IMG/VR virus record: IMGVR_UViG_2695420714_000020
Source of the DNA: a virus
Lineage: Duplodnaviria > Heunggongvirae > Uroviricota > Caudoviricetes
Strand: one strand, 5' to 3'
Length of the DNA stretch: 38,146 nt
The notes beneath the pieces were generated by a model that worked only from the letters and a program-made list of their open reading frames with translations, did not search any database and was not told where the DNA came from. How positions within the stretch are numbered: the first letter of the stretch is position 1; each line of letters starts with the position of its first letter. Of this stretch, positions 1 through 38,146 are shown one piece after another. Both the position numbers and the translations under genes were made by a program.

Positions 1-1053
1 TTACGGGGTAATGCCAACCGCTGCCGCCACTTTGTCGCCACTTGGCAGCGTTGCCAGAGGATTGAAACGGAGCGCCGTTTCCAGATGATCCGGTGCCAGA
101 TGAGCGTAACGCATAGTCATTTTTATATCGTGATGTCCGAGGATTTTTTGCAAAGCAAGGATATTTCCACCCGACATCATGAAATGCGCCGCAAACGTAT
201 GGCGCAGAACGTGTGTCAGTTGACCGCGAGGGAGCACGATTGACGTTTTTTCCATCACGGATAAAAATTGAAAATAGCAGTCTGTGAAGAAATTGAACCC
301 ATCAAGCGCCATGATCTCTTCATAAAGCTCTTTACTGATAGGGATGCTTCTGTTTTTCTTCCCCTTCGTTCTTACAAAGGTAATTCGGTATTTAGTCACC
401 TGTGATCGGGTAAGGTTTATTGCTTCTCGCCAGCGTGCGCCTGTGCTTAAGCATATCTTGACTACCAGTGCCAGAATTGGGTCCTGACGTTTGCAATCAG
501 CCAGCAGTTCAACAATCTGCTCATGGGTAAGCCATGCCATCTCTTTTTCTGCGATGGTGAATTTTCGCATGTTCTCCAGTGGGTTTGGATACGACCATTC
601 GCCCAGGCGGGATAGTTCGCTAAAAACACTACTTAGATAGCTTTGCTCCAGGTTAATGGTGACCGGGCTTGCTCCTTTCTTCCATTTCTCGCTGAAGTAG
701 ATCTCACCTGTCAGGCGTTTATCTCGATAGTGGGCAAACATTTTAGAGGTGAGATCGGTTGCAAGGGGATTGCCCAGAGCGTCAACCATCAACAGCAATT
801 TATCATAGACATGCTGCCCAGCGGTTAGAGATTTACCATGTAGTTTGAACCATAGCTCAACCACGTCTTTCAGTGTTCGACGATCCACTGATTCTCCCAG
901 CCAGGGCTTTGCTTCGGTTTCTTCCATCGTATGGCGCTCAAAAGCCAGAGCTTCGCCTTTGGTGGCGAATTGTTTACGCACACGACGCCCACTACGTCCG
1001 GCGGGGTAACATTCGCAAAGCCATTTTCCTGTGGTGAGTTTTCGTACTGCCAT
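1..1053 (-). CDS. int: Tyrosine integrase (P2/186-like site-specific recombinase)
   Basis: ORF 1..1131 on the minus strand; likely true start is MAVRKLTTGKW (ATG at 1053). C-terminal catalytic region HVLRHTFAAHFMMSGG...HHDIKMTMRYAHL fits the tyrosine recombinase R..HxxR..Y signature. Stop codon at 1..3. Confidence 0.9.
   Translation of the reverse strand: MAVRKLTTGKWLCECYPAGRSGRRVRKQFATKGEALAFERHTMEETEAKPWLGESVDRRTLKDVVELWFKLHGKSLTAGQHVYDKLLLMVDALGNPLATDLTSKMFAHYRDKRLTGEIYFSEKWKKGASPVTINLEQSYLSSVFSELSRLGEWSYPNPLENMRKFTIAEKEMAWLTHEQIVELLADCKRQDPILALVVKICLSTGARWREAINLTRSQVTKYRITFVRTKGKKNRSIPISKELYEEIMALDGFNFFTDCYFQFLSVMEKTSIVLPRGQLTHVLRHTFAAHFMMSGGNILALQKILGHHDIKMTMRYAHLAPDHLETALRFNPLATLPSGDKVAAAVGITP
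19..40. repeat. attL core: left copy of 22-bp direct repeat CGCTGCCGCCACTTTGTCGCCA
   Basis: Same 22-mer with one mismatch (C/T at position 12) recurs at 35292..35313, just after ogr. The left copy lies inside the last codons of int, as expected for an att core next to the integrase 3' end. Confidence 0.6.
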
Positions 1054-1239
1054 AAAAAATGCCCTCCAATAGAGAGCATTTTTACTGTGTGTATAACCAG
1101 TGTCAATGTATGAAATCCTGCGACCATACATCTCACTGAAGCCATAATGAAGTTGGCTATTTTTTGCTATGTGAGTATGTGACTTTTGCGGTTAGCCTGC
1201 GGCTCATTGTTATATTAGGCGCAGATATAAAAGCAAAAT

Positions 1240-1431
1240 TTATCGCGAGTTTTTAGTACAGATTTTTTTTGATTTACTAATAGTTCCATCATTGCAAACG
1301 AACTTTCCATCGGAGGTACAGTGAGAGACACCTCCCTTTTTCCCAGAACAAGGATAATTTTTAGCATAGGTAGTTAGTGGGTTTAATAACAAAGAGCATG
1401 ATAAAACCACAAAAAATACCTTACCAAGCAT
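1240..1431 (-). CDS. Small secreted or lipoprotein-like cysteine-containing protein, 63 aa (moron)
   Basis: N-terminal hydrophobic signal-like segment [23 protein letters not shown] followed by a Cys/Lys/Gly-rich mature part. AT-rich, between int and the repressor. Confidence 0.4.
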
Positions 1432-1446
1432 AGTTTCCTCCCGGTA

Positions 1447-2022
1447 TTACCTAACGTACTTAATTGTTAAACTTATAATTTTCCCAATTATTTCAACATC
1501 TTCTATCTTGCACTCGAAGGCTCTGTTTCCACCTTCAACGAAGATTCTTCCACCGGGTAAACGAGTAATGTCGCGGATTGTTATTTCGCCATCAATACTT
1601 ATTACCCATTTACCGTCACGTATATCATCAAATTCTTTATCACAAATAAATTCAGAATTGTTATCTGTGATGACAAAAGGTTTTTTAAACGTAGAGGGTA
1701 GAAATCCCTTATCAAAAATATAAAAACCGTCTTCACGCAAGGCACCATCAGATAATACATATTTAGCAACTTCCATAGTATTTGTATTACCTGAAGTTTG
1801 CTTTGAACCATGTCCGGTTGTGAGCCAATTAAGCGAGGTGCCCGTTTCAAGGGCGCACTGGATTACCCATTCTGCTGGGAATGAGTCACGCATGTAGCGT
1901 GTGGCGAGTGTACTTTTAGAGATTCCTAAATGATCGCACAACGCCTGTCGAGTTTTGAATCCATAAGCTTCTACCATGCGCTCTATAGCGCCTCGTCCGC
2001 CTTTCTCCAAATTCATGGTCAC
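1447..2022 (-). CDS. cI: CI-type immunity repressor (phage 186 CI-like, two-domain)
   Basis: 191 aa, N-terminal helix-turn-helix-like region (QALCDHLGISKSTLATRYMRD), leftward next to int and divergent from the early lytic operon. Size and layout match 186 CI rather than the ~99-aa P2 C. Confidence 0.75.
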   Translation of the reverse strand: MTMNLEKGGRGAIERMVEAYGFKTRQALCDHLGISKSTLATRYMRDSFPAEWVIQCALETGTSLNWLTTGHGSKQTSGNTNTMEVAKYVLSDGALREDGFYIFDKGFLPSTFKKPFVITDNNSEFICDKEFDDIRDGKWVISIDGEITIRDITRLPGGRIFVEGGNRAFECKIEDVEIIGKIISLTIKYVR

Positions 2023-2040
2023 TCCAAGTGAACTTTTATC

Positions 2041-2069
2041 TTGACGATTTCACTGTGCGATCGTATGTT
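2041..2069 (+). promoter_or_regulatory. Candidate early lytic promoter pR (TTGACG-N17-TATGTT), flanked by GTGAAC/GTTCAC inverted half-sites
   Basis: Sigma70-like -35/-10 with 17-bp spacer in the cI/apl intergenic region. GTGAAC (2028..2033) and GTTCAC (2076..2081) flank it; TTCAC recurs at 2049..2053. Confidence 0.4.
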
Positions 2070-2141
2070 TATGGTGTTCACAAAATACAAACGATCCGTA
2101 TTCGTCCTGATTAATCATCATTAAACGAGGAATGTTGCATC

Positions 2142-2363
2142 ATGAGACCTAACATTTCAATCACTCTTACCACGCCTCATGTGACTATTGAACGCTATAG
2201 CGAGCTGACAGGGCTGTCCATCGATACCATCAATGACATGTTGGCTGACGGACGCCTTATCCGTCACCGTCTGCGCAAAGATAAAAAACGTGAAAAAGTG
2301 ATGATCAACATAGCAGCCATGACCGTTGATGCGCTTTCAGAATGCAATCTAAACCTTAATTAG
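2142..2363 (+). CDS. apl: Apl/Cox-like excisionase and transcriptional regulator (first gene of early lytic operon)
   Basis: 73-aa basic protein at the position of 186 apl / P2 cox; ATG preceded by ACGAGG ribosome-binding site. Confidence 0.55.
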
Positions 2364-2395
2364 TTCGATTCTGAAATACATCAGAGGCATTGACC

Positions 2396-2905
2396 ATGTT
2401 TGATTACCAAGTTTCCAAACATCCACATTTTGATGAAGCCTGTCGTGCATTCGCATTGCGCCACAACCTAGTGCAACTGGCAGAACGTGCAGGCATGAAT
2501 GTGCAGATTCTGCGGAACAAGCTGAACCCAGCTCAACCTCATTTATTAACCGCACCAGAAATCTGGTTGCTTACCGATCTGACTGAAGATTCAACGCTGG
2601 TAGATGGCTTTCTGGCACAGATTCACTGCCTGCCATGTGTACCGATTAATGAGGTGGCAAAAGAGAAACTGCCGCATTACGTCATGAGTGCAACTGCAGA
2701 GATAGGGCGTGTCGCGGCAGGTGCGGTTTCTGGCGATGTAAAAACCAGTGCAGGCCGTCGTGATGCGATCAGCAGCATTAACTCTGTTACACGACTGATG
2801 GCGCTGGCTGCTGTTTCATTGCAGGCCCGTTTACAGGCTAATCCTGCGATGGCGAGTGCAGTTGATACCGTGACTGGCCTCGGTGCTTCATTCGGTTTGC
2901 TGTGA
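2396..2905 (+). CDS. cII: CII-like lysogeny establishment regulator (186 CII-like)
   Basis: About 169 aa from ATG 2396 (the ORF track start at 2390 is TTG). Position directly after apl; size matches 186 CII. Confidence 0.55.
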
Positions 2906-2912
2906 GGTGCTT

Positions 2913-3113
2913 ATGCTGACGAAAGAACCATCATTTGCATCGCTGCTGGTAAAACAAAGTCCGGCAATGCACTACGGTCACGGCTGGATCATGGGTGAGG
3001 ATGGTAAACGCTGGCATCCGTGCCGTTCACAAGATGAATTGCTGGCAGAACTATCTACGAAAAAACGGGGGAACAAATGGCTATTGAAGGCGCTGCGGCG
3101 ACTGTTCCATTAA
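2913..3113 (+). CDS. Hypothetical early protein (66 aa from ATG 2913)
   Basis: ORF in the early operon overlapping neighbours; no recognisable motif. Occupies the position of 186 fil/dhr-class genes. Confidence 0.4.
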   Translation: MLTKEPSFASLLVKQSPAMHYGHGWIMGEDGKRWHPCRSQDELLAELSTKKRGNKWLLKALRRLFH

Positions 3114-3418
3114 GACCCGGTGAACGCCTGAATGGACTTAATCATATTGCGGAGTTAAGGGCGAAAGTTTTTGGTTTGAATATTGAGTCAGAGCTTGAGC
3201 GGTTTATTAAAGATATGCGTGATCCTCGGGATATCAATAATGAACAAAATAAACGGGCACTGGCTGCCATATTCTTTATGGCAAAAATTCCAGCTGAACG
3301 TCATTGCATCAGCATTAATGAGCTGACCACTGACGAAAAGCGGGAGTTGATTAAAGCAATGAATCATTTTCGTGCAGTGGTGAGCTTATTTCCCAGACGG
3401 CTAACCATGCCGAATTAA
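3077..3418 (+). CDS. Hypothetical early protein (113 aa)
   Basis: ATG start overlapping the previous ORF; co-oriented in the early operon. Confidence 0.45.
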   Translation: MAIEGAAATVPLRPGERLNGLNHIAELRAKVFGLNIESELERFIKDMRDPRDINNEQNKRALAAIFFMAKIPAERHCISINELTTDEKRELIKAMNHFRAVVSLFPRRLTMPN

Positions 3419-3485
3419 CCAACTAATGAAATTAATGGCGTAAACCCGCCGGGCATCCCTTTATCTAAATTCAGGAGAATTGCTT

Positions 3486-3719
3486 ATGCGTAATATTGAA
3501 ACCCTCACGACCAAAACCGGACCGGATGATGCAGGTCTTAATCTTTTACTGACAGAGGCTCGTCTGGAAGAACGCCGGGCAAGGGCTGAAGCAATGGCTG
3601 CTCGCCTCGATAGCCTGGCGTGTCATATCACCTCCCGCCAGCTAAACCACGTCGAAGCGGCAGAACTGCTGCGTGTGACTGCTGAAGCAATCCAGAACGA
3701 AGCGCAGGAGATCCACTGA
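3486..3719 (+). CDS. Hypothetical early protein (77 aa from ATG 3486)
   Basis: AGGAG ribosome-binding site at 3473..3477; Ala/Arg-rich helical-looking protein; its stop overlaps the next start. Confidence 0.45.
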   Translation: MRNIETLTTKTGPDDAGLNLLLTEARLEERRARAEAMAARLDSLACHITSRQLNHVEAAELLRVTAEAIQNEAQEIH

Positions 3720-3946
3720 TGGCTGATGCAATGGATCTCGTACAGCAGCGCGTTGAAGAAGAACGCCAACGCCATATCCGTGCTGCCCGTGCCAAAACGC
3801 CGGGCGTGTCCCGCGTGCTTTGCGTTGAGTGTGAAGCGCCAATTCCGCCAGCACGCCGCCGTGCCATTCCGGGTGTGCAGCTTTGCATTACCTGTCAGGA
3901 AATCGCAGAGCTGAAAGGCAAACATTACAACGGAGGTGCTGTATGA
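3719..3946 (+). CDS. TraR/DksA-family C4 zinc-finger protein
   Basis: 75 aa with CVECEAPIPPARRRAIPGVQLCITCQ (CxxC-N17-CxxC), typical of phage TraR/DksA-like zinc fingers. Its 3' end overlaps the dam start. Confidence 0.7.
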   Translation: MADAMDLVQQRVEEERQRHIRAARAKTPGVSRVLCVECEAPIPPARRRAIPGVQLCITCQEIAELKGKHYNGGAV

Positions 3947-4797
3947 GCACCATCCTGAAATGGGCAGGAAATAAAACCGCCATAATGTCCGAACTGAAAA
4001 AGCATCTTCCTGCTGGCCCGCGACTGGTTGAACCTTTCGCGGGTTCCTGTGCAGTGATGATGGAGACGGATTATCCCAGCTATCTTGTTGCGGATATTAA
4101 TCCTGATTTAATCAACCTCTATAAAAAGGTTGCTGCTGATTGTGAGGCGTTTATATCTCGTGCCAGAGCTTTATTTGAGGAAGCAAACAGGGAGGTGGCT
4201 TATTACAACATAAGGCAGGAGTTTAATTACTCCACTGAAATTACTGATTTCATGAAAGCGGTATATTTCCTGTATCTCAATCGTCACGGTTACCGTGGTT
4301 TATGTCGCTATAACAAGAGCGGGCATTTCAACATTCCCTACGGTAATTATAAAAATCCGTATTTCCCTGAAAAAGAAATTCGCGCATTTGCAGAGAAAGC
4401 CCAGCGGGCAACGTTTATCTGCGCCAGCTTTGATGAAACGCTGGCGATGTTGAAGGTGGGGGATGTGGTGTATTGCGATCCGCCTTATGACGGTACGTTT
4501 TCCGGCTATCACACTGATGGTTTCACTGAAGATGATCAGTATCACCTGGCATCCATTCTTGAACATCGGTCATCAGAAGGACATCCGGTCATTGTTTCTA
4601 ACAGTAACACGTCTTTGACCCGGTCCCTTTATCGTAATTTCACTCACCACTACATCAGGGCGAAACGCAGCATCGGCGTTGCAGCGGGGGAGGGAAAATT
4701 TGCAACAGAGATGATTGCCACTAAATCTGCTAATTGGTTTAGTGCCGATTTTAGTAGGGGACGTGACTCTACTGTTATTTTCGGGGTGCAAGTGTGA
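3943..4797 (+). CDS. dam: DNA N6-adenine methyltransferase (Dam/D12 class)
   Basis: Start [11 protein letters not shown] at ATG 3943 (in frame with ORF-track start 3883). Motif I PFAGSCAV and motif IV DPPY present. Confidence 0.85.
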
Positions 4798-4802
4798 AAG
4801 AA

Positions 4803-5624
4803 ATGCACCACGGAATTCATCATTTCCATGGGACGCCTGTCTGGGGAAGTGCTGGCGACGTTCATCGTATTGCGGTGAGCGGAGCTGGCGCTTTCGTCTC
4901 CTATGTACGGCCAGATCAGATTGCGGCGTCCATTCAGCACGCTCAGGTCGTCGGCATTGATAACGGCGCATTTTCTGCATGGGTGCGTGGGCTAAAAATT
5001 AACTGGAGTGATTTTTATAAATGGCTCCTGAACTATTACCACCATCCTAAGGTCGCTTTTTTTGTCATTCCTGATGTTGTGGACGGAGGTGAACGTGACA
5101 ATGATGCCCTGATAAACGAAGTTCCGAAAATGTTCTACGGGAAGGCAACTCCCGTCTGGCATCTGCACGAGTCAATCGATCGGCTTATCGAGCTATGTCG
5201 TGAATGGCCTCGTGTCTGCTTTGGATCTTCTGGTGAATATGCGGCTATCAGAACTGCGCACTGGCATCGTCGTATGCAGGACGCTTTTGAAGCAATTTAT
5301 TGCCGACACAATTTCAAAACAGCTGTTCATGGTTTGCGCATGCTTGACGGTCGTGTGTTGGGAAATTACCCACTGGCGACTGCCGACAGTACAAATCTTG
5401 CCTGCAATGTCCCCAAATTTAATAGCAAATATCCTGAGCTGACGCGGGCTATTCAGGAGGCTGAGTATTCGCGCAATCTGACGGAAAAGGAGCTGAAAGC
5501 TGTCATTCTGAAAAACCGTTGCGCAATTTTAAAAGGTGCAATTGAAGCTGTTCGCCCACCTTCAGTTTCTGATTGGCTGTCGAATGGTTTGCAGCCTTCA
5601 CAGCTCGAACTGGAGATTGCGTAA
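4803..5624 (+). CDS. Conserved hypothetical protein coupled to dam and gpA; possible TGT/DpdA-like fold (unverified)
   Basis: GTG 4794 overlaps the dam stop (GTGA); first ATG at 4803; its stop TAA overlaps the gpA ATG (TAATG). Motifs IDNGAF and [11 protein letters not shown] resemble, from memory, the DSGGF and FDE regions of tRNA-guanine transglycosylases; no zinc-binding Cys cluster. Confidence 0.5.
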
Positions 5625-7996
5625 TGAACTACAGCTATTCCTGGAATGCTGAGAAAAAAGCAATCAATCCTTACGTAGAGACAGAAGAGCAATCTTCAGT
5701 TTCTGCGCTTTCAAACCTGATCGCTCTGTACGCTGCCGATAACGAGCAGGAACAGCTGCGCCGCGAGGCACTGAGTGATCAGGTCTGGGAGCGTTATTTC
5801 TTTAATGAATCCCGTGATCCTGTCCAGCGCGAAATGGAGCAGGATAAGCTCATTAGTCGGGCAAAGCTGGCGCATGAGCAGCAGCGTTTTAATCCAGATA
5901 TGGTCATTCTGGCGGACGTCAATGCCCAGCCTTCCCATATCAGCAAGCCGCTGATGCAACGTATTGAATACTTCAGCAGCCTGGGCAGGCCAAAGGCTTA
6001 TTCCCGCTATTTGCGTGAGACGATTAAGCCATGTCTGGAACGGCTGGAGCATGTACGCGACTGTCAGCTATCCACTTCTTTTCGCTTTATGGCAAGCCAT
6101 GAAGGGCTGGACGGCCTGCTGATCCTGCCTGAAATGAGTCAGGATCAGGTGAAACGCCTGTCCACCCTGGTAGCTGCGCATATGAGCATGTGCCTTGATG
6201 CAGCTTGTGGCGATTTGTATGTCACCGATGACGTTAAGCCAGAAGAAATCCGCAAAACATGGGAAAAGGTGGCAGCGGAAACCCTGCATCTGGATGTCAT
6301 CCCGCCTGCGTTTGAGCAACTCCGCCGGAAAAGAAACCGCCGTAAACCCGTGCCCTATGAACTCATTCCGGGTTCGCTGGCGCGTATGTTGTGCGCTGAC
6401 TGGTGGTACCGGAAATTATGGAAGATGCGTTGCGAATGGCGGGAAGAGCAGTTGCGTGCTGTCTGCCTGGTCAGCAAAAAAGCATCTCCCTATGTCAGCT
6501 ATGAAGCCGTGATGCATAAACGTGAGCAGCGCCGTAAGTCGCTGGAGTTTTTTCGTTCTCATGAACTGGTGAACGAAGACGGCGACACGCTGGACATGGA
6601 GGATGTGGTAAACGCCAGCAGCAGCAACCCTGCGCATCGCCGCAATGAGATGATGGCCTGTGTTAAAGGCCTGGAGCTTATCGCGGAAATGCGCGGTGAC
6701 TGCGCCGTTTTCTACACCATCACCTGTCCGTCACGTTTCCATTCCACGCTAAATAATGGCAGGCCCAACCCAACTTGGACAAATGCGACGGTAAGACAAA
6801 GCAGTGATTATCTGGTCGGCATGTTTGCTGCATTTCGTAAGGCGATGCACAAAGCCGGATTGCGGTGGTATGGCGTGCGGGTGGCTGAGCCGCATCATGA
6901 CGGTACAGTTCACTGGCACCTGTTGTGTTTTATGCGCAAAAAAGACCGCCGCGCCATCACTGCATTACTGCGTAAGTTTGCCATCCGTGAAGACCGCGAG
7001 GAACTGGGCAATAACACTGGGCCGCGCTTTAAGTCTGAGTTGATTAACCCGCGCAAAGGTACGCCAACAAGCTACATCGCGAAATACATCAGTAAGAACA
7101 TTGACGGGCGTGGTCTGGCTGGCGAGATCAGCAAGGAAACGGGGAAATCCCTGCGTGATAATGCTGAATACGTTAATGCCTGGGCGTCTCTGCATCGTGT
7201 TCAGCAATTCCGCTTCTTTGGCATTCCGGGGCGTCAGGCTTACCGTGAACTGCGATTGCTGGCTGGTCAGGCGGCAAGGCAACAGGGGGACAAAAAAGCA
7301 GGTGCGCGGGTACTGGATAACCCGCGCCTTGATGCCATCCTGGCTGCTGCTGATGCTGGTTGTTTTGCTACCTACATCATGAAGCAGGGCGGCGTACTGG
7401 TTCCCCGCAAATATCACCTCATCAGAACCGCTTATGAAATCAACGAAGAGCCGACCGCCTATGGCGATCACGGCATTCGTATTTATGGCATCTGGTCACC
7501 TATTGCAGAGGGCAAGATCTGCACTCATGCCGTGAAGTGGAAAATGGTTCGTAAGGCCGTTGATGTTCAGGAGGCGGCAGCCGACCAGGGCGCTTGCGCC
7601 CCTTGGACTCGTGGCAATAACTGTCCCCTTGCTGAAAATTTGAACCAACAGGAGAAAGATAAATCAGCTGATGGGGACCCCAGAACGGACATTACCAGCA
7701 TGGATGACAAGGAGTTGCACGATTACCTGCACAGTATGAACAAAAAAGAGCGCCGGGAACTGGCTGCAAGGGTACGCCTGGTGAAACCGAAACGGCGTAA
7801 AGACTACAAACAGCGAATTACAGACCATCAGAGACTGCAGCTCGTCTATGAGCTGAAGTCCAGAGGATTTGATGGTAGCGAGAAAGAGGTCGATTTACTC
7901 CTTCGCGGCGGCAGTATTCCGTCAGGAGCAGGCCTGCGTATCTTCTATCGGAACCAGCGTTTGCAAGAAGATGATCAGTGGCGGAACCTGTATTAA
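5624..7996 (+). CDS. A: Replication initiation endonuclease gpA (rolling-circle nickase)
   Basis: 790 aa from ATG 5624; P2 A-like size and position, with central region [11 protein letters not shown]...[12 protein letters not shown]. Start overlaps the stop of the upstream gene. Confidence 0.85.
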
Positions 7997-8090
7997 TTTC
8001 GCGGGTTAACAATTCGTGCTCTTAATAATACCAGGCATATCAGGCTGATGAACGTAAAAAAACGTTTTACATCAGTAAGATTATTATATA

Positions 8091-8106
8091 CTGTAAATAT
8101 AAACAG
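8091..8106. promoter_or_regulatory. LexA (SOS) box CTGTAAATATAAACAG
   Basis: Perfect CTGT-N8-ACAG palindrome 45 bp upstream of the 8151 start, overlapping a candidate -10 (TATACT 8087..8092). Confidence 0.7.
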
Positions 8107-8150
8107 TAGTTATACATACAGTATTGCGTGTGGTGTCATAGGAGGAAAGA

Positions 8151-8338
8151 TGCAGGACTATTTTTTGGAGTCTTTGAAGCTCCAGCGCATTGATTTTTTT
8201 CTTAAGCTTGTAGCGGCTAGTGAGTGTAGTGATGAAGAGAAGGGGCTGGCTCTGCAGTGGGTTTCTGAATTGACTGATGAACTCATGGCAAAAATCAGAA
8301 CCCACGAATACAACCGCTCAATGGATGTCATCAGCTGA
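8151..8338 (+). CDS. SOS-inducible small protein, candidate Tum-like antirepressor (62 aa)
   Basis: Strong ribosome-binding site AGGAGG before ATG 8151; downstream of the LexA box; located after gpA as tum is in 186. The ORF-track N-terminal extension (8048) would cover the promoter, so the shorter start is used. Confidence 0.5.
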
Positions 8339-8348
8339 GGTGACTTTT

Positions 8349-8582
8349 ATGCGCATTGAAATAATGATCGATAAAGAGCAGAAGATTAGCCAGTCTACCC
8401 TGGACGCCCTTGAATCCGAGCTTTACCGCAATCTGCGCCCCCTGTATCCCAAAACGGTAATTCGTATCCGTAAAGGTAGCTCTAACGGTGTGGAACTGAC
8501 CGGACTGCAACTGGATGAAGAAAGAAAACAAGTGATGAAAATTATGCAGAAGGTGTGGGAAGACGACAGCTGGCTGCATTAA
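8349..8582 (+). CDS. DinI-family protein (77 aa)
   Basis: MRIEIMIDKEQ...ALESELYRNL...GLQLDEERKQVMKIMQKVWEDDSWL parallels E. coli DinI (MRIEVTIAK...ETWESADDW) in length and motif order. Second gene of the LexA-boxed operon. Confidence 0.7.
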   Translation: MRIEIMIDKEQKISQSTLDALESELYRNLRPLYPKTVIRIRKGSSNGVELTGLQLDEERKQVMKIMQKVWEDDSWLH

Positions 8583-8591
8583 GAAACGTTG

Positions 8592-8619
8592 CCCCCAAGA
8601 GGATTTATCCTGTTGGGGG
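8592..8619 (+). terminator. GC-rich hairpin after the tum/dinI-like operon (CCCCCAAGAGGAT-TT-ATCCTGTTGGGGG)
   Basis: 12 of 13 bp stem immediately after the stop at 8582; weak T-tract afterwards (GAGTTTGGG). Confidence 0.4.
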
Positions 8620-9070
8620 GAGTTTGGGCAACGAGTGAAATGAGGTGTAAGGTGGGCGGTCATTTTGATAAGTGATCGTCCACTTTGTGTCAGAACCTGA
8701 TGTTTGTTGTACATTCGGACGAATAGGCGGCGTTGTTTGCTTTAAAAATAAAACAGGAACACTTTGAGAAAGTGAACAGGTGTATTTATTTGTTGCTGAT
8801 GAATGAGAGTAACTCTAATTTGGATAATTAGCTTGATAATAGGTCAGACGAAAATAATATTCCAGCACACTTTTGGTCGCAACAGGCATTAGTTAATTTT
8901 AAGTGATAAATTTTTATCCATAAATTAACACTAGTGTGTCATCTAGCGAAACCGAATCGCTTTAACTCATAACTTGAAGTTGAATCAGTGGGGTAGCAGT
9001 AGGCATGCCGGAACTGATAAACTGTGCAGAAGGCTAAACATTCATTCACTCGTGAGATAGTAGCTAAATT

Positions 9071-9937
9071 ATGCAAAGAATTATTCCTGATAAAAATTGG
9101 TGGGAAAAAGAGCGTATTAATCGTAAAGCATCATCAATATGCCCATATGCTAGTTCATACAGATGTCCTCGATACTATCAGAGTGTAGTTTTGCTCTCAA
9201 GCATCAATGTGATAGCTGGTATGGCAACTAGGAAAGAAAAAGAGTTGGGTGAATTTTGGGAAAGAACCACTTTCTCATCTTTATGTGATGAAGAAGTCCC
9301 TACAGTTACTACAAAAGAATATGGCGGCCTTGCATCAGTTAGTAATTTTTGCCCAGAAATATCATTTAGATATTTACACTACTACGCCGATTATATGTGT
9401 AAATATGTTGATGAGATAGATCAGGACACTGGCAGGCGTATTGCGGAAAAAGATAATTTAGAAAATGATTGGAAATATACATGGATGTCAGTCAATCCTA
9501 AATTTTATTTAGATTGCGATGTTTTTGAAAGTGTCAAAAATTTCAATGAAGAATTGGCTAGTGATTACTTAAAAAGATTGCACCCAAATATCGTTCAGCA
9601 AATAGATAGAATGAATAATTGCTTGGATAATAATGATCCGGCAGGTGCACTGCACGCAGCCTCTAATATTTTAGAAACTATGGCTAAGGAAATCACTCAA
9701 AACCCGAATGTGGCAAATGAGTCATTGGGTGGTTTTTTTAAACAGTTCGAAAAAATGTCAAAATTACCTAAGAATCTTATTGATGCTGTTAAAGATATTT
9801 ATGATTTACGCAACAAATTACCTACTGCTGGACACGGAAGCTTGAACAAGCCTGAATTGACTATGGTAGAAGCTATAACTATTGCGGCAATGACAAAGGC
9901 GATTTTAGAAATTGAATATCGAAGCAAAGCCATCTAA
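9071..9937 (+). CDS. Orphan accessory protein, 288 aa, unknown function
   Basis: AT-rich ORF in the accessory region after about 430 bp of AT-rich non-coding DNA containing the palindrome GATAAATTTTTATC. No motif recognised; weak ribosome-binding site. Confidence 0.55.
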   Translation: MQRIIPDKNWWEKERINRKASSICPYASSYRCPRYYQSVVLLSSINVIAGMATRKEKELGEFWERTTFSSLCDEEVPTVTTKEYGGLASVSNFCPEISFRYLHYYADYMCKYVDEIDQDTGRRIAEKDNLENDWKYTWMSVNPKFYLDCDVFESVKNFNEELASDYLKRLHPNIVQQIDRMNNCLDNNDPAGALHAASNILETMAKEITQNPNVANESLGGFFKQFEKMSKLPKNLIDAVKDIYDLRNKLPTAGHGSLNKPELTMVEAITIAAMTKAILEIEYRSKAI

Positions 9938-10186
9938 CAAACCAAATTATGTGGTTCAAATTCCCGCTACACTTCTGTGTTGCCGCCAGCGTCTACTTAT
10001 CGCTGTGAGTTCAACGGGTGATGATGCGTTAGAGATCTCTGAATCGATTGAAGTCTAAGGTTGTCAGGGCTGTAACAGCAGCCCTGTGTCATGAATGGAT
10101 TGCATATTAATTGACGAAGAACAGACTAATATCATCGATAGCTGTTTTCAAAAATAGACCAATAACAAACTGAGATGTTATCGTAT

Positions 10187-10840
10187 TCATTTCGATGATT
10201 GATCCAGATGTGTATATAACCATTGAAAGAGTTTTCTAATTTTTGTGATAGTATCTTTTAAATAATTTAAGGAGATTATTATATTATTTTCATTGTTTAA
10301 TGAAAGAGTAGGTGTTTTATCAATGATATTTTTTAAGGCTACAGCTGTGCTCATTTTTTTAATGTCTCCATTAGCATGAACTATGCAATTCCTTACTTTG
10401 TTAAACTCTGTCATGAATTGCCACTCTTGTGACAGGCCAAAGTTTATATCCATTAATTTTGTTAAATATCTTTTTGCTTTGTGGATGCCATCACCATTAA
10501 AATCGGTTACTGATATATTGGTGTTTACAATCCTTTGACATATATTGCAATAGTCGTTTAGGTTGTGCTCTAAGCATGAGTATAAAGATACCAAAGCAGA
10601 TTTATTAAAAATATTTGGTTGTATGTTAACTAAGAAATCATATTGCTCTGAATAATAGTCTTCTAAGTAATTAATATAATCGTCAGGAGCATTCTTTTTT
10701 TCATCTTCATATGCTTTTTTTAATTCCGCTAAGTTAACTCTGTTTTGGCCGCCTGCTCCTAGGATATATTTTTCGAAATCATCAATCTGCGCTTCAAGTG
10801 AATATCTTGATAGCTGTGCGAAAAGTTTGTATTTACTCAT
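10187..10840 (-). CDS. Accessory protein, 217 aa, with candidate HEPN motif (RNCIVH)
   Basis: AT-rich ORF convergent with 9071..9937. Residues 150-155 RNCIVH match the R-x4-6-H HEPN signature in its common RNxxxH form. Confidence 0.55.
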   Translation of the reverse strand: MSKYKLFAQLSRYSLEAQIDDFEKYILGAGGQNRVNLAELKKAYEDEKKNAPDDYINYLEDYYSEQYDFLVNIQPNIFNKSALVSLYSCLEHNLNDYCNICQRIVNTNISVTDFNGDGIHKAKRYLTKLMDINFGLSQEWQFMTEFNKVRNCIVHANGDIKKMSTAVALKNIIDKTPTLSLNNENNIIISLNYLKDTITKIRKLFQWLYTHLDQSSK

Positions 10841-11183
10841 CGGTATGCCATTCCTTTTTAATTATAAACCTTTGGATTAAAAGGTGCTGAAAATAGTAAC
10901 TCATTATTTTTGTTTGTAAAGGGGGTATTGTTTTTACTAGATCAAGATAAAACAATGGGAATATCCGCTTTTCGCTCACAGCGGACTTTCATCTTTGTAA
11001 ACCCGTATGATTAGCTTTTCAGCGGTCATTCAGATACGGATTTACGCTTCCCTTGGCTGTGCATGACTATGACGCATGAGATCGCATGATCGTTAGAGGA
11101 TCGTTTTTGCTGAGGCCAGCCAGAACTGGCGTGCTTTTGCTTATGTCGTGCAGGTGCATGAAAACCACTACATAAAGCGGGCA

Positions 11184-11202
11184 GGCGTGGCGGGGATACG
11201 AT
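11184..11202. other. cos-like cohesive-end site (GGCGTGGCGGGGATACGAT followed by TGCGCGCT)
   Basis: Resembles, from memory, the 19-nt cohesive ends of P2 (GGCGAGGCGGGGAAAGCAC, then TGCGCGCT) and 186 (GGCGTGGCGGGGAAAGCAT). Lies in the region between A and Q where the P2 cos is found. Confidence 0.5.
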
Positions 11203-11229
11203 TGCGCGCTAGGTATAAGTGTGTAAAAT
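11202..11229 (+). promoter_or_regulatory. Candidate promoter for the ATPase-HNH operon (TTGCGC-N16-TAAAAT)
   Basis: Sigma70-like elements about 45 bp upstream of ATG 11271, which has a GAGAGGG ribosome-binding site. Confidence 0.35.
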
Positions 11230-11270
11230 AATTCCAAAATAAATCATCCTAATGAAGTGAGAGGGTAATA

Positions 11271-12920
11271 ATGTTAGTCAAGAAAAATAAAAATTATAGT
11301 TTATATTTTTTAATTACAAATAATCAACAGATATCTGATTCTGGTAATTATATAAAAATAGTCCCATCAAGAAGCGATTGGAATGATTTTGGATATTTGA
11401 GTAGAGTCGAAATATCTATTTTTAATAAAAAAGAGTGTAAGGATATAATTTCACTGAATGGTTATATTGGTTTTTTGAATTCAGAGGAGGAACGAAATGG
11501 AAAAGCAGAACTGATAAGGCGAGTGAAGAAAAAGGAAGAATCTAATTTAAAGGATGAGGGGTTTAATGATTATTTTGTCATGCTTCAGGATATGAATAAT
11601 TATCGAAGACTAGTAAGATTTTTTGGGGTGAATGAATCCAAATATATATTAAATTTCATTAATGATGTTGTTTCTAAGAAAAGTGACGCTAGTGCAGAGA
11701 ATTTGAGGAAAAAAGCAATCTCTTCTGATATCTTTAATAAATCTTTCATTAGAGAGTCTGAGTCGTATTTTACTTTCAAAAATGCAGGAACAGTTCTTTC
11801 CGGTATTCAATATGAGGAGTTGGGTAATTTATCACAGCACATCAAGATTAGCTATTCGAATAAAGTTAATGAAGAAGATGTATCTTATGTTTTTAATTTT
11901 GATCACGAGCATGATTTACCAAAAAGAATTTCCATAATTATAGGCGAGAATGGTGTAGGAAAAAGCCAAACGCTTAGAGAAATCGCATTGGCTGCGATTA
12001 AAGGAAAGGATAATTTGGTGGCTGTAGTTGATTCTAACGGTGTGAGCATTGAAGAACGAATTCAAATTAGTAGGCTCATTGCTTTTTCTCCAACAAATGA
12101 AAGTAAGTGTTCATTTCCAACCGATAAAAGAATAAAATCATTGATATGGTACAAAAGATTGACTTTAAATCGTGAATCAAAATCCAAATTAAACTTGAAT
12201 GATTTAATAGTGCAACTAGCGAGGAGTAACGACGCTATCGGCTATAATCAAAGGTGGAATATATTTGTTGATGCACTGAGTGTTCTAAATAGTAACAACG
12301 ATTTAGTAATCAAATGTAGCGGTGAAAATTCACCATTTGTTAAATTAAATGAGCTTAATTCTCGAGGCGAAGAATCCAGACTATCATTATATTCTGAAAT
12401 TATTCTCTCTGGCGAGCCTTTGAGGCTTGTTGAAAATAAATGTTACCCTTTGAGTAGTGGGGAAATATCGTTTATTAAGTTTTGTGTACAAGTCTGTTTG
12501 TATATTGAGAATGGGACTCTTCTATTAATAGATGAGCCAGAAACACATCTCCATCCTTCATTTATTAATAAATTTATGGCATTGCTTGATAATTTATTAG
12601 AAAAGACAGGCTCTTCAGCTATCATAGCAACGCATTCGGTTTATCTTGTTCGGGAGGTTTTTAAGGAGCAAGTGACAATACTCAGAAGACGAGATGATGG
12701 GGTAATTGTTAGCGAAAAACCGAGATTGAGTACTTTTGGGGCGAATATAGGAAATATCTCATATTTTGTTTTCGGTGAGAGTGAACCAACTCAAATTTTA
12801 AATAAAGTAAAAAATAATATAATTGCAAAGAATATGTCTTGGGATGATGTTGAATCTAAATATAGCGAGGACTTATCACTTAATGTATTAACTGCGTTGA
12901 GAAATGAAATAGGTAATTGA
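11271..12920 (+). CDS. ABC-type ATPase with ~215-aa N-terminal extension (candidate defense ATPase, PtuA-like)
   Basis: 549 aa. Walker A GENGVGKS (aa 225-232), ABC signature LSSGE (394-398), Walker B LLLIDEPE (417-424), H-loop ATHS (453-456). N-terminal 215 aa have no recognisable motif. AT-rich. Confidence 0.7.
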   Translation: MLVKKNKNYSLYFLITNNQQISDSGNYIKIVPSRSDWNDFGYLSRVEISIFNKKECKDIISLNGYIGFLNSEEERNGKAELIRRVKKKEESNLKDEGFNDYFVMLQDMNNYRRLVRFFGVNESKYILNFINDVVSKKSDASAENLRKKAISSDIFNKSFIRESESYFTFKNAGTVLSGIQYEELGNLSQHIKISYSNKVNEEDVSYVFNFDHEHDLPKRISIIIGENGVGKSQTLREIALAAIKGKDNLVAVVDSNGVSIEERIQISRLIAFSPTNESKCSFPTDKRIKSLIWYKRLTLNRESKSKLNLNDLIVQLARSNDAIGYNQRWNIFVDALSVLNSNNDLVIKCSGENSPFVKLNELNSRGEESRLSLYSEIILSGEPLRLVENKCYPLSSGEISFIKFCVQVCLYIENGTLLLIDEPETHLHPSFINKFMALLDNLLEKTGSSAIIATHSVYLVREVFKEQVTILRRRDDGVIVSEKPRLSTFGANIGNISYFVFGESEPTQILNKVKNNIIAKNMSWDDVESKYSEDLSLNVLTALRNEIGN

Positions 12921-12921
12921 A

Positions 12922-13785
12922 ATGAATAAATTAAAAAGACCTGTTTTTAAAGATTATTCTGCATTTAAAAAACTATCTGCAAATAAGAGATTAAAACATC
13001 ATTCTGTTCTGAATGGACAGGATACATTTATACTTAATGCATATAGATCGTACATAAAGAATAAAGGATATCTTAATGTCAATTCTTGTGGCGTATTGAG
13101 TAACAATATTGCTGAAGCTTTGAAATATTATTATAACAATCCCGCAAAGTGTTTATCTATAATTGATGATATAAGAGCAGCTAATTCTAACTCTCTATGT
13201 CCAATGTGTGGTTCAATGCATAGCGGGACTTTGGATCATGTTTTACCCAAGGAAAACTATCCAGAATTTTCTTTATTCACTAAGAATTTGGTTCCTGCTT
13301 GCAAATGTAATACTTTCAAAAGTACTACTATAGCTAATTCTGCAGGCCATCGGATGCTGCATCCATATTTTGATAATATATTAAAACAAAGATTAATATG
13401 TGCTAATTTTTCTAAATTAGGGCGAACACCTACAATTGATGTAAAAATCATAATTGACCCAATGTCACCAGAATATAACAATGTTAAGTATCATCTTGAT
13501 AATGTTGTTATCAAGAATAATATTAAGGGGTATTTGTCTGAACAATGGGAGTCGTTTTACTTATATCCTGAGCTTGTTATTAGAGGACTGAATAAGAGTC
13601 TTTCTACTTATAGCGATGTATATGAGTTGTTGACTCGCGAGTTGTTGCTGTTGGATGAAAAACATAAAGGTAAAAATAATTGGAATTCGGTTTTTGTAGC
13701 TGGGTTAATTCGACCTGATGTGATTAGGTGGATACTCTGTGAATTACATTTAGGTAACAGAAGTCCAGACGGTCGTCTCATATGA
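12922..13785 (+). CDS. HNH-motif nuclease (candidate effector, PtuB-like)
   Basis: 287 aa. CPMCGSMHSGTLDHVLPKENYPEFSLFTKNLVPACKCN (CxxC...DH...N...CxC, aa 93-130). ATG is 1 nt after the ATPase stop, so the two genes are coupled. Confidence 0.65.
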   Translation: MNKLKRPVFKDYSAFKKLSANKRLKHHSVLNGQDTFILNAYRSYIKNKGYLNVNSCGVLSNNIAEALKYYYNNPAKCLSIIDDIRAANSNSLCPMCGSMHSGTLDHVLPKENYPEFSLFTKNLVPACKCNTFKSTTIANSAGHRMLHPYFDNILKQRLICANFSKLGRTPTIDVKIIIDPMSPEYNNVKYHLDNVVIKNNIKGYLSEQWESFYLYPELVIRGLNKSLSTYSDVYELLTRELLLLDEKHKGKNNWNSVFVAGLIRPDVIRWILCELHLGNRSPDGRLI

Positions 13786-13795
13786 TTTTTTGCAT

Positions 13796-13821
13796 CTTCA
13801 GCGTGTATCTGCACGCTGAAG
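13796..13821. other. Perfect 10-bp inverted repeat CTTCAGCGTG-N6-CACGCTGAAG between the HNH gene and portal gene
   Basis: Perfect stem with 6-nt loop between convergent gene ends; no U-tract on either strand, so not a canonical intrinsic terminator. Confidence 0.4.
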
Positions 13822-13892
13822 AAATTCATAAAAACTGCTGGCTATTAATAACTTTTTTTAGTTGTGTTAAAGAACCTCATTTAGTTATTACG

Positions 13893-14927
13893 TTAAGTAG
13901 CTAGTTTATAACTATCAAATTTAACAATGTTCTCACTTACCAATTTATTTATTTCCATCATTCTTTTTTGTAACGGTATTAACTCGTTACGTACAAACAC
14001 CAGGCTCGCCTTCTCCACATCCCCAAACCCCCCGACATTATTAGGCATAATCCCCATCATTTGCGGTGGCACACGATGCGCCGCCATCATGTCATCCCGG
14101 CTCACGTTCTTGATGTTCAGAAACTCATCCTTCGCCGCGACTTCTGACAACGGGATGATCTGAAGCCCGTCCTTTTTGCCGTTAGGCGAGTACATAAACA
14201 GATTGCGGAAGTTACCTGGTCCTTTGGCGCTTTTCATCGCATTGCGGAGGTTGTTCACATCCTCCTGGTTTTGCGCGGCATCGGTCATGTACATGATGAA
14301 GCCTGCATGACTGCCGTTAATGTAATACTTTCGGCGGAACAGCGTGGCGGACTCGTTGAGCAGGGCTGACGGAATGGCAGAAAGGTAACCTGGCAGGCCG
14401 TAGATCTCCTGGTTGATGTCCGGTTCCATCAGATGAAAAATGCTGCCTTTCGTGAACTGATACGGCTGGGTTGTCATACCGTATTGCACAAACCAGTAGG
14501 TATCCAGGTCTAACCCGCGTCGGGTGTATTTTGCCAGAGCAGGCTCAAGAGCGATGACCTCTCCGAACCGGTTTGTGCGTTTCTCCAGGTAAGCGTTACC
14601 AAATACCAGATAATCCTGCACAAAACGTGAAAAAGCCTGCTGGCTGAGCAGCGGGTGAGGGATGTAGGTACTGGTCAGAATGTTGCACTTTACTGCAATC
14701 GGGGAGCTATGATGTACGGCAGCGCGGAAGGTTCGCGCCAGTCCGTCAAAACTCACTGGCGGCTCATACCAGCGATCTGTCTGTACGCATTCCACATAGT
14801 CCAGTAGTTCACGGCGGTCCAGAACCGGAACGGGATCGCCGAAGCTGAATGCTTCGGCTGAAGCCTGGTTTTTATGCTGGATCTGTTTCGTCGACGCAGC
14901 GCGGTTTTTCTTAATCTTTCCCATCAA
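13893..14927 (-). CDS. Q: Portal protein gpQ
   Basis: 344 aa, identical in length to P2 Q; start overlaps the terminase stop; leftward late operon. Confidence 0.9.
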   Translation of the reverse strand: MMGKIKKNRAASTKQIQHKNQASAEAFSFGDPVPVLDRRELLDYVECVQTDRWYEPPVSFDGLARTFRAAVHHSSPIAVKCNILTSTYIPHPLLSQQAFSRFVQDYLVFGNAYLEKRTNRFGEVIALEPALAKYTRRGLDLDTYWFVQYGMTTQPYQFTKGSIFHLMEPDINQEIYGLPGYLSAIPSALLNESATLFRRKYYINGSHAGFIMYMTDAAQNQEDVNNLRNAMKSAKGPGNFRNLFMYSPNGKKDGLQIIPLSEVAAKDEFLNIKNVSRDDMMAAHRVPPQMMGIMPNNVGGFGDVEKASLVFVRNELIPLQKRMMEINKLVSENIVKFDSYKLAT

Positions 14928-16690
14928 AAAATCTCCACAATATTGCTGGTATTGGCGGATTCGCCCTGCAGCGGTTCGTTAAACAATGCGTGCATCGTTG
15001 CCCAGGCCAGATCGGCGTGGCTGGCTTCTTCGCTGCGGCTGGCTTCATAGGTTGGGCGGTTGCCACTGGCGGTGGTGGCGCGACGGATTGCCATGAATGA
15101 CTGCGCAATGTCGGTGTGCCCGGCGTCAAACTCCAGACGGCGGTGGCTGATAATGTCGTAGGCCTTGAGTACCAGGGCGTTTTTAACGTTGGGGTTGTAG
15201 ACAAACTCCCGGACGGCAGGAAAGAACGCTTTCACGTTCTCATAAACCCCGTGACCAACGCCGGTCGAGTCGATACCGATGTATGTCACGTTGTACTGTT
15301 CAGTCAGTTTTTTGATGGCATCAGCCTGGGCGCGAAAGTCCATCCCGCGCCACTGGTGACGCTCAAGAATGCGGAACTTGCCGCCCGGCACGGCTGGCGG
15401 AGCCACCACCACGCATCCGGCACTGTCGCCGTTCTGCGTACCTTTTGCCGGGTCATAACCGATCCACACTTCGCGCCAGCCAAACGGGCGCAGGGCCAGT
15501 GCATGAAAATCGGTCCAGACTTCCCAGCTGTCCACCATACACGCCTGCAGTTCGCTGAGCGGGAACACGGACGCGAGATCGTCCACAAACTCGCACATCA
15601 GCAGGTTCTGGTATTCGTCCGGGCTGTACTCCATGCGCAACTGGTCAAGGTCGAACAGGTTACAGCCGCCGCGCACTGCATCTTCCACGGTGACTATCTG
15701 GCGGTACTGCCCGTCTGCGCACAGCAGGCCGGGGGCCAGATTGCTGTGGGACAGGTCGATGTCCACCTTATCGGCTTTATTGCGCCCACGGTTGAACAGC
15801 GCACCGGACCAGAACGGATAAGCACTGTGTGTCAGGCTGGATGGCGTGGAAAAATAGGTTTGTCGCCATTTTTTGTGGATAGCCATACCGGAAGCCACTT
15901 TGCGCAGCTCCTGGAATTTCGGTATCCAGAAATATTCATCCAGATACAGGTTGCCGTGGTAACTCTGGGCCGTGCGGGCATTGGTGCCGAGGAAGTAAAG
16001 CGTGGCTCCGTTAGGAAGCACCATCGGATCGCCTTTCAGCTCCACCTCGACTTCTTTGGCGAAGTCTATGATGTACTGCTTAAAGACGTGAGCCTGTGCC
16101 TTGCTGGCGGAAAGAAAAATCTGGTTACGTCCGGTAAGCAGAGCGTCAATCAGGGCTTCACGGGCAAAGTAAAAGGTCGCGCCGATCTGGCGTGACTTCA
16201 GCAGGTTGCGGATGCGGTTGGTTTTTCCGGCTTCCCACCAGTGGCGCTGGTAGTTAAACATGGAGGAATGGAAGATTTCTTCCAGCTTCTCAATCTGCTC
16301 ATCGGTGAAAACATTCTTTTCCGGCTGACGGCGCGGGCCTTTGTTGCGGTTGGCGACGTTAGGGTTTAAGTCGGCTTCGTTGCCGCCATTGTTAAACTTG
16401 CCGATCCGCGCGTGGCGCTCCGACTGGCGCGCCAGCAGGTCAATTTCTTTGAAATCTTTCCCTTCTTTGTGCTCCTTCATAATGAGCTGGCAGTAGCGTG
16501 CGGCGGTGGTGAGCTGCATCTGATCCAGCGGCCCATAGTCACCCCACTTGTCGCGTTTTTTCCAGCTGTGAACGGTTGCAACTTTCTCGCCCAGCATTTC
16601 AGCAATGCGGGCGACGCGGTATCCCTGAAAGTACAGCAGCATGGCCTGCCGACGGGGATCGAGATCTGCGGGTGTCAGTGTGGTGTTCAT
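14924..16690 (-). CDS. P: Terminase large subunit (ATPase) gpP
   Basis: 588 aa (P2 P is about 590 aa), upstream of the portal in the same operon. Confidence 0.9.
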   Translation of the reverse strand: MNTTLTPADLDPRRQAMLLYFQGYRVARIAEMLGEKVATVHSWKKRDKWGDYGPLDQMQLTTAARYCQLIMKEHKEGKDFKEIDLLARQSERHARIGKFNNGGNEADLNPNVANRNKGPRRQPEKNVFTDEQIEKLEEIFHSSMFNYQRHWWEAGKTNRIRNLLKSRQIGATFYFAREALIDALLTGRNQIFLSASKAQAHVFKQYIIDFAKEVEVELKGDPMVLPNGATLYFLGTNARTAQSYHGNLYLDEYFWIPKFQELRKVASGMAIHKKWRQTYFSTPSSLTHSAYPFWSGALFNRGRNKADKVDIDLSHSNLAPGLLCADGQYRQIVTVEDAVRGGCNLFDLDQLRMEYSPDEYQNLLMCEFVDDLASVFPLSELQACMVDSWEVWTDFHALALRPFGWREVWIGYDPAKGTQNGDSAGCVVVAPPAVPGGKFRILERHQWRGMDFRAQADAIKKLTEQYNVTYIGIDSTGVGHGVYENVKAFFPAVREFVYNPNVKNALVLKAYDIISHRRLEFDAGHTDIAQSFMAIRRATTASGNRPTYEASRSEEASHADLAWATMHALFNEPLQGESANTSNIVEIF

Positions 16691-16736
16691 GGCACAAACC
16701 TACAGCCTTGAATGACGGCTTTCCCCGCCTGCGGTT

Positions 16737-16754
16737 TGTGTGGTTGTCGGTACA
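16737..16754. promoter_or_regulatory. Late-promoter activator dyad TGT-N12-ACA (Ogr-type) in the P/O divergent region
   Basis: TGTGTGGTTGTCGGTACA lies between the divergent P,Q and O,N,M,L operons. Confidence 0.5.
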
Positions 16755-16832
16755 AATACCGCGCATTGTTTCACTGCCCCCATCACCGCAACCATAAGGC
16801 TCCAGTAAGTTTTTTCTAACGGAGCACGGCTC

Positions 16833-17666
16833 ATGACAGTGAAAGCAAAGCGTTTTCGCATCGGGGTGGAAGGTGCCACCACCGACGGACGCGAAATCCA
16901 GCGTGAATGGCTGGAACAGATGGCAGCCAGCTACAACCCGGCAATGTATACCGCGCTGATTAACCTTGAGCACATCAAGTCTTATCTGCCGGACAGCACC
17001 TTTAACCGCTACGGCAAGGTGACGGCGCTGTTTGCTGAAGAAATCACGGAAGGTCCGCTGGCAGGCAAGATGGCGCTGTATGCCGACGTTGAGCCAACAG
17101 AATCTCTGGTGGAGCTGGTGAAAAAAGGCCAGAAATTATTCACCTCTATGGAAGTCAGCCCGAAGTTTGCTGATACGGGCAAAGCCTACCTGGTTGGCCT
17201 GGCTGCCACTGATGATCCAGCCAGTCTGGGTACGGAAATGCTGACATTCAGCGCCTGTGCAGCCCATAACCCGCTGGCAAACCGCAAGCAGAATTCCGCC
17301 AATCTTTTTACCGCTGCAGAGGAAACGGTGATCGAACTGGAAGAAGTCCAGGATGACAAACCATCCCTGTTTGCCCGCGTCACGGCGCTGTTTACCAAAA
17401 AAGAGCAGTCCGATGACGCCCGGTTCTCTGATGTGCATAAGGCCGTGGAGCTGGTCGCCACTGAGCAGCAGAACCTGAGCGCACGCACCGAAAAATCCCT
17501 GTCTGAGCAGGAAGAACGCCTGTCTGAGCTGGAGACTGCCCTGCAGGCACAGCAAACCGCCTTTAACGAACTGGTGGACAAGCTGAGTCATGAAGACAGC
17601 CGCCAGGACTACCGCCAGCGTGCAACAGGCGGTAACGCCCCCGCTGACACTCTGACCAATTGCTGA
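16833..17666 (+). CDS. O: Capsid scaffolding protein gpO
   Basis: 277 aa; N-terminal FRIGVEGATTDGREI and C-terminal KATGG...NC parallel P2 O. Confidence 0.9.
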   Translation: MTVKAKRFRIGVEGATTDGREIQREWLEQMAASYNPAMYTALINLEHIKSYLPDSTFNRYGKVTALFAEEITEGPLAGKMALYADVEPTESLVELVKKGQKLFTSMEVSPKFADTGKAYLVGLAATDDPASLGTEMLTFSACAAHNPLANRKQNSANLFTAAEETVIELEEVQDDKPSLFARVTALFTKKEQSDDARFSDVHKAVELVATEQQNLSARTEKSLSEQEERLSELETALQAQQTAFNELVDKLSHEDSRQDYRQRATGGNAPADTLTNC

Positions 17667-17682
17667 TGGAGCATAAAACCCG

Positions 17683-18741
17683 ATGAAGAAGAATACCCGC
17701 TTTGCTTTTAACGCTTACCTGCAGCAGCTGGCGCGTCTGAACGGTGTGGCAGTTGAAGAACTGTCCAGCAAGTTCACCGTGGAGCCGTCTGTGCAGCAGA
17801 CGCTGGAAGACCAGATCCAGCAGTCCGCCGCTTTCCTGACGCTGATTAACGTCACGCCAGTGACTGAGCAGTCCGGTCAGCTGCTGGGGCTGGGTGTTGG
17901 CAGCACCATTGCCGGAACCACTGACACCACCGCGAAAGAGCGTGAACCTGTCGATCCGACGCTGATGGTCGATGTGGAATATAAATGCGAACAGACCAAC
18001 TTTGATACGGTGCTGACCTACGCGAAGCTGGACCTGTGGGCGAAGTTTCAGGATTTCCAGGTGCGTATCCGTAACGCCATCGTGAAACGTCAGGCACTGG
18101 ATCGCATCATGATCGGCTTTAACGGCGTGAAGCGAGCGAAAACCTCCAACCGTAGCGAAAACCCGCTGCTGCAGGATGTGAACAAAGGCTGGCTGCAGAA
18201 AATCCGTGAGGATGCACCGGATCACGTCATGGGCAGCACCACCACGGGCGGTGAAATCACACCGGGTGCGGTGAAAGTCGGGAAAGGTGGCGAATATGCC
18301 AACCTGGACGCCGTGGTGATGGATGCGGTCAATGAGCTTATCGACGTGGTCTACCAGGACGATGACGATCTGGTGGTGATTTGCGGTCGTGAGCTGCTGT
18401 CTGACAAGTATTTCCCGCTGGTCAACAAAGAGCAGGAAAACAGTGAAAAACTCGCTGCCGATATGATCATCAGTCAGAAACGCATGGGTGGCCTGCAGGC
18501 CGTGCGTGCGCCGTTCTTCCCGCCGAATACGCTGCTAATCACCCGTCTGGATAACCTGTCCATCTACTGGCAGGAAGACACCCGCCGCCGTTCAGTTATC
18601 GACAACCCGAAACGTGACCGGATTGAAAATTTTGAATCCGTTAACGAAGCCTATGTGGTTGAGGACTACCGCTGTGCTGCACTGGTGGAAAACATCCAGA
18701 TTGGCGATTTTAGCGCCGCTGCAGCCGAAGCCGGAGCGTAA
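17683..18741 (+). CDS. N: Major capsid protein gpN
   Basis: 352 aa; N-terminus TRFAFNAYLQQLARLNGV...KFTVEPSVQQTL parallels P2 N. Confidence 0.9.
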   Translation: MKKNTRFAFNAYLQQLARLNGVAVEELSSKFTVEPSVQQTLEDQIQQSAAFLTLINVTPVTEQSGQLLGLGVGSTIAGTTDTTAKEREPVDPTLMVDVEYKCEQTNFDTVLTYAKLDLWAKFQDFQVRIRNAIVKRQALDRIMIGFNGVKRAKTSNRSENPLLQDVNKGWLQKIREDAPDHVMGSTTTGGEITPGAVKVGKGGEYANLDAVVMDAVNELIDVVYQDDDDLVVICGRELLSDKYFPLVNKEQENSEKLAADMIISQKRMGGLQAVRAPFFPPNTLLITRLDNLSIYWQEDTRRRSVIDNPKRDRIENFESVNEAYVVEDYRCAALVENIQIGDFSAAAAEAGA

Positions 18742-18744
18742 CCC

Positions 18745-19395
18745 ATGAGCCTGAGTCCCGCACGGCAGCATCGCCTGCGCGTTCAGGCTGAACAGGCCGC
18801 CCGTGAGGGCGGCAGCGTTCGCCACGCGTCGGGCTATGACCTGATGCTGCTGCAACTGGCGGAAGACCGCCGCCGTCTCAAGGGCGTTCAGTCCACGGTC
18901 AAAAAAGCGGAAATCAAAGTGGAGCTGCTGCCGAAGTACGCCGCCTGGGCGGAGGGTGTCCTGGCTGCCGGAGGCGCACAGCAGGATGACGTGCTGATGT
19001 ATGTGATGCTGTGGCGCATTGATGCCGGAGATTATGCCGGGGCGCTGGAGATCGGGCGTCATGCCCTGCGTCATGGCTGGGTGATGCCGCTGGGTAACCG
19101 CAACGTGCAGACCGTGCTGGCAGAGGAAATGGCAGACGCAGCGCAGAGCGCAATGCTTGCCGCCACCGGCTTTGATGCTGATCTGTTGCTGCAGACGCTG
19201 GAGCTGACAGACGGTCTGGATATGCCGGACCAGTCACGGGCGCGTCTGCATAAAGCGATTGGTGCTGTCCTGAGTGAAAGCAATCCGGCTTCCGCCCTTA
19301 ATCATCTCAACCATGCGTTACAGCTCGATCCCCGCTGTGGCGTGAAAAAAGACAAACAGCAGCTGGAGCGCAGACTGCGCAATGACAGCCGCTGA
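18745..19395 (+). CDS. M: Terminase small subunit / endonuclease gpM
   Basis: 216 aa, follows N; P2 M-like motifs (GAQQDDVLMYVMLWRIDAGDYAGALEIGRHAL). Confidence 0.85.
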   Translation: MSLSPARQHRLRVQAEQAAREGGSVRHASGYDLMLLQLAEDRRRLKGVQSTVKKAEIKVELLPKYAAWAEGVLAAGGAQQDDVLMYVMLWRIDAGDYAGALEIGRHALRHGWVMPLGNRNVQTVLAEEMADAAQSAMLAATGFDADLLLQTLELTDGLDMPDQSRARLHKAIGAVLSESNPASALNHLNHALQLDPRCGVKKDKQQLERRLRNDSR

Positions 19396-19490
19396 CAGAA
19401 CGTGCCCCCGCGCACGGGCGGCACGGGGTGGCGAAAGGCACTGCCACATCAAAACCCCGTCCACCGCCCTTTATTTCAGGAGAAAGCAGC

Positions 19491-19955
19491 ATGAAGTTTG
19501 TTGCGCCAGAACAGGCACCGGAACAGGCGGAAATCATCAGAAATACGCCGTTCTGGCCTGATGTGGACCTGTCGGAGTTTCGCAGTGTCATGCGCACTGA
19601 CGGCACGGTGACGCAGCCGCGTTTAAAGCAGGTTGCGCTGTCGGCAATTTCGGAGGTCAACGCAGAGCTGTATGAGTTTCGCAGACGCCAGCAGATGCTG
19701 GGGTATGCCTCGCTGGCAGAAGTCCCGGCGGAACAACTGGACGGCAAAAGCGAGCGCATTCAGCACTATTTCAACGCGGTTTACTGCTGGGCACGCGCCA
19801 TGCTCAACGAACGTTACCAGGACTATGACGCCACGGCATCCGGTGCGAAGCGGGGCGAGGAACTGGCGGAAGCAAGCGGTGATTTATGGCGTGACGCCCG
19901 CTGGGCCATCAGCCGGGTGCAGGATGCGCCGCACTGCACAGTGGAGCTTATCTGA
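19491..19955 (+). CDS. L: Head completion/stabilization protein gpL
   Basis: Start MKFVAPE at ATG 19491 with AGGAGA ribosome-binding site; position after M. Confidence 0.8.
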   Translation: MKFVAPEQAPEQAEIIRNTPFWPDVDLSEFRSVMRTDGTVTQPRLKQVALSAISEVNAELYEFRRRQQMLGYASLAEVPAEQLDGKSERIQHYFNAVYCWARAMLNERYQDYDATASGAKRGEELAEASGDLWRDARWAISRVQDAPHCTVELI

Positions 19956-20158
19956 TGAAAGTGCGTGCGCATCAATATGACACGGTGGACGCACTTTGCT
20001 GGCGTCATTACGGGCGCACGCAGGGTGTCACGGAGCAGGTACTGAAGGCAAATCCGGGGCTTGCCGAATATGGCCCCTTTTTACCTCACGGGCTGCAGGT
20101 GGAGCTGCCGGACATTCCGACCACCACCACCGTGCAGACCGTCCAGCTATGGGACTGA
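19955..20158 (+). CDS. X: Tail protein gpX
   Basis: 67 aa, same length as P2 X; ATG overlaps the L stop. Confidence 0.75.
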   Translation: MKVRAHQYDTVDALCWRHYGRTQGVTEQVLKANPGLAEYGPFLPHGLQVELPDIPTTTTVQTVQLWD

Positions 20159-20161
20159 ATT

Positions 20162-20377
20162 ATGACGCTTGAGCGAATCAGCGCCTTTATCACGTACTGC
20201 ATCGCCGTTGTGCTGGCCTGGCTGGGCGATTTGTCCATCAAGGATGCCTCAACGCTGGGCGGCCTGATGATTGGTGTGCTGATGCTGGCTATCAACTGGT
20301 ACTACAAACACAAAGCCTACCAGCTTCTGCGCGACGGGCAGATCTCGCGGGAGGACTATGAATCCATCAATCGTTAA
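20162..20377 (+). CDS. Holin (small two-TMD protein; pinholin-like candidate)
   Basis: 71 aa with two hydrophobic segments (ISAFITYCIAVVLAWLG; LGGLMIGVLMLAINWYY) and a charged C-terminus; immediately upstream of and overlapping the endolysin. Confidence 0.7.
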   Translation: MTLERISAFITYCIAVVLAWLGDLSIKDASTLGGLMIGVLMLAINWYYKHKAYQLLRDGQISREDYESINR

Positions 20378-20870
20378 ACGCTGCCTTGTCGGGGGCGTGC
20401 TGGCTATTGCTGCCACGCTGCCGGGTTTTCAGCAGCTTCACACCTCCGTGGAGGGGCTGAAACTGATTGCCGATTACGAAGGCTGTCGTCTGCAGCCGTA
20501 TCAGTGCAGCGCGGGTGTCTGGACCGACGGCATTGGTAATACATCGGGCGTCATTCCCGGCAAAACAATCACGGAACGACAGGCAGCAGAAGGGCTGATC
20601 TCCAACGTGCTGCGTGTGGAGCGGGCACTGGAAAGGTGTGTGAAGCAACAGCCACCACAGAAGGTGTATGACGCTACGGTGTCGTTTGCCTTCAACGTGG
20701 GGACGGGCAATGCCTGTAGTTCCACGCTGGTGAAATTGCTCAATCAGCGGCGCTGGGCGGATGCGTGCCGACAGTTGCCGCGCTGGGTTTATGTAAAAGG
20801 TGTGTTTAATCAGGGGCTGGATAACCGCCGTGCGCGGGAGATGGCTTGGTGTTTACAGGGAGCAAACTGA
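20358..20870 (+). CDS. Endolysin (lysozyme-like), probable SAR signal-anchor type
   Basis: 170 aa. N-terminal weakly hydrophobic Gly/Ala-rich segment CLVGGVLAIAATLPGF, then EG...DGIGNT lysozyme-type core. Architecture resembles phage P21 R. Confidence 0.8.
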   Translation: MNPSIVKRCLVGGVLAIAATLPGFQQLHTSVEGLKLIADYEGCRLQPYQCSAGVWTDGIGNTSGVIPGKTITERQAAEGLISNVLRVERALERCVKQQPPQKVYDATVSFAFNVGTGNACSSTLVKLLNQRRWADACRQLPRWVYVKGVFNQGLDNRRAREMAWCLQGAN

Positions 20871-20871
20871 A

Positions 20872-21249
20872 ATGAAAAAGAAATTAATCAGCGGACTGTT
20901 TCTGATGTTATGGATGGCGCTGTTAGTCGCAGCAATGGTGTATCCGCAGGGGATTTTTCCGGTACTGGCAGTGTCCGGCGTTTGGGTAGCCTGTTTGCTG
21001 ACATGGGCGGTAATTCCTGTAGCACTGGCTGCGTTAATTAAGAATGGCCCGCTCTGGCAGGAGTTAAGGGCATCTTTGCTGAAGACAATTACCCGAAAAG
21101 AAAACGTATTTATCACCTGGGTGATGCGATTGCTGATTGTTGTAAGTCTCGCTTGGACGGGGTGGGCTATTACCCTGGTCTTTTATCTACTGACCGTTAT
21201 TGCCTTCTGGATCACCCGTAATCAGATGGCGCAACAGGTAGCAGCATGA
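20872..21249 (+). CDS. lysA: LysA-like membrane protein (lysis timing)
   Basis: Start MKKKLISGLF at ATG 20872; about 125 aa with four predicted hydrophobic helices; P2 lysA position. Confidence 0.6.
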   Translation: MKKKLISGLFLMLWMALLVAAMVYPQGIFPVLAVSGVWVACLLTWAVIPVALAALIKNGPLWQELRASLLKTITRKENVFITWVMRLLIVVSLAWTGWAITLVFYLLTVIAFWITRNQMAQQVAA

Positions 21250-21674
21250 ACCGGTTGCTGCTGGTTGTGCTGGCGTTATTACTGGCGGCGCTGGGCTGGC
21301 AGACGTGGCGGCTGGCTGATGCCAGCCAGACCATTAGCACGCAGGCAGACGAGCTGCAGAGCAAAAGCCAGGCACTGGCAAAGAGCAACAGCCAGCTTAT
21401 CAGCCTGTCCATTCTGACTGAAACCAATAACCGGGAGCAGGCGCGGCTCTATGCCGAAGCAGAACAGACCAGCGCGCTGCTGAGACAACGACAACACCGG
21501 ATCGAGGAACTGAAACGTGAGAACGAGGATTTACGCCGCTGGGCTGATACTCCTTTGCCTGCTGACATTATCCGGCTGCGGGAACGTCCGACGCTCACCG
21601 GAGGTGCAGCTTACCGTCAGTGGTTGTCCGCGAGTGACGCCGTGTCGGCTGGATCAGGCAGCGCCGCGCACTAA
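21246..21674 (+). CDS. lysB: LysB, Rz-like inner-membrane spanin
   Basis: 142 aa; N-terminal TMD (LLLVVLALLLAALGW) then coiled-coil-like Gln/Glu/Arg-rich region. Confidence 0.75.
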   Translation: MNRLLLVVLALLLAALGWQTWRLADASQTISTQADELQSKSQALAKSNSQLISLSILTETNNREQARLYAEAEQTSALLRQRQHRIEELKRENEDLRRWADTPLPADIIRLRERPTLTGGAAYRQWLSASDAVSAGSGSAAH

Positions 21675-21807
21675 CGGTGATCTGAACGCGTTGCTGGATG
21701 AAACGGAGGCCGCCTGGGCGGTCTGTGCAGACAAAGTGGACATGATTATTGCGTGTCAGGAGCGAAACAGTGAACAAACCACAATCCCTGCGCCACGCCC
21801 TAAATAA
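21517..21807 (+). CDS. lysC: LysC, Rz1-like outer-membrane lipoprotein spanin (overlapping, alternate frame)
   Basis: Lipobox LLTLSGC after a signal peptide; overlaps the lysB 3' end in another frame; Pro-rich C-terminus. Apparent GTG start. Confidence 0.6.
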   Translation: MRTRIYAAGLILLCLLTLSGCGNVRRSPEVQLTVSGCPRVTPCRLDQAAPRTNGDLNALLDETEAAWAVCADKVDMIIACQERNSEQTTIPAPRPK

Positions 21808-22201
21808 AGCGGTGCCTTATGTCCGCAATAACCCGGAAAAACTGCATCTGTTTGTGGATAACGGTTCGCTGGTTGCCACGGGGGCCAGCTCCATGTCGTG
21901 GGAGTACCGTTACACCCTGAACGCGGTGATTGAGGATTTCAGCGGCGACCAGAATCTGTTGATGGCCCCGGTTTTACTGTGGCTGAGGGATAACCAGCCC
22001 GATGCCATCAATAACCCGGCGTTACGGGAAAAACAATTCACCTTTGAGGTGGATATTCTGCGCAACGATGTCTGTGATATCAGCTTGAACCTGCAACTGA
22101 CGGAACGTGTGCTGGTCAGCACTGACGGCAGTGTGTCGAGCGTTGAAGCTGTAGCGGAACCCGATGAACCTGAAGAAATGTGGACGGTGAAACGTGGCTG
22201 A
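21770..22201 (+). CDS. R: Tail completion protein gpR
   Basis: GTG 21770 after AGGAG ribosome-binding site; LHLFVDNGS...EKRYTLN...WLRDNQPD parallels P2 R. Confidence 0.8.
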   Translation: MNKPQSLRHALNKAVPYVRNNPEKLHLFVDNGSLVATGASSMSWEYRYTLNAVIEDFSGDQNLLMAPVLLWLRDNQPDAINNPALREKQFTFEVDILRNDVCDISLNLQLTERVLVSTDGSVSSVEAVAEPDEPEEMWTVKRG

Positions 22202-22646
22202 ACTGCAGAAAGTGGACGACTGGCTGAGTGCCTTGCTGGCGAATCTGGAACCAGCCGCCAGAAGCCGCATGATGCGCCAGCTGGCGCAGGAACTGCGCCG
22301 GACACAGCAGCAGAATATCAGGATGCAGCGCAACCCTGACGGCAGCAGCTATGAACCGCGACGGGTAACAGCACGAAGTAAAAAAGGGCGCATCAAACGT
22401 CAGATGTTTGCAAAGCTGCGCACCACAAAATACCTGAAAACCGCCGCCAGCGCGGATTCTGCCAGCGTACAGTTTGAAGGTAAGGTGCAGCGCATTGCCC
22501 GCGTTCATCATTACGGCCTGCGCGATCGCGTCAGTCCAAAGGGGGGAGTCATTAAGTATCCATCCCGAAAATTGCTGGGTTTAAATGAACATACTGAAAA
22601 TGAAGTAAGAGATTTACTTTTAAAGTATTTTTTGATGAAAAATTAG
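22194..22646 (+). CDS. S: Tail completion protein gpS
   Basis: 150 aa (GTG start overlapping the R stop); KRQMFAKLRTTKYLKT...HHYGLRDRVS parallels P2 S. Confidence 0.85.
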   Translation: MAELQKVDDWLSALLANLEPAARSRMMRQLAQELRRTQQQNIRMQRNPDGSSYEPRRVTARSKKGRIKRQMFAKLRTTKYLKTAASADSASVQFEGKVQRIARVHHYGLRDRVSPKGGVIKYPSRKLLGLNEHTENEVRDLLLKYFLMKN

Positions 22647-22651
22647 AATGT

Positions 22652-23221
22652 TTACGCACTTAATAAACTTAAATAACTTTTTATGCTTTGGCAAAAAGGG
22701 AAAAGGTCTATTTTAATTTTCCAGTTTTTTTTGTTTTGAACCCCAGAAGCAATAATAGAACCATCCCAATATTTTATTCCATTTTTGCCGGTCTTTTTTG
22801 TTAACTCAAAACTTAATGCGTGAATAATTTTATTGCAGCATTCGCGTATAGAACCTTTAACATGACCATCTATAACAAAAAGTATATTTTCATGTTCTTC
22901 AAATGCTTCTTTCTCAGGTGAGTAATCTGGGTTCCACTCATGTTCACTAGTGTCTTGGAGAATTCGTAGTTTTGTACAAAGGCTAATAAGATTGTTGCTA
23001 ATGGTATATTCCAACCATCCGTTGTACGATAACTCCTCCATTTCAAATTCAGTTACTATAGAATCATCATATACTTTCTGTGTGGAATATATACGCTGTA
23101 AATAAAATTCAGATGAACAGCATAATTGCTCAATTATTCTTGCGTGTTCTTCTATAGCGTAATAATCAATTGGATGGCTCATTCTTTTACCTTTCTTCGA
23201 TTGGAATTGTATTTGTGTCAT
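22652..23221 (-). CDS. Moron: orphan 189-aa protein on the opposite strand between gpS and gpV
   Basis: AT-rich ORF antiparallel to the late operon, filling the S-V junction that is contiguous in P2. Start codon sits inside the PV activator dyad; no motif recognised. Confidence 0.55.
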   Translation of the reverse strand: MTQIQFQSKKGKRMSHPIDYYAIEEHARIIEQLCCSSEFYLQRIYSTQKVYDDSIVTEFEMEELSYNGWLEYTISNNLISLCTKLRILQDTSEHEWNPDYSPEKEAFEEHENILFVIDGHVKGSIRECCNKIIHALSFELTKKTGKNGIKYWDGSIIASGVQNKKNWKIKIDLFPFCQSIKSYLSLLSA

Positions 23222-23231
23222 TTACCACACA
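23214..23231. promoter_or_regulatory. Late-promoter activator dyad TGT-N12-ACA upstream of gpV
   Basis: TGTGTCATTTACCACACA centred about 55 bp upstream of the V start, as for Ogr-dependent P2 late promoters. Confidence 0.5.
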
Positions 23232-23277
23232 AGGACGTATTGATGCCATAGATTCAAGGTCCGTGCAACCTAACCCT

Positions 23278-23856
23278 ATGAACGCACAACTAACCGAAAT
23301 CATGCGCCTTATCACCAACCTGATCCGCACTGGGGTAGTCACCGAAGTGGATCGGGAGAACTGGCTTTGCCGGGTGAAAACGGGCGAGCTTGAAACCAAC
23401 TGGATCAGCTGGCTGACGCTGCGTGCCGGAAATGCCCGGACATGGTGGCGACCATCGGAAGGTGAGCAGGTGGTGCTGCTGAGTCTGGGCGGCAATCTGG
23501 AGACTGCCTTTGCGCTGCCCGCTGTCTATTCGAATCAGTTCGCACCACCGTCGACGTCGGCGGACGCCTGCGTGACAGAACATCCTGACGGTGGCTGGTT
23601 TGAATACGAACCCGCCACCGGGCGCTGGTATGTCAGGGGCATCAAATCAATGGTCATTGAGGCCGCTGACAACATCACCCTGAAAACCAATGAGTTTGTA
23701 CTGGAGGCTGACCGCACGCGCATTAACAGCGAAGTGGTGATCAATGGTGGCGTTACCCAGGGCGGCGGAGCGATGAGTTCTAACGGGATCGTGGTTGATG
23801 CGCATCAGCATACTGGCGTCCTGAAAGGCGGCGACACAACCGGAGGCCCGGTATGA
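23278..23856 (+). CDS. V: Baseplate spike/assembly protein gpV
   Basis: Start MNAQLTEIM at ATG 23278; RTWWRPSEGEQVVLLSLGGNLETAFALP parallels P2 V. Confidence 0.85.
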   Translation: MNAQLTEIMRLITNLIRTGVVTEVDRENWLCRVKTGELETNWISWLTLRAGNARTWWRPSEGEQVVLLSLGGNLETAFALPAVYSNQFAPPSTSADACVTEHPDGGWFEYEPATGRWYVRGIKSMVIEAADNITLKTNEFVLEADRTRINSEVVINGGVTQGGGAMSSNGIVVDAHQHTGVLKGGDTTGGPV

Positions 23857-24212
23857 CGCTTTATAGCGGGATGAACAATACCAGCGGTAAAGCCATTACT
23901 GATATTGACCATCTGCGCCAGTCGGTGCGGGACATTCTGCTGACGCCGCAGGGTAGTCGCATTGCCCGTCGGGAATATGGTTCCCTGCTGTCGGCACTGA
24001 TTGATCAGCCACAAAATCCGGCATTACGCCTGCAGGTTATGTCGGCTGTGTATGTGGCACTGAGTCGCTGGGAGCCACGGCTGGCGCTCGATTCCATCAC
24101 TATTAACAGCAATTTTGACGGTTCAATGGTGGTGGAGCTGAGCGGGCGGCGTAATAACGGTGTGCCTGTGTCCCTTTCAGTATCAACAGGAGCAGAGAAT
24201 GGCAGTGATTGA
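23853..24212 (+). CDS. W: Baseplate wedge protein gpW
   Basis: 119 aa (P2 W is about 115 aa); overlaps the V stop. Confidence 0.8.
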   Translation: MTLYSGMNNTSGKAITDIDHLRQSVRDILLTPQGSRIARREYGSLLSALIDQPQNPALRLQVMSAVYVALSRWEPRLALDSITINSNFDGSMVVELSGRRNNGVPVSLSVSTGAENGSD

Positions 24213-25107
24213 CCTTTCGCAGTTGCCTGCGCCGCAGATTGTGGATGTGCCGGACTTTGAGACGCTGCTTGCCGAACGCAAGGCCGGATTTGTTGCGCTT
24301 CATCCGAAAGATGAGCAGGAAGCAGTGATCCGCACGCTGGAACTGGAATCTGAACCCGTCACCAAATTGCTGCAGGAGAACGCTTACCGTGAGTTGCTTC
24401 TGCGCCAGCGCATTAACGAAGCCGCGCAGGCTGTGATGGTGGCTTACGCGATGGGCAGCGATCTTGACCAGCTCGCTGCCAACTACAACGTGAAACGCCT
24501 GACGGTGACGCCTGCTGATAATGACGCTGTGCCGCCCGTTGCAGCTGTGATGGAAAGCGATGAAGCGTTACGCCTGCGTGTGCCTGCAGCCTTTGAAGGG
24601 CTTTCAGTTGCGGGGCCAACTGCAGCTTATGAATTTCATGCCCGAAGCGCCGACGGTCGGGTGGCGGATGCCAGTGCAACCAGCTCGGCACCTGCAGAGG
24701 TGGTGCTGACTGTCCTTAGCCGCGAAGGCGATGGAACTGCAGAAAAAGACCTGCTGGACGTGGTGGAAAAAGCTCTGAACAGTGAGAACGTCCGCCCGGT
24801 GGCTGACCGTCTTACGGTTCGCAGCGCAGAAATCATCCCGTATCGCGTGGAAGCCACCATTTTTCTCTATCCTGGACCGGAAGCAGAGCCGGTAATGGCA
24901 GCGGCAAAAGCCAGCCTGCAGAAGTACATCGCCAGTCAGACGCGTCTTGGTCTGGATATTCGCCGTAGCGCCATCTTTGCCGCCCTGCATGTTGAGGGTG
25001 TGCAGCGTGTGGAGCTGGCTTCTCCTCTGGAGGATGTGGTCCTGAACAAAACACAGGCGGCATCATGTACGCAGTGGAGCGTAACCAACGGAGGAACGGA
25101 TGAATAG
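24199..25107 (+). CDS. J: Baseplate protein gpJ
   Basis: Start MAVIDLSQLP at ATG 24199; about 302 aa as in P2 J. Confidence 0.85.
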   Translation: MAVIDLSQLPAPQIVDVPDFETLLAERKAGFVALHPKDEQEAVIRTLELESEPVTKLLQENAYRELLLRQRINEAAQAVMVAYAMGSDLDQLAANYNVKRLTVTPADNDAVPPVAAVMESDEALRLRVPAAFEGLSVAGPTAAYEFHARSADGRVADASATSSAPAEVVLTVLSREGDGTAEKDLLDVVEKALNSENVRPVADRLTVRSAEIIPYRVEATIFLYPGPEAEPVMAAAKASLQKYIASQTRLGLDIRRSAIFAALHVEGVQRVELASPLEDVVLNKTQAASCTQWSVTNGGTDE

Positions 25108-25705
25108 TCTGCTGCCACCGGGTTCAACACCACTGGAGCGCCGACTGGCGCAAACCTGCAGCGGGATTTCTGATCTGCAGGTGCCGCTTCGTGACTTGTG
25201 GAATCCGGCAACCTGTCCGGTCAGTTTCCTGCCTTATCTCGCCTGGGCGTTCTCTGTAGATCGCTGGGACGAGGGCTGGACAGAAAGCGTCAAGCGCCAG
25301 GTGGTGAAGGATGCTTTTTATATTCATCAGCATAAAGGGACCACCAGTGCCGTGCGGCGGGTGGTGGAGCCGTTCGGCTTTCTGATCCGCATTATTGAGT
25401 GGTGGCAGACCGGAGAGGCACCGGGCACGTTTCGCCTGGATATCGGCGTGCAGGACCAGGGTATCACTGAAGATACCTATCTGGAACTTGAGCGACTGAT
25501 AAGCGATGCCAAACCATGTAGCCGCCACATGATCGGCATATCCATCAATCTGCAGACCAGCGGCCCGCATTGGGTGGGAGCCGCCAGCTATCTTGGCGAA
25601 GAAATCACGATCTATCCGTATATCAACGAAACGATTATTTCCGGTGGCACCGCGCATGAAGGCGGGGCGGTCCATGTTATTGACACAATGAGAGTGAATC
25701 CATGA
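25100..25705 (+). CDS. I: Baseplate protein gpI
   Basis: 201 aa; position between J and H. Confidence 0.8.
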   Translation: MNSLLPPGSTPLERRLAQTCSGISDLQVPLRDLWNPATCPVSFLPYLAWAFSVDRWDEGWTESVKRQVVKDAFYIHQHKGTTSAVRRVVEPFGFLIRIIEWWQTGEAPGTFRLDIGVQDQGITEDTYLELERLISDAKPCSRHMIGISINLQTSGPHWVGAASYLGEEITIYPYINETIISGGTAHEGGAVHVIDTMRVNP

Positions 25706-27621
25706 GCACAAAATTTTATACCCTGCTGACGGATATTGGCGCGGCGAAACTTGCCAGCGCCACCGCGCTCGGTGTGCCGCTAAAAATTACCCATATGGCG
25801 GTGGGCGATGGCGGCGGAGTATTGCCAACGCCGGACGCAAAGCAGACGGCACTGGTAAATGAGAAACGCCGGGCTGCGCTGAATATGCTTTATATCGACC
25901 CGCAGAACAGCAGCCAGATTATTGCTGAACAGGTGATCCCTGAAAACGAGGGCGGTTGGTGGATACGTGAAGTGGGCTTGTTTGATGAGTCCGGGGCATT
26001 GATTGCCGTGGGTAACTGCCCGGAAAGCTATAAGCCGCAACTGGCTGAAGGCAGTGGGCGTACCCAGACCGTGCGCATGGTGCTGATTACCAGCAGTACG
26101 GACAATATCATCCTGAAAATCGACCCTGCTGTAGTGCTGGCAACCCGCAAGTATGTGGATGACAAAATATCAGAGCACGAACAGTCACGACGTCACCCGG
26201 ACGCCTCGCTGACCGCAAAAGGTTTTACTCAGTTAAGCAGTGCGACCAACAGTGAATCCGAAATACTGGCCGCAACACCGAAGGCTGTGAAGGCTGCATA
26301 TGATCTTGCAGCAGGTAAAGCATCCGCCAGTCACACGCACCCGTGGAGCCAGATAACAGATGTGCCTGCAGCTTCACTGACGGTAAAAGGCACCGTGCAA
26401 CTCAGCAGCGCTACTAACAGCACGTCAGAAACGCAGGCTGCCACACCAAAAGCCGTGAAGGCTGCATATGATCTTGCAGCAGGTAAAGCATCCGCCAGTC
26501 ACACACACCCGTGGAATCAGATAACGGATGTGCCTGCAGCTTCACTGACGGTAAAAGGCACCGTGCAACTCAGCAGCGCCACTAACAGCACGTCAGAAAT
26601 GCAGGCTGCCACACCAAAGGCAGTGAAGGCGGCATATGACCTTGCAGCAGGTAAGGCACCTGTCAGTCACACGCACCCGTGGAGCCAGATAACAGATGTG
26701 CCTGCAGCTTCACTGACGGTAAAAGGCACCGTGCAACTCAGCAGCGCTACTAACAGCACGTCAGAAACGCAGGCTGCCACACCAAAAGCCGTGAAGGCTG
26801 TATATGACCTTGCCAATGGAAAACAACCTGCCGACGCCACACTGACCGCACTGGCAGGCCTTGCCACTGCGGCAGACAAACTTCCGTATTTTACGGGGAA
26901 TGATACAGCCAGCCTGACAACCCTGACTAACGTTGGACGGAATATTCTGGATAAAGCAAGCACACAGGCGGTTATTCAATATCTTGGTCTGAGCGATGCA
27001 AGTGGATACGTTGGACGCTGGCTGAATACCCGGGTTTTCACCTCATCAGGTACGTACACCACGACGCCAGGAACAAAACGGATTAGGGTCACAATAACGG
27101 GCGGCGGTGGCGGAGGGGGCGGCTGCAAGGCTATATCCAATAATGAAACGTTTTTCGGTGCTGGCGGCGGGGCAGGTGGGACAGTAATCACCACGCTGAT
27201 CCTGACGAAGGATAGTTATCCTGTCACTATCGGCGCAGGTGGGGCCGGCGGCGTTAGTGCGACGAACGGCCTCAAGGGCGGTGATAGCTCGTTCGGATCG
27301 GTAATAGCCCCTGGTGGTGAAGGTGGTGGAAAATCAGGAGTCACAAACACGAACGGTGGTAACGGCGGTGTGCCAAGTACTGGCGGTATCAACATCATTG
27401 GTGGAAATGGAGGCGACGGTCAGTCCGGAAATATCGGCGTCAGCGGTGAAGGCGGAACATCGCACTGGGGTGGCGGTGGACGCGCAGGCGCTGGCGGTGG
27501 TGTTAGTGGTAAGGCATATGGTTCAGGTGGCGGTGGCGCATACGATGCCGGTTATAGCGGAACCAGTATGACAGGCGGGAAAGGTGCCGCTGGGATTTGT
27601 ATTATCGAGGAGTTTGCATAA
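25702..27621 (+). CDS. H: Tail fiber protein gpH with tandem repeats and glycine-rich C-terminal domain
   Basis: N-terminus MSTKFYTLLTDIGAAKLA...MAVGDGGG matches P2 H. Central 56-aa repeats (SSATNS...ATPKAVKAAYDLAAGK...SHTHPW). C-terminal ~180 aa are Gly-rich (GGGGGGGGC...GGNGG...). Confidence 0.9.
   Translation: MSTKFYTLLTDIGAAKLASATALGVPLKITHMAVGDGGGVLPTPDAKQTALVNEKRRAALNMLYIDPQNSSQIIAEQVIPENEGGWWIREVGLFDESGALIAVGNCPESYKPQLAEGSGRTQTVRMVLITSSTDNIILKIDPAVVLATRKYVDDKISEHEQSRRHPDASLTAKGFTQLSSATNSESEILAATPKAVKAAYDLAAGKASASHTHPWSQITDVPAASLTVKGTVQLSSATNSTSETQAATPKAVKAAYDLAAGKASASHTHPWNQITDVPAASLTVKGTVQLSSATNSTSEMQAATPKAVKAAYDLAAGKAPVSHTHPWSQITDVPAASLTVKGTVQLSSATNSTSETQAATPKAVKAVYDLANGKQPADATLTALAGLATAADKLPYFTGNDTASLTTLTNVGRNILDKASTQAVIQYLGLSDASGYVGRWLNTRVFTSSGTYTTTPGTKRIRVTITGGGGGGGGCKAISNNETFFGAGGGAGGTVITTLILTKDSYPVTIGAGGAGGVSATNGLKGGDSSFGSVIAPGGEGGGKSGVTNTNGGNGGVPSTGGINIIGGNGGDGQSGNIGVSGEGGTSHWGGGGRAGAGGGVSGKAYGSGGGGAYDAGYSGTSMTGGKGAAGICIIEEFA
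26212..26825 (+). repeat. Tandem 168-bp (56-codon) repeats inside the tail fiber gene, about 3.6 copies
   Basis: Unit starts at 26212, 26380, 26548 and 26716 with near-identical nucleotide sequence (for example GCTGCCACACCAAAAGCCGTGAAGGCTGCATATGA); the fourth copy diverges after about 36 codons. Confidence 0.85.
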
Positions 27622-28034
27622 TGAATGCGTCATATGCAGTTATTGAAAATGGGATGGTTGTGAATGTCATTGTCTGGGATGGCGAGGCTGAATTCACAGT
27701 GCCGGATAATCAGCAGCTCATTAATATTTCTGATATCAGTGAGCAGCCCGGAATCGGCTGGGTTTATTCAGACGGGGGATTTACTGCACCACCCACCCAG
27801 GAACGTTCTCATGATGAACTGGTAGCTGACGCTGAACAGAAAAAACAGTCGCTGTTAGACGCAGCAATGGCCAATATCAGCGTGATTCAGTTAAAGCTGC
27901 AGGCCGGGCGCAAACTGACGCAAGAGGAAACTACTCGACTTAACGTTGTGCTGGATTATATCGAGGCTGTGACGGCAACAGATACCAGCACCGCACCTGA
28001 TATTATTTGGCCTGTTTTCCCTGCAAGCAGATAA
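27621..28034 (+). CDS. G: Tail fiber assembly chaperone (gpG/Tfa-like)
   Basis: ATG overlaps the H stop (TAATG); C-terminal TDTSTAPDIIWPVFP matches the conserved Tfa C-terminal motif. Confidence 0.8.
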   Translation: MNASYAVIENGMVVNVIVWDGEAEFTVPDNQQLINISDISEQPGIGWVYSDGGFTAPPTQERSHDELVADAEQKKQSLLDAAMANISVIQLKLQAGRKLTQEETTRLNVVLDYIEAVTATDTSTAPDIIWPVFPASR

Positions 28035-28046
28035 ATACCGTCATTT

Positions 28047-28064
28047 TGTGTGAATAACGGTACA
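28047..28064. promoter_or_regulatory. Late-promoter activator dyad TGT-N12-ACA upstream of the sheath gene (PF)
   Basis: TGTGTGAATAACGGTACA, closely similar to the 16737 dyad (shared TGTGTG...CGGTACA). Confidence 0.5.
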
Positions 28065-28140
28065 ACTGCGCTTAGCTGCTTGTCAGACACAATCACTTCA
28101 ACATAGGGCGAAGCCTAATCCAATCAGGAGGTTCGCCACT

Positions 28141-29313
28141 ATGGCTCAGGATTACCACCACGGAGTGCGCGTTGTTGAAGTCAACGAAGGCACTCGATCC
28201 ATTACCACGGTGAGCACCGCCATCGTGGGCATGGTCTGCACGGGCGATGATGCCGATGCAAAAATGTTCCCTCTTAATAAACCCGTGCTGATCACTGATG
28301 TGCTTACTGCCAGCGGTAAGGCGGGTGAATCCGGTACGCTGGCCCGTTCGCTGGATGCCATCGCTGACCAGGCAAAACCCGTGACCGTTGTTGTGCGTGT
28401 GCCGCAGGGTGAAACGGAAGAAGAAACCACGACCAATATCATCGGCGCAGTGACTGCTGAAGGTAAAAAAACTGGTATGAAAGCCCTGTTATCTGCCCAG
28501 TCACAGCTCGGTGTTAAACCGCGCATTCTCGGCGTGCCGGGGCACGATAATAAAGCCGTTGCTACTGAGTTGCTGGGCGTGGCGCAAAGCCTGCGTGGGT
28601 TTGCTTACCTGTCAGCGTATGGCTGCAAGACGGTGCAGGAGGCGATCACTTACCGTAAAAACTTCAGTCAGCGTGAAGGGATGCTGATTTGGCCTGACTT
28701 TACTGGCTGGGACACGGTGCTGAATGCCGACGCAACGGCATATGCCACCGCCCGTGCGCTTGGTCTGCGTGCCAAAATTGATGAGCAGACAGGGTGGCAC
28801 AAAAGCCTGTCCAACGTGGGCGTGAACGGTGTCACCGGAATTTCTGCTGATGTGTTCTGGGATCTGCAGGACCCGGCAACTGATGCGGGACTACTTAACC
28901 AGAACGATGTTACCACACTTATCCGCAAAGACGGCTTTCGCTTCTGGGGTTCCCGCTGCCTGAGTGATGACCCACTCTTTGCCTTCGAAAACTACACCCG
29001 CACGGCGCAGGTGCTGATGGACACGATGGCAGAAGCGCCAATGTGGGCGGTCGACAAACCGCTGAATCCGTCGCTGGCCCGCGACATTATCGAAGGTATC
29101 CGCGCCAAAATGCGCAGCCTGATCAGTCAGGGCTATCTCATTGGTGGCGATTGCTGGCTGGATGAGTCGGTGAACGACAAAGACACTCTGAAAGCTGGAA
29201 AACTCACCATCGACTACGACTACACACCAGTGCCGCCACTTGAAAACCTGATGCTGCGTCAGCGCATCACCGATCAGTACCTGGTGAATTTCTCCAGCCA
29301 GGTCAGCGCGTAA
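28141..29313 (+). CDS. FI: Tail sheath protein gpFI
   Basis: 390 aa; N-terminus [31 protein letters not shown] matches P2 FI. Confidence 0.92.
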
Positions 29314-29322
29314 GGGGACAAC

Positions 29323-29838
29323 ATGGCTTTACCACGCAAATTAAAACACCTCAACCTGTTTAACGACGGGAACAACTGGCAGGGGATCGTTGAGTCGCTG
29401 ACGCTGCCGAAATTCACCCGCAAATATGAGAAGTATCGCGGTGGCGGAATGCCGGGTGCAGTGGATGTGGATTTGGGGCTGGATGATAGTGCGCTGGACA
29501 CAGAATTTTCCATTGGTGGTACTGAACTGCTGCTGTTTAAGCAGATGGGCAAAGTCACGGTGGATGGTATCCAGTTGCGCTTTACCGGCTCTATTCAGCG
29601 TGACGATACCGGGGAAGTGCAGGCCGTGGAGCTTGTGGTGCGTGGACGTCACAAAGAAGTGGATTCCGGCGAGTGGAAGACGGGCGAAAGCAACACCACC
29701 AAAGTGACCAGTACCAACAGCTACGCGAAGCTGACTATCAATGGTGAGGTGCTCTATGAAGTGGACCTTATCAACATGGTGGAAATTGTGGACGGCGTGG
29801 ACCTGATGGAAGCGCACCGCAACGCCCTCGGCCTCTGA
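29323..29838 (+). CDS. FII: Tail tube protein gpFII
   Basis: 171 aa, directly after the sheath gene. Confidence 0.9.
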   Translation: MALPRKLKHLNLFNDGNNWQGIVESLTLPKFTRKYEKYRGGGMPGAVDVDLGLDDSALDTEFSIGGTELLLFKQMGKVTVDGIQLRFTGSIQRDDTGEVQAVELVVRGRHKEVDSGEWKTGESNTTKVTSTNSYAKLTINGEVLYEVDLINMVEIVDGVDLMEAHRNALGL

Positions 29839-29892
29839 TGTATCTGAACGGCGCGGGATTCCGCGCCAGAACCCAATTGACAGGACAGAAAA

Positions 29893-30195
29893 ATGAGCGA
29901 TAAGCAGACTGAAAAGACTATTCAACTGGATACCCCTATCAAGCGCGGTAAAACGGAAATCACCGAAATTGTGCTGCGTAAACCGCAGTCCGGTGCACTG
30001 CGCGGTACACGCCTGCAGGCTATTATGGATATGGATGTGAACGCGATGATGACCGTGATCCCCCGCATCTCCAGCCCGGCACTGACTGCACAGGAAATTG
30101 CAGAGATGGACCCGGCAGATCTCACCGCTATGTCGGTTGAGGTTGTCACTTTTTTGTTGAAGAAGTCGGTACTTGCCGGTTTACCGACAGCCTGA
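29893..30195 (+). CDS. E: Tail assembly chaperone gpE (with -1 frameshift extension E' to 30329)
   Basis: 100-aa ORF with slippery heptamer T-TTT-TTG at 30150..30156 in the XXXYYYZ phase. The -1 frame from 30156 stays open to the TGA at 30327..30329, overlapping the T start, as in P2 E/E'. Confidence 0.8.
   Translation: MSDKQTEKTIQLDTPIKRGKTEITEIVLRKPQSGALRGTRLQAIMDMDVNAMMTVIPRISSPALTAQEIAEMDPADLTAMSVEVVTFLLKKSVLAGLPTA
30150..30156 (+). other. Programmed -1 ribosomal frameshift slippery site TTTTTTG (E to E+E')
   Basis: Heptamer in the correct phase within gpE; downstream -1 frame open for 58 codons, ending just after the tape measure start. Confidence 0.7.
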
Positions 30196-30321
30196 CGGTT
30201 GACGATCTGGTGGCTGATATCGCCACCATCTTTCACTGGCCGCCATCCGTTACTGACGTTATGCCGCTGACCGAAGTGCTGGAATGGCGGTATAAAGCGA
30301 TTCAGAGAAGCGGGGCCAACG

Positions 30322-33300
30322 ATGAGTGATAATAACCTGCGCCTGCAGGTCATTCTTAATGCGGTTGACAAACTCACCCGCCCATTCCGTGCTGCACAGG
30401 CCAGTTCGAAAGAGCTGGCTGGCGCAATCAGAAACTCCCGTGACGCATTAAAGCAACTCAATCAGGCGGGTAACAGCTTGGAAAAATTTCGCAAGCTGCA
30501 GGCCGATAACAAGAAGTTAGGCGACAGGCTGAACTATGCCAGACAGAAGGCAAATTTGCTTAGTTCTGAGCTGGAAGCGATGGAACAACCATCACAACGG
30601 CACCTTGTGGCTTTAGGTCGGCAAACGCTGGCAGTCCAACGCCTGGAAGAACAACAAAAATATTTGCAGAAGCAAACGGCGCTTGTGCGTGCAGAACTGT
30701 ACCGGACGGGAATTTCTGCGAAAGATGATGCGGGAGCAACTGCCCGTTTAGCCCGTGAAACATCACGTTATAACCAGGAATTGTCGAAACAGGAGGCGCG
30801 GCTGAAGCGACTGGGTGAAGCTCAGCGCAGGATGAATGCGGCGCGTGCCAGTTATGCCCGTTCGCTGGAGGTGCGCGATCGTATTGCAGGAGCCGGAGCC
30901 ACTACCACGGCTGCAGGGCTGGCAATGGGGACGCCAGTGATGGCGGCAGTAAAAAGCTATACCAGCATGGAAGATGCCATGAAAGGTGTGGCAAAGCAGG
31001 TCAATGGTCTGCGTGACGATAATGGAAACCGTACTGCACGTTTTTATGAAATGCAGGATGCCATCAAGGCTGCCAGCGAACAGTTGCCGATGGAAAACGG
31101 TGCGGTGGACTTCGCTGCACTGGTTGAAGGTGGTGCGCGCATGAACGTCGCAGACCCTGACGACAGCTGGGAAGACCAGAAACGTGACCTGCTGGCCTTC
31201 GCCAGTACGGCAGCAAAGGCGGCAACAGCCTTTGAGCTGCCAGCGGATGAACTGTCAGAAAGTCTGGGGAAAATCGCCCAGCTCTACAAAATACCTACCC
31301 GCAATATTGAACAGCTCGGCGATGCGCTGAACTATCTGGATGATAACGCCATGTCGAAAGGGGCGGACATCATTGATGTGATGCAACGTCTGGGCGGTGT
31401 GGCTGACCGTCTGGATTATAGTAAAGCGGCGGCACTGGGTTCCACCTTTCTGACACTGGGCGCTGCGCCGGAGGTTGCAGCCAGTGCAGCAAACGCGATG
31501 GTGCGTGAATTGTCCATTGCCACCATGCAAAGCAAGAGTTTCTTTGAAGGGATGAATCTGCTGAAACTCAATCCTGAAGTGATTGAAAAGCAGATGACGA
31601 AGGATGCGATGGGAACTATCCAGCGTGTGCTGGAGAAGGTGAACGCACTGCCGCAGGACAAGCGTCTGTCTGCCATGACCATGTTGTTTGGTAAAGAGTT
31701 TGGCGATGACGCGGCGAAACTGGCAAACAACCTGCCGGAACTACAGCGCCAGCTAAAACTGACAGCGGGCAATGATGCGCTCGGTTCCATGCAGAAAGAA
31801 TCCGACATCAACAAGGACTCACTTTCTGCTCAGTGGTTGCTGGTTAAAACCGGAGCGCAGAATACCTTCAGCAGCCTGGGAGAAACGCTGTGCCAGCCGC
31901 TGATGGATATTCTGTACACGGTGAAAAGCGTTACGGGAGCGTTGCGTCGCTGGGTGGAAGCTAACCCGGAACTGACGGGCACACTGATGAAAGTAGCCGC
32001 TATTGTGGCTGCGGTTACCGTAGGCCTCGGCACCTTGGCTGTGGCGCTGGCTGCAGTGCTGGGGCCGCTGGCAGTCATCCGTCTGGGATTCTCTGTGCTG
32101 GGCATCAAAACGTTACCTTCCATTACGGCAGCAGTAACACGAACTAGCAGCGCGTTGTCCTGGCTGGCTGGCTGGCGCTCCACTGGCAGTGCTGCGACGC
32201 GGGCTTGCTTCATCGGGTAACGCAGCGGGTTTACTTACTGCGCCGTTGTCGTCTTTGCGCCGTACGGCATCACTGACGGGAAATGTCCTGAAAACTGTAG
32301 CAGGTGCGCCGGTTGCACTATTGCGGTCTGGATTATCCGCTTTACATGCTGTTGCTGTGATGTTTATGAATCCTCTGGCGGTACTGCGCGGTGGACTGGC
32401 TGCCGTAGGCGCGGTGCTTCGTGTGCTTGCATCTGGTCCGCTGGCGATGCTGCGCGTTGCCCTGTATGCCATATCTGGTCTGTTAGGTGCTCTGCTCAGT
32501 CCGATAGGTCTTGTGGTTACTGCACTGGCGGGCGTGGCGCTGGTTGTCTGGAAATACTGGCAACCCATCACCGCATTTCTCGGTGGCGTGGTGGAAGGAT
32601 TCAAAGCGGCGGCAGGTCCCATCAGTGCTGCATTCGAACCACTTAAGCCTGTGTTTCAGTGGATTGGCGACAAAGTACAGGCGCTGTGGGGCTGGTTTAC
32701 TGATCTGCTGACGCCCGTTAAGTCGACCTCTGCCGAACTGCAGAGTGCAGCGGCAATGGGGCGGCGATTCGGGGAGGCACTGGCGGAAGGGCTGAATATG
32801 GTCATGCATCCGCTGGACTCCCTGAAATCCGGCGTTTCCTGGTTGCTGGAGAAGCTCGGCATTGTCAGTAAAGAGGCCGCAAAGGCAAAACTGCCGGAAA
32901 GCGTGACGCGTCAGCAACCTGCGACGGTGAATGCAGACGGTAAAGTGATGATGCCATCGGGTGGTTTTCCATCATGGGGATATGGCTTTGCGGGGATGTA
33001 TGACAGCGGCGGGTATATCCCGCGCGGGCAGTTTGGCATCGTCGGTGAAAACGGGCCGGAAATTGTTAACGGCCCGGCAAATGTGACCAGCCGGAGAAAT
33101 ACAGCTGCACTGGCTGCCGTTGTTGCCGGAATGATGGGCGTTGCTGCCGCGCCTGCAGAGCTTCCACCGTTGCATCCTTTGGCACTTCCCGCGAAAGGCG
33201 GCGAAGCGATGGTGAGTCGTGCAGCCACTGTGCCGCCCGTTCACCGGATTGAGGCACCGACGCAGATCATCATTCAGACGCAGCTAGGACAAAGTGCGCA

Positions 33301-33403
33301 GGATATTGCGCGGGAGGTGGCACGCCAGCTTGATGAACGTGAACGCAGGCTGAAGGCAAAAGCCAGGAGTAACTACAGCGATCAGGGGGGATACGACGCA
33401 TGA
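30322..33403 (+). CDS. T: Tail tape measure protein gpT, reading frame interrupted (two ORFs: 30322..32220 and 32189..33403)
   Basis: Ala/Leu-rich tape-measure-like sequence split across frames 1 and 2 with an 83-bp overlap; the (TGGC)4 tract at 32161..32176 lies in the overlap. Position between E' and U. Confidence 0.8.
32161..32176 (+). repeat. (TGGC)4 tetranucleotide repeat at the tape measure frameshift point
   Basis: Removing one TGGC unit joins the two ORFs into a continuous reading ...SALSWLAGAPLAVLRRGLASS... Confidence 0.8.
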
Positions 33404-33885
33404 TGATGGTGCTGGGATTGTACGTGTTTATGCTGCGCACCGTTCCGTATCAGGAACTGCAGTATCAACGCAGCTGGCGACATGCGGCAAACAGCCGGGT
33501 AAACCGTCGTCCGTCCACGCAGTTTCTGGGACCGGACAACGACATGCTGACGCTTTCCGGTGTTCTTATGCCGGAGATAACAGGCGGCAGGCTGTCGTTG
33601 CTGGCTCTGGAGCAGATGGCAGAACAGGGGAAAGCATGGCCCCTGATTGAAGGTAGCGGCACGATTTACGGCATGTATGTGATTGAGGGACTGAATCAGA
33701 CTAAAACGGAGTTTTTCCGCGACGGTATGCCGCGCCGGATTGAGTTCACCCTGTCGCTCAAACGGGTGGATGAATCCCTGTCCGATATGTTCGGTGATCT
33801 CAATTCGCAGCTGAATAAGCTGCAGGACACGGCAACATCTGCATTAAGCGATATCAGTAAAACTGTGGGAGGGCTGTTGTCGTGA
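33400..33885 (+). CDS. U: Tail protein gpU
   Basis: 161 aa starting MMMVLGLYVFMLRTVPYQELQYQRSWRH; follows the tape measure. Confidence 0.85.
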   Translation: MMMVLGLYVFMLRTVPYQELQYQRSWRHAANSRVNRRPSTQFLGPDNDMLTLSGVLMPEITGGRLSLLALEQMAEQGKAWPLIEGSGTIYGMYVIEGLNQTKTEFFRDGMPRRIEFTLSLKRVDESLSDMFGDLNSQLNKLQDTATSALSDISKTVGGLLS

Positions 33886-34982
33886 ATTTCAGCTCTGAAC
33901 TGCTTAACAAAGGTAACAAAACTCCCGCATTCAGCATCAGTATTGAGGGCAGGGATATCACCACTGTGCTGGATAACCGCCTGATGAGGCTGACGCTGAC
34001 GGATAACCGGGGCTTTGAAGCGGACCAGCTTGATCTGGAGCTGGACGACGCCGATGGAAAAATAGCGCTGCCGCGCCGTGGTGCTGTCATTACGCTGGCG
34101 CTGGGCTGGAAGGGGCAGCCGCTTTTCCCGAAAGGGGCATTCACGGTGGACGAGATTGAACACACTGGCGCACCGGACCGCCTGACTATCCGGGCGCGAA
34201 GTGCTGATTTTCGGGAAACGCTGAATACCCGCCGTGAAAAATCGTGGCATAAGACCACCGTCGGGGAAGTGGTGAAGGAAATAGCCTCGCGGCATAAGCT
34301 GAAGATGGCACTGGGTAAAGACCTGTCGGATAAGCTCGTAGAGCATATAGACCAGACTAATGAGAGTGACGGTAGTTTTCTGATGCGGCTGGCGCGACAG
34401 TACGGTGCCATCGCGTCGGTGAAAAATGGCAATCTGTTATTCATCCGGCAGGGGCAGGGCAAAAGCGCCACTGGTAAACCACTGCCGGTGATCACTATCA
34501 CACGCAAGGACGGCGACAGTCACCGCTTTACCCTGGCAGATCGCGGAGCCTACACGGGCGTAATTGCCAGTTGGTTGCATACCCGCGAACCCGCGAAGAA
34601 AGAAAGCACCACGGTGAAGCGTAAGCGCAGGACTAAGAAGCAGAAGAAAGAGCCGGAAGCGAAGCAGGGCGATTACCTGGTGGGTACGGATGAAAACGTG
34701 CTGGTACTTAATCGCACCTATGCTAATCGGAGTAACGCCGAACGGGCAGCGAAAATGCAGTGGGAACGCCTGCAACGCGGCGTTGCGTCATTCTCGCTAC
34801 AACTGGCGGAAGGGCGGGCAGATCTCTACACGGAAATGCCAGTGAAAGTCAGTGGCTTTAAACAGCCGATAGATGATGCGGAATGGACCATTACGACTCT
34901 GACGCATACCGTCAGCCCGGATAACGGTTTTACGACCAGTCTGGAGCTTGAAGTGAGGATTGATGATTTCGAAATGGAATGA
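33882..34982 (+). CDS. D: Tail protein gpD (late control gene D)
   Basis: 366 aa, GTG start overlapping the U stop; last gene of the tail operon before ogr. Confidence 0.85.
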   Translation: MNFSSELLNKGNKTPAFSISIEGRDITTVLDNRLMRLTLTDNRGFEADQLDLELDDADGKIALPRRGAVITLALGWKGQPLFPKGAFTVDEIEHTGAPDRLTIRARSADFRETLNTRREKSWHKTTVGEVVKEIASRHKLKMALGKDLSDKLVEHIDQTNESDGSFLMRLARQYGAIASVKNGNLLFIRQGQGKSATGKPLPVITITRKDGDSHRFTLADRGAYTGVIASWLHTREPAKKESTTVKRKRRTKKQKKEPEAKQGDYLVGTDENVLVLNRTYANRSNAERAAKMQWERLQRGVASFSLQLAEGRADLYTEMPVKVSGFKQPIDDAEWTITTLTHTVSPDNGFTTSLELEVRIDDFEME

Positions 34983-35072
34983 TTCTTCGCAATGGAGAAC
35001 TTTTAAGTTTGTAAAATAGAATAATGCGGTATCATTATTGTGAATTTAGCAAAAATGGGGAGAGCTCGAAAA

Positions 35073-35291
35073 ATGATGATTTGCCCACTGTGTGGAAGTG
35101 CCGCCCATACTCGCAGCAGTTTTCAGGTATCTTCATTGACCAAAGAGCGTTACAACCAGTGCCAGAACATTAACTGCAGCCATACTTTTGTTACCCATGA
35201 AACTTTTGTTCGTTCGATTGCAACGCCAAAAGAGTCAAATCCGGTTCAGCCGCATCCAATGAAATCAGGACAGGTGGCGCTCTCTCTTTGA
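35073..35291 (+). CDS. ogr: Ogr/Delta-type zinc-finger late transcription activator
   Basis: From ATG 35073: MMICPLCGSAAHTRSSF...ERYNQCQNINCSHTF (CxxC-N22-CxxxxC), P2 Ogr-like, about 72 aa. Confidence 0.85.
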   Translation: MMICPLCGSAAHTRSSFQVSSLTKERYNQCQNINCSHTFVTHETFVRSIATPKESNPVQPHPMKSGQVALSL

Positions 35292-35313
35292 CGCTGCCGC
35301 CATTTTGTCGCCA
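35292..35313. repeat. attR core: right copy of 22-bp direct repeat CGCTGCCGCCATTTTGTCGCCA
   Basis: Immediately after the ogr stop; matches 19..40 at 21 of 22 positions. Confidence 0.6.
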
Positions 35314-35377
35314 TCGTTAAAAAACAGTGCTTCTAACATCATGATTTTAAACAGCTTAAATTTCAGGCAACAAAAAA

Positions 35378-35414
35378 CCCATCAACCTTGAACCGAAATG
35401 GCGGGGTTGATGGG
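35378..35414 (-). terminator. Rho-independent terminator of ybjL
   Basis: Perfect 10-bp stem CCCATCAACC/GGTTGATGGG; on the minus strand it is followed by a T6 tract (plus-strand AAAAAA at 35372..35377), about 110 bp downstream of the ybjL stop. Confidence 0.65.
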
Positions 35415-35526
35415 CTCCACAAAATGGGGACATCAAAGAAAAGCAGTGGCACTAATTAAGACTGATGCCCTGCGGAAAAGTTCTGCGGTTGTGCAAAAAA
35501 ATTTCATTTTCAGGGCAACTTCAGTT

Positions 35527-37212
35527 TTATCCTAATCCTGGCCATACCATGACGATGATTGTCCCTGCCAGCGTCAGCAGGACGTTGGCGATTGCGTAGG
35601 TGCCCGCATAGCCCAGCGCAGGGATGTTACTGCGAGCTGTATCACTGATGATCTCCATTGCCGGCGCGCAGGTGCGTGCGCCCATCATTGCGCCGAACAA
35701 CAGTGCGCGGTTCATTCGCAATACATAAGCACCGAACAAGAAACAGATAACCACGGGCACAAGACTGACAATTAATCCGGCAATCAACATCTGACCGCCA
35801 ATCGCGCCCAGGCCGTTATTAATACCGCTACCGGCGCTCAGACCAACGCCTGCCATAAACACCATCAAGCCGAACTCTTTCACCATGCTTAATGCACCTT
35901 GCGGAATGTAACCGAAGGTCGGGTGGTTAGCACGCATAAAGCCCAGCATAATTCCGGCGAATAACAACCCGGCAGCGTTCCCCATGCCGAAACTGAATGT
36001 GCTGAACTGGAAGGTGATCATCCCGATCATCAGCCCAATAACAAAGAAGGCGCAAAATGCCAGCAGGTCAGTGACCTGGCTGTGAATCGAGATAAAGCCG
36101 ATGCGATCGGCGATGGTTTTTACGCGACGGGCATCACCGCTGACTTGTAAAACGTCACCTTTGTTAAGCACGACGTTGTCATCTATCGGCATCTCAATCT
36201 GGCTACGAATGACGCGGTTAAGGAAGCAACCGTGATCGGTCAACTTCAGTTGTGCGAGACGTTTACCTACAGCGTTATGGTTTTTAACGACCACTTCTTC
36301 AGTGACGATACGCATGTCGAGAAGGTCACGATCGAAAACTTCTTTACCGTTACGGAAGCTGGGATCGAGTCGGGCATGGGCGTCGGGATAGCCTACCAAC
36401 GCTATTTCATCGCCCATTTGTAGCACGGCATCACCGTCTGGATTTGCCAGAATCCCGTTACGTCGAATACGTTCAATGTAGCAGCCGGTTTGTCGATAAA
36501 TACCCAGTTCACGCAGATTTTTGCCGTCGGTCCAGGCCACCAGCTCCGGGCCGACGCGATAGGCGCGGATCACCGGTAAATAAACCTTACGGTTGGCATC
36601 AGTGTCCAGGCCACGTTCGCGGGCGATTTGCTGGGCGCTGGTCTGTAAGTCCTGATGCTGCAATTTCGGCAAGTAACGCGCACCAACAATCAAACTCACC
36701 AGACCGATTAAATAGGTTAAGGCATATCCGAGGCTCAGATTATCCAGTGCCAGTGAGAGCTGCCTGCTTTCCATACCGGAATGACGCAGTGTATCGCCAG
36801 CACCGACCAGAACCGGTGTCGACGTCATAGAGCCTGCTAACATACCGGCCGTCAGGCCAATATCCCAGCCAAACAGCTTACCTAACCCTAAGGCGATCAC
36901 CAGCGCACTGCCAACCATCACCAGTGCTAACATTAGGTAATTTTTCCCATCGCGAAAAAAAATGGAAAAAAAGTTCGGTCCGGCTTCGACCCCGACGCAG
37001 AAAATAAACAGCATAAAGCCAAGATTAAGCGCATCGGTGTTAATGCTGAAATGTTGTTGGCCTAATAACAGCGATACGACTAAAACGCCAATGGAATTAC
37101 CCAGTTGGATCGAACCAAGTCGTAACTTTCCGAGACATAGCCCAAGCGCGAGGACCACAAATAATAACAGAATGTAATTCCCATTTAACAATTCGGCGAC
37201 GTTTATATTCAC
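35527..37212 (-). CDS. ybjL: Putative transport protein YbjL (two TrkA-C domains, aspartate:alanine exchanger-like)
   Basis: 561-aa polytopic membrane protein with central soluble region; recognised as E. coli YbjL by length and sequence. Confidence 0.85.
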
Positions 37213-37481
37213 GGAGGCTAACTTCTTGTTTACTAGTAAGCTGTTGAAAGAAATGGTAATTTACGATAATGTTTTTTACCAGAATTCAGGGCGCAGATTC
37301 ATTCAGCGCACCTAAACGATAGTAAAGTAACAATATATTTTACTAGTGTAATCACATTAGGTATCAACGGCTATATGAATTGCGTTGGCCTATATTAGCA
37401 TGGAATGCGAAGCGGCTTTATCTTACTGAACGCCACACTGGCGAAAAATGTGTTCGATAGACGCAGTGTCAGGAGGAACGA

Positions 37482-37859
37482 GTGAAACATAAACAACGTT
37501 GGGCGGGGGCAATCTGCTGTTTTGTCCTCTTCATTGTGGTGTGCCTTTTTCTGGCGACGCACATGAAAGGCGCTTTTCGGGCTGCCGGGCATCCTGAAAT
37601 CGGCTTGCTGTTTTTCATTCTTCCTGGAGCAGTTGCCAGTTTCTTTTCACAGCGTAGAGAAGTCCTGAAACCTCTATTTGGCGCAATGCTGGCGGCACCC
37701 TGTTCAATGCTTATTATGCGGCTGTTTTTTTCACCGACCCGCTCATTCTGGCAAGAGCTGGCATGGTTACTAAGCGCGGTGTTCTGGTGTGCGCTGGGGG
37801 CACTGTGTTTCTTATTTATCAGTAGTTTGTTTAAACCACAGCACAGAAAAAATCAGTAA
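37482..37859 (+). CDS. ybjM: Inner membrane protein YbjM
   Basis: 125 aa, four hydrophobic helices; position between ybjL and grxA as in E. coli. Confidence 0.8.
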   Translation: MKHKQRWAGAICCFVLFIVVCLFLATHMKGAFRAAGHPEIGLLFFILPGAVASFFSQRREVLKPLFGAMLAAPCSMLIMRLFFSPTRSFWQELAWLLSAVFWCALGALCFLFISSLFKPQHRKNQ

Positions 37860-37878
37860 AGCCCTCAACGCGAGGGCT
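37860..37878. terminator. Hairpin between convergent ybjM and grxA (AGCCCTC-AACGC-GAGGGCT)
   Basis: 7-bp GC-rich stem directly after the ybjM stop and 10 bp before the grxA stop; likely bidirectional terminator. Confidence 0.5.
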
Positions 37879-37888
37879 TGTCAGACGA

Positions 37889-38146
37889 TCAGGCGTCCAG
37901 ATTTTCTTTCACCCATGCAGCAAAATCGGTATAGCCGCCGATATGTTGCTGATCGACAAAAATCTGCGGCACGGTTTCTACGGGTTTACCTGCCTTTTGT
38001 TGTAGATCTTCTTTAGTGATCCCTTCCGCACGAATATCTACATACTGATACTGAAAATCATCGCGTTCATTGCTCAATTTCTCAGCCAGATCTTTTGCAC
38101 GCACACAGTAAGGGCAACCCGGACGACCAAAAATAACGGTTTGCAT
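37889..38146 (-). CDS. grxA: Glutaredoxin 1
   Basis: 85 aa, MQTVIFGRPGCPYCVRAK with CPYC active site; start codon at the window edge. Confidence 0.92.
   Translation of the reverse strand: MQTVIFGRPGCPYCVRAKDLAEKLSNERDDFQYQYVDIRAEGITKEDLQQKAGKPVETVPQIFVDQQHIGGYTDFAAWVKENLDA

Follow-up and report, generated by a model that had tools for sequence, protein, structure and literature searches.

ORF276, a predicted phage DNA 7-deazaguanine transglycosylase encoded between dam and the replication initiator of a P2/186-like E. coli prophage

Between the genes for a Dam-family methyltransferase and the gpA replication initiator, a P2/186-like prophage of E. coli carries an open reading frame for a 276-aa protein (ORF276), which raises the question of what this protein does and whether the phage modifies its DNA in a second way besides adenine methylation. 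The gene occurs in 107 of 5426 complete E. coli genomes (~2%), including the laboratory strain ATCC 8739 and APEC O78, and its E. coli copies are named "hypothetical protein" in RefSeq. Comparison with the Enterobacter ortholog gave pN 0.10 against pS 0.72, indicating that the gene is real and under purifying selection. An initial annotation had guessed at a relative of tRNA-guanine transglycosylases (TGT) and of DpdA enzymes; we followed this up within the surrounding stretch of 38,146 nt, referred to here as the window.

Gene order and expression of the early operon

The initial annotation described TraR, dam, the 276-aa ORF and gpA as chained start-on-stop, and every junction is borne out by the sequence, as are the identities of the three neighbours by their Pfam matches (Table 1). 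The DUF2732 and TraR genes meet in TGATG (3717–3721), the TraR stop TGA (3944–3946) overlaps the dam ATG (3943–3945) as ATGA, the dam stop TGA (4795–4797) overlaps the ORF276 GTG (4794–4796) as GTGA, and the ORF276 stop TAA (5622–5624) overlaps the gpA ATG (5624–5626) as TAATG. Shine-Dalgarno-like motifs (AGGAG, GGAGG, GGGGT and GGAG) lie 6–8 nt 5' of each downstream start. The assignment of dam is further supported by TIGR00571 in an NCBIfam search (4e-95, 318 bits against a cut-off of 114.85), by a PADLOC orphan MTase match (6e-110) and by the sequence CDPPYDG, which contains the DPPY catalytic motif.

Table 1. Features of the early region, with window coordinates
Feature	Coordinates	Strand	Evidence
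Sigma-70-like site adjoining CI repressor gene	2041..2069	+	consensus match only, 9/12
DUF2732 early-operon gene	3480..3719	+	PF10809 4e-29; stop overlaps TraR start (TGATG)
TraR/DksA-type C4 zinc-finger protein, 75 aa	3719..3946	+	PF01258 zf-dskA_traR 4.4e-11; phrog_54 1.8e-30
Dam-family N6-adenine DNA methyltransferase, 284 aa, DPPY motif	3943..4797	+	PF02086 D12 methyltransferase 2e-76
dpdA (ORF276), DpdA1-like 'singleton' DNA 7-deazaguanine transglycosylase (predicted)	4794..5624	+	
gpA rolling-circle replication initiator/nickase, 790 aa	5624..7996	+	PF05840 Phage_GPA 3e-128; phrog_91 7.6e-287

The order TraR–dam–ORF–gpA recurs around the Enterobacter ortholog (84% identical), which overlaps each of its neighbours by 4 nt, and an ATGA overlap of the dpdA homolog with gpA is kept in SEN1 and SI22, which argues against a chance arrangement. 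PGAP starts the ORF276 product at ATG 4803 (273 aa); we favour GTG 4794 (276 aa) on the basis of its conserved position, the Enterobacter ortholog likewise starting with GTG on the dam stop, and of the upstream GGGGT. Taken at the level of the DNA, the overlaps indicate co-transcription of dam, ORF276 and gpA and make their translational coupling probable; this is as far as they reach, and the stoichiometric expression proposed initially goes beyond it. A sigma-70-like site, placed relative to CI (1447..2022, minus strand) and CII, probably serves as the early (pR-type) promoter from which dam, dpdA and A are transcribed. Site totals from a promoter and terminator scan of 1900–9100 did not exceed the shuffled expectation and are neutral on a single operon.

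Dam and dpdA were also considered as an obligate pair, which was rejected since SEN1 and SI22 lack dam; in both, a 92-aa ORF occupies its place beside the dpdA homolog. Judged by gene content, the dam–dpdA link is lineage-specific. In BTP1, 7-11 and MED16 dpdA does not adjoin a gpA-type initiator, and linkage to gpA is thus not a property of the DpdA family.

Family assignment and predicted active site

ORF276 matches PHROG 887 ('queuine tRNA-ribosyltransferase') over aa 2–275 with an E-value of 2.4e-96. The experimentally validated DpdA of phage 9g is assigned to the same PHROG (2e-98), as are the DpdAs of MED16, 7-11, BTP1 and SEN1 (SEN1_38). A profile of 74 sequences of the ORF276 family aligned to 9g DpdA in hhalign with a probability of 98.1% (E 9.7e-14), and identities by tblastn/BLASTP are 75% to the SEN1/SI22 proteins, 55% to MED16 DpdA and 35% to 7-11 DpdA. 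The SEN1 protein, YP_009217891, is listed among the DpdA-only phages, the largest and least understood phage group in that survey (Hutinet 2019, PMC6884629 Suppl. Data 1), and MED16 DpdA was reported to match the TGT 2ASH in HHpred at 99.18% (PMC8306585). The initial guess of a TGT/DpdA-like protein is upheld by these assignments, and ORF276 is an additional member of an already catalogued phage DpdA family whose chemistry is likewise established.

Several searches were negative, direct sequence comparison reaching neither TGT nor bacterial DpdA: Pfam returned a noise match only (0.19), NCBIfam and PADLOC gave no match to ORF276, PDB sequences searched with phmmer and with the 74-sequence HMM gave only noise (GCN4, a coat protein), hhalign of the profile against the single E. 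coli Tgt reached a probability of 0.3%, and PF01702 was absent from all 74 homologs (Pfam scan, E<=1). Such gaps could be read as pointing to a generic TIM-barrel metabolic enzyme with coincidental TGT-like motifs. We regard this as extremely unlikely given the strength of the PHROG 887 and 9g DpdA matches, in which the active-site motifs align in register; moreover, the missing PF01702 match carries no weight, because the validated 9g DpdA fails the same Pfam test, in which E. coli Tgt scores 560 bits.

Two motifs singled out initially as possible Asp regions, IDNGAF (aa 55–60) and an 11-residue segment (aa 89–99), indeed contain D56 and D94, respectively, which together with H123, H179, D198 and S199 are invariant in all 74 homologs at identities down to 28%; within D56-N-G-A-F60, N57 and A59 are conserved in at least 90% of them. 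In hhalign, DNGAF pairs with DSGAF of 9g (LDSGAFS), VH179G with VH196G and AD198ST with CDSS, while D94 pairs with a Ser, the 9g Asp standing three residues later. With catalytic roles taken from bacterial DpdA (bDpdA; PMC10164549) and Cap10 (bioRxiv 2025.04.06.647259), the D-x-G-x-F acid/base motif (bDpdA D95...F99) is present as D56...F60, the nucleophile Asp (bDpdA D256, Cap10 D248) is matched by D198, and the DpdA1 His (9g His196) by H179. The predicted catalytic residues are D56, H179 and D198-S199, together with D94 as a tentative counterpart of the base-recognition Asp (bDpdA D130, TGT D156). Membership of DpdA2 was rejected, as ORF276 keeps the His that DpdA2 lacks.

The AF2 model (pLDDT 93.8, pTM 0.89) comprises eight beta/alpha units, forming a TIM barrel (aa 9–205) followed by C-terminal helices (aa 214–275); the invariant residues are all located at strand C-termini, with D94 just after strand 4. 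Archaeosine TGT (arcTGT) is the top match of the model in Foldseek against the PDB, and a BFVD structure search returned 30 matches at E<=1e-3, many of them named phage queuine tRNA-ribosyltransferase. The fold expected of a TGT relative is thus predicted, with a modest structural margin over unrelated TIM barrels. As noted initially, the zinc cluster is absent: no CxCxxC motif occurs in ORF276 or in any of its 74 homologs. This was considered and rejected as an argument against DpdA, since 9g DpdA lacks the cluster too. Taken together, ORF276 is probably a phage DpdA of the gamma-proteobacterial 'DpdA-only' group, that is, a minimal, zinc-free DNA-guanine transglycosylase with the TIM barrel of the TGT superfamily.

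Proposed chemistry and alternative roles

As part of an early lytic operon, in which co-transcription and probable translational coupling link it to the preceding dam and the following gpA, dpdA would, from its position, be expressed only on infection or induction, during phage DNA replication. [quoted passage not shown] The intermediate would be resolved by a free 7-deazaguanine base, either preQ0 or the QueC intermediate ADG, drawn from the host FolE–QueD–QueE–QueC pathway. E. coli possesses FolE, QueD and QueE. A host supply of preQ0, as first proposed, fits the absence of preQ0 synthesis (que) genes from the window and the presence of queC in 5425 of 5426 complete E. coli genomes.

Published data on relatives bear on the likely product. 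DNA of Pantoea phage MED16 contains m6dA and, at ~0.13% of G, dADG, which did not visibly protect it from the restriction enzymes tried (PMC8306585). Salmonella phage 7-11 DNA carries 50 dADG per 10^6 nt (0.02% of guanines). Mycobacteriophage Orion has no modification, although its host lacks preQ0 synthesis. By contrast, 9g and CAjan modify 25–32% of G. In E. coli, the 9g enzyme on its own inserts dPreQ0 from host preQ0. By analogy with MED16 and 7-11, ORF276 may leave low dADG and/or dPreQ0 (~0.02–0.3% of G), equivalent to between a few and a few dozen modified positions in a ~33 kb genome, alongside Dam methylation; of the two bases anticipated initially, it is dADG, not dPreQ0, that has been found in DpdA-only relatives. 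Such modification would probably serve to evade some of the host's restriction or defence systems. By the same analogy, strong protection against restriction is doubtful, and the original idea of two anti-restriction modifications goes further than the relatives' data.

Low modification also invites the reading that ORF276, though conserved as a DpdA homolog, modifies DNA to a negligible and biologically irrelevant extent, its real role lying elsewhere, for instance in DNA binding or base flipping at a few sites that aids gpA replication, or in guanine exchange without net modification. The trace levels in 7-11 and MED16, the lack of restriction protection in the latter, the inactivity of phiSM DpdA1 in E. 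coli and the tight gpA overlap kept across E. coli, Enterobacter and Salmonella P2-like phages would all suit such a role. We nevertheless consider this reading improbable: all catalytic residues are invariant in a gene under strong purifying selection, the gpA link does not extend to BTP1, 7-11 and MED16, and modification at a small number of sequence-specific positions might be enough to block a particular defence system. A further reading, put forward tentatively and with little confidence, is that the zinc-free singleton DpdA clade, including its P2-like member, places ADG directly, and not preQ0, at a handful of specific sites and provides no bulk anti-restriction, the conserved coupling to gpA, and in this prophage also to Dam, reflecting a site-specific epigenetic mark that could serve replication, packaging or the evasion of one particular defence system. 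It would explain dADG in 7-11 and MED16 without a DpdC-like enzyme, and Cap10, which binds amide-linked 7-deazaguanine, as the best structural match.

The resemblance to Cap10 could alternatively mean that ORF276 is a TGT-superfamily enzyme with a target other than DNA, either tRNA or, like Cap10, a 7-amido-7-deazaguanine–protein conjugate, in which case it would perhaps interfere with type IV CBASS. The catalytic Asp/His pair of Cap10 (D248/H226) resembles the invariant D198/H179 (bioRxiv 2025.04.06.647259), and the nucleobase bound by Cap10 is ADG, the amide that DpdA-only phages carry in their DNA. The Cap10 score, however, only barely exceeds that of bacterial DpdA (15.4), the window contains neither a Cap9/QueC-like protein nor a CD-NTase, and ORF276 lacks a PUA domain or any other module for tRNA binding, as well as a TGT match in Pfam. 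Its sequence relatives are phage DpdAs, two of whose phages have measured 7-deazaguanine in their DNA, and a non-DNA target thus seems very unlikely.

The DpdA assignment supplies a functional name for a gene that RefSeq leaves hypothetical, an annotation gain and not a discovery. It also locates a DpdA in a P2/186-like E. coli prophage that can be induced and is amenable to genetics and which, combined with ready que mutants, offers a convenient possible model for the DpdA-only group. Such a model could address whether preQ0 or ADG is inserted, at which DNA motif, and to what benefit for the phage, with answers bearing on recently discovered modification-dependent defences that target deazaguanine DNA, such as GrwAB and the Dag glycosylases.

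Comparison with known systems

ORF276 is ~100 residues shorter than the TGTs (bacterial, archaeosine TGT and QTRT1; PF01702) and lacks their zinc subdomain, tRNA-binding domains and PF01702 match. Bacterial DpdA (S. Montevideo, PDB 7UI4) has 413 aa with insertions Ins1–3 and Ins8 and a CXCX2CX22H zinc site, whereas ORF276 has 276 aa, no such insertions and no zinc site; the bacterial enzyme depends on the DpdB ATPase, with dADG made by DpdC, but no DpdB- or DpdC-like genes occur in the window. Cap10 of type IV CBASS (PDB 9NTN) belongs to a bacterial defence operon and acts with the QueC-like Cap9 and an NDG-modified CD-NTase bearing M(G/S)G(G/S)GG at its N-terminus, while the neighbours of ORF276 are TraR, dam and gpA.

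Closer likeness is found among phage enzymes. With the 9g and CAjan DpdAs (DpdA1, preQ0-DNA transglycosylases) ORF276 has in common DxGAF, His196/H179, the D-S nucleophile motif and the missing CxCxxC site, at an identity to 9g DpdA of only ~20%; those phages encode their own FolE/QueD/QueE/(Gat-)QueC, in contrast to the window. The DpdA-only phages, which form the 'third group' of Hutinet 2019 (SEN1 gp38/SW9 gp39, MED16 gp38, 7-11 gp032), share with it PHROG 887, a length class of 234–276 aa, the D, D, H, H and DS residues and the absence of preQ0 genes. In Salmonella P2-like SEN1 and in SI22 dpdA occupies the identical slot, overlapping gpA, and what sets this prophage and its Enterobacter relative apart from them is the chaining of dam to dpdA.

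Family assignment of ORF276

ORF276, the 276-aa reading frame between dam and the replication gene gpA (read here as dpdA), is an unannotated new addition to the catalogued DpdA-only group of phage DpdAs, i.e. those without phage-encoded preQ0 genes. This upholds the initial annotation, which had guessed at a TGT/DpdA-like transglycosylase. ORF276 matches phrog_887 ('queuine tRNA-ribosyltransferase') over its full length (E 2.4e-96, PHROGs), and the same family takes in the DpdA of Enterobacteria phage 9g (2e-98), an experimentally validated preQ0-DNA transglycosylase, and the DpdAs of MED16, 7-11, BTP1 and SEN1. Residues D56, D94, H123, H179, D198 and S199 are invariant in 74 homologs (down to 28% identity), and a profile of these homologs aligns with 9g DpdA (hhalign, Prob 98.1%, E 9.7e-14) in a register that places D56-NGAF on D-SGAF, D198-S on the CDSS motif and H179 on His196, the residue that DpdA2 lacks according to Hutinet et al. 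(PMC6884629). Among 1.84 billion cluster representatives searched, 555 related clusters emerged, with a conserved core at aa 10-207 and a typical length of 220-270 aa. Comparison with the Enterobacter ortholog (pN 0.10 versus pS 0.72) shows that purifying selection on the gene is strong.

Searches of ORF276 against Pfam returned noise alone and those against NCBIfam and PADLOC nothing, and PDB sequences searched with the protein and the 74-sequence HMM yielded nothing relevant. The zinc cluster is missing as initially described, the CxCxxC motif being absent from ORF276, all 74 homologs and 9g DpdA. PF01702 (Pfam TGT), on which E. coli Tgt scores 560 bits, matched none of the family members and did not match 9g DpdA. 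We considered and rejected these two negatives as an argument against DpdA membership, because 9g DpdA shares both and they thus carry no weight. The Zn site, like the Ins8 insertion, is a defining feature of TGT and bacterial DpdA and not of phage DpdA1 (PMC10164549).

An AlphaFold2 model built from the alignment (pLDDT 93.8, pTM 0.89) comprises eight beta/alpha units and C-terminal helices, and all invariant residues lie at the C-terminal ends of strands, the active-site location of TIM barrels. Foldseek matches to PDB were weak, with archaeosine TGT at the top and DpdA fourth, while 30 matches in BFVD reached E<=1e-3, and many of these bear the name phage queuine tRNA-ribosyltransferase. 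By itself the modelled fold is only suggestive of TGT/DpdA kinship; the family assignment therefore depends on the PHROG and profile matches and on how the active-site residues line up. The profile evidence also rules out a generic TIM-barrel enzyme.

Gene chain and prophage setting

An E. coli prophage of 186/P2-like (Eganvirus-like) type makes up the window, with a ybjL-like permease gene and ybjM as flanking host genes. Its early genes run in the order CII/CP76, DUF5347, DUF2732, TraR, dam, ORF276 and gpA; beyond these lie a cargo region and the late genes. Several E. coli chromosomes are 100% identical over a 3-kb segment at this locus, and the neighbors of ORF276 were identified as TraR (PF01258), Dam (PF02086 and TIGR00571, above cut-off) and gpA (PF05840) using Pfam, NCBIfam and PHROGs. 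Between gpA and the portal gene, the cargo region carries a two-gene candidate defence system, for which weaker PtuA-like matches were also seen. Neither of two further cargo ORFs matched Pfam; in PADLOC the 217-aa ORF weakly matched a HEPN-like entry (RTasHEPN, 1e-5) and the 288-aa ORF matched nothing.

Coordinates of features in the window
Feature	Coordinates	Strand	Matches
Integrase	1..1131	-	
CI repressor	1447..2022	-	
dam	3943..4797		PF02086, TIGR00571
Terminator-like hairpin	4752..4774	+	
ORF276 (dpdA)	4794..5624	+	phrog_887
gpA	5624..7996		PF05840
Cargo ORF, 288 aa	9071..9937	+	
Cargo ORF, 217 aa	10187..10840	-	RTasHEPN (weak)
Candidate defence pair: 549-aa AAA_21/ABC-type ATPase and 287-aa partner	11271..13785	+	PADLOC PDC-M01A 2e-55, PDC-M01B 8e-34

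All sequence statements made initially on the TraR-dam-ORF276-gpA region proved correct, including the start-on-stop overlap of the four genes (ATGA 3943-3946, GTGA 4794-4797, TAATG 5622-5626). The DUF2732/TraR junction likewise overlaps, as TGATG, and a Shine-Dalgarno-like motif precedes each start in the chain by 6-8 nt. Relatives preserve this arrangement. The TraR-dam-ORF-gpA chain recurs, with 4-nt overlaps and the GTG start on the dam stop, in a prophage of Enterobacter hormaechei that encodes an ORF of 84% identity, and in the Salmonella P2-like phages SEN1 and SI22 the gene still overlaps gpA by ATGA, with ATG at the alignment column of the ORF276 GTG. PGAP places the start at ATG 4803 (273 aa) as opposed to GTG 4794, and either is a candidate. 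The overlaps support co-transcription and make translational coupling likely; they do not support the equal stoichiometry with methylase and nickase that had been claimed. A weak terminator-like hairpin (8 pairs, 3 G-C, then TTATTTTC) lies within the dam 3' end just upstream of the dpdA start; it could modulate coupling, but is probably due to chance since such sites are no more numerous than in shuffled sequence.

Putative mechanism and alternative roles

We infer both the mechanism and the product level of P2-like DpdA by analogy. In bacterial DpdA, D95 is the acid/base, D130 recognizes the base and D256 is the nucleophile (PMC10164549), and in Cap10 the catalytic pair is D248/H226 (bioRxiv 2025.04.06.647259). 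[quoted passage not shown] The window contains no que genes; among complete E. coli genomes, 5425 of 5426 carry queC. 9g DpdA alone produces dPreQ0 in E. coli plasmid DNA from host preQ0 (PMC6884629). Since we infer that dpdA belongs to the CI-repressed early operon, action should be restricted to lytic growth.

Modification in relatives is sparse, with dADG at 50 per 10^6 nt (about 0.02% of G) in Salmonella phage 7-11 (PMC6884629) and at ~0.13% of G in Pantoea phage MED16, alongside m6dA at ~0.27% of A and no restriction protection attributable to dADG (PMC8306585). By analogy, the number of guanines modified per ~33 kb genome would be expected to lie between a few and a few dozen. Such low levels would also agree with a role of ORF276 unrelated to modification, as would its coupling to gpA, which is conserved; against this stand the invariance of the catalytic residues and the differing gene neighborhoods in other phages.

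Distribution and comparison with known phage DpdAs

Of 5426 complete E. coli genomes, 107 contain ORF276 DNA, almost always at >=99% identity. Among them are UMNK88 and, with copies 99.6-99.8% identical, ATCC 8739 and APEC O78, and the annotation is 'hypothetical protein' in every case; related P2-like early regions occur in ~1245 genomes. Two homolog clusters from public assemblies contain fusions that look like prophage-decay deletions: P0011 joins dam aa 1-192 in frame to DpdA aa 49-276, and P0121 joins roughly the first 150 DpdA residues (from ATG 4803) to unrelated sequence, possibly a late-gene product.

A group of shorter DpdA paralogs (~250 aa, with ~40% identity across aa 10-206) is carried by Salmonella prophage BTP1 (3495..4250 of its record), SfI, SPN3UB and HK106-type lambdoid/P22-like phages, in the ea/early-left region adjoining ead/Ea22-like and DUF550 genes. 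Given this group in P22-like and lambdoid prophages, DpdA-only genes are common in temperate enterobacterial phages. This inducible E. coli prophage would be a convenient system for questions common to the whole DpdA-only group, namely the inserted base, the target motif, the benefit, and dADG without DpdC.

Among 105 phage-genome records matched by tblastn, the closest relatives are SI22 and SEN1 (75% identity), which carry the gene in the same slot directly upstream of gpA; Hutinet et al. (PMC6884629) list SEN1 YP_009217891 among the DpdA-only phages in their Supplementary Data 1. The DpdAs of MED16 and 7-11 are 55% and 35% identical to ORF276, and the former, whose closest viral homologs are SW9 gp39 and SEN1 gp38, matches TGT 2ASH in HHpred at 99.18% (PMC8306585). 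In the prophages of E. coli and Enterobacter the gene ahead of dpdA is dam; SEN1 and SI22 have a 92-aa phrog_154 ORF in that position, and in BTP1, 7-11 and MED16 dpdA lies in other early or DNA-metabolism contexts, with an m6A methylase 1.2 kb upstream in MED16. The dam-dpdA pairing is therefore lineage-specific and not a system.

What the first reader, a model, noticed from the sequence alone, without database searches (positions are those of the whole stretch)
8067..8582. LexA-boxed Tum/DinI-like module paired with a 186-type CI: SOS induction via antirepressor
A perfect LexA box CTGTAAATATAAACAG (8091..8106) overlaps the candidate -10 of a two-gene operon: a 62-aa protein and a DinI-family protein. 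In coliphage 186, induction works through the LexA-controlled Tum antirepressor, not RecA-mediated CI cleavage. A 186-like immunity region here together with this cassette implies the same indirect SOS circuit. The arrangement differs from the single 146-aa Tum I recall for 186: here the candidate antirepressor and the DinI-like part are separate ORFs.
Basis: partly seen in the sequence, partly recalled or inferred. Interest (0 to 1): 0.45.

Follow-up and report, generated by a model that had tools for sequence, protein, structure and literature searches.

The report
LexA-controlled split Tum antirepressor cassette
This is the DNA-damage switch of a P2/186-family prophage of E. coli: a small antirepressor gene and a DinI-like gene behind a LexA operator; it is real, but nearly identical to a cassette already shown by published genetics to trigger prophage induction, so it is ordinary.

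Summary
TACTGTAAATATAAACAGTA (8089..8108) matches the LexA consensus at 18/20, which no shuffle of the window reaches. It overlaps a conserved promoter and precedes a 62-aa ORF (8150..8338) and a DinI-family ORF (8349..8582), directly downstream of replication gene A. The prophage carries a 186-type CI.

The interpretation also holds, and it is already known.
- A family profile links the 62-aa protein to the N-terminal half of 186 Tum (E 2e-10), and PHROG cross-hits agree.
- The DinI ORF is 41% identical to the Tum C-terminal half.
- PSP3 annotates the same split as tumA/tumB, and the literature describes it for Fels-2.
- The E. coli HS prophage DuoHS has TumA 61/62, DinI 77/77 and CI 180/189 identical, with the same LexA box 1. 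There, deleting exactly this 62-aa ORF, or using lexA(Ind-), abolishes mitomycin C induction (Nat Microbiol 2025).

Additions from this work:
- The operator is a colicin-type double overlapping SOS box.
- TumA stands without a DinI gene in 29 of 49 related loci.
- TumA and CI types reassort freely between prophages.
- The tape-measure gene in this window carries a 4-bp frameshift.
- Databases still label TumA "hypothetical".

The parts
8056..8071 (+). A-tract (8056-8062) and -35 hexamer TTTACA (8066-8071) of the tum promoter
   Evidence: The A-run and TTTACA are conserved 17 nt upstream of TACTGT in most related loci, while the spacer sequence varies. The layout is analogous to the annotated p95 of phage 186. 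No transcription start-site data were available.
8089..8108 (+). LexA box 1, TACTGTAAATATAAACAGTA (core 8091-8106). Its first six bases, TACTGT, are the candidate -10.
   Evidence: It matches the consensus at 18/20, is unique in the window, and 0 of 100 shuffles produce such a site. It is conserved in 45 of 49 related loci. The 186 record annotates the -10 of p95 as the first six bases of its LexA site.
8104..8123 (+). LexA box 2, CAGTAGTTATACATACAGTA (core 8106-8121). It overlaps box 1, shares G8106 and has a weak left half.
   Evidence: It matches the consensus at 14/20. It is 19/20 identical to the second box of the double SOS operator upstream of colicin E1 genes on ColE1-like plasmids. 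About 20 loci of the group with at least 80% TumA identity have it in the same +15 register. Phage 186, PSP3 and the 40-50% identity group lack it.
8150..8338 (+). tumA-like gene: 62-aa antirepressor, homologue of the N-terminal half of 186 Tum
   Evidence: A family HMM hits 186 Tum residues 6-48 with E 2e-10. It matches phrog_698, phrog_8554 and phrog_1993, the same families hit by the 186 Tum N-half; PSP3 TumA matches phrog_1993. It is 61/62 identical to the DuoHS gene whose deletion abolishes induction. AlphaFold2 predicts a helical hairpin with pLDDT 86.8.
8349..8582 (+). tumB/DinI-like gene, 77 aa, homologue of the C-terminal half of 186 Tum and of E. coli DinI
   Evidence: Pfam DinI E 6.6e-23. 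It is 41% identical to 186 Tum residues 71-145. It matches PDB 1GHH DinI at 2.7e-06. It is 100% identical to the DuoHS protein. It starts 10 nt after the tumA stop codon, with GAGGTG as ribosome-binding site.
8592..8619 (+). G+C-rich hairpin after the DinI-like gene, a probable leaky terminator that marks the end of the conserved cassette
   Evidence: Fold energy is -24.2 kcal/mol, z = -3.24 against shuffles. It has only a weak T-run, so the terminator scan did not call it. Its position is analogous to the partial terminator t95a of 186. Similarity to Fels-2 and the Klebsiella phages ends at about 8580-8592.
1447..2022 (-). cI: 186-type immunity repressor, the presumed target of TumA
   Evidence: Pfam Phage_CI_repr and Phage_CI_C. 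Peptidase_S24 scores only 16.7 bits against a cut-off of 23.3. It matches PDB 2FJR and 2FKD, the 186 CI structures. It is 95% identical to DuoHS CI, 38% to Fels-2 CI and 32% to 186 CI.
5573..7996 (+). Replication gene A (context): the cassette lies directly downstream of it, as in 186, PSP3 and Fels-2
   Evidence: Pfam Phage_GPA E 3.2e-128. The synteny is seen.

Best explanation
The region is the SOS induction module of a Felsduovirus-type (P2/186-family) prophage. The prophage sits next to ybjL in an E. coli chromosome.

In a lysogen, LexA occupies an operator made of a strong box (8089-8108) and an overlapping weaker box (8104-8123). The operator covers the -10 region and the start of the tum promoter, so tumA and the DinI-like gene stay silent.

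DNA damage activates RecA and LexA cleaves itself. The two genes are then transcribed as one short operon that ends at the hairpin 8592-8619.

TumA is a 62-aa helical hairpin homologous to the N-terminal half of 186 Tum. It binds the 186-type CI repressor and stops it from binding its operators. CI is not cleaved. The early lytic promoter is thereby derepressed.

The DinI-like protein is an accessory. It most likely binds RecA filaments and tunes the strength or duration of the SOS signal. It is not required for antirepression.

Shown: the sequence features, the homologies, conservation of the operator, and (in a 95-100% identical prophage) the requirement for tumA and for cleavable LexA. Inferred: LexA binding to this DNA, double occupancy of the operator, direct TumA-CI contact in this phage, and the role of the DinI-like protein.
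For: The LexA 20-mer matches the consensus at 18/20 and none is expected by chance. A box with at least 7/8 core matches is conserved in 45 of 49 related loci, together with a conserved -35 and spacing.

Box 2 is 19/20 identical to the second box of ColE1-type colicin operators. Such operators are reported to bind two LexA dimers (PMC2994835).

The TumA family HMM hits the 186 Tum N-half at E 2e-10, the top hit among 389 ORFs. PHROG cross-hits link the window protein, 186 Tum and PSP3 TumA.

The DinI ORF scores Pfam 81 bits, is 41% identical to the Tum C-half, and matches PDB 1GHH.

PSP3 annotates tumA as 'UV induction of prophage' and tumB as DinI-like. Lemire 2011 describes split tum in Fels-2 and PSP3, with the upstream gene as the antirepressor.

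In DuoHS, delta-tum and lexA(Ind-) abolish mitomycin C-induced lysis. The deletion primers match window 8130-8152 and 8336-8358 exactly. DuoHS TumA, DinI and CI are 98%, 100% and 95% identical to the window's, and box 1 with its upstream promoter is identical.

The 186 mechanism (LexA-regulated p95, Tum sequesters CI) is described in PMC7708051 and in the annotation of NC_001317.

TumA occurs without a DinI gene in 29 of 49 loci.
Against: Nothing was measured on this exact sequence.

Pairwise BLASTP finds no similarity between the 62-aa protein and 186 Tum or PSP3 TumA. The homology is visible only with profiles.

The left half of box 2 is weaker here (CAGTAG) than in DuoHS and Fels-2 (CAGTGG), so double occupancy may be reduced.

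The DuoHS experiment shows that tumA is necessary. It does not show that tumA is sufficient or that TumA contacts CI.

The tape-measure gene of this prophage is frameshifted, so induction here may not yield infectious phage.

The function of the DinI-like protein is untested. Deleting the dinI homologues in Gifsy prophages had no clear effect on induction.
Confidence: 0.9

Rival explanations
1. Antirepression needs both proteins. TumA and the DinI-like protein act together as a split two-part Tum, and neither is enough alone.
For: In 186 the two parts form one 146-aa polypeptide, and that fused form is widespread. The two ORFs here are 10 nt apart and co-conserved in 20 of 49 loci. The DuoHS deletion tests necessity of tumA only.
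Against: TumA homologues with a conserved LexA box stand without any DinI gene in 29 of 49 loci, and in several others the DinI gene is truncated. In PSP3 the upstream gene is reported to carry the antirepressor activity. Phage 186 also makes the DinI-like part separately from an internal GTG start, annotated as a modulator of SOS induction. Deleting the dinI homologues in Gifsy prophages had no significant effect on induction.
Confidence: 0.07
2. The cassette is only an SOS-modulating accessory (moron), namely a DinI paralogue with a small partner. Induction instead proceeds by RecA-stimulated self-cleavage of CI, as in lambda.
For: The CI C-terminal region gives a sub-threshold Peptidase_S24 hit of 16.7 bits. 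RefSeq and PHROGs attach no induction function to the 62-aa protein.
Against: The S24 hit is below Pfam's cut-off of 23.3. The domain is Phage_CI_C, the 186 CI C-terminal fold. In DuoHS, whose CI is 95% identical, deleting tumA alone abolishes induction although RecA and LexA remain intact. The 62-aa protein is homologous to the antirepressor half of 186 Tum.
Confidence: 0.02
3. The circuit is intact, but in this host it belongs to a defective prophage. SOS expression of TumA would start a lytic programme that lyses the cell or expresses cargo genes without producing infectious virions.
For: A 4-bp CTGG repeat expansion at about 32160-32163 frameshifts the tape-measure gene relative to DuoHS and creates a stop at 32220. 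The closest complete E. coli genomes, including those whose cargo region is 100% identical, lack the 4 bases.
Against: The insertion lies in a short tandem repeat and could be a sequencing or assembly error. All other late genes align with DuoHS at about 96% identity without disruption. This explanation modifies the outcome of induction but not what the cassette is.
Confidence: 0.3

Closest known systems
tum of E. coli HS prophage DuoHS (ECHS_RS04495) with its DinI-like neighbour ECHS_RS04500
   Same: It occupies the same chromosomal site next to ybjL, and the prophage is about 96% identical overall. TumA is 61/62, DinI 77/77 and CI 180/189 identical, and box 1 and its upstream promoter are identical. 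Delta-tum and lexA(Ind-) abolish mitomycin C induction.
   Different: Box 2 differs by one base (CAGTGG in DuoHS, CAGTAG here). The cargo downstream of the DinI-like gene differs. The window has an extra ORF between dam and gene A and a frameshifted tape-measure gene.
Fels-2 STM2728 / STM2726.1 (Salmonella LT2)
   Same: The cassette DNA is 97% identical, TumA is 98% identical, and the double LexA operator is the same. Fels-2 is reported to be regulated by an antirepressor mechanism and to have a split tum.
   Different: Fels-2 CI is only 38% identical to the window's CI. The N-terminal domain is about 69% identical and the C-terminal domain about 28%.
PSP3 tumA / tumB
   Same: It has the same split architecture at the same place, downstream of gene A and behind a LexA box that matches the consensus at 19/20. 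tumA is annotated 'UV induction of prophage' and tumB as DinI-like.
   Different: PSP3 TumA belongs to a different subfamily, phrog_1993. It gives no BLASTP hit to the window protein and only a marginal HMM hit. It has a single LexA box and a longer CI.
Tum of coliphage 186 (p95-tum-orf97 SOS operon)
   Same: It has a LexA box overlapping the -10 and lies downstream of gene A. Its N-half is homologous to TumA and its C-half to the DinI ORF. It has a 186-type CI, and it acts by antirepression without cleavage.
   Different: It is one fused 146-aa protein with internal starts. It has a single LexA box. Sequence identity is low. orf97 follows it, where the window carries defence cargo.
Gifsy-1/-2/-3 dinI-gfoA/gftA operons (Salmonella)
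   Same: These are LexA-boxed operons that pair a DinI homologue with a small antirepressor, which inactivates an uncleaved repressor.
   Different: They are lambdoid phages with the reverse gene order (dinI first). Their antirepressors and repressors belong to other protein families.
Double overlapping SOS boxes of colicin operons (ColE1 type)
   Same: Two LexA boxes lie in a 15-bp register and share one base. The window has ACTGTAAATATAAACAGTAGTTATACATACAGTA and the colicin E1 promoter has GCTGTATATAAAACCAGTAGTTATATATACAGTA. These operators are described as binding two LexA dimers and giving very tight repression.
   Different: The colicin operator controls a toxin gene on a plasmid. Here box 1 is the stronger box. 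LexA occupancy of box 2 in the phage has not been tested.

Membership tests
186 Tum-type SOS antirepressor module | LexA operator overlapping the promoter of the antirepressor gene | tested here: met
   An 18/20 consensus site overlaps the candidate -10 and none is expected by chance. It is conserved in 45 of 49 relatives. The layout matches that annotated for 186 p95.
186 Tum-type SOS antirepressor module | LexA protein actually binds the site and represses transcription | not testable with these tools
   Support is indirect only: lexA(Ind-) blocks induction of DuoHS, whose box 1 is identical.
186 Tum-type SOS antirepressor module | Protein homologous to the N-terminal (antirepressor) half of Tum | tested here: met
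   The family HMM hits 186 Tum residues 6-48 at E 2e-10. phrog_698, phrog_8554 and phrog_1993 are shared with 186 Tum. Pairwise BLASTP is negative.
186 Tum-type SOS antirepressor module | DinI-like part homologous to the C-terminal half of Tum | tested here: met
   It is 41% identical over 75 residues, E 3e-24. Both fall in phrog_189.
186 Tum-type SOS antirepressor module | Single fused 146-aa polypeptide | tested here: not met
   There are two ORFs in different frames separated by a stop codon and 10 nt. The cassette therefore belongs to the split tumA/tumB subtype of PSP3 and Fels-2.
186 Tum-type SOS antirepressor module | Location downstream of replication gene A in a P2/186-like genome that encodes a 186-type CI | tested here: met
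   Gene A is at 5573-7996. CI has Phage_CI_repr and Phage_CI_C. Cox/Apl-like and CII genes are present. The synteny matches 186, PSP3 and Fels-2.
186 Tum-type SOS antirepressor module | Protein binds CI and reversibly prevents operator binding, and is required for SOS induction | not testable with these tools
   The requirement was shown genetically for the 98% identical DuoHS orthologue paired with a 95% identical CI. Binding to CI has not been shown for this subfamily.
DinI family (PF06183) | Sequence match above the curated threshold over the whole domain | tested here: met
   It scores 81.3 bits against a cut-off of 24.2, covering profile positions 1-63 of 63. It aligns with E. coli DinI (PDB 1GHH) over residues 1-75, including the acidic C-terminal helix WEDDSW.
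DinI family (PF06183) | Binds RecA filaments and modulates co-protease activity | not testable with these tools
   This is inferred from family membership only.
Colicin-type double overlapping SOS operator | Two 16-bp LexA cores in tandem that share one base (15-bp register) | tested here: met
   The cores are 8091-8106 and 8106-8121. Box 2 is 19/20 identical to the ColE1-type second box. It recurs in about 20 related loci.
Colicin-type double overlapping SOS operator | Co-operative binding of two LexA dimers | not testable with these tools
   The left half of box 2 is poor (GTAG against CTGT). Occupancy would depend on co-operativity with box 1, as is reported for colicins.

The most novel reading that the evidence does not exclude
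TumA-type antirepressors may be generalists rather than immunity-specific partners. Near-identical TumA proteins (98-100%) sit in prophages whose CI repressors share only 38% identity: DuoHS-type and Fels-2-type, both reported to be induced through LexA and tum. Conversely, prophages with the same CI (N-terminal domain 100%, C-terminal domain 90% identical) carry TumA proteins only 42% identical. Across 37 loci, TumA identity tracks CI identity only weakly (Mantel r 0.22 for the N-terminal domain and 0.17 for the C-terminal domain). That is weaker than its correlation with the adjacent gene A (r 0.30). If TumA recognises a surface conserved across the whole 186-type CI family, one damaged cell's TumA could cross-induce heteroimmune P2-like prophages. 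A candidate surface is the invariant C-x-(L/M)-(E/D)-T-G...W-L..G segment of the N-terminal domain. The colicin-style double operator would then set a high SOS threshold for this shared trigger.
Probability: 0.4. Interest if true: 0.4.

Novelty: already known. Interest (0 to 1): 0.15.

Why it matters
The cassette decides when a very common family of E. coli, Klebsiella and Salmonella prophages leaves lysogeny. It is present in 1125 of 5426 complete E. coli genomes. The mechanism was established for 186 and Fels-2/PSP3, and in 2025 for the near-identical DuoHS, so this window adds no new biology.

The practical value is for annotation. RefSeq, PHROGs and Pfam still call the 62-aa antirepressor "hypothetical", "unknown function" or "levan regulatory protein". 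Automated pipelines therefore miss the induction switch of these prophages.

Two observations are modest but testable leads on cross-induction between co-resident prophages and on the SOS threshold for induction: the free reassortment of TumA and CI types, and the colicin-like double operator.

Tried and rejected
- Pairwise BLASTP of the 62-aa protein against 186 Tum and PSP3 TumA gave no alignment. I did not take this as absence of homology, because profiles and PHROG cross-hits show it.
- phmmer of the 62-aa protein against 1.84 billion representatives found only 66 clusters, all short and none fused to DinI. It did not reach 186 Tum.
- Pfam and PADLOC gave no hit for the 62-aa protein.
- Foldseek of the AlphaFold2 model (a helical hairpin) against the PDB found only generic helical hairpins, none with E <= 0.001. 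This was uninformative.
- The 'terminator-like' hairpin that the scan called at 8327-8344, between the two ORFs, is no more stable than shuffles (z -1.16). I rejected it as a terminator or attenuator.
- The promoter scan did not call the tum promoter, because TACTGT is a poor -10. The promoter assignment rests on conservation and on the 186 annotation.
- The first attempt to fetch related loci with the 28-sequence alignment failed for lack of a conserved stretch. A 10-sequence alignment worked.
- Bunny et al. 2002 (PMC151935) is not held. Its content is cited only through Lemire et al. 2011.
- I looked for strict TumA-CI co-variation, which would mark immunity-specific pairs. The correlation is weak.

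Full report
**What is in the sequence**

The window is an E. coli chromosomal segment that carries a complete-looking P2/186-family prophage. The gene order is as follows.
- Integrase lies at the left end.
- A 186-type CI lies at 1447..2022(-). It has Pfam Phage_CI_repr and Phage_CI_C.
- A Cox/Apl-like gene is at 2142..2363 and cII is at 2390..2905.
- Fil-, DUF5347-, DUF2732- and DksA/TraR-like genes follow, then dam.
- Replication gene A is at 5573..7996.
- The flagged region comes next, then variable cargo, then the late genes through D and ogr, and finally the host genes ybjL and ybjM.

The flagged region reads, in order:
- an A-tract at 8056-8062;
- TTTACA at 8066-8071, followed by a 17-nt spacer;
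- TACTGTAAATATAAACAGTA at 8089-8108;
- an overlapping CAGTAGTTATACATACAGTA at 8104-8123;
- AGGAGG at 8140-8145;
- a 62-aa ORF at 8150-8338;
- 10 nt containing GAGGTG;
- a 77-aa ORF at 8349-8582;
- a strong hairpin at 8592-8619.

**Is the observation more than chance?**

The bare core CTGT-N8-ACAG is not significant on its own. About 0.54 matches are expected per window, and 44 of 100 shuffles contain one. The 20-mer matches the E. coli LexA consensus at 18/20. It is the only site in 38 kb within three mismatches, and no shuffle produced one.

Conservation is the stronger argument. A scan of one genome per species found 49 loci that encode relatives of the 62-aa protein, at 100% down to 40% identity, in Escherichia, Citrobacter, Enterobacter, Klebsiella, Pantoea, Erwinia, Serratia and others.
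- 36 loci have a perfect core, and 45 have at least 7/8 core matches, 13-49 nt upstream of the start codon.
- Of the four exceptions, one contig is cut, one site is degenerate, and two upstream regions have been replaced.
- The -35 TTTACA and the 17-nt spacing are kept while the spacer sequence itself diverges freely.

That is the pattern of a functional promoter-operator. The record for phage 186 annotates the -10 of p95 as the first six bases (TACTGT) of its LexA site, which is the same arrangement.

**What the two proteins are**

The downstream ORF is a DinI-family protein.
- It scores 81.3 bits on Pfam against a cut-off of 24.2.
- It aligns with E. coli DinI (PDB 1GHH) over its full length.
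- It is 41% identical to residues 71-145 of 186 Tum.

The 62-aa protein has no Pfam or PADLOC match. BLASTP finds no alignment to 186 Tum or PSP3 TumA. Its family is small: 66 clusters among 1.84 billion representatives, nearly all 50-100 aa.

Profile methods do show homology.
- An HMM built from 31 diverse members hits residues 6-48 of 186 Tum with E 2e-10. This is the top hit among all 389 six-frame ORFs of the right arms of 186 and PSP3. It aligns the motif E..L.RI.L.aRL.a...C...dKelAl.W..EL.
- Independently, the window protein matches phrog_698, phrog_8554 and phrog_1993.
- The N-half of 186 Tum matches phrog_1993 (1e-22), phrog_8554 and phrog_698 (2.4e-05).
- PSP3 TumA matches phrog_1993 at 2.7e-32.

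The three proteins therefore form one superfamily. AlphaFold2 predicts a two-helix hairpin (residues 2-23 and 28-61, pLDDT 86.8). That fold gives no informative structural match.

**What is already known**

The PSP3 GenBank record names the two genes tumA ('similar to 5' end 186 tum; UV induction of prophage') and tumB ('similar to dinI and 3' end of 186 tum').

Lemire et al. 2011 make three relevant statements (PMC3121763).
- 186 Tum looks like a fusion of an antirepressor and DinI.
[quoted passage not shown] This is cited to Bunny et al. 2002.

The window's cassette is 97% identical in DNA to that of Fels-2 and to dozens of Klebsiella, Escherichia and Salmonella P2-like phages.

The most decisive evidence comes from the E. 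coli HS prophage DuoHS.
- It sits at the same chromosomal site next to ybjL and is about 96% identical to the window over most of its length.
- Its TumA is 61/62 identical, its DinI-like protein 77/77 and its CI 180/189.
- Its LexA box 1 and upstream promoter are identical to the window's.
- Ortiz de Ora et al. (Nat Microbiol 2025, PMC12055606) show that a markerless delta-tum strain and a lexA(Ind-) strain both fail to lyse or form viral foci after mitomycin C.
- Their deletion primers (NHR24 and NHR28, supplement) match window 8130-8152 and 8336-8358 exactly. They fuse the ATG at 8150 to the TGA at 8336-8338, so 'tum' in that study is precisely the 62-aa ORF and the DinI-like gene is left intact.

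**Mechanism**

The best-supported account is the 186 paradigm. In 186, LexA represses p95. SOS relieves that repression, and Tum sequesters CI reversibly instead of CI being cleaved. The window applies this paradigm to a split cassette.
- CI here has the 186-type C-terminal domain (PDB 2FKD and 2FJR are its homologues).
- It gives only a sub-threshold S24 peptidase signal.
- Deleting tumA alone blocks induction in DuoHS. Both facts argue against a lambda-like cleavage route.

The DinI-like gene appears to be an optional accessory.
- Only 20 of the 49 related loci have it, and in several of those it is truncated.
- The other 29 keep the LexA box and TumA alone.
- Phage 186 also makes the DinI-like part separately from an internal GTG start, annotated as a modulator of SOS induction.
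- Deleting the dinI homologues in Gifsy prophages had no clear effect on induction.

(i) The operator is double.
- A second box (core 8106-8121) overlaps box 1 by one base in a 15-bp register.
- ColE1-like plasmids carry GCTGTATATAAAACCAGTAGTTATATATACAGTA upstream of the colicin E1 ORF. The window has ACTGTAAATATAAACAGTAGTTATACATACAGTA. The second boxes are 19/20 identical.
- Such overlapping boxes are reported to bind two LexA dimers and to give very tight repression with no basal expression (PMC2994835).
- About 20 loci of the group with at least 80% TumA identity share the double box. 186, PSP3 and the 40-50% group have a single box close to the start codon.
- In this window the left half of box 2 carries an A where DuoHS and Fels-2 have G.

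(ii) TumA and CI types are not tightly paired.
- Fels-2 TumA is 98% identical to the window's, but its CI is only 38% identical. The N-terminal domain is about 69% identical and the C-terminal domain about 28%.
- L041 has the same CI as L010 and L011 (N-terminal domain 100%, C-terminal domain 90%) but a TumA only 42% identical.
- L023 combines a 186-like CI N-terminal domain with an 86% identical TumA.
- Mantel correlations of TumA identity are 0.22 with the CI N-terminal domain and 0.17 with the C-terminal domain. The correlation with the adjacent gene A is 0.30.
- This suggests, but does not prove, that TumA recognises a conserved feature of the CI family and could act across immunity types. 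Lemire et al. showed such cross-action for Gifsy antirepressors.

(iii) The cassette is very common and under-annotated.
- It is present in 1125 of 5426 complete E. coli genomes.
- It is labelled 'hypothetical protein' plus 'DinI-like family protein' there.
- PHROGs lists it as 'unknown function'.
- Some records call it 'levan regulatory protein'.

**Verdict**

The interest score is low. The residual novelty lies in the double operator and in the reassortment of TumA and CI types, both of which remain untested inferences.

Noticed in passing
window 30322..33403 (insertion at about 32160-32163): The tape-measure gene T is split into two ORFs (30322..32220 and 32189..33403). The cause is a 4-bp CTGG repeat expansion (CTGGCTGGCTGG against CTGGCTGG in E. 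coli HS DuoHS), which gives a frameshift and an early stop. The closest complete E. coli genomes lack the 4 bases, including two whose cargo region is 100% identical. The prophage may be tail-defective, or this may be a sequencing error.
   Followed up: partly
window 11271..13785: A two-gene candidate defence system lies in the variable region between the DinI-like gene and portal gene Q. The first gene encodes a 549-aa AAA ATPase (PADLOC PDC-M01A 2.4e-55, with PtuA-like hits; Pfam AAA_21). The second encodes a 287-aa partner (PDC-M01B 8.2e-34), which RefSeq names HNH endonuclease. The pair is Septu-like. The same pair occurs separately from the neighbouring cargo in other E. coli genomes.
   Followed up: partly
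window 9071..9937 (+) and 10187..10840 (-): Two further cargo ORFs have only weak family signals. The first gives Abi_C at 18.8 bits, below the cut-off. The second gives a HEPN-like PADLOC hit (RTasHEPN, 1.1e-05). They occupy the position that orf97, an infection-blocking gene, holds in the SOS operon of 186. A promoter-like site lies at 8833-8860.
   Followed up: no
window 4719..5698 (ORF 4794..5624) and 22543..23264 (ORF 22652..23221, minus strand): Two segments are absent from the otherwise roughly 96% identical DuoHS prophage. One holds a 276-aa ORF between dam and gene A. The other holds a 189-aa ORF among the lysis and tail genes. Neither has a Pfam match.
   Followed up: no
related proteins P0147, P0149, P0152, P0155, P0164, P0169, P0172, P0177, P0180, P0181 (alignment A3): Distant TumA-family members carry a conserved glycine-rich C-terminal tail, roughly K-N-P-Q-x-G-G...G-x-(L/F)-Q. 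The window protein lacks it. Its meaning is unknown.
   Followed up: no
loci L008, L018, L020, L032: In these relatives the DinI-like gene downstream of tumA is split or truncated, while tumA and its LexA box are intact. This fits the DinI-like gene being dispensable.
   Followed up: no
loci L010 and L042 (Citrobacter pasteurii CIP 55.13); L021 and L050 (Lelliottia wanjuensis V104_15): Single genomes carry two P2-like prophages with different TumA classes, about 90% and about 48% identical to the window's. These are natural settings in which to test cross-induction.
   Followed up: no
window 1240..1431 (-): A small 63-aa ORF lies between int and cI. Its hydrophobic N-terminus ([16 protein letters not shown]...) looks like a signal peptide. 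DuoHS annotates a hypothetical gene at the same place. It has no Pfam match.
   Followed up: no
window 8327..8344: A hairpin spans the tumA stop codon and the ribosome-binding site of the DinI-like gene. The scan called it terminator-like, but it is no more stable than shuffled sequence (z -1.16). It could still couple translation of the two genes.
   Followed up: partly

What the first reader, a model, noticed from the sequence alone, without database searches (positions are those of the whole stretch)
8640..9937. Orphan 288-aa cargo gene behind an AT-rich palindromic leader
After the tum/dinI-like terminator there are about 430 bp of AT-rich non-coding DNA with palindromes (for example GATAAATTTTTATC near 8905) before a 288-aa ORF with no motif I can recognise. 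Composition and position mark it as horizontally acquired cargo, not core phage. The long leader could hold a regulated promoter or a small RNA. Its convergent arrangement with the 217-aa gene suggests two independent single-gene modules, not a toxin-antitoxin operon.
Basis: seen in the sequence. Interest (0 to 1): 0.6.

Follow-up and report, generated by a model that had tools for sequence, protein, structure and literature searches.

The report
Prophage HEPN defence gene, new sensor domain
The "orphan" 288-aa gene is a real, mobile, single-gene candidate anti-phage protein in the known P2 defence hotspot; it joins an AbiJ-type HEPN RNase domain to a widespread, unnamed four-cysteine domain with no match among solved structures, and the palindromic leader is not special.

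The parts
9071..9937 (+). ORF288 coding sequence (288 aa plus stop): a two-domain candidate defence protein
   Evidence: ORF list. 63 homologue clusters. dN/dS 0.21-0.34. Annotated as hypothetical protein WP_032317446.1 in an identical E. coli prophage.
9071..9580 (+). N-terminal domain (aa 1-170): alpha/beta, four invariant cysteines. Codons: C24 9140-9142, C32 9164-9166, C94 9350-9352, C149 9515-9517. Other conserved motifs: NFCPE, DEID, DW+xW.
9584..9934 (+). C-terminal HEPN domain (aa 172-288), Abi_C/AbiJ-like
9674..9688 (+). E202-x3-K206 motif in HEPN helix 2
   Evidence: Invariant in 60 of 60 family members. Matches the Ex3[KR] feature of HEPN domains (PMC3710099).
9809..9835 (+). [quoted passage not shown]
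   Evidence: Among 60 sequences: R in 58, N in 51, H in 57, G256 in 57. The position agrees with the published HEPN description. Helix boundaries H234-249 and H265-285.
8953..9070 (+). Proximal upstream region that travels with the gene (probable promoter/5'UTR; promoter not pinpointed)
   Evidence: 84% identical to the whole intergenic spacer in the Salmonella prophage copies. 8993-9070 is still alignable in NCTC9064.
8685..10170 (+). 1.49-kb block shared with lambdoid prophages: distal leader, gene and trailer
   Evidence: 95.6% identity with 6 gaps to L002.
8892..8929 (.). Imperfect 38-bp palindrome containing GATAAATTTTTATC (8905-8918). Judged not significant.
   Evidence: 17% of shuffles give an equal perfect arm. 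Absent from L003 and L004.
9935..10004 (+). Conserved 3' flank that travels with the gene
   Evidence: 85% identity in the Salmonella copies.
10020..10099 (+). Fragment matching the 3' end and downstream hairpin of a small site-specific integrase gene; a recombination scar between the convergent genes
   Evidence: 92.5% match to the end of integrase WP_001564475.1 in E. coli CS18F.
10187..10840 (-). ORF217: neighbouring, independent single-gene HEPN module (context only, not part of ORF288)
   Evidence: PADLOC RTasHEPN 1e-5 over aa 122-164, with motif RNCIVH. UniRef name 'RiboL-PSP-HEPN'. Occurs alone in other prophage slots.
11271..13785 (+). Adjacent two-gene candidate system: AAA_21 ATPase (549 aa) plus HNH (287 aa), PADLOC PDC-M01A/B, Septu-like (context only)
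   Evidence: PDC-M01A 2.4e-55. PDC-M01B 8.2e-34.

Best explanation
ORF288 is a self-contained, horizontally mobile, single-gene anti-phage (abortive-infection-type) protein carried as cargo in the P2 defence hotspot. Its architecture follows the AbiJ logic: an N-terminal sensor/regulator domain joined to a C-terminal HEPN RNase.

Inferred mechanism. In uninfected lysogens the N-terminal four-cysteine domain, probably metal-binding, keeps the HEPN domain inactive. A phage-derived or infection-induced cue acts on the N-domain. HEPN domains then pair to form the composite R...H active site and cleave RNA without a metal cofactor. Translation and phage replication stop.

Shown here: a real gene under selection; the HEPN fold with an intact conserved catalytic motif; the modularity of the N-domain; the defence-island and prophage-hotspot contexts; independence from its neighbours.

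Inferred only: defence activity, RNase activity, RNA target, trigger, metal binding, and the sensor role of the N-domain.
For: 1. Location. The gene lies between DinI and portal gpQ in a P2-like prophage, at 33-37% GC against about 53%. This is the published P2 defence hotspot, and the arrangement is listed there.
3. N-domain modularity. It is present in 655 representative clusters. Of the 150 best representatives, 148 tails fall into 43 unrelated groups. These include TIR_2 (19), TIR (11), Pycsar-type TIR (5), DpnII-MboI REase (3), PLD (2), Schlafen, SEFIR, kinase and GGDEF. One N-domain-only gene overlaps a downstream TIR gene, a split version of the fusion. This is the pattern Anantharaman et al. 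2013 described for AbiJ-NTD1-5.
4. Contexts of homologues. Between Lamassu LmuA/LmuB and Gabija-like genes in E. coli NCTC9064. Next to GT4-conflict and DUF4145 genes in a Salmonella prophage. Next to PDC-S31/DUF2971 and ParDE in Vibrio. Between NACHT and KAP NTPases in Pseudomonas. Next to TIR, FRG, Mrr, DUF4365 and integrase genes elsewhere.
5. Single-gene autonomy. The neighbours differ in every context, and ORF217 is never linked to it outside this prophage type.
6. Purifying selection: dN/dS 0.21-0.34.
Against: - No experiment exists. Its accession was not found in the full text of the held paper library or in the held supplements of the three defence-screen papers checked (one of these had no supplements held).
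- No PADLOC model matches the protein beyond a weak PDC-S32 hit, E 0.0099.
- The Pfam Abi_C hit is below the gathering threshold.
- The R-to-H spacing is 7 residues, outside the canonical Rx4-6H.
- The N-domain is unusually well conserved for a phage sensor and has invariant acidic residues (E74, E96, D114, D117). It could itself be catalytic or cofactor-binding rather than a sensor.
- In lambdoid prophages the commonest allele carries an amber stop at codon 115. The gene is therefore dispensable, and perhaps costly, there.
- The full-length AF2 model is only moderate (pLDDT 72.5), and the loop around H255 has low confidence.
Confidence: 0.6

Rival explanations
1. The conserved N-terminal four-cysteine domain is itself the enzymatic or toxic core, for example a metal- or Fe-S-dependent nucleic-acid enzyme. 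The C-terminal HEPN, TIR or REase modules would then be accessory or second effectors, not the N-domain's output.
For: The N-domain is far more conserved than its partners, at E 1e-40 to 1e-56 across 25-30% identity. It has invariant acidic residues E74, E96, D114 and D117 alongside the four Cys. 58 of 212 proteins are essentially N-domain only.
Against: Its fusion partners are almost all known effector domains, which argues that the N-domain supplies input rather than output. Many of the 'stand-alone' forms carry a conserved basic amphipathic tail that could itself be a mini-effector. No structural similarity to any known enzyme fold was found.
Confidence: 0.12
2. It is a selfish addiction or toxin-like module, or a prophage-benefit factor that does not act by abortive infection. 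In this reading the HEPN RNase activity serves element maintenance or regulation rather than anti-phage defence.
For: HEPN domains are common toxins of toxin-antitoxin systems. The gene sits next to ParDE or zeta-toxin genes in some contexts. An amber-inactivated allele is widespread.
Against: No conserved partner or antitoxin gene accompanies it in any context. There is no MNT or other antitoxin-type neighbour. The repeated neighbours are defence systems.
Confidence: 0.1
3. ORF288 and the convergent ORF217 form one two-gene system of two HEPN proteins acting together.
For: In E. coli complete genomes ORF217 is found only in the 9 genomes that also carry the P2-borne ORF288. The Rousset supplementary file lists the pair retained with a different third system.
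Against: ORF288 homologues in lambdoid prophages, NCTC9064, Salmonella, Vibrio, Pseudomonas and others have no ORF217 homologue nearby. ORF217 homologues in Salmonella diarizonae, Morganella and Enterobacter have no ORF288 homologue nearby. The two genes are convergent, with an integrase-fragment scar between them.
Confidence: 0.05
4. The long AT-rich leader (8640-9070) encodes a small RNA or a palindrome-operated regulated promoter specific to this gene.
For: There is a 38-bp imperfect palindrome at 8892-8929 with local hairpin z of -2.4. A 9/12 sigma-70-like site lies at 8833-8860. The distal leader is co-transferred with the gene between P2-like and lambdoid prophages.
Against: The co-transfer is recent (92-100% identity), so it says nothing about selection. 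More distant copies share only 78-118 bp upstream. The count of promoter-like sites equals the shuffled expectation. An equal perfect arm appears in 17% of shuffles, and fold z-scores are near 0. No Rfam family matches.
Confidence: 0.08

Closest known systems
AbiJ (Abi-859) family of Lactococcus abortive-infection proteins; Pfam Abi_C HEPN with AbiJ-NTD1-5 (Anantharaman et al. 2013, PMC3710099)
   Same: A single polypeptide of about 280-300 aa with a variable N-terminal domain and a C-terminal HEPN carrying an RN....GHG-type motif and Ex3K. The N-terminal domain is reused with TIR, REase, PLD and kinase effectors. Found in mobile elements and defence islands.
   Different: The N-terminal domain is none of the five AbiJ-NTDs that have Pfam models: no hit in 150 members. 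It is alpha/beta with four invariant Cys and has no structural match. The Abi_C score is below threshold. The R-H spacing is 7.
Taranis (Vibrio cholerae superintegron Abi_C protein; bioRxiv 10.1101/2024.07.02.601686)
   Same: An experimentally validated single-gene Abi_C/HEPN defence protein on a mobile cassette, showing that AbiJ-like proteins defend Gammaproteobacteria.
   Different: The N-terminus of Taranis is described as distantly related to AbiJ_NTD5. ORF288 has a different N-domain.
Prophage-borne HEPN defence proteins such as HepS (Gifsy-1; PDB 9oik) and Tha (S. aureus prophages)
   Different: No sequence similarity. Those systems sense phage tail proteins through other regions, and they have no four-cysteine N-domain.
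P2 old/tin and other cargo of the P2 gpA-gpQ hotspot (Rousset et al. 2022, PMC9122126)
   Same: The same genomic slot and the same logic of swappable defence cargo. This arrangement is catalogued in that paper's supplementary file 6.
   Different: The proteins are unrelated. This arrangement was listed there only as 'hypothetical' genes, with no test of it found.

Membership tests
HEPN superfamily | Four-helix up-down bundle with an insert between helices 2 and 3 | tested here: met
HEPN superfamily | [quoted passage not shown] | tested here: met
   R247 in 58/60, N248 in 51/60 and H255 in 57/60. R247 lies in the last turn of helix 234-249 and H255 in the loop, as described in PMC3710099.
HEPN superfamily | Canonical spacing Rx4-6H | tested here: inconclusive
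   The spacing here is 7 (RNKLPTAGH). The true Abi_C relative P0188 has 6 (RNVHGTGH). This is a one-residue insertion relative to that family.
HEPN superfamily | Acidic residue in helix 2 as Ex3[KR] | tested here: met
   E202 and K206 are invariant in 60/60.
HEPN superfamily | Metal-independent RNase activity | not testable with these tools
   Needs biochemistry.
AbiJ / Pfam Abi_C (PF14355) | Match to the Abi_C model above its gathering score | tested here: not met
   18.8 bits against a cut-off of 24, E 0.0017, aa 227-279. The 97%-identical cluster representative P0001 carries a precomputed PF14355 hit, and P0188 scores 53.8 bits. This is a divergent relative, not a formal member.
AbiJ / Pfam Abi_C (PF14355) | N-terminal domain is one of AbiJ-NTD1-5 | tested here: not met
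   No AbiJ_NTD Pfam hit for the window protein at E<=1, nor among 150 N-domain proteins at E<=0.001.
AbiJ / Pfam Abi_C (PF14355) | Architecture: variable NTD plus C-terminal HEPN in one polypeptide, with the NTD shared with other effector domains | tested here: met
AbiJ / Pfam Abi_C (PF14355) | Abortive-infection phenotype against phage | not testable with these tools
   Needs a phage challenge.
P2 defence-hotspot cargo (Rousset 2022) | Located between gpA/DinI-like gene and portal gpQ next to cos, with variable content between otherwise similar prophages | tested here: met
   Rep gene 5573-7996, DinI to 8582, cargo 8640-13800, portal 13893-14927. Full-length block in only 17 of 5,426 E. coli genomes. 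Listed in the paper's supplementary file 6.
Type II / HEPN-MNT toxin-antitoxin pair | Conserved co-oriented partner (antitoxin/MNT) gene adjacent to the HEPN gene | tested here: not met
   The neighbours differ in every context and there is no conserved small partner.
Any catalogued defence system (PADLOC-DB 2.0) | Significant match to a system model | tested here: not met
   Only PDC-S32 at E 0.0099, 13.6 bits. PADLOC hits of N-domain relatives lie in their TIR/SEFIR tails.
Cys4 metal-binding (Zn or Fe-S) domain | Four invariant cysteines; bound metal | tested here: inconclusive
   C24, C32, C94 and C149 are invariant. In the wider superfamily each is usually followed by Pro (CP motifs).

The most novel reading that the evidence does not exclude
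The N-terminal 170 residues define a large, so far unnamed domain family (at least 1,092 clusters across Proteobacteria, Desulfobacterota, Nitrospinae, Acidobacteria and Verrucomicrobia). The domain has a fold not seen in solved structures and a four-cysteine, possibly Fe-S or Zn, centre. It would serve as a general infection-sensing or switch module of bacterial immunity, wired interchangeably to HEPN, TIR, SEFIR, REase, PLD, Schlafen and kinase effectors and to a short membrane-active tail. ORF288 would be the E. coli-tractable entry point for finding what it senses.
Probability: 0.4. Interest if true: 0.75.

Novelty: new variant of a known kind. Interest (0 to 1): 0.58.

Why it matters
If confirmed, this adds a new input domain to the set of modular bacterial immune proteins. 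The domain is widespread, absent from Pfam, NCBIfam and PADLOC, and has no match among solved structures. It is carried in an E. coli prophage, where it can be tested at once. Because the same domain drives many different effectors (HEPN, TIR, REase and others), identifying its trigger would explain a whole class of single-gene systems. A metal or Fe-S centre in an immune sensor would be mechanistically unusual. The gene also shows how P2-hotspot cargo is exchanged with lambdoid prophages and chromosomal defence islands.

Tried and rejected
- Sequence searches of the full protein and of both family profiles against PDB found nothing meaningful.
- NCBIfam gave no hit. PHROGs gave only a weak HEPN-part hit, phrog_9704.
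- tblastn against 50,697 deposited phage genomes found no match.
- Rfam on 8300-11400 at E<=1 found nothing.
- The promoter/terminator scan was no better than shuffles for promoters. I could not pinpoint a convincing sigma-70 promoter in the conserved 118 bp.
- Palindrome and RNA-structure tests of the leader were chance-level (a first script timed out).
The family alignment gave 14 loci from one strict pattern.
- I looked for the gene in the held supplements of DefensePredictor and Rousset 2022 (the 2026 NAR P2/P4 paper had none held). It was found only as 'hypothetical' neighbours in a Rousset supplementary file.
- I checked whether the Vibrio integron systems Esos or Taranis are this family. 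No sequences were available, so this is unresolved.
- The two-gene system with ORF217 was rejected on distribution.
- Identity of the N-domain with AbiJ-NTD1-5 was rejected: no Pfam hits.

Full report
**Setting**

The window is a P2-like prophage of E. coli. The replication gene (5573-7996) is followed by a small ORF and a DinI-like gene ending at 8582 (Pfam DinI 1.3e-22). The portal gene lies on the minus strand at 13893-14927. Between them lies 5.2 kb of DNA at 30-40% GC, against about 53% in the phage backbone. It holds four genes:
- ORF288 (9071-9937, +);
- ORF217 (10187-10840, -);
- an AAA_21 ATPase of 549 aa and an HNH protein of 287 aa, which match the PADLOC candidate system PDC-M01A/B (2.4e-55 and 8.2e-34).

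Rousset et al. 2022 described exactly this gpA-gpQ interval as a hotspot of anti-phage systems in P2-like phages (PMC9122126). Their supplementary file 6 lists this arrangement, with all the cargo genes except the ATPase as 'hypothetical'.

**Checking the observation**

The ORF, the roughly 430-490 nt AT-rich non-coding leader and the quoted palindrome are all present at the stated coordinates.

The ORF is a real gene:
- 63 clusters of homologues, 286-296 aa long, occur in Escherichia, Salmonella, Serratia, Hafnia, Pectobacterium, Rahnella, Vibrio, Shewanella, Pseudomonas and other genera.
- dN/dS is 0.21-0.34 against copies 81-87% identical at the DNA level.

The palindromes are unremarkable:
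- An 8-bp perfect inverted repeat like the best one here occurs in 17% of shuffled leaders.
- RNA folding energies of the leader equal those of shuffled sequence on both strands.
- Rfam finds nothing.
- Promoter-like sites are no more frequent than in shuffles.

**What moves with the gene**

In 8 complete E. coli genomes the block 8685-10170 sits at 95.6% identity in a lambdoid prophage, between a DUF977 gene and a zeta-toxin gene. The distal leader is therefore part of a recently exchanged 1.49-kb block. More distant copies share much less:
- Salmonella prophage copies (87% protein identity) share only 8953-9070 upstream, which is their entire intergenic spacer, and 9935-10004 downstream.
- The copy in E. 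coli NCTC9064 (75% protein identity) shares only 8993-9070 upstream.

The distal leader with the palindrome is found in just 18 of 5,426 E. coli genomes. The functional unit is therefore about 118 bp of upstream DNA plus the ORF. Nothing supports an sRNA or a palindromic operator.

**The C-terminal domain**

An AlphaFold2 model built on 28 homologues has pLDDT 72.5 overall and 80-90 over residues 172-250 and 265-285. It gives a four-helix bundle with an inserted helix between helices 2 and 3.

The published HEPN hallmarks are present and conserved in 60 family members:
- E202-x3-K206 in helix 2 is invariant in 60 of 60.

The R-H spacing is seven residues, one more than the canonical Rx4-6H. 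Pfam Abi_C, the C-terminus of lactococcal AbiJ, matches residues 227-279 below threshold (18.8 against 24 bits). A more distant protein, P0188, has the same N-terminal domain followed by a true Abi_C domain (53.8 bits) with motif RNVHGTGHG. It aligns with ORF288 through the N-domain into HEPN helices 1-2. I therefore place the C-terminal domain in the HEPN superfamily as a divergent relative of the AbiJ/Abi_C family.

**The N-terminal domain**

A profile search of 1.84 billion representative proteins found 655 clusters, 552 of them at E<1e-10. Almost all match only residues 1-155. A second search found 1,092 clusters at 90% identity. All are 'hypothetical', and none has a precomputed Pfam domain covering this region.

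Conserved residues:
- Four cysteines (C24, C32, C94, C149) are invariant. In the wider superfamily each is usually followed by proline.
- Also conserved are W10, R34, W63, E74, E96, D114, D117, W134 and W138.

A metal site (Zn or Fe-S) is a reasonable inference, but I could not test it.

**Modularity of the N-domain**

Among the 212 N-domain proteins in hand, 148 have C-terminal tails of more than 60 residues beyond the N-domain. These tails fall into 43 groups unrelated by BLAST. Among the 150 best representatives the recognisable tails are TIR_2 (19), TIR (11), Pycsar-type TIR (5), DpnII-MboI REase (3), PLD (2), SEFIR, Schlafen, Abi_C, kinase-TPR and GGDEF. The junction always falls near residue 170-180.

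One N-domain-only gene overlaps a downstream TIR gene, which is a split version of the fusion. At least 15 of 151 representatives end instead in a conserved tail of about 35 residues, KPxxxG(I/V)x(L/V)Nxx...WW(L)RR.

A constant N-terminal module joined to interchangeable toxic effector domains is the pattern Anantharaman et al. 2013 described for AbiJ-NTD1-5. They proposed that those N-terminal domains act as phage sensors and intramolecular antitoxins. The domain here is none of those five, since no Pfam AbiJ_NTD model hits it.

**Genomic company**

Homologues of ORF288 sit in the following places:
- between Lamassu (LmuA 4e-196, LmuB E=0) and an ATP-dependent nuclease/helicase pair of Gabija type, in E. 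coli NCTC9064;
- after GT4-conflict and DUF4145 genes in a Salmonella prophage;
- after a PDC-S31/DUF2971 gene and beside ParDE in Vibrio;
- between NACHT and KAP NTPases in Pseudomonas;
- next to TIR, FRG, Mrr, DUF4365 and integrase genes in other genomes.

No neighbour is conserved, so the gene acts alone.

ORF217 is itself HEPN-like: motif RNCIVH, PADLOC RTasHEPN 1e-5, UniRef name 'RiboL-PSP-HEPN'. Its homologues occur as solitary extra genes in other prophage slots of Salmonella, Morganella and Enterobacter, with no ORF288 relative nearby, and the reverse also holds.

**Mechanism**

The best-supported reading is a single-protein, AbiJ-like abortive-infection system. The N-domain senses an infection cue and releases, or allows dimerisation of, the HEPN RNase, which then cuts RNA and halts the infected cell.

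Shown here are the fold, the motif, the modularity, the contexts, the selection and the autonomy. Inferred only are the defence activity itself, the RNA target, the trigger and the metal.

Three points count against a simple sensor role:
- The N-domain is strongly conserved.
- It has invariant acidic residues.
- Many proteins are essentially N-domain only.

A rival in which the N-domain is itself catalytic therefore keeps some weight.

A further caution comes from the lambdoid copies. They carry GAG to TAG at codon 115, inside the conserved DEID motif. The resulting fragments are seen on more contigs (over 700) than the intact protein (about 300). This would fit a costly gene that is often inactivated.

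**Novelty**

Cargo in the P2 hotspot is already known, and so is HEPN-based abortive infection with swappable N-terminal domains. What is new is this particular N-terminal domain: large, unnamed, absent from the domain and defence databases searched, and without a structural relative in the PDB. This gene family has also not been tested, as far as the literature available here shows. I rate it a new variant of a known kind, of moderate to good interest, mainly as an experimentally tractable entry to an unrecognised immune module.

Noticed in passing
L002:6388-7254 (E. coli ARS-C301 lambdoid prophage); corresponds to window 9413-9415: The lambdoid-prophage allele of ORF288 has GAG to TAG (amber) at codon 115, inside the conserved DEID motif. 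This splits the gene into annotated 114-aa and 150-aa CDSs. The fragments are on over 700 contigs, against about 300 for the intact protein. Possible counter-selection of a costly gene.
   Followed up: partly
window 10187-10840 (-): ORF217 is a second, independent HEPN-like gene (motif KVRNCIVH; PADLOC RTasHEPN 1e-5; UniRef name 'RiboL-PSP-HEPN'). It is found alone at the ends of lambdoid prophages and between the sheath and tail-fibre-assembly genes of a Morganella P2-like prophage.
   Followed up: partly
window 11271-13785 (+): A 549-aa AAA_21/ABC-type ATPase plus a 287-aa HNH nuclease match the PADLOC candidate system PDC-M01A/B and, more weakly, PtuA (Septu-like). PHROGs 8066 and 18937 match at E of 1e-209 and 2.2e-207 respectively.
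   Followed up: partly
window 10020-10099: An 80-bp block between the convergent genes is 92.5% identical to the 3' end and downstream hairpin of a small (about 200 aa) site-specific integrase gene. In other E. coli and Salmonella prophages that gene lies beside DUF4145 and other variable cargo genes. This block may account for many of the 623 E. coli records hit; one such hit was inspected. Looks like a recombination scar.
   Followed up: partly
proteins P0075, P0092, P0094, P0100, P0119 and others (N-domain superfamily): At least 15 of 151 N-domain representatives are about 200 aa and end in a conserved tail, (I/L)xE(L/V)KPxxxG(I/V)x(L/V)Nxx........WW(L)RR(R). It is basic and amphipathic and could be a membrane-active mini-effector or an interaction peptide.
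   Followed up: no
JGI contig of P0062 (no DNA held), genes at 1011-1673 and 1670-2377: An N-domain-only gene overlaps by 4 nt a downstream TIR_2 gene. This is a split form of the N-domain-TIR fusions.
   Followed up: no
L007:7118-7930, L008, L009 (Vibrio) and L040:4583-5410 (metagenome): A DUF2971 protein (PADLOC PDC-S31 in Vibrio, 8e-25) lies immediately upstream of N-domain genes in two unrelated settings. This could be coincidence within defence islands or a functional link.
   Followed up: no
proteins P0057-P0061, P0065 (Pseudomonas; L010-L013): A Pseudomonas subfamily keeps the ORF288-type N-domain (41% identity) but replaces the HEPN domain with an unrelated, unannotated C-terminus of about 130 aa. 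It lies near an SMC-like AAA_23 ATPase and a Trypsin_2 protease.
   Followed up: no
window 8048-8338 and 8277-8582 (+): The ORF finder extends the DinI-like ORF to 8277, overlapping the upstream small ORF (phrog_698). RefSeq annotates shorter, non-overlapping CDSs of 62 aa and 77 aa (locus L001 5568-5756 and 5767-6000), so the true DinI start is probably near window 8349.
   Followed up: no

Follow-up and report, generated by a model that had tools for sequence, protein, structure and literature searches.

A stand-alone HEPN-like gene in the defence hotspot of a P2-like Escherichia coli prophage as a candidate for single-gene anti-phage immunity

Results

The locus and its modules

The window, the whole stretch of 38,146 nucleotides that was analysed, is a P2-like prophage of E. 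coli. Positions 8900-11270 are 100% identical to NZ_CP148579, where the prophage adjoins rcdA/ybjJ and the annotated order is integrase, CI, ..., replication endonuclease (gpA), DinI-like, four cargo genes, portal and terminase. The gene under study falls in the interval that separates the replication endonuclease/DinI-like genes from portal, and starts with ATG by both the ORF list and the sequence read. It is convergent with the gene at 9071..9937 and divergent from that at 11271..12920, and the local modules are as follows.

10187..10840, minus strand: coding sequence of 217 aa, very probably a stand-alone HEPN-superfamily protein of a branch next to RiboL-PSP-HEPN
9071..9937, plus strand: 288-aa AbiJ-like protein (Pfam Abi_C, 1.7e-3), a separate module
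11271..13785, plus strand: 549-aa AAA_21 ATPase (11271..12920) followed by a 287-aa HNH protein (12922..13785), together a Septu-like pair and a separate module

The GC content is 0.32-0.33 over 10001-11000 against 0.52-0.60 in the phage core, and an AT-rich cargo island with GC of 0.31-0.42 spans roughly 8000-14000. The cos-proximal gpA-gpQ locus, the site of old and tin in P2, is a defence hotspot according to Rousset et al. (PMC9122126). The 217-aa gene occupies this hotspot, its position between gpA/DinI-like and portal matching the published one. A preliminary description of this DNA had called the gene AT-rich, convergent on the minus strand with 9071..9937 and equivalent in position to old/tin of P2. 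The base composition, the ORF list and the gene order bear this out, and its descriptive statements on the gene are all correct.

The protein is named hypothetical in RefSeq. The same arrangement, WP_000049685 with WP_000960488 and WP_024199288, appears in Table S5A of Rousset et al., listed as 'hypothetical' and untested there (PMC9122126). The 'Putative HEPN' of the P2 hotspot that they did test (pFR103, from E. coli S88) is a different protein.

The RNCIVH motif and its conservation

The residues most relevant to a HEPN assignment are encoded at the following positions.

10376..10393, minus strand: predicted catalytic Rx4H motif R150-N-C-I-V-H155, at the C-terminal end of helix 138-156
10568..10570, minus strand: E91 codon, 97% conserved in 142 representatives, candidate HEPN helix-2 acidic residue in helix 53-105
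10547-10549, minus strand: C98 codon, invariant in a 27-sequence alignment and 95% conserved in the 142 representatives
10385-10387, minus strand: C152 codon, invariant in the 27-sequence alignment, inside the catalytic RNCxxH motif

RNCIVH had been reported at residues 150-155 and is indeed found there, on codons 10393..10376. The motif by itself is not beyond chance: R-x4-6-H occurs in 27.7% and RNxxxH in 1.0% of 20,000 shuffles of the protein. Its significance comes from conservation across relatives, not from mere presence.

A word-indexed search yielded close homologues with 63-100% identity in Escherichia, Enterobacter, Salmonella, Pantoea, Morganella, Dickeya and Klebsiella as well as one Bacillus relative, and metagenomic relatives in a profile search reach down to 18% identity. 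At E<=1e-3, an exhaustive phmmer search of 1.84 billion representatives finds 2123 clusters, taken at 50% identity, of which 375 reach E<=1e-10. With so many representative clusters in the family, the earlier label 'orphan' suits a gene that stands alone but not a lone sequence.

The sole invariant columns in the alignment of 27 family members are C98, R150, N151, C152 and H155, and the R150-N151-H155 motif is invariant also in a second family alignment (A4). Among the 142 representatives, each at least 150 aa long and at most 50% identical to any other, R150 is conserved at 100%, N151 and H155 at 99%, and E91 and W140 at 97%. They are followed by C98 (95%), Y125 (94%), S81 (92%) and G158 (90%). 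A lack of conservation of the motif's Arg and His among homologs was part of what would have spoken against the preliminary description, and both residues turned out to be conserved.

The family has a median length of 221 aa with a 5-95% range of 173-256 in the same representatives, and its N-terminally extended members carry no recognisable extra domain. A conserved insert specific to the family comprises D113, G116, G118, I119, K/R121, Y125 and K128 in the pattern D113-x2-G-x-G-I-x-R/K-A-x2-Y-L-x-K128, plus W140. The exact peptide KVRNCIVH was recovered at 24 loci in a genome scan, in Cyanobacteria, Planctomycetes, Firmicutes, Gammaproteobacteria, Chloroflexi, Ignavibacteria, Verrucomicrobia, Acidobacteria, Nitrospirae and one CPR bacterium. 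As to C98 and C152, a redox switch, a metal site or packing are possible roles if the two are spatially close.

Profiles and predicted fold

Pfam and NCBIfam scans of the 217-aa query found no match. The only defence-database model to match it is RTasHEPN of PADLOC (E 1.1e-5), covering 43 of the 217 residues at 122-164, that is, the conserved insert and the catalytic helix. Among relatives, PF18735 HEPN_RiboL-PSP is the sole recurrent Pfam family and is matched by 8/27 and 17/100 of them, at best with 3e-7 and on the helix-3/motif region. The individually listed relatives score 16.5-18.7 bits against its curated gathering threshold of 28.4 bits, and the query does not reach the threshold and shows nothing to PF18735 at E<=1. 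Proteins 98-100% identical to the query are named 'RiboL-PSP-HEPN domain-containing protein' in UniProt/UniRef.

In the AF2 model, helices are predicted at 53-105, 138-156 with the motif at its C-terminal end, and 191-215, and the insert at 106-137 contains another helix at 118-130. This predicted layout agrees with the published description of the HEPN superfamily, from which the role of E91 as the conserved acidic residue of helix 2 is also deduced (PMC3710099). E91 is conserved at 97% and falls in helix 53-105 of the predicted model, while an Rx4-6H with a polar residue after the Arg is present as R150-N151...H155. Foldseek against PDB and BFVD gave nothing informative beyond one uncharacterised metagenomic phage protein, and neither the single sequence nor the family profile found relatives with solved structures.

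[quoted passage not shown] We hold with high confidence that its family is a branch adjacent to PF18735 and poorly covered by it. As far as computation reaches, the HEPN reading of the preliminary description is supported by the conserved E/R/N/H set, the RTasHEPN and PF18735 profiles and the predicted helices.

Search for partners and genomic settings

To survey the surroundings, ORFs of at least 70 aa within 3 kb of the gene were clustered by all-against-all BLASTP over 31 loci from more than 10 phyla. Apart from the UmuD-like S24 peptidases, seen in 3/31 loci, all prophage or transposon, none of the neighbour families was shared between loci. Adjacent same-strand ORFs are unrelated between loci, and the 20 scanned by Pfam and PADLOC were housekeeping or without a match. 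Neither an MNT nucleotidyltransferase nor a reverse transcriptase nor ParB stands beside the gene in the window or the 31 surveyed loci. A conserved protein partner was rejected because no family other than the UmuD-like one recurs among the loci. The 217-aa gene is stand-alone and single-domain.

The settings of the homologues vary greatly. A Morganella P2-like prophage has a 217-aa homologue between the tail-sheath and tail-fibre-assembly genes, which we take to be the slot where P2 carries Z/fun. The Salmonella and Enterobacter homologues are located at the tail-fibre ends of lambdoid prophages, the Pantoea one in an ICE, and another is cargo of a Tn3-family transposon. A Bacillus phage homologue adjoins the small terminase gene, and plasmids carry distant relatives of the protein. 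The gene is found in variable accessory slots of unrelated mobile elements with no fixed position in a phage module.

These slots bear on whether the protein serves defence at all. It could instead act in RNA processing, counter-defence or regulation of the mobile element, or be a catalytically unrelated helical bundle. Such roles are very unlikely, as variable slots in unrelated elements differ from a fixed phage-module position, and the gene is AT-rich foreign cargo among other defence genes. Moreover, an active HEPN site would lead one to expect just such near-total conservation of E/R/N/H as is seen across more than 10 phyla.

The AbiJ-like neighbour and the third module

The 288-aa protein matches by its C-terminus that of a Bacillus AbiJ (BLASTP, 1e-7). 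Its C-terminal Abi_C/HEPN domain is weak in Pfam, with R247, H255 and G256 conserved in the family alignment, and its Cys-rich N-domain is strongly conserved (CPYAN..CPRYY, SNFCPE and DEID motifs). On the other side, the Septu-like pair matches PDC-M01A (2.4e-55) and PDC-M01B (8.2e-34), a candidate system of PADLOC, and more weakly PtuA (1e-31). The 288-aa and 217-aa genes remain side by side across P2-like prophages of E. coli, but the third module is swapped: CP025916 has an ATPase+HNH pair of smaller size at that place and O25b:H4 one P-loop NTPase only (L019, L020).

The adjacency of the two genes raises the possibility that they make a two-gene system, for example a HEPN sensor/effector pair. 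All 9 of the 9 complete E. coli genomes with the 217-aa gene keep the 288-aa gene adjacent while the third module varies. In Bacillus, a genuine AbiJ gene precedes the homologue (P0033) on the same strand, with 44 nt between them. However, the E. coli copies are 98.8-100% identical, so the nine pairs count as one event of shared recent ancestry rather than as independent associations. The genes are also convergent, 249 nt apart and under separate promoters.

An AbiJ-like neighbour is present in 2/31 loci only, the window and Bacillus, and lacking in the other 29. The 288-aa family in turn has other neighbours, without the 217-aa gene, in E. coli lambdoid prophages, Salmonella, Pectobacterium and Serratia, and the convergent neighbours of its homologues in the latter two (213-aa and 164-aa) are not 217-aa homologues. 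Profile-profile comparison by hhalign between the 217-aa family and the Abi_C-containing 288-aa family finds no relation. Functional linkage to the AbiJ-like neighbour was rejected for its 2/31 occurrence and for the other neighbours of the 288-aa family, and a joint system of the two proteins is highly improbable. We treat the genes as separate stacked modules because of the single E. coli event and the varied 288-aa neighbours.

The 288-aa family has peculiarities of its own. It is widespread in Gammaproteobacteria and annotated as hypothetical only, PADLOC gives it a weak PDC-S32 match, and some Pseudomonas relatives carry a different C-terminal domain. In lambdoid prophages of several E. 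coli strains (EC261, L002:5173-6039) the gene is annotated as 114- and 150-aa CDSs, and 150-aa versions are common in the protein's cluster, which suggests that frameshifted or truncated copies are frequent. In a Salmonella prophage (L045:2681-3379), a 288-aa homologue immediately follows genes for a 'GT4-conflict' glycosyltransferase and for a protein with DUF4145, the HEPN-related domain found in the defence protein BxaP. HEPN-type genes are stacked in this prophage accessory region too.

The upstream region

Four candidate elements were located upstream of or overlapping the start of the 217-aa gene.

10852-10855, minus strand: Shine-Dalgarno candidate AGGA upstream of the 217-aa ATG
10893..10920, minus strand: sigma-70-like promoter candidate TTTACA-16-TACTAT, ~53 nt upstream of the ATG, from a consensus scan only
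10833..10979, minus strand: 48-aa ORF with a GTG start, overlapping the 217-aa start codon in an ATGA arrangement
10964..10985, minus strand: hairpin TCCGCT-N10-AGCGGA at the upstream edge of the gene cassette

The count of sigma-70-like sites in the region is not above that in shuffles. Identity among five taxa is 0.70-0.84 in the CDS, 0.41-0.59 over ~170 nt upstream and 0.19-0.39 farther out, and the Shine-Dalgarno candidate and the start are the best-conserved part of the upstream alignment. Judged from these alignments, the gene and its ~170 nt upstream behave as one cassette. The hairpin is possibly an insulating terminator or an operator.

An RNA or short-peptide antitoxin might reside in the ~170 nt, in which case the 217-aa protein would be the toxin of a toxin-antitoxin or addiction module. 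This stretch is indeed more conserved than the distal flank, and contains the hairpin and the 48-aa ORF overlapping the start codon. RiboL-PSP-HEPN has also been described as a distant relative of AbiD/AbiF, and RNA-based regulation is reported for an AbiF system (PMC12373285), to which an analogy may be drawn. On the other hand, the upstream region is far less conserved than the CDS, and no small conserved neighbour was found in the 31 loci, where ORFs of at least 70 aa were screened.

The individual elements fare no better. In the copies from Salmonella, Morganella, Pantoea and Enterobacter, stops or a frame shift interrupt the 48-aa ORF, which is therefore unlikely to be a gene and was rejected as an antitoxin. 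As for the hairpin, Enterobacter retains it, Salmonella has a weak form and Pantoea does not maintain it, so that conservation of its structure is not established. There are no tandem repeats near the gene and no Rfam match upstream of it. A type III system has upstream tandem repeats or a conserved structured RNA, whereas here is one short, inconsistently kept hairpin. Hence the toxin-antitoxin explanation is unlikely.

Discussion

AbiD/AbiF (Abi_2), AbiJ (Abi_C), ApeA and BxaP (DUF4145) each achieve abortive infection with one HEPN-bearing protein and are often prophage- or plasmid-borne. The 217-aa gene follows the same single-protein logic, but the query matches none of them in Pfam or PADLOC. 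Abi_2 was matched neither by the query nor by 127 relatives, and no AbiD/AbiF model of PADLOC was matched.

The HepT toxins are ~130-140 aa long and neutralised by an adjacent MNT nucleotidyltransferase. They appear to be the closest to the 217-aa protein by structure (PDB 5yep, 7ae2 and 8xdj), at an identity of 6-10%. Unlike in these type VII HepT/MntA systems, the protein is 80 aa longer and no MNT is adjacent in any surveyed locus.

By sequence, RiboL-PSP-HEPN (PF18735) is the closest family, yet the query stays under its threshold. That family was defined only computationally by Anantharaman et al. in 2013, as predicted active with Rx4-6H present and distantly related to AbiD/AbiF, and owes its name to two associations, fusion to endoRNase L-PSP and operons with ParB (PMC3710099). 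In contrast, longer members of the 217-aa family have no L-PSP fusion and the 31 loci no ParB or L-PSP neighbour. Our literature search found no experimental characterisation of PF18735 and no paper testing any member of the 217-aa family.

The RTasHEPN model (PDLC03820, filed under DRT) is matched without a reverse transcriptase nearby. A connection with the HEPN-like cluster that neighbours UG22 reverse transcriptases (PMC9226505) is conjecture only. The 217-aa protein is outside every system model of PADLOC 2.0 save for this 43-residue partial match.

The closest by logic is HepS. HepS (STM14_3211; PDB 9oik) is a 218-aa solo HEPN abortive-infection protein of the Salmonella prophage Gifsy-1. 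It is a nuclease of tRNA anticodons, lacks an inhibitory partner and is switched on by a phage tail-tip protein (PMC13043305). Both are solo HEPN cargo in prophage accessory regions with no co-occurring partner. They differ in that there is no sequence homology between them and the motif of the 217-aa protein comes 50 residues further along the chain.

We consider it fairly likely that the 217-aa protein is a HEPN ribonuclease that has a single domain, works on its own and acts by abortive infection, its gene being a moron of the cos-proximal defence hotspot in a P2-like prophage. This reading draws on the conserved E91/R150/N151/H155, the HEPN profile matches, the solo architecture, the mobile accessory context and the HepS precedent.

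The following course of events is proposed, largely by analogy with HepS. The gene would be transcribed from its own promoter in the lysogen, constitutively if it behaves as HepS does. In HEPN proteins, the Rx4-6H motifs of two protomers are known to come together as one composite RNase site that needs no metal (PMC13043305), and the 217-aa protein would likewise form a dimer or higher oligomer with such a site made of paired Rx4H motifs. The resting oligomer would be catalytically silent without any antitoxin until a cue from the infecting phage activates it. Once activated, the protein would cut cellular RNA, either tRNA or mRNA, so that translation is arrested and the infection aborted. In this way the P2 prophage, along with the population of lysogens, would gain protection from rival phages.

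More tentatively, and with considerable doubt, the family may represent an unrecognised, widespread class of self-contained sensor-effector HEPN immunity, parallel to HepS, independently evolved and with its own trigger. The suggestion of a widespread class is based on at least 2123 clusters with a (K)VRNC(I)VH core from Proteobacteria, Firmicutes, Cyanobacteria, Planctomycetes, Chloroflexi, Nitrospirae, CPR and others. The insert (D113-K128), W140, C98 and C152 are the obvious candidates for the family's specific function. In a sensor-effector protein, the insert with W140 and the C98/C152 pair could be a switch or an RNA-recognition element.

The gene is a credible and well-supported single-gene anti-phage candidate that would not surprise specialists. 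A HEPN nuclease as single-gene prophage cargo is of the expected type and brings no new principle. If it protects against phages, though, a family of more than 2000 sequence clusters, whose members are 'hypothetical' in RefSeq, would become a defined single-gene immunity system. It would then be a second, independent solo HEPN nuclease that needs no antitoxin, allowing comparison with HepS in silencing and sensing.

The P2 hotspot setting provides a ready experimental system with a native promoter, an E. coli host and standard coliphage panels. The prophage stacks three candidate defence modules, the 217-aa gene being one of them, and illustrates modular swapping in the hotspot.

Two further elements of the hotspot were seen. 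The hairpin TCCGCT-N10-AGCGGA occurs without the gene also beside an IS5 fragment in another prophage (L053:3980-4010), which suggests a remnant of a deleted cassette copy. An unannotated non-coding element of about 150-220 nt, at ~11060..11210 in the window, is present in 1216 of 5426 complete E. coli genomes. It comes directly after the DinI-like gene in typical P2-like prophages (L054), and in the middle of the hotspot, after the inserted module, both here and in the DarTG-carrying prophage (L053). The element may mark where two cargo slots meet, or serve recombination as an anchor when modules are swapped.

Follow-up and report, generated by a model that had tools for sequence, protein, structure and literature searches.

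An ATPase and HNH nuclease operon beside the cos site of a P2-like E. coli prophage, probably a Septu-like defence system of the candidate family PDC-M01

The DNA analyzed here, a window of 38,146 nucleotides, belongs to a P2-like prophage of E. coli and carries an ATPase and nuclease cassette that adjoins the DNA-packaging site. On profile comparison the pair is placed in the PADLOC candidate family PDC-M01: the family models match both proteins full-length and take in the N-terminal domain, and the two genes are neighbours in the same orientation. We consider it probable that this operon is prophage-borne anti-phage cargo, i.e. a two-protein, Septu-like ATPase-nuclease defence system; most likely it acts by abortive infection and uses its extra domain as a sensor. 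PDC-M01 is a computationally defined phage defence candidate of PADLOC-DB v2 (Payne et al., bioRxiv 10.1101/2024.01.29.577857). The PDC systems (n=145, all candidates) were defined by their embedding inside BREX, DISARM and type I restriction-modification (R-M) loci (bioRxiv 10.1101/2024.01.29.577857). A literature search returned no report of an anti-phage experiment on any PDC-M01 member.

The first gene (11271..12920, + strand, ATG start) encodes a 549 aa ABC ATPase of the PDC-M01A type, distantly related to PtuA, as indicated by the open reading frame, PADLOC, Pfam and Foldseek. The PADLOC PDC-M01A model was matched with E=2.4e-55 and 185.8 bits (residues 27-541 aligned to positions 31-553 of a 566-position model), and Pfam AAA_21 was found on residues 221-460 with 61 bits for a cut-off of 27; AAA_15 was also matched. 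These domains and the motifs support an ABC ATPase head at residues 190-505 (11838..12785, +). It contains, all on the + strand, the Walker A (G225-S232, nt 11943-11966), the signature LSSGE (L394-E398, nt 12450-12464), the Walker B (L417-E424, nt 12519-12542) and the H-loop (A453-S456, nt 12627-12638). The motifs lie at the residues given in the original prediction and are invariant or nearly so among 41 homologs. A segment at 486-505 (TFGA..G.ISYFVFGE) is invariant, yet unmodelled. It is followed by three C-terminal helices (residues 506-549, 12786..12917, +), which the predicted model places at 508-519, 524-531 and 537-548, and in which W524, S536, L540 and R544 are invariant in the alignment. 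The AriA, ATPase-Toprim and DUF2813 models gave weak cross-matches to the ATPase lobe only, and the partner here is an HNH protein and not the fused or adjacent TOPRIM or DUF4435 domain looked for in OLD, Gabija and PARIS.

The second gene (12922..13785, +, ATG start) encodes a 287 aa HNH nuclease of the PDC-M01B type, a distant relative of PtuB coupled to gene 1 (PADLOC PDC-M01B, E=8.2e-34, 115.3 bits, residues 2-264). An HNH core of beta-beta-alpha-Me type with a zinc-finger motif occupies residues 89-151 (13186..13374, +) and comprises C93xxC96, D105-H106, N122, C127xC129-N130 and H147; all residues of the core motif first proposed at 93-130 are present, and they are invariant in the nuclease alignment. 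The rest of the protein (residues 152-287, 13375..13782, +) forms a helical C-terminal domain that probably binds the ATPase. A C-terminal region of about 150 aa had been described as an extension; the region exists, and it most likely corresponds to the helical C-terminal domain of PtuB (PMC12819146) instead of being an addition. For the nuclease, no Pfam HNH match was obtained at E<=0.1, its N-terminus and its C-terminal domain gave nothing when each was scanned alone against Pfam, and neither the sequence nor its profile matched any PDB sequence.

The closest solved structures to the pair are PtuA and PtuB, at an identity of about 12% and a TM of about 0.3. The 19 best matches of the ATPase model in the Foldseek PDB search are all PtuA chains; for the nuclease, the HNH core of the model has a pLDDT below 50, and the resemblance to the PtuB fold therefore comes chiefly from the helical portions. 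Against PDB sequences, the ATPase and its profile gave only generic ABC C-lobe matches (UvrA, and PtuA at E ~1e-3). A genuine Septu pair from a P4 satellite was also aligned directly: with hhalign the ATPase aligned to PtuA with 96% probability over 111 columns, and the HNH core aligned to PtuB with 93% probability (E=3e-7, 77 columns). The resemblance to Septu gene logic noticed at the outset is supported by the nearest structures and by homology of the HNH core and the ATPase C-lobe to a genuine Septu pair. With Septu (E. coli ATCC 25922, PDB 8EE4/8EE7/8EEA; Ec-B88) the operon shares the gene order, in which the ABC ATPase gene immediately precedes that of the HNH nuclease, as well as extended HNH motifs (LPK..YPE[FY]...KNL..ACK.CN...HP..D) and the ATPase C-lobe; the ATPase C-terminal helical extension and the nuclease helical C-terminal domain are likely shared too.

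The pair is nevertheless distinct from Septu in the strict sense. The best PADLOC matches are PDC-M01A and PDC-M01B, not PtuA1 and PtuB1; the best PtuA1 model (PDLC00282) reaches 108 bits over the full ATPase length, spanning the N-terminal domain, and PtuB1 models are absent among the best 25 PADLOC matches of the nuclease. In the reciprocal test, a genuine Septu pair scored 537/285 bits on PtuA1/PtuB1 and 63/31 bits on PDC-M01A/B, and therefore PDC-M01 and Septu are to be regarded as sister families. The curated models were missed by a wide margin: 40.9 bits on NCBIfam PtuA NF041760 for a cut-off of 500, a failure expected for any stand-alone Septu because NF041760 is an equivalog for retron PtuA, and 13.4 on the PtuB family TIGR02646 for a cut-off of 52.15. 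Walker A lies at about 14-43 in Septu PtuA, at about 14-37 in genuine PtuA sequences and with K43 as the catalytic lysine in Ec-B88 (PMC13096335), whereas it is found at residue 225 here, because a domain of about 190 aa, which PtuA lacks, precedes it. Compared with Septu PtuB, the nuclease has about 40 more N-terminal residues and a larger C-terminal domain. Only a marginal alignment to our pair was obtained for the canonical Septu found in the P2 hotspot (Rousset #105). Unlike the PtuAB of retron I-A (Ec78/Eco7, Ec83), the operon has no reverse transcriptase or ncRNA beside it, and its N-terminal domain is much larger and unrelated in sequence. The initial suggestion of a divergent branch carrying an extra N-terminal domain is supported, and a search for full-length homology to characterised PtuA/PtuB including that domain found none, characterised PtuA having no counterpart of it. 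The novelty of the system was overstated in the original prediction: the locus is a full-length PDC-M01 member with no structural difference from the family, a PtuA1 model already spans the N-terminal domain, and the exact protein pair and arrangement are present, uncurated, in Table S5A of Rousset et al. 2022 (PMC9122126), where the arrangement was too rare for curation or testing.

The N-terminal domain (residues 1-189, 11271..11837, +) is supported by the AF2 model, the alignment and a profile search. It is a real and conserved domain confined to the PDC-M01-type ATPase family. The model, with pLDDT mostly of 80-90, shows a beta region (2-68) and, after it, a helical region (78-176), and the invariant residues include P32, N38, D39, F40, Y111, R112, D132, F159 and R161. 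A search of 1.84 billion representatives returned 273 matches, almost all of the same architecture. In agreement with the early remark that this part of the protein carries no recognisable motif, these ~190 residues had no Pfam, NCBIfam or PDB-sequence match, whether the isolated domain was scanned against Pfam or its profile against PDB sequences. PDC-M01 also covers shorter ATPases devoid of the domain, e.g. the 388-position PDLC04236, which aligns to residues 194-540, and in some members of the family DUF4062 or AbiJ_NTD3 is fused at the N-terminus. Mean pairwise identity is 36-45% in the N-terminal domain, the least conserved part, vs 73% in ABC lobe II. Such low conservation fits what is expected of a sensor, which is most plausibly what the domain is, although it could instead be an oligomerisation module; charge analysis of the domain across the family gave no consistent signature.

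A mechanism can be proposed with the PtuAB work as template (PMC12819146, PMC13096335). By analogy with PtuAB, the ABC ATPase would oligomerise and restrain the HNH nuclease in an inactive state, with the three helices at its own C-terminus clamping the helical C-terminal domain of the nuclease; in PtuA a C-terminal extension clamps PtuB (PMC12819146), and helices 506-549 are its candidate equivalent. Infection by a competing phage would be sensed by the ATPase, most plausibly through the fastest-diverging, family-specific N-terminal domain, and ATP binding or hydrolysis would then free or activate the nuclease. The nuclease would cleave nucleic acid (tRNA or DNA, as Septu and retron PtuAB do), and arrest of the infected cell would protect the lysogen population and the resident prophage. 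A bolder version is tentatively put forward: the N-terminal domain may be a phage-sensing or ligand-binding module of a new type, and PDC-M01 mechanistically distinct from Septu, with another trigger and possibly another nuclease target, segment 486-505 being the switch through which sensing leads to release of the nuclease.

The nuclease might instead work without abortive infection, the complex recognising and cutting incoming phage DNA in the manner of McrBC or type IV restriction, and sparing tRNA and self-DNA. Once released, PtuAB nicks plasmid DNA in vitro (PMC12819146), homologs of the operon adjoin R-M systems, and the ATPase partially matches TIGR04435 ('restriction system-associated AAA family ATPase') with 73.9 bits. 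This last score is however far under the cut-off of 300 bits and concerns the ABC C-lobe only, no DNA-recognition or modification-reading domain was detected in the Pfam scans, and the characterised relatives act by abortive infection, with cleavage of tRNA-Tyr in vivo (PMC12819146, PMC13096335). We thus regard direct restriction as unlikely.

A Septu-like defence function is consistent with the organization and the surroundings of the operon. The two genes are translationally coupled as predicted: at the junction ggtaatTGAaATGaat the TGA stop (12918-12920) is separated by one base from the ATG at 12922. A Shine-Dalgarno sequence GAGAGGG (11259..11265, +), read from the sequence, lies 5 nt before the ATPase start codon. 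The promoter scan showed no excess over shuffled sequence (26 sites vs 25.2 expected), and a scan for a terminator of the operon gave none that was convincing. Relatives number at least 434 in species-representative genomes (Proteobacteria, Verrucomicrobia, Bacteroidota, Myxococcota, Actinobacteria). Among 80 loci sampled from many phyla, the nuclease is directly downstream of the ATPase in 78, the two exceptions being contig ends, and the ATPase stop and nuclease start codons mostly overlap. Homologs are often found in prophages, ICEs or R-M islands: besides the gpA-gpQ defence hotspot of P2-like prophages, here and in Citrobacter, we observed ICE cargo with a RES toxin, an integrase island with HipA, McrA-like and ArdC genes, a locus adjoining a type III R-M system, and a GmrSD/GIY-YIG/type IIG R-M island. 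Against this, one of the nine sampled contexts is a plain housekeeping neighbourhood.

In the window the operon lies between gpA (5573..7996) and the portal gene Q (13893..14927), its immediate neighbours being two HEPN-like genes at one end and Q at the other. GC content from about 8000 to 14000 is 0.31-0.37, vs about 0.55 in the phage backbone. The cargo is bounded on the left by a conserved cos region (11059..11210, no strand assigned), which finds matches in over 1200 genomes of E. coli and in 58 records of P2-like phages, the remainder of the query being unmatched there; homology to P2 stops at ~11210. Within it, the 19-nt cohesive end GGCGTGGCGGGGATACGAT (11184..11202, +), a single match in the window, was aligned together with its conserved flanks to P2 cosL/cosR, its cosL counterpart being GGCGAGGCGGGGAAAGCAC. 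The operon therefore begins 68 nt to the right of cos. Positions, open reading frames and cos alignment all agree with the two AT-rich genes described between a cos-like site and gpQ. An identical cos variant is present in a Citrobacter prophage, 76 nt upstream of a homologous operon. The statement that P2 has no gene in this interval proved correct: in NC_001895, cosL is at 1-19, Q ends at 187 and nothing lies between. Though empty in P2, the cos-Q interval is ordinary cargo space inside the known gpA-gpQ hotspot: it is located between gpA and gpQ, adjoins cos, is variable among otherwise syntenic prophages, and in other P2-like prophages is filled with varied cargo, including other defence candidates. 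The operon resembles P2 old/tin and other gpA-gpQ cargo (PMC9122126) in its cos-adjoining hotspot, its AT-rich moron character and its presumed role, the exclusion of competing phages, but old and tin are on the opposite, A side of cos (NC_001895), and the PDC-M01 operon is on the Q side. In a sibling prophage this slot is taken by a 550-aa P-loop NTPase, which corresponds to PADLOC candidate PDC-S49 and is unrelated to the operon ATPase (hhalign probability 0.6%).

Mobile-element carriage, the tight translational coupling of the pair and the HipA and RES toxin modules found alongside in some loci would also suit an addiction module of toxin-antitoxin type, in which the nuclease as toxin and the ATPase as antitoxin stabilise the prophage and phage defence is not the primary role; without its retron PtuAB is toxic, and it was described within a tripartite toxin-antitoxin system (PMC12819146). 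Toxin-antitoxin behaviour and abortive defence are however not mutually exclusive, the family was found through embedding in BREX, DISARM and R-M systems, and the slot swaps between defence candidates. Moreover, among 5426 complete E. coli genomes the operon was found in just 3, vs more than 1200 genomes for the cos region, and it is therefore no general maintenance function of P2-like prophages. Addiction as the primary role appears slightly less probable still than restriction. HNH proteins are known to work with the terminase of HK97-like phages, and the operon is near terminase genes as well as cos, but a packaging accessory at cos, or a homing endonuclease cassette, is most improbable and was rejected on distribution, given the rarity of the operon among cos-carrying genomes, the gene-free interval of P2 and a family that resides mostly on chromosomes or ICEs, in bacteria lacking any P2-like context, and always with an ABC ATPase; the composition also marks the operon as foreign cargo.

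An anti-phage, Septu-like role thus remains the preferred reading of the operon. It opens no new category of system: the defence candidate is real but unsurprising, and already catalogued. The E. coli copy, available with its native surroundings, is a handy starting point for tests and, if active, would provide the first functional evidence for PDC-M01, a widespread family. It would then show how the Septu ATPase-HNH chassis is adapted by exchange of the front-end domain, much as retrons co-opted PtuAB through an N-terminal extension.

The two genes between cos and the portal gene Q were found where the original prediction had placed them, at 11271..12920 (ABC ATPase, 549 aa) and 12922..13785 (HNH nuclease, 287 aa), both on the plus strand. 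The TGA stop of the first is followed by a single base and then by the ATG of the second, and the start codon of the ATPase gene is preceded by a good Shine-Dalgarno sequence. GC content is 0.31-0.37 over about 8000-14000 of the window, compared to about 0.55 for the phage backbone. Every predicted motif was recovered at its expected position, with little or no variation among 41 homologues per protein: Walker A (225-232), LSSGE (394-398), Walker B (417-424) and H-loop (453-456) in the ATPase; C93xxC96, D105-H106, N122, C127xC129-N130 and H147 in the nuclease. The gap that separates the nuclease stop from the end of Q contains a perfect 10-bp inverted repeat (13796-13821; CTTCAGCGTG / CACGCTGAAG, 6-nt loop), which is absent from the list of the terminator scan; since a T-run stands in front of it and an A-rich stretch behind, it is a canonical intrinsic terminator on neither strand.

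The position of the operon relative to cos was analyzed. Alignment to the P2 reference junction locates the 19-nt cohesive-end sequence, with conserved flanks, at 11184-11202, so that the operon begins 68 nt away on the Q side; P2 homology ends about 8 nt to the right of the 19-mer. The P2 cos-Q interval measures 167 bp and contains the tQ terminator only, in agreement with the gene-free interval given in the original prediction, old and tin being located across cos from it. The observation as a whole was confirmed. The entire gpA-gpQ region around cos is a defence hotspot (Rousset et al. 2022, PMC9122126). In sibling prophages with a common cos region, different genes fill the space between cos and Q: a KAP-like P-loop NTPase (PADLOC candidate PDC-S49), a hypothetical gene with HIRAN, or a RES NAD+ phosphorylase. 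The operon is present in only 3 of 5426 complete E. coli genomes, the cos stretch being common to more than 1200. The exact protein set (WP_000960488 and WP_024199288), with the same neighbours, forms one row of Table S5A of Rousset et al. 2022, labelled 'hypothetical ... AAA_21/AAA_15'; its rarity kept the arrangement out of curation and testing (PMC9122126).

Other elements of the prophage were also considered. A sibling prophage (NZ_CP015085) matches this one in its two genes left of cos, but on the right it carries a wholly different gene, that of the KAP-like NTPase PDC-S49; the flanks therefore seem to be exchanged independently, cos behaving as if it were a recombination boundary. On the A side of cos, a 217-aa protein (10187..10840, minus strand) contains the Rx4H motif RNCIVH and is weakly matched by RTasHEPN in PADLOC. 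It is an almost exact copy of system #108 of Table S5B of Rousset et al. ('HEPN_RiboL-PSP, likely a RNAse', 29 occurrences), and seems to be a single-gene defence candidate of its own. Convergent with it, the 288-aa WP_032317446 (9071..9937, plus strand), whose sole match is a sub-threshold one to Abi_C (abortive-infection C-terminus, residues 227-279), may be a third defence candidate of the hotspot. An AT-rich ORF of 189 aa (22652..23221, minus strand, GC 0.34), lying in opposite orientation between the tail-completion genes and the baseplate gene V, gave no match in Pfam or PADLOC and may be a further small cargo gene within the late operon.

Pfam identified only AAA_21/AAA_15 in the ATPase (residues 221-460) and gave no match for the nuclease. 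In PADLOC, both proteins are matched over their full length by the models of candidate defence family PDC-M01: PDC-M01A for the ATPase (E=2.4e-55, residues 27-541 against model positions 31-553 of 566) and PDC-M01B for the nuclease (E=8.2e-34, residues 2-264 against positions 3-263 of 280). PtuA1 models rank second for the ATPase; the N-terminal region is covered by one of these as well (PDLC00282, 520 positions). In PADLOC output generally, proteins called PDC-M01 are often called Septu as well. The curated Septu models score far under their cut-offs (NF041760, 40.9 against 500 bits; TIGR02646, 13.4 against 52.15 bits). The PDC systems are 145 candidates derived from their location within BREX, DISARM and type I R-M loci ('guilt-by-embedding'; Payne et al., bioRxiv 10.1101/2024.01.29.577857); a literature search retrieved no paper naming the operon's proteins or reporting a PDC-M01 assay. 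The operon is an uncharacterised member of this already catalogued candidate family, within a known hotspot: the kind of system had been correctly proposed, its novelty overstated.

The relation to Septu was examined with a genuine E. coli Septu pair encoded by a P4 satellite (#26 in Rousset Table S1B). Its scores are 537 and 285 bits against PtuA1/PtuB1, and 63 and 31 bits against PDC-M01A/B, the latter limited to the ATPase C-lobe and the HNH core. Profile-profile comparison of our homologue alignments with this pair gave 96% probability over 111 columns (C-lobe) for the ATPase and 93% over 77 columns (HNH core and the HP..D motif after it) for the nuclease. The operon pair is even further from the curated HNH_5-type Septu of the P2 hotspot (#105). 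AF2 models, each built on a 41-sequence alignment, reached pLDDT 79.5 and pTM 0.80 for the ATPase, and pLDDT 73.6 for the nuclease (below 50 in the core, 101-136, above 90 in the C-terminal domain). The best 19 Foldseek matches of the ATPase model in the PDB are all PtuA chains (retron Ec78/Ec83; Septu 8EE4); E is near 1e-8, but the TM-score is about 0.3 and identity 12%. From these cross-matches and the profile and structure comparisons, PDC-M01 and Septu are sister branches of one ATPase-HNH superfamily, the operon belonging to the PDC-M01 branch.

A scan of one genome per species yielded at least 434 relatives, in Gamma-, Beta- and Alphaproteobacteria, Verrucomicrobia, Bacteroidota, Myxococcota, Elusimicrobia, Bacteriovoracaceae, Actinobacteria and one CPR genome. 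Of the 80 loci examined, 78 have a homologous nuclease gene right behind the ATPase gene and in the same orientation, most commonly with a stop/start overlap of -4, -1 or +1; the other two are contigs ending just past the ATPase. Citrobacter freundii P2-like prophages carry a homologous operon (79% identity) in the same cos-adjacent slot, with cos 76 nt upstream. Sampled neighbourhoods comprise ICE cargo next to a RES toxin and an integrase, a Salmonella integrase island with HipA, McrA-like HNH, TraI and ArdC, an adjoining type III R-M system, and an island carrying GmrSD-like, GIY-YIG, T5orf172/ResIII and Eco57I/MmeI genes; of the remainder, one is housekeeping and one an uninformative contig end. 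In one Citrobacter genome (GCA_051648685.1) the homologous operon is followed directly by lysis and tail genes, and the missing portal, terminase and capsid genes suggest a defective, deleted prophage retaining its defence cassette.

In the AF2 model, the ATPase begins with a distinct unit, residues 1-189 (beta strands 2-68, helices 78-176), ahead of the beta1-beta3 strands typical of ABC proteins (190-225) and the P-loop. The invariant residues of this unit are P32, N38-D39-F40, Y111-R112, D132, F159, R161, K170-N171 and E182. This N-domain is the least conserved part of the protein (mean pairwise identity 36-45%; ABC lobes I and II reach 59% and 73%), and its charge has no consistent signature across the family. 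No relatives were found in Pfam or PDB sequences, and a profile search of 1.84 billion representative proteins matched 273 only, almost all of 530-580 aa with the domain N-terminal, or truncated fragments. As nearly all matches have this architecture, the N-domain is, judging from sequence, a hallmark of the ATPase family, not common to other effectors. Four longer proteins have an additional N-terminal fusion, three of which Pfam named (DUF4062 twice, AbiJ_NTD3 once); in these three (P0301, P0315, P0304) a domain known from abortive-infection or NLR-like defence proteins is placed ahead of the N-domain. The most conserved stretch of the ATPase, TFGA..G.ISYFVFGE (488-503, nearly all residues invariant), lies in segment 486-505 (window 12726-12785), the sole long stretch with predicted pLDDT below 50; a similar FG....S.YF pattern is aligned in a genuine PtuA. 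This coincidence suggests that the segment may be ordered only within a complex.

In PtuAB, the helical C-terminal domain of PtuB is sandwiched by a pair of PtuA C-terminal extensions (PMC12819146). A phage cue together with ATP turnover liberates the nuclease from the otherwise inactive complex; DNA is nicked in vitro, tRNA-Tyr cleavage and abortive infection occur in vivo, and the Walker and HNH residues are essential (PMC12819146; PMC13096335). Matching parts are found in our models: the three terminal helices of the ATPase (508-548) and the helical C-terminal domain of the nuclease (185-275). Readings of the operon as a direct restriction system, an addiction module or a packaging accessory are less well supported than a transfer of the PtuAB model, in which the ATPase helices would clamp the nuclease C-terminal domain and maintain an inactive complex, from which a phage cue with ATP turnover would release the nuclease. 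The released nuclease would then cleave nucleic acid, leading to abortive infection. The N-terminal extension of retron PtuA, which contacts the regulator (PMC12819146), is a precedent for placing sensing in the much larger N-domain of the ATPase.

Follow-up and report, generated by a model that had tools for sequence, protein, structure and literature searches.

The AT-rich gene that lies between the tail completion gene S and the baseplate gene V of a P2-like prophage, in the 38,146 nt stretch of DNA analysed here (the window), can with moderate confidence be regarded as a one-gene accessory module at orf30, a classical variable locus of P2-like phages. Defence is the best-supported function of this cargo gene, a candidate role to which we would give roughly even chances. 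About one in five of the sampled E. coli genomes contains a P2-like prophage, and several new defence systems have already come to light in the hotspots of such prophages.

In the ORF list of the window, the mechanically longest frame at this site occupies 22652–23221 on the minus strand and encodes 189 aa. A composition scan gave a GC content of about 32 % overall (0.27–0.35 across the ORF) against about 0.57 in both flanks, and Pfam matches confirmed the flanking genes as S and V (Table 1), which bears out the initial annotation of an AT-rich, opposite-strand ORF at the S–V junction. That annotation described the ORF as filling the junction; the ORF does lie there, but the AT-rich tract already begins within S, at about 22541. 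S and the cargo gene are convergent, with 5 nt separating their stop codons. Homologues of the cargo protein are about 176 aa long and align from an N-terminal MSHP that corresponds to an internal ATG at 23182, the RefSeq CDS of the cargo gene in prophage Cartapus and in its host LF82 is 531 nt (i.e. with the shorter start), and predicted Shine–Dalgarno pairing is stronger for ATG 23182 (−4.3 kcal/mol) than for ATG 23221 (−2.8 kcal/mol). On these comparisons the true start is probably, if not almost certainly, ATG 23182, and the cargo CDS (176 aa) therefore ends 31 nt before the TGT-N12-ACA dyad of the late promoter PV. The earlier placement of the start codon inside the PV dyad thus appears to be an artefact of taking the longest ORF.

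Table 1. Features of the S–V region, with positions in the window
Feature	Position	Strand	Details
Tail completion/virion morphogenesis gene S	22194..22646	+	150 aa; Pfam PF05069 Phage_tail_S, E=6.8e-42
Alternative AT-rich 3' end of S (last ~35 codons)	22541..22646	+	Part of the swapped module; GC 0.31 versus 0.58 in the rest of S
Whole exchanged module (S tail, cargo gene and PV dyad)	~22541..23262		From alignment with 500465-1 and boundary analysis
Cargo gene, likeliest CDS	22652..23182	−	176 aa, 20.5 kDa, pI 5.25; R-E-x-C-N-K-I-I-H-A signature
13-codon 5' extension of the longest ORF	23183..23221	−	Probably untranslated 5' UTR/promoter; absent from homologues, weaker Shine–Dalgarno pairing
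Candidate −10 box TACAAT (5/6) for the cargo gene	23206..23211	−	Putative, from a relaxed scan; adjoins left dyad half, poor −35
TGT-N12-ACA dyad TGTGTCATTTACCACACA	23214..23231		Presumed Ogr-type activator site of late promoter PV; 46 nt upstream of V ATG
Baseplate spike gene V	23278..23856	+	192 aa; PF04717 Phage_base_V, E=6.2e-18, and PF18946 Apex

The assignment to the orf30 locus follows the layout of P2 itself, where the S–V interval of the record (NC_001895) contains a putative terminator of the O operon, Orf30 and the PV activator site. P2 Orf30 is a 261 aa protein encoded on the reverse strand and annotated as nonessential, and S and V are therefore not adjacent in P2, contrary to the initial annotation. 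In the window, S, the cargo gene, the dyad and V follow one another in the corresponding order, the cargo gene is on the minus strand and of low GC content (0.32 against 0.57), and it is dispensable and replaced by unrelated genes, as judged from the empty and alternative junctions described below. The proteins themselves differ: the cargo protein shows no meaningful homology to P2 Orf30 (BLASTP E=0.27), and homology to the FRG protein of SEN8 was not found.

Genes absent from P2 are very often located at the TO-region, the Z-region and orf30 in P2-like phages, and these three loci are predicted sites of horizontally acquired genes (PMC3091744); for the three variable regions, that paper cites earlier work by Nilsson and Haggard-Ljungquist. 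In phage R18C, a 741 bp ORF replaces orf30 (PMC6823313). The suggestion that the S–V junction is an additional insertion point, beyond old/tin and Z/fun, must accordingly be withdrawn, as it is already listed as the orf30 locus (PMC3091744; PMC6823313). More recent surveys include that of Rousset et al. (2022), in which the cos-proximal gpA–gpQ hotspot was analysed (PMC9122126), the iLund4u preprint, which reports hotspots at old/tin and Z/fun and a third near cI, and a 2026 NAR study that places hotspots 'within the tail genes' at coarse resolution only. With orf30 in the older literature and the recent hotspot surveys directed elsewhere, the S–V site is therefore known but neglected. To our knowledge, the S/V (orf30) junction was recognized some 20 years ago, and we know of no functionally characterized cargo from it. 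The locus itself is thus already known, and the module structure described here is a modest new descriptive point.

The flanking S/V sequences were matched in 1041 E. coli genomes, only 22 of which carry the cargo gene (22 of 5426 complete E. coli genomes, or 0.4 %, including the LF82 prophage Cartapus), and in all 22 carriers the gene is intact and at least 98.9 % identical. About 20 of an evenly spaced sample of 32 flank matches have an empty S–V junction, as do phages 500465-1 and 4LV2017 and many E. coli prophages, and at the occupied alternative junctions there is a single reverse-strand gene for a DUF6216, an FRG-domain or another unrelated protein, with a GC content of 0.30–0.38. The presence/absence polymorphism expected of an inserted gene in the initial annotation is thus evident, since close relatives are either empty at this site or carry unrelated reverse-strand genes. 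Nine cargoes were examined, including P2 Orf30; all are single, reverse-strand genes encoding 176–311 aa with a GC content of 0.30–0.38, and they are mutually unrelated save for one pair at 47 % identity. The FRG cargo matches the PADLOC candidate PDC-S15 (E=3e-31) and is the only catalogued defence candidate among the nine. In the BL21-derived E. coli T7Express_LysY (NZ_CP053597.1, 3549509–3551523), a P2-like prophage encodes a DUF6216 protein (268 aa) at the S–V site, with 59 nt of the annotated CDS shared with the end of S. Orthologues of the window gene occupy the same S–V site in the same orientation in prophages of Enterobacter (60 % identity) and Pantoea (51 % identity), so the cargo appears to have been long resident at this locus.

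What is exchanged at the junction is more than the cargo gene. When the window was aligned with the empty-site phage 500465-1, homology ceased some 35 codons short of the S stop codon and was regained about 15 nt before the V ATG, and the C-terminal S peptide of the window differs from the 500465-1 version. Comparison of module boundaries in the window and in loci L002, L003 and L038–L043 showed that each cargo variant is accompanied by its own divergent S C-terminal tail of 15–35 aa, with a GC content of 0.27–0.47 against 0.58 in the empty-site phage. Since every cargo comes with an S tail and a dyad of its own, the breakpoints of recombination are placed within S and within the PV promoter, and the exchanged unit is thus the S tail, the cargo and the PV dyad together (Table 1). 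This arrangement would be explained more readily by homologous recombination between P2-like phages than by the arrival of a cargo gene on its own. The probable source of the module is recombination with a second P2-like phage, with one crossover in the 3' part of S and the other in the stretch that separates the PV activator dyad from the start codon of V; the module would in this way have brought along its own S tail and dyad.

A regular expression search of the window found the dyad exactly where the initial annotation had placed it, and 10 of the 11 phages examined have a TGT-N12-ACA dyad at a distance of 45–48 nt before the V ATG. The same expression had no exact match upstream of P2 V (L004, 2199–2311), where the half-sites show N11 or N14 spacing at the place at which the P2 record annotates the activator site, with its centre some 55 nt ahead of the start of V transcription. 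That start, as annotated in P2, falls on the V ATG itself, which implies a leaderless V mRNA. At the place equivalent to the candidate −10 box of the window, the Enterobacter orthologue has TACAAT and the Pantoea orthologue TACAAC, both of which overlap the dyad half-site. A strict consensus scan of 22400–23400 found neither a minus-strand promoter nor a terminator. From this layout, late read-through from the O operon, together with an activator bound at the dyad, would be expected to antagonize transcription of the cargo gene in the lytic phase.

Information on expression is available from a study of the LF82 prophages with reanalysed stranded RNA-seq (PMC9928086), in which Table S1 gives values as log2(fpkm+5). 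The relevant gene, LF82_787 (CARTA_14 of prophage Cartapus, 2749580–2750149), is a copy of the cargo gene at 98.4 % amino acid identity, and the values given here are thus those of this copy, in a strain different from that of the window. In stationary LB, LF82_787 was near background (3.51 and 2.71), and values were 5.06 and 5.16 in condition B1, 5.89 and 5.97 in B6, 5.11 and 5.28 in MB1, and 4.57 and 4.38 in MB6, i.e. in macrophages 6 h post-infection (PMC9928086, Table S1). The late genes S, V, W and J were at about 2.3–3.3, with a floor of 2.32, and in the four conditions other than stationary LB the integrase was at 5.7–6.4 and CI at 8.0–9.3 (PMC9928086, Table S1). In four of the five conditions, LF82_787 therefore exceeded the flanking late genes some 4–8 fold, at a level similar to that of the integrase. 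As LF82_787 is on while S, V, W and J are silent, its transcription in the lysogen is therefore independent of the late operons, albeit at a low level, and since it is near background in stationary LB and about 4–8 fold higher elsewhere, its expression appears to depend on growth conditions. The leftward transcription in lysogens that the initial annotation predicted is thus borne out by the LF82 data (PMC9928086, Table S1). Its description of the gene as a lysogen-expressed moron holds in so far as this is an exchanged AT-rich cargo transcribed in the lysogen, but LF82_787 falls below the cut-off for morons used by the LF82 authors, which is five times the median in stationary LB (PMC9928086). 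Both published Cartapus morons map away from LF82_787 (PMC9928086); one of them, LF82_789, was considered as the cargo gene and ruled out, as it is located in the TO region. LF82_789 and LF82_788, which encodes a DUF4145 protein and adjoins the portal gene, both rise strongly in macrophages (PMC9928086, Table S1).

The TO-region hotspot of the window itself (from DinI/gpA to portal gene Q) encodes, at 11271–13785, a 549 aa AAA_21/AAA_15 ATPase followed directly by a 287 aa protein without a Pfam domain, a pair that looks like a candidate two-gene ATPase-plus-effector defence system. Two further ORFs of this region, at 9071–9937 (plus strand, 288 aa) and 10187–10840 (minus strand, 217 aa), have no Pfam match and may be further cargo. 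The right end of the window (35527–37859) is host DNA, with a YbjL-like Asp-Al_Ex/TrkA_C transporter gene and ybjM, and the integrase and CI repressor genes are at the left end (1–2022), which together give the approximate limits of the prophage.

The cargo protein belongs to a large family. It matches PHROG 18838, a family of unknown function, at E=3.7e-133; a word-indexed search recovered 12 clusters, and an exhaustive profile search recovered 522 representatives at 50 % identity (E<=1e-3), of which 144 had E<=1e-10. Nearly all of the 522 are single-domain proteins of 170–210 aa, and the taxa represented include marine Vibrionaceae, Pseudoalteromonas, Rhodobacterales, Rhizobium and cyanobacteria. 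A second profile search returned solely entries named 'hypothetical protein', without Pfam domains. The cargo protein has no match in Pfam, NCBIfam or PADLOC (PADLOC-DB v2.0.0), and 61 family members gave no Pfam match and only chance-level matches to PADLOC models. Four longer relatives (P0192, P0264, P0112 and P0117), scanned for fusions, contain no Pfam domains, sequence and profile searches of the PDB with the cargo family found nothing, and a Foldseek search of the model against the PDB and BFVD gave no match below E=0.1. The AlphaFold2 model of the cargo protein has a pLDDT of 89.6, and hydropathy analysis revealed no transmembrane segment, hydrophobic stretch or signal peptide; the product is therefore predicted to be a soluble cytoplasmic alpha+beta protein of a widespread unannotated family. 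Among 242 full-length members, N117 and H121 are invariant (100 %), and R73 (99 %), K118 (98 %), G147 (98 %), R113 (97 %), D77 (95 %), W154 (95 %), A122 (92 %), C116 (90 %) and W139 (90 %) are highly conserved. A catalytic Cys-His pair formed by C116 and H121 was considered and rejected, as some members have F, S or W instead of C116, and the two residues share one short helix.

Metal-independent phosphoester chemistry typically relies on a cluster of this kind, in which Arg, Asn, Lys and His are invariant and an acidic metal-binding set is lacking. HEPN proteins, which include the lactococcal single-protein Abi HEPNs as standalone abortive-infection proteins, have the consensus motif R-[N/H/D]-x-x-x-H. 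The cargo signature R113-E-x-C116-N117-K118-I-I-H121 has R-x7-H in place of the Rx4–6H of HEPN proteins; the position of the canonical HEPN Arg is Cys in 90 % of members, and only the N-x3-H part agrees. The segment C-N-K-I-I-H looks like a HEPN motif in which Arg has become Cys and which a conserved Arg precedes by one turn. Comparison of the cargo family with the PF05168 alignment by hhalign gave a probability of 1.3 % (two HEPN families compared) and with the N-domains of HEPN/Toprim proteins 0.05 %, and none of the 61 family members matched a HEPN-clan Pfam family. Membership of the HEPN superfamily is thus not supported by motif, Pfam or hhalign, and we therefore propose a functional analogy only. 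By that analogy, a HEPN-like nuclease mechanism for the cargo protein is a minority hypothesis, at present rather doubtful.

The genomic contexts of relatives were studied at 28 loci of homologues in reference genomes, obtained with a tighter family alignment as the query. Many of the homologue genes are AT-richer than their surroundings (e.g. 0.37 against 0.62 GC). In Vibrio mimicus, Aliivibrio, V. fujianensis and Pseudoalteromonas the homologues are single-gene integron cassettes bounded by VCR/attC-like repeats (TAACAAACGCCTCAAGAGGG...GGCGGGCGTTA). Three of these loci (L017, L005 and L009) are arrays of 10–13 VCR-like repeats in which the homologue fills one inter-repeat unit, at L007 a repeat pair brackets the homologue, and at L011 (Vibrio sp.) the repeat was seen on the upstream side only. 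Apart from L011, where one side only was seen, these homologues are thus single ORFs between attC-like repeats, and the window copy is in a prophage, outside an integron. Sedentary integron cassettes often encode defence systems, according to a recent preprint (bioRxiv 10.1101/2024.07.02.601686).

At five further loci (L018, L019, L021, L022 and L024, about 4150–6400), all alphaproteobacterial and of Rhodobacterales type, the homologue forms an operon with the genes for AbiEi (DUF6088/AbiEi_4) and AbiEii (PF08843) in which stop and start codons overlap, and members of this AbiE-linked subfamily have an N-terminal extension with an NPYW motif. The five AbiE loci share flanking genes and so may represent one evolutionary event. 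Other immediate neighbours are HEPN/Toprim proteins (two loci), a Lit-like U49 peptidase, an AAA_23/SMC ATPase and a GmrSD enzyme. In Brevundimonas the homologue is in an island with IS110, a ParB_N protein and a Pol-beta/HEPN fusion, and in Rhizobium (L047/L048, 3424–6917) it lies 3 nt after an integrase gene and before portal, head-tail adaptor and protease/capsid genes, an element that would appear to be compact and prophage-like or satellite-like. Several contexts were uninformative, and defence neighbours were present in about 10 of the approximately 35 contexts examined. The occurrence of the gene in cassettes, prophages and AbiE operons thus indicates that the family behaves like a self-sufficient, highly mobile one-gene module, with an enrichment in the vicinity of defence genes.

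Our current working hypothesis is that the cargo gene is dispensable for phage growth and opposed to late transcription, that it would be transcribed at a low level in the lysogen from its own weak promoter, and that its product may guard the lysogen against other phages or mobile elements; the family would move as a standalone gene, both among prophages and among integron cassette arrays. The cluster of R73, D77, R113, N117, K118 and H121 may bind and cleave a phosphoester substrate, most plausibly RNA, in an action akin to that of the metal-independent HEPN-type abortive-infection nucleases, and the protein would presumably be inactive until infection. The proximity of AbiE and other defence genes, the FRG/PDC-S15 cargo at the same site and the integron reservoirs make a defence role plausible. 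Counting against such a role are the lack of a PADLOC match and the limited number of contexts with defence neighbours (about 10 of about 35, with the AbiE loci perhaps a single event), the low expression, near background in stationary LB, with no consensus promoter or terminator, and the consideration that a standalone toxin without a visible antitoxin needs some way to stay inactive. A bolder proposal, which we consider possible but doubtful, is that the cargo gene founds a new single-protein, abortive-infection-type anti-phage family marked by R-E-x-C-N-K-I-I-H-A, a divergent HEPN-like nuclease with its catalytic Arg shifted by one helical turn, which serves as a plug-in module across P2-like hotspots, other prophages, integron arrays and AbiE operons. 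If this were true, P2-like phages would have a third genuine defence hotspot in the largely overlooked S/V (orf30) junction, and, since the modules carry their own PV activator site, expression of the cargo would be switched off as late transcription starts.

Other explanations of the cargo gene have to be weighed against defence. It is conceivable, although unlikely, that the gene is a fitness moron acting outside phage conflict, such as a modulator of stress, metabolism or virulence in the gut or inside host cells; LF82 is of the adherent-invasive pathotype, and expression in LF82 increases from stationary LB to the other conditions, including the interior of macrophages. A product without a signal peptide or transmembrane segment fits this poorly, as does a taxonomic range from marine Vibrionaceae to cyanobacteria, which argues against a niche-specific role, and the recurrent neighbours are defence or mobile-element genes, none of them metabolic. 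Rather improbable, too, is a part in counter-defence or in modulation between elements, in which the protein would bind or inactivate an immune component of the host or of a rival, for example of AbiE type, and so aid the phage or lysogen. The gene is indeed phage-borne accessory cargo, its product is small, single-domain and acidic, and the co-operonic arrangement with AbiEi/AbiEii in five loci, with overlapping codons, could reflect a regulator or modulator of AbiE. However, the gene is transcribed in the established lysogen, unlike early or late lytic genes, it is frequently a chromosomal integron cassette, where phage anti-defence would be of no obvious benefit to the host, and its invariant R/N/K/H cluster resembles an enzyme site more than a binding decoy.

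The constant position of the gene between S and V, its travelling with its own S C-terminal tail and PV dyad, and the overlap of its upstream region with the PV activator site might suggest an accessory role in the phage cycle, as a helper in tail assembly or a regulator of divergent PV, kept for the sake of S/V or Ogr. This we consider very unlikely, because the junction is empty in most close relatives, which are isolated, viable phages, at least nine unrelated proteins are encoded at the S–V site, homologues exist outside phages in integron cassettes and AbiE operons, and the cargo is expressed while the late genes are off. Most strongly disfavoured is a decaying or functionless AT-rich passenger that merely hitch-hikes: the gene is rare (0.4 % of E. 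coli genomes), its expression is low and its product has no annotated domain, but all 22 E. coli copies are intact, with an identity of at least 98.9 %, the family of 522 representatives has signature residues conserved at 95–100 %, the fold of the cargo protein is predicted with confidence, and the orthologues at 51–60 % identity retain both length and motif.

A role in defence thus remains the reading that we prefer. Should the cargo gene prove to be a defence gene, it would be a compact and easily testable new system and would justify systematic mining of the S–V junction, at which at least nine unrelated AT-rich, reverse-strand single genes occur, one of them matching a PADLOC candidate; if not, it would be an ordinary moron in a known variable locus.

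Among known systems, the P2 orf30 locus is the closest in arrangement: in both P2 and the window a single, dispensable, reverse-strand gene of similar GC content (0.34 in P2 orf30, 0.32 in the window cargo) lies between S and V and is bounded by the PV activator site. The encoded proteins are unrelated, however, and a terminator is annotated in P2, whereas none was recognized in the window. Like phage morons and the defence hotspots of P2-like phages (old, tin and Z/fun), the window gene is autonomous prophage cargo of low GC content at a site of high turnover, and the gpA–gpQ hotspot of Rousset et al. (PMC9122126) is a different site from the S–V junction. Compared with standalone HEPN RNases (HepT/DUF86 toxins such as SO_3166, the toxin of MNT-HEPN), the window family has its conserved Arg three residues earlier, and in the predicted model a three-stranded beta-meander follows the motif helix. 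In the type IV toxin–antitoxin system AbiE, a homologue is the third gene at five loci, whereas the window gene is solitary and without an AbiE partner. Finally, sedentary chromosomal integron cassettes, which are reported reservoirs of compact defence systems, are the home of the Vibrio, Aliivibrio and Pseudoalteromonas homologues, while the window copy is carried by a prophage.

What the first reader, a model, noticed from the sequence alone, without database searches (positions are those of the whole stretch)
25702..27621. Tail fiber with near-identical 168-bp tandem repeats and a glycine-rich C-terminal domain
The H-like fiber has a P2-like N-terminus, then about 3.6 tandem copies of a 56-codon unit that are nearly identical at nucleotide level (a substrate for recombinational length change). 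The final ~180 residues are Gly-rich (runs such as GGGGGGGGC, GGNGGDGQSGN), unlike the P2 H distal domain as I recall it. The distal domain sets host range, so this is likely a swapped receptor-binding module.
Basis: seen in the sequence. Interest (0 to 1): 0.45.

Follow-up and report, generated by a model that had tools for sequence, protein, structure and literature searches.

The report
Mosaic P2-type prophage tail fibre
This is an ordinary tail-fibre gene of a P2-like E. coli prophage, built from a P2-type base, a shaft of repeats whose number varies between strains, and a glycine-rich tip of a known, widely exchanged kind that travels with its own assembly chaperone.

Summary
Window 25702-27621 (+) is one 639-aa ORF in the gene H position of a P2-like E. 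coli prophage. It has a P2-type N-terminal domain and four Phage_fiber_2 repeats spaced 56 codons apart. The last 180 residues are 36% glycine. "Near-identical" is overstated: adjacent full units are 80% and 92% identical. Exact tracts of 53 and 137 bp do exist.

Otherwise closely related fibres in complete E. coli genomes carry 4, 3 or 2 repeats, with gene lengths differing by exact multiples of 168 bp. The tip has no similarity to the P2 H tip. The tip and most of the next gene, a tail-fibre assembly chaperone, are 97% identical in DNA to a module in Mu-like-tail prophages.

None of this is new. The tip is Pfam Gly_rich_2. It is homologous to the solved cyanophage Pam3 fibre gp24 (profile E=1e-25; predicted fold TM 0.71). 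It occurs in 270 of 5426 complete E. coli genomes. A three-repeat version with a tip differing at two residues is the fibre of prophage DuoHS in E. coli HS. A 2026 preprint reports that DuoHS needs O9 O-antigen. The near-identical strain Z1323HEC0108 has an O35-type locus, so the receptor here is unsettled. Interest is low.

The parts
25702..27621 (+). Tail fibre gene in the P2 gene H position, 639 aa, stop TAA at 27619-27621
   Evidence: ORF list. Pfam finds Phage_tail_fib, four Phage_fiber_2 stretches and Gly_rich_2. PHROG 6202 'tail fiber protein' scores 3e-262. RefSeq annotates the identical sequence as tail fiber protein WP_052924747.1, between phage tail protein I and a tail fiber assembly protein.
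25702..26151 (+). N-terminal baseplate-attachment domain, aa 1-150, P2 gpH type
   Evidence: Pfam PF12571 Phage_tail_fib, E=1.1e-63, covering profile positions 1-150 of 150. It aligns with the P2 gpH N-terminus. About 97% identical in DNA to many deposited P2-like Escherichia and Klebsiella phages over nt 1-464.
26206..26832 (+). Shaft array of four Phage_fiber_2 repeats at 56-codon (168-bp) spacing. Units start at aa 169, 225, 281 and 337, and the last is partial. The first three units carry HxH motifs at aa 211-213, 267-269 and 323-325.
   Evidence: Tandem Repeats Finder: 26268-26813, period 168, 3.2 copies, 92% matches. Unit identities are 80-92%. Exact tracts of 53 and 137 bp, and the offset-168 span 26234-26832. 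Copy-number variants of 4, 3 and 2 exist in relatives. Metal binding by the HxH motifs is inferred from PMC6116203, not tested.
26824..26982 (+). Conserved distal shaft segment (aa 375-427, QPADATLTALAGL...VIQ) shared with P2 gpH. It ends at the module junction.
   Evidence: It aligns with P2 gpH residues about 322-378 at high identity. In relatives, a 132-aa extra domain is inserted at this same junction, around window 26983-26988.
26983..27618 (+). Distal receptor-binding domain, aa 428-639: a TNF-like plus glycine-rich fold of the Pam3 gp24 class (Pfam Gly_rich_2)
   Evidence: PF21722 scores 52.9 bits against a cut-off of 24.3. A profile of 89 homologues hits Pam3 fibre 7YPX/7YFW at E=1e-25 over the whole domain. 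The AlphaFold2 model has pLDDT 94.5. The top Foldseek hits are Pam3 fibre (TM 0.71), then Bxb1 tail-tip proteins, then ALK/LTK glycine-rich domains.
27184..27408 (+). Region holding the three hypervariable segments of the distal domain: aa 495-504 (27184-27213), aa 522-535 (27265-27306) and aa 562-569 (27385-27408)
   Evidence: Column entropy over 96 distinct close homologues. Mean entropy is 0.085 in glycine columns and 0.295 in other columns, and the variable columns cluster in these segments. Their position in 3D was not mapped.
27621..28034 (+). Tail fibre assembly chaperone in the P2 gene G position, 137 aa. Its ATG overlaps the fibre stop codon (TAATG).
   Evidence: Pfam PF02413 Caudo_TAP 3.1e-21 and PHROG 188. 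The start was read from the sequence. 136 of 137 residues match the E. coli HS prophage chaperone and 123 of 137 match the Mu-like-tail prophage chaperone. Similarity to P2 gpG is only weak and C-terminal.
26983..28004 (+). Horizontally exchanged cassette: the distal domain plus most of the chaperone gene
   Evidence: 1022 bp at 97.0% identity to L003 6289-7310, a prophage with a Mu gp45-48 type baseplate. There is no similarity upstream of the junction.

Best explanation
This is the single tail fibre of a P2-like (Peduoviridae-type) E. coli prophage, assembled from three modules.

(i) Residues 1-150 form a P2 gpH-type domain that should dock the trimeric fibre to the baseplate next to gpI.

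(ii) The shaft has four Phage_fiber_2 repeats of 56 residues. Three of them carry an HxH motif that probably forms a six-histidine metal site on the trimer axis. The units share exact DNA tracts of 53-137 bp. Unequal homologous recombination therefore adds or removes whole 168-bp units, which keeps the reading frame and changes shaft length.

(iii) Residues 428-639 form a Pam3 gp24-type domain with a TNF-like beta-sandwich and a lattice of glycine-rich strands. The conserved glycine motifs would provide the scaffold and the variable segments between them would determine receptor specificity. The chaperone encoded immediately downstream would fold this domain.

Module (iii) and its chaperone move together between unrelated tail types, always joining at the conserved ...YLGL junction. 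That movement retargets the phage.

Shown here: the architecture, the homologies, the copy-number variation and the exchange. Inferred: trimerisation, metal binding, loop-mediated receptor binding and any effect of shaft length. The receptor is probably an LPS O-antigen, by analogy with DuoHS, which needs O9 polymannan. That is not established for this copy.
For: Gene order V-W-J-I-H-G-FI matches P2. Domain calls are above the Pfam cut-offs, and PHROG 6202 'tail fiber protein' scores 3e-262.

P2 gpH homology covers residues 1-438 only. Natural variants with 4, 3 and 2 repeats occur on several sequence backgrounds: the HS group at about 97.8% identity, strains 127 and FREC5 at 92.7%, and D3 and D5 at about 94%.

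The distal domain is homologous to the solved Pam3 fibre (E=1e-25). The model is confident and the top fold match is Pam3. In Pam3 the domain sits at the distal end of a trimeric fibre and is folded with a dedicated chaperone (PMC9608196).

The cassette is 97% identical in a Mu-like-tail prophage. It is present in 270 of 5426 complete genomes in several fibre contexts, and 76 of the 353 places are on plasmids. 6832 cluster representatives carry the domain, and it ends at the C-terminus in nearly all of the 150 listed.

Variation is concentrated between the glycine motifs. The DuoHS fibre is the 3-repeat variant, with two distal-domain substitutions. DuoHS needs O9 O-antigen for binding, killing and lysogeny (PMC13622650). 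HxH iron sites in trimeric fibres are described in PMC6116203.
Against: Nothing was tested on protein. Trimerisation, metal binding and receptor contacts are all inferred.

The model is a monomer, and part of the hypervariable sequence falls in predicted beta-strands, so it may not lie at the distal tip.

The O9 receptor inference is weakened. Strain Z1323HEC0108 differs from the window by only 3 substitutions and one 4-nt indel over 32,445 bp, and it carries an O35-family wzx/wzy O-antigen locus, not O9. It is the only fibre carrier among the six O35 genomes in the collection.

The window's tape-measure gene is split by a 4-nt repeat expansion, so this copy may not make functional tails. No effect of repeat number on function is known.
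Confidence: 0.8

Rival explanations
1. The tandem array is an assembly artefact: a repeat mis-expansion or collapse.
For: Repeats with a 168-bp period can be mis-assembled from short reads. One relative, CRE10, shows a 1922-bp match annotated as two genes, which suggests a sequencing frameshift.
Against: Of the 60 best-matching complete genomes, 35 from many laboratories show a 1920-bp match. The shorter variants differ by exact multiples of 168 bp and stay in frame. The units differ at 14-33 positions, so they can be told apart.
Confidence: 0.02
2. The glycine-rich C-terminus is not the receptor binder. It would be a folding aid (an intramolecular chaperone) or a structural cap removed after assembly, as in some fibres and tailspikes. 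Specificity would then lie elsewhere.
For: C-terminal intramolecular chaperone domains exist in other phage fibres (general knowledge, not tested here). No binding data exist for this protein.
Against: The Pam3 gp24 paper describes the domain as the distal, receptor-recognising end of the fibre, with the separate chaperone gp25 proposed to leave before virion maturation (PMC9608196). A separate Caudo_TAP chaperone is encoded here. Host-adaptation mutations in a Klebsiella phage fibre of the same class map to the glycine-rich domain (PMC12671077). Variation clusters in discrete segments.
Confidence: 0.06
3. Copy-number variation of the shaft repeats is a selectively neutral by-product of recombination and has no effect on host range or adsorption.
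For: Variants with 2, 3 and 4 copies all stay in frame with the same distal domain class. No correlation with host surface was found or tested.
Against: There is no direct evidence against it. DuoHS, the 3-copy variant, is blocked by capsule, which masks its receptor (PMC13622650). An effect of fibre reach is therefore conceivable.
Confidence: 0.45
4. The distal domain recognises a conserved LPS core or an outer-membrane protein and not a specific O-antigen. The O9 requirement of DuoHS would then be strain-specific.
For: The same distal domain is found in lysogens with different O-antigen loci: O35 in Z1323HEC0108, and O9 in HS and ECCTRSRTH03.
Against: [quoted passage not shown] O-antigen loci are exchanged often, so a lysogen's present serotype need not be the one that was infected (general knowledge).
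Confidence: 0.25

Closest known systems
Bacteriophage P2 gpH tail fibre with gpG chaperone (NC_001895)
   Same: Same gene position, V-W-J-I-H-G. Same N-terminal Phage_tail_fib domain, the same kind of Phage_fiber_2 repeat, and the same conserved shaft segment ending ...YLGL. Identity is 53% over residues 1-438.
   Different: P2 has two repeats at 44-aa spacing; this fibre has four at 56-aa spacing, and the extra 12 residues carry SHTHPW. The distal 200-280 residues are unrelated. The chaperone matches gpG only weakly, at its C-terminus.
Fibre of DuoHS, the inducible P2-like prophage of E. coli HS
   Same: About 97.8% DNA identity. The distal domain differs at two residues and the chaperone at one of 137. 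DuoHS forms virions and needs O9 O-antigen, with capsule masking that receptor.
   Different: DuoHS has three repeats and this fibre has four. The window's nearest sequenced host has an O35-type locus, not O9. The papers read here do not analyse the fibre itself.
Cyanophage Pam3 tail fibre gp24 with chaperone gp25 (PDB 7YFW, 7YPX)
   Same: The TNF-like plus glycine-rich distal domain is homologous: profile E=1e-25 over the whole domain, Foldseek TM 0.71, 30% identity. A dedicated chaperone is encoded next to the fibre gene.
   Different: Pam3 gp24 is a minimal 280-residue fibre with an alpha-helical N-terminal bundle. It has no Phage_fiber_2 shaft and no P2-type attachment domain.
308-aa fibre of E. 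coli prophages with a Mu-type baseplate, often mis-named 'carbohydrate kinase'
   Same: The distal domain is 97-98% identical in protein. With the chaperone, the cassette is 97.0% identical in DNA over 1022 bp.
   Different: It has an unrelated short N-terminus (MHRIDTKTAQKD...), no 56-aa repeats, and a different tail module (Mu gp45-48 type).
Salmonella phage S16 gp38 adhesin (PDB 6F45) and the ALK/LTK glycine-rich domains
   Same: The same design principle: a lattice of glycine-rich strands. In gp38 the variable loops bind the receptor (cited). ALK and LTK appear as weak fold matches.
   Different: gp38 is a separate tip protein. It was not among the top 50 of 103 Foldseek PDB matches here, and Pfam gave no gp38-family hit. 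The ALK/LTK matches are weak, with TM about 0.3.

Membership tests
P2 gpH-type tail fibre (Peduoviridae) | N-terminal tail-collar fibre domain (Pfam PF12571) | tested here: met
   E=1.1e-63, covering profile positions 1-150 of 150.
P2 gpH-type tail fibre (Peduoviridae) | Encoded between gpI and a tail fibre assembly gene, within a V-W-J-I-H-G operon followed by sheath and tube genes | tested here: met
   Tail_P2_I lies upstream and Caudo_TAP downstream. The RefSeq annotation of the near-identical locus gives the same order as P2.
P2 gpH-type tail fibre (Peduoviridae) | P2 H distal (receptor-binding) domain | tested here: not met
   No significant BLASTP similarity after residue 438. It is a P2-type fibre by its base and shaft only.
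Gly_rich_2 / Pam3 gp24-type TNF-like plus glycine-rich fibre tip | Match to Pfam PF21722 above the gathering score | tested here: met
   52.9 bits against a cut-off of 24.3, residues 447-636, profile positions 1-224 of 226.
Gly_rich_2 / Pam3 gp24-type TNF-like plus glycine-rich fibre tip | Sequence homology to the solved Pam3 gp24 across both sub-domains | tested here: met
   A profile of 89 homologues hits 7YPX and 7YFW at E=1.2e-25, chain residues 42-284.
Gly_rich_2 / Pam3 gp24-type TNF-like plus glycine-rich fibre tip | The same fold | tested here: met
   AlphaFold2 model with pLDDT 94.5 and pTM 0.90. The best PDB match is Pam3 fibre, E=1.4e-8, TM 0.71. This is a predicted monomer, not a solved structure.
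Gly_rich_2 / Pam3 gp24-type TNF-like plus glycine-rich fibre tip | Cognate chaperone encoded adjacent and needed for folding | tested here: inconclusive
   An adjacent Caudo_TAP gene is present and is co-transferred with the domain. Dependence on it cannot be tested with these tools.
Gly_rich_2 / Pam3 gp24-type TNF-like plus glycine-rich fibre tip | Trimeric fibre tip that binds the host receptor | not testable with these tools
   Only indirect support: clustered variability, the O9 dependence of DuoHS, and host-adaptation mutations in a related Klebsiella phage fibre.
T-even gp38-type polyglycine adhesin (S16 gp38) | Separate adhesin protein with the gp38 fold or family signature | tested here: not met
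   No gp38-family Pfam hit. 6F45 is absent from the top 50 Foldseek matches. The domain is fused to the fibre here.
Invertible (Mu G / P1 C / e14 P type) fibre-tip switch | Inverted repeats flanking alternative tip cassettes, with an invertase gene | tested here: not met
   No inverted repeats of 18 nt or more in 25000-29000. The sheath gene follows the chaperone directly.

The most novel reading that the evidence does not exclude
The number of 56-residue shaft repeats (2, 3 or 4 in nature) could act as a quickly adjustable reach setting. It would let the same glycine-rich tip get through capsule or O-antigen layers of different thickness. Unequal recombination between the 53-137-bp exact tracts would make this a high-frequency, reversible host-range variation within lysogen populations.
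Probability: 0.12. Interest if true: 0.45.

Novelty: new member of a known kind. Interest (0 to 1): 0.14.

Why it matters
It matters little beyond annotation. It is a clean, well-documented example of tail-fibre modularity. One receptor-binding tip and its chaperone are used by P2-type tails, Mu-type tails, StfP-annotated fibre genes and 80-94 kb plasmids in E. coli. The shaft length is naturally polymorphic.

There are three practical uses. The junction at ...YLGL (window about 26983) is a natural splice point for engineering P2-based particles. The many 308-aa proteins named 'carbohydrate kinase' should be renamed tail fibres. DuoHS offers an experimental system in which the receptor and the repeat-number questions could be tested.

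Tried and rejected
1. tblastn of the distal domain against deposited phages found only phage Goslar, probably because the low-complexity filter masks the glycine runs. A DNA search again found only Goslar carrying the whole cassette, at 66% identity. No deposited P2-like phage covers 80% or more of the gene.

2. A single-sequence search of solved structures matched only the Phage_fiber_2 repeat of Mu fibre S. A profile was needed to reach Pam3.

3. NCBIfam gave nothing useful.

4. A literature search for the Pfam name or accession found nothing.

5. I tested whether lysogens carrying this tip have O9 antigen. Among the 60 listed of 211 genomes carrying O9 wzm/wzt, 8 also carry the fibre, but 4 of those are assemblies of strain HS. 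The strain nearly identical to the window is O35. The test is inconclusive, because the search tool lists only 60 records and a full cross-tabulation was not possible.

6. An invertible-switch reading was rejected.

7. The assembly-artefact reading was rejected.

8. Mapping the hypervariable segments onto the 3D model was not possible, because the model coordinates are not exposed.
Full report
**1. What is there**

Window 25702-27621 (+) is a single 639-aa ORF. The surrounding window is a P2-like prophage. Over window 5702-38146 it differs from E. coli Z1323HEC0108 (NZ_CP148374.1) by only 3 substitutions and one 4-nt indel. That record is annotated with the P2 gene order: baseplate V, W, J, I, then tail fibre, fibre assembly protein, sheath, tube, tape measure, D and ogr. 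The host gene ybjL follows.

Pfam places three kinds of domain in the protein:
- Phage_tail_fib at residues 1-150 (E=1e-63).
- Four Phage_fiber_2 stretches.
- Gly_rich_2 (PF21722) at residues 447-636, scoring 52.9 bits against a cut-off of 24.3.

PHROG 6202 'tail fiber protein', a 636-position profile, scores 3e-262. The next gene is a Caudo_TAP chaperone at 27621-28034 (137 aa). Its ATG overlaps the fibre stop codon in TAATG.

**2. The repeats**

Tandem Repeats Finder reports 26268-26813, period 168, 3.2 copies, 92% matches and no indels. Similarity at an offset of 168 nt runs from 26234 to 26832, which is 3.57 units.

The identity is uneven. Unit 1 vs unit 2 is 91.7% identical and unit 0 vs unit 1 is 80.4%. 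The fourth unit matches only over roughly its first 100 nt. The pattern is mosaic. The second half of unit 0 is almost identical to the second half of unit 1. A 137-bp tract is exactly repeated at an offset of two units (26328-26464 = 26664-26800). The longest exact tract between adjacent units is 53 bp. From general knowledge, such tracts are long enough for homologous recombination in E. coli.

P2 gpH has only two such repeats, at 44-residue spacing. The extra 12 residues of the 56-residue unit carry SHTHPW. HxH motifs form six-histidine iron sites on the axis of other trimeric fibres and spikes (PMC6116203). The three motifs here (aa 211-213, 267-269, 323-325) are probably metal sites. This is inference only.

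**3. Copy number really varies**

Sixty-five of 5426 complete E. coli genomes hold a place covering at least 80% of the gene. The match lengths among the 60 listed are:

| Match length (bp) | Genomes | Notes |
|---|---|---|
| 1920 | 35 | 4 repeats in the window itself |
| 1922 | 1 | CRE10, annotated as two genes |
| 1752 | 7 | includes assemblies of strain HS |
| 1584 | 2 | D3 and D5 |
| 2316 | 4 | extra domain, see below |
| 1980 | 8 | extra domain, see below |
| 2076 | 3 | extra domain, see below |

Translating the window and one example of each other class shows 4, 3 and 2 repeats for 1920, 1752 and 1584 bp, with otherwise collinear sequence. The longer classes carry an additional 132-residue domain, inserted exactly at the shaft/tip junction. 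They combine it with 4, 2 or three P2-type 44-residue repeats.

The three-repeat form occurs on at least two sequence backgrounds, at about 97.8% and 92.7% identity to the window. Changes in unit number have therefore happened more than once.

**4. The distal domain**

BLASTP against P2 gpH aligns residues 1-438 (53% identity, E=6e-110) and finds nothing significant after ...YLGL. The last 180 residues are 36% glycine, against 5.6% in the first 426.

A scan of 1.84 billion cluster representatives found 6832 proteins with the domain at E<=0.001. In nearly all of the 150 listed it ends at the C-terminus, in proteins of roughly 100 to 1405 residues. A profile of 89 diverse homologues hits the solved tail fibre gp24 of cyanophage Pam3 (7YPX, 7YFW) at E=1e-25 across the whole domain.

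An AlphaFold2 model built with that alignment is confident (pLDDT 94.5, pTM 0.90). Its best PDB matches are the Pam3 fibre (TM 0.71), then mycobacteriophage Bxb1 tail-tip proteins, then weakly the glycine-rich domains of ALK and LTK.

In Pam3 the domain has a TNF-like beta-sandwich whose strands extend into a lattice of glycine-rich motifs. It forms the distal end of a trimeric fibre and is folded with a dedicated chaperone (PMC9608196).

Among 96 distinct close E. coli homologues the glycine columns are almost invariant (mean entropy 0.085, against 0.295 for other columns). Variation clusters in residues 495-504, 522-535 and 562-569. This fits a conserved scaffold with variable specificity segments. 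I could not map these segments in 3D, and some of them lie in predicted strands.

**5. The swap**

The distal 213 residues are 97-98% identical to the C-terminus of very common 308-aa E. coli proteins, often named 'carbohydrate kinase'. These sit after Mu gp45-48 type baseplate genes and before a 138-aa Caudo_TAP gene. They are therefore the fibre of a different tail type.

At DNA level, window 26983-28004 is 97.0% identical to that locus. Similarity starts exactly at the junction and runs almost to the end of the chaperone gene. The exchanged unit is thus the tip plus its chaperone.

The tip alone is present in 270 of 5426 complete genomes, at 353 places. Of these, 76 are on plasmids; those listed are 80-94 kb and annotated as carrying phage tail fibre genes. 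The chromosomal contexts listed include P2-type H genes and genes annotated StfP.

Among deposited phage genomes only the jumbo phage Goslar carries the whole cassette, at 66% identity. No deposited P2-like phage covers 80% or more of the gene. There are no inverted repeats around the gene, so there is no invertible switch.

**6. Function and receptor**

The E. coli HS prophage fibre (L007) is the three-repeat variant. Its distal domain differs from the window's at two residues, outside the variable segments, and its chaperone at one. HS has one complete P2-like prophage, DuoHS, which forms virions (10.64898/2026.05.19.726188).

A 2026 preprint reports that four of five DuoHS-resistant clones had mutations in the O9 polymannan locus (manB, manC, wzt). 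Deleting wzt made capsule-deficient mutants highly resistant to binding and killing, and abolished lysogeny. Capsule masks this receptor (PMC13622650). By analogy the window's fibre would bind O9 O-antigen.

O9 wzm/wzt occurs in 211 of 5426 genomes. Eight of the 60 listed also carry the fibre family, but four of those are assemblies of strain HS. Strain Z1323HEC0108, nearly identical to the window, has an O35-family wzx/wzy locus. It is the only fibre carrier among the six O35 genomes.

Either the receptor is not O9-specific or the O-antigen locus changed after lysogeny. This is unresolved, and I give the O9 reading no more than moderate weight.

**7. Comparison with what is known, and verdict**

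The base and shaft are P2 gpH-type, and the membership features are met except for the distal domain. The tip is a member of the Gly_rich_2 / Pam3 gp24 class by sequence, profile and predicted fold. It is not a gp38-type adhesin.

Mosaic fibres that exchange a tip with its chaperone at conserved junctions have long been described for P2 and related phages (general knowledge). The exact protein is already in RefSeq (WP_052924747.1), and a near-identical fibre belongs to an experimentally studied phage.

What remains open is whether repeat number affects reach through capsule or O-antigen, and what the tip binds.

Noticed in passing
window 32160-32175, within 30322-33403: The tape-measure gene is split into two ORFs (30322-32220 and 32189-33403). 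The cause is a (CTGG)4 run where the near-identical strain Z1323HEC0108 has (CTGG)3 and an intact 3078-nt gene. It is either a sequencing error or a frameshift that would make this prophage unable to build tails.
   Followed up: partly
window 11271-12920 and 12922-13785 (+): A 549-aa AAA ATPase and a 287-aa HNH endonuclease lie upstream of the portal gene. This corresponds to the position of old and tin in P2. Their best PADLOC matches are the candidate system PDC-M01 A and B (2.4e-55 and 8.2e-34), and also Septu PtuA (1e-31). This is a probable two-gene anti-phage system.
   Followed up: partly
L009 about 2288-2677; also L010 and L011: Related P2-type fibres carry an extra 132-residue domain (GCPASPTGWLKTGNNG...NTKNKPTTTD). 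It is inserted exactly at the shaft/tip junction, ahead of a glycine-rich tip of the same class. Its nature was not examined.
   Followed up: no
L003-L006, 6001-6927: Hundreds of E. coli records name a 308-aa protein 'carbohydrate kinase'. It is the tail fibre of a prophage with a Mu-type baseplate and carries the same glycine-rich tip. The name is an annotation error. An Acyl_transf_3 (acyltransferase family 3) gene lies just downstream.
   Followed up: partly
plasmid records, for example NZ_CP149546.1 28222-28860: The same tip sequence, at 87-96% identity, occurs at 76 places on plasmids. The plasmids listed are 80-94 kb and annotated with phage tail fibre genes. The tip also occurs in chromosomal genes annotated StfP.
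   Followed up: no
window 27621-28034 compared with L001 21953-22333: RefSeq starts the chaperone gene of Z1323HEC0108 33 nt downstream of the ATG that overlaps the fibre stop codon. The E. coli HS record uses the overlapping ATG. The longer form, 137 aa, is more likely correct.
   Followed up: partly
window 22652-23182 (-) and 10187-10840 (-): A 176-aa ORF on the opposite strand, between the tail-completion genes and baseplate gene V, sits at the P2 orf30 position and has no PADLOC match. A 217-aa ORF has only a weak HEPN-like match (1e-5).
   Followed up: no

Follow-up and report, generated by a model that had tools for sequence, protein, structure and literature searches.

A four-base repeat-unit gain splits the tape measure gene of a P2-like prophage of Escherichia coli

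The tape measure gene of a P2-like (Peduoviridae) prophage is present as a disrupted allele in the window, by which we mean the whole 38,146-base stretch of DNA analysed here. The gene is divided between two reading frames by one additional TGGC unit within a short tetranucleotide tract, and we consider it very probable that this unit arose through a recent slipped-strand duplication, from three units to four, that is private to one lineage and occurred in an otherwise intact prophage. Because the ORF is split between frames, with a frame 1 stop at 32218 and the remainder of the gene in frame 2, the locus is best described as a pseudogene and not as an intact member of its family.

The tail gene cluster and the split reading frame

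The prophage is followed in the window by the E. coli genes ybjL, ybjM and grxA, and its integration site in E. coli lies between rcdA and ybjL. Its tail gene cluster runs in the order sheath, tube, E/E', T, U, D and ogr, an order shared by the window, the closest complete genome (E. coli Z1322HEC0003), phage Cartapus and the contig CYAC01000014.1. The sheath gene occupies 28141..29313 and the tube gene 29323..29838; these are followed by the tail chaperone gene E (29893..30195, frame 1) and the E' ORF of 39 codons (30210..30329), which lies in the -1 frame relative to E. A slippery heptamer, TTTTTTG, is located at 30150..30156, near the end of gene E, and the region 29893..30329 is the conserved P2 E/E+E' programmed frameshift, which is intact here. 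The tape measure gene begins at 30322, before E' has ended, and the gpU (33400..33885) and gpD (33882..34982) genes lie downstream, so that the split gene sits in the position expected for gene T, between the E/E' chaperone genes and the gpU/gpD genes.

Profile comparisons agree with this position. The upstream 632-aa fragment matches TIGR01760 (tape_meas_TP901) at 312.3 bits against a cut-off of 28.8 (3.7e-93 over residues 200-567), PF10145 at 69.3 bits against a cut-off of 33.2 (5e-19) and phrog_28 at 1.6e-157 over profile positions 105-652, while the frame 2 part matches positions 524-907 of phrog_5690 (2e-134) and phrog_28 from position 600 onward. The two fragments thus fit consecutive stretches of tape measure profiles and are therefore parts of one protein of the TP901 family, homologous to P2 gpT. 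An earlier reading of this DNA, made from the sequence alone, had named the gene as a tape measure gene, an identity that the TIGR01760 and PF10145 scores bear out.

Read directly, the sequence around the junction is GTTGTC, four CTGG units, a single C and GCTCC. The tract, CTGGCTGGCTGGCTGGC, extends over 32160..32176 on the plus strand, as do all features described in this paragraph on that strand, and can be written either as (CTGG)4C or as C(TGGC)4, with (TGGC)4 at 32161..32176. It is perfect: Tandem Repeats Finder reports a period of 4, 4.2 copies and 100% matches. No second tract of this type is present in the window, shuffling of the window with dinucleotides preserved produced one in 0 of 100 sequences, and the only other perfect tetranucleotide tract of at least three units is (ATTT)3 at 13943. 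The 5' fragment of the gene (30322..32220) is read in frame 1 and encodes 632 aa, comprising 617 native residues and then 15 out-of-frame residues (WRSTGSAATRACFIG) before a TAA stop at 32218..32220. The 3' part (32177..33403) lies in frame 2 and encodes native residues 618-1025 plus the stop. The last frame 2 stop before the junction is at 32135..32137, and this frame is then open from 32138 to the stop at 33401..33403, leaving a stretch of 83 bases (32138..32220) in which, according to the stop-codon map, frames 1 and 2 are both open. The extra TGGC unit can be placed at 32173..32176, although its placement inside the tract is arbitrary. Removal of one TGGC in silico yields a continuous protein of 1025 aa that contains SALSWLAGAPLAVLRRGLASS and is identical to WP_001282756.1, the intact tape measure protein of the closest genome; residues 618-1025 carry no further change relative to the intact allele. 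The sequence-only reading had described the same frames, coordinates, repeat, junction peptide and 1025-aa product, all of which proved correct when checked against the sequence, the stop map and the unit deletion, and the 83-bp two-frame overlap containing (TGGC)4 that it reported is likewise present in the stop-codon map.

The C-terminal half of the protein begins, at 32177..32700 (residues about 618-790), with loosely repeated hydrophobic motifs (GAPLAVLRRGL, GAPVALLRSGL, NPLAVLRGGL and GPLAMLRVAL), and the first of these begins where the frame is broken. Elsewhere in the prophage, the tail fibre gene (25702..27621) holds a 168-base unit in 3.2 copies with 92% matches at 26268..26813. Between the replication gene and the portal gene lies a cargo pair (11271..13785) encoding an AAA ATPase (549 aa) and an HNH endonuclease (287 aa), which match the PADLOC candidate defence system PDC-M01A/B (2.4e-55 and 8.2e-34); the ATPase additionally matches Septu PtuA models. 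On these profile matches the pair is probably an anti-phage system occupying a P2 variable hotspot. Two further cargo ORFs, at 10187..10840 (minus strand) and 9071..9937 (plus strand), received no family assignment, the former having a weak PADLOC RTasHEPN match (1e-5).

Tract length in relatives and recurrence of the four-unit allele

The nearest complete genome is that of E. coli Z1322HEC0003 (NZ_CP148579.1; human, South Korea), in which this prophage also sits between rcdA and ybjL, next to a chromosomal flank that is 100% identical. Compared base by base, the whole window aligns with this genome as one block with four substitutions and one 4-base gap, and this gap, the TGGC inside the tract, is the only indel in 38,146 bases. 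The tape measure gene of Z1322HEC0003 is a single ORF of 1025 aa (WP_001282756.1). As for the substitutions, that at 1089 lies upstream of the annotated integrase start, that at 1852 is synonymous in the CI repressor gene, and that at 26358 is synonymous in the tail fibre gene, inside its 168-base repeat region; the substitution at 10735, in the minus-strand ORF 10187..10840, is the only non-synonymous one in an annotated gene (N36 here, D in Z1322HEC0003).

Other relatives share the shorter tract, which reads either (CTGG)3C or CTGGTTAGCTGGC, each of 13 nt. When viral contigs were searched for the two flanks of the tract with 5-25 bases between them, 46 loci were returned, and in all 46 exactly 13 bases separate the flanks. 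When the viral loci were pooled with 10 metagenome loci, 27 had CTGGCTGGCTGGC as their inner sequence, 24 had CTGGTTAGCTGGC and three others each had a variant of their own. Alignment revealed the same 4-base deficit relative to the window in phage Cartapus, Klebsiella phage 4LV2017 and 30 other phage records. Among complete E. coli genomes, a 40-base megablast query across the tract gave no matches, probably because the low-complexity filter masks the repeat, and a 121-base query was used instead. With this query the best 40 of 927 E. coli records span 117 of the 121 bases, as do all 58 full-length matches in a 60-row sample spread across the 927, and no record among them ranks above the Z1322HEC0003 match (96.7%, the sole difference being the 4-base gap). 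The four-unit allele, searched for as an exact match, was absent from viral contigs, where the three-unit control gave 23, and from metagenome contigs, where the control gave 10; in species-representative genome contigs the four-unit scan and the three-unit control both returned zero, so that this set says nothing either way. From this comparison of sequences, three units is the ancestral length and four units the derived one, and the earlier description of the gene as split by its repeat is borne out as a gain of one 4-base unit relative to all relatives examined.

The constancy of the tract in relatives bears directly on whether it might act as a contingency locus that reversibly switches tail production, one of the explanations raised by the sequence-only reading. 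Gain and loss of tetranucleotide units is a classical mechanism of phase variation, and a change from four units back to three would restore the gene exactly. The tract, however, is very short, with three units in the intact gene, and is neither long nor conserved as a perfect repeat: the CTGGTTAGCTGGC interruption occurs in about half of the loci (24 of 54), so the purity of the repeat is not conserved. Nor is its length polymorphic, either in the 46 viral contigs or in the best 40 and the 58 spread-sample matches of the 927 E. coli records, and the off allele is confined to one lineage. Phase variation therefore receives no support at the population level, and we regard it as extremely improbable, while a rare reversion from four units to three is mechanistically possible.

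A private allele that differs by a single repeat unit also invites the suspicion of a sequencing or assembly error, in which case the true genome would carry (CTGG)3 and an intact gene. Consistent with such an error, the difference amounts to one repeat unit, and the four-unit tract was seen in no other public sequence examined beyond the carriers described here. Those carriers are found when the protein product is followed. Clusters at 90% protein identity hide truncated alleles under full-length representatives, and this was so for the 632-aa product, which is nevertheless present in GenBank as two exact matches, CTS53771.1 and CTS70678.1. Both the 632-aa product and a 347-aa ORF called downstream of it are found on four contigs. 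The carriers comprise CYAC01000014.1 (GCA_001284205.1, recorded for two samples) and the Logan assemblies of ERR134523 and ERR134524, and every carrier contig is 100% identical to the window over the shared length, with the four-unit tract present. The allele is reproduced at the level of assemblies, in two runs and two GenBank assemblies that may represent the same strain or the same DNA preparation. Recurrence in a GenBank contig and in two separately Logan-assembled read sets makes an assembly artefact unlikely; moreover, no other indel separates the 38-kb window from its nearest relative, which argues against a noisy assembly, and a tract of 17 bases should be too short to mislead an assembler. 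The sequencing or assembly indel that had been listed among the possible causes is, for these reasons, improbable.

Slippage as the probable cause and its predicted effect on tail assembly

A perfect short tandem repeat that has gained exactly one unit bears the mark of slipped-strand mispairing in replication, and of the causes put forward by the sequence-only reading, slipped-strand expansion is the one favoured by a one-unit gain relative to all relatives examined. Its accompanying suggestion of a domesticated prophage goes too far, there being one fresh lesion in a prophage that is otherwise intact. Our working hypothesis is that one CTGG/TGGC unit was duplicated by slippage, taking the tract from three units to four, in a P2-like prophage integrated between rcdA and ybjL. 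The +4 insertion shifts the frame after residue 617 of 1025, and translation appends 15 wrong residues before halting at 32218. The truncated product retains the N-terminal TP901-type core and loses 408 C-terminal residues.

Tail formation in P2 requires gene T, and the tape measure proteins of P2 and lambda need their C-terminal part to start polymerisation of the tail tube; from these two properties we infer that tail assembly is most likely blocked. The truncated protein would thus fail to support the assembly of tails, and the prophage is probably unable to form them. Since the loss of one unit would restore the gene precisely, rare revertants are expected, and infectious particles would come only from these. 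The model in a recent cryo-EM preprint on P2 places helices of the C-terminal tape measure region on gpV, the spike protein, within the baseplate (doi 10.64898/2026.09.14.750843).

The consequence would differ if a working tape measure were still made, either through a +1 ribosomal shift in the overlap or through separate translation of the C-terminal part, with the two pieces acting together. One candidate site for such a shift is GGG-UAA at 32215..32220, and its use would yield a protein of full length in which only a short patch is altered. Only 15 codons are read out of frame, and a shift at the end of these would rejoin the native frame; 'savior' indels offset by compensatory frameshifting are on record for other systems (PMC5009743). 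Against this, the homologues are single ORFs that lack a shift site, and hence nothing about the arrangement is conserved or selected; neither the arrangement nor the shift site recurs in homologues, the four-unit allele having been absent from the viral and metagenome scans. No Shine-Dalgarno-like stimulator or start site was found. For candidate restarts in frame 2 the anti-SD duplex energy reaches -5.1 kcal/mol at best, and among seven genuine starts in the tail cluster six give -7 to -11 kcal/mol and the seventh, that of gene E, gives -4.0 kcal/mol. A separate start for the C-terminal fragment was accordingly discounted, as no candidate start has a convincing ribosome-binding site, and a programmed frameshift in the tape measure gene was rejected on the grounds of single-ORF homologues and the lack of a slippery site. 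A low-level compensatory shift at GGG-UAA, though conceivable, gains no support from the locus. No two-piece tape measure is known to us from P2-like phages, and recoding or a functional split gene is exceedingly unlikely as an account of this locus.

It is possible to speculate further that the 4-base gain acts as a reversible lock, leaving a tail-less but complete prophage with its cargo defence genes from which slippage or a +1 shift releases a few particles. Were this so, the insertion would be a host-beneficial 'savior indel' and not plain decay, but we think such a lock very improbable. A recent and private duplication of one repeat unit remains the reading that we prefer, and its implications are mostly for annotation: the two ORFs belong together as a single pseudogene, a tape measure gene with a frameshift, and the prophage, despite its complete appearance, is better recorded as probably tail-defective. 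The locus illustrates cleanly how prophage decay takes its very first step, with one lesion and an intact sister copy to set beside it, and it lends itself to use as a natural test of reversion through slippage at the repeat. Beyond annotation it is of little importance, and it opens no long-standing question.

Comparison with known systems

Gene, phage family and mutational mechanism are all well known here, and the disrupted allele is a one-step, very recent case of prophage decay. P2 gpT and the other tape measure proteins of the TP901 family represent the same gene at the same place in the tail cluster. The window gene has 94-95% DNA identity to those of the Peduoviridae phages Cartapus (Escherichia), 4LV2017 (Klebsiella) and 500465-1 (Escherichia), and, the insertion set aside, is 100% identical in DNA to the intact allele of the E. 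coli prophage. All of these relatives have one ORF of 1025 aa, whereas the window ORF is broken after residue 617 by the +4 frameshift.

Two overlapping frames are also a feature of the E/E+E' programmed -1 frameshift, which belongs to the same tail cluster and adjoins the tape measure gene. E/E', however, has a conserved slippery heptamer and is found in all relatives, while the tape measure split has no slippery site, would need a +1 shift and is confined to one lineage. The tetranucleotide contingency loci of Haemophilus and Neisseria share the mechanism, a slipped-strand gain of 4 bases that shifts the frame, but are long, conserved and length-polymorphic, unlike the tract described here, which has three units when intact, is interrupted in about half of the relatives and is constant in length among them. 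The closest likeness in outcome is to prophage decay as seen in the cryptic and defective prophages of enterobacteria, where one inactivating indel likewise affects an essential virion gene and leaves the flanking host genes unaffected. In comparison with such prophages the present case is very early, with a single lesion and no sign of selection in either direction; apart from four SNPs, the remainder of the 35-kb prophage is the same as the intact copy.
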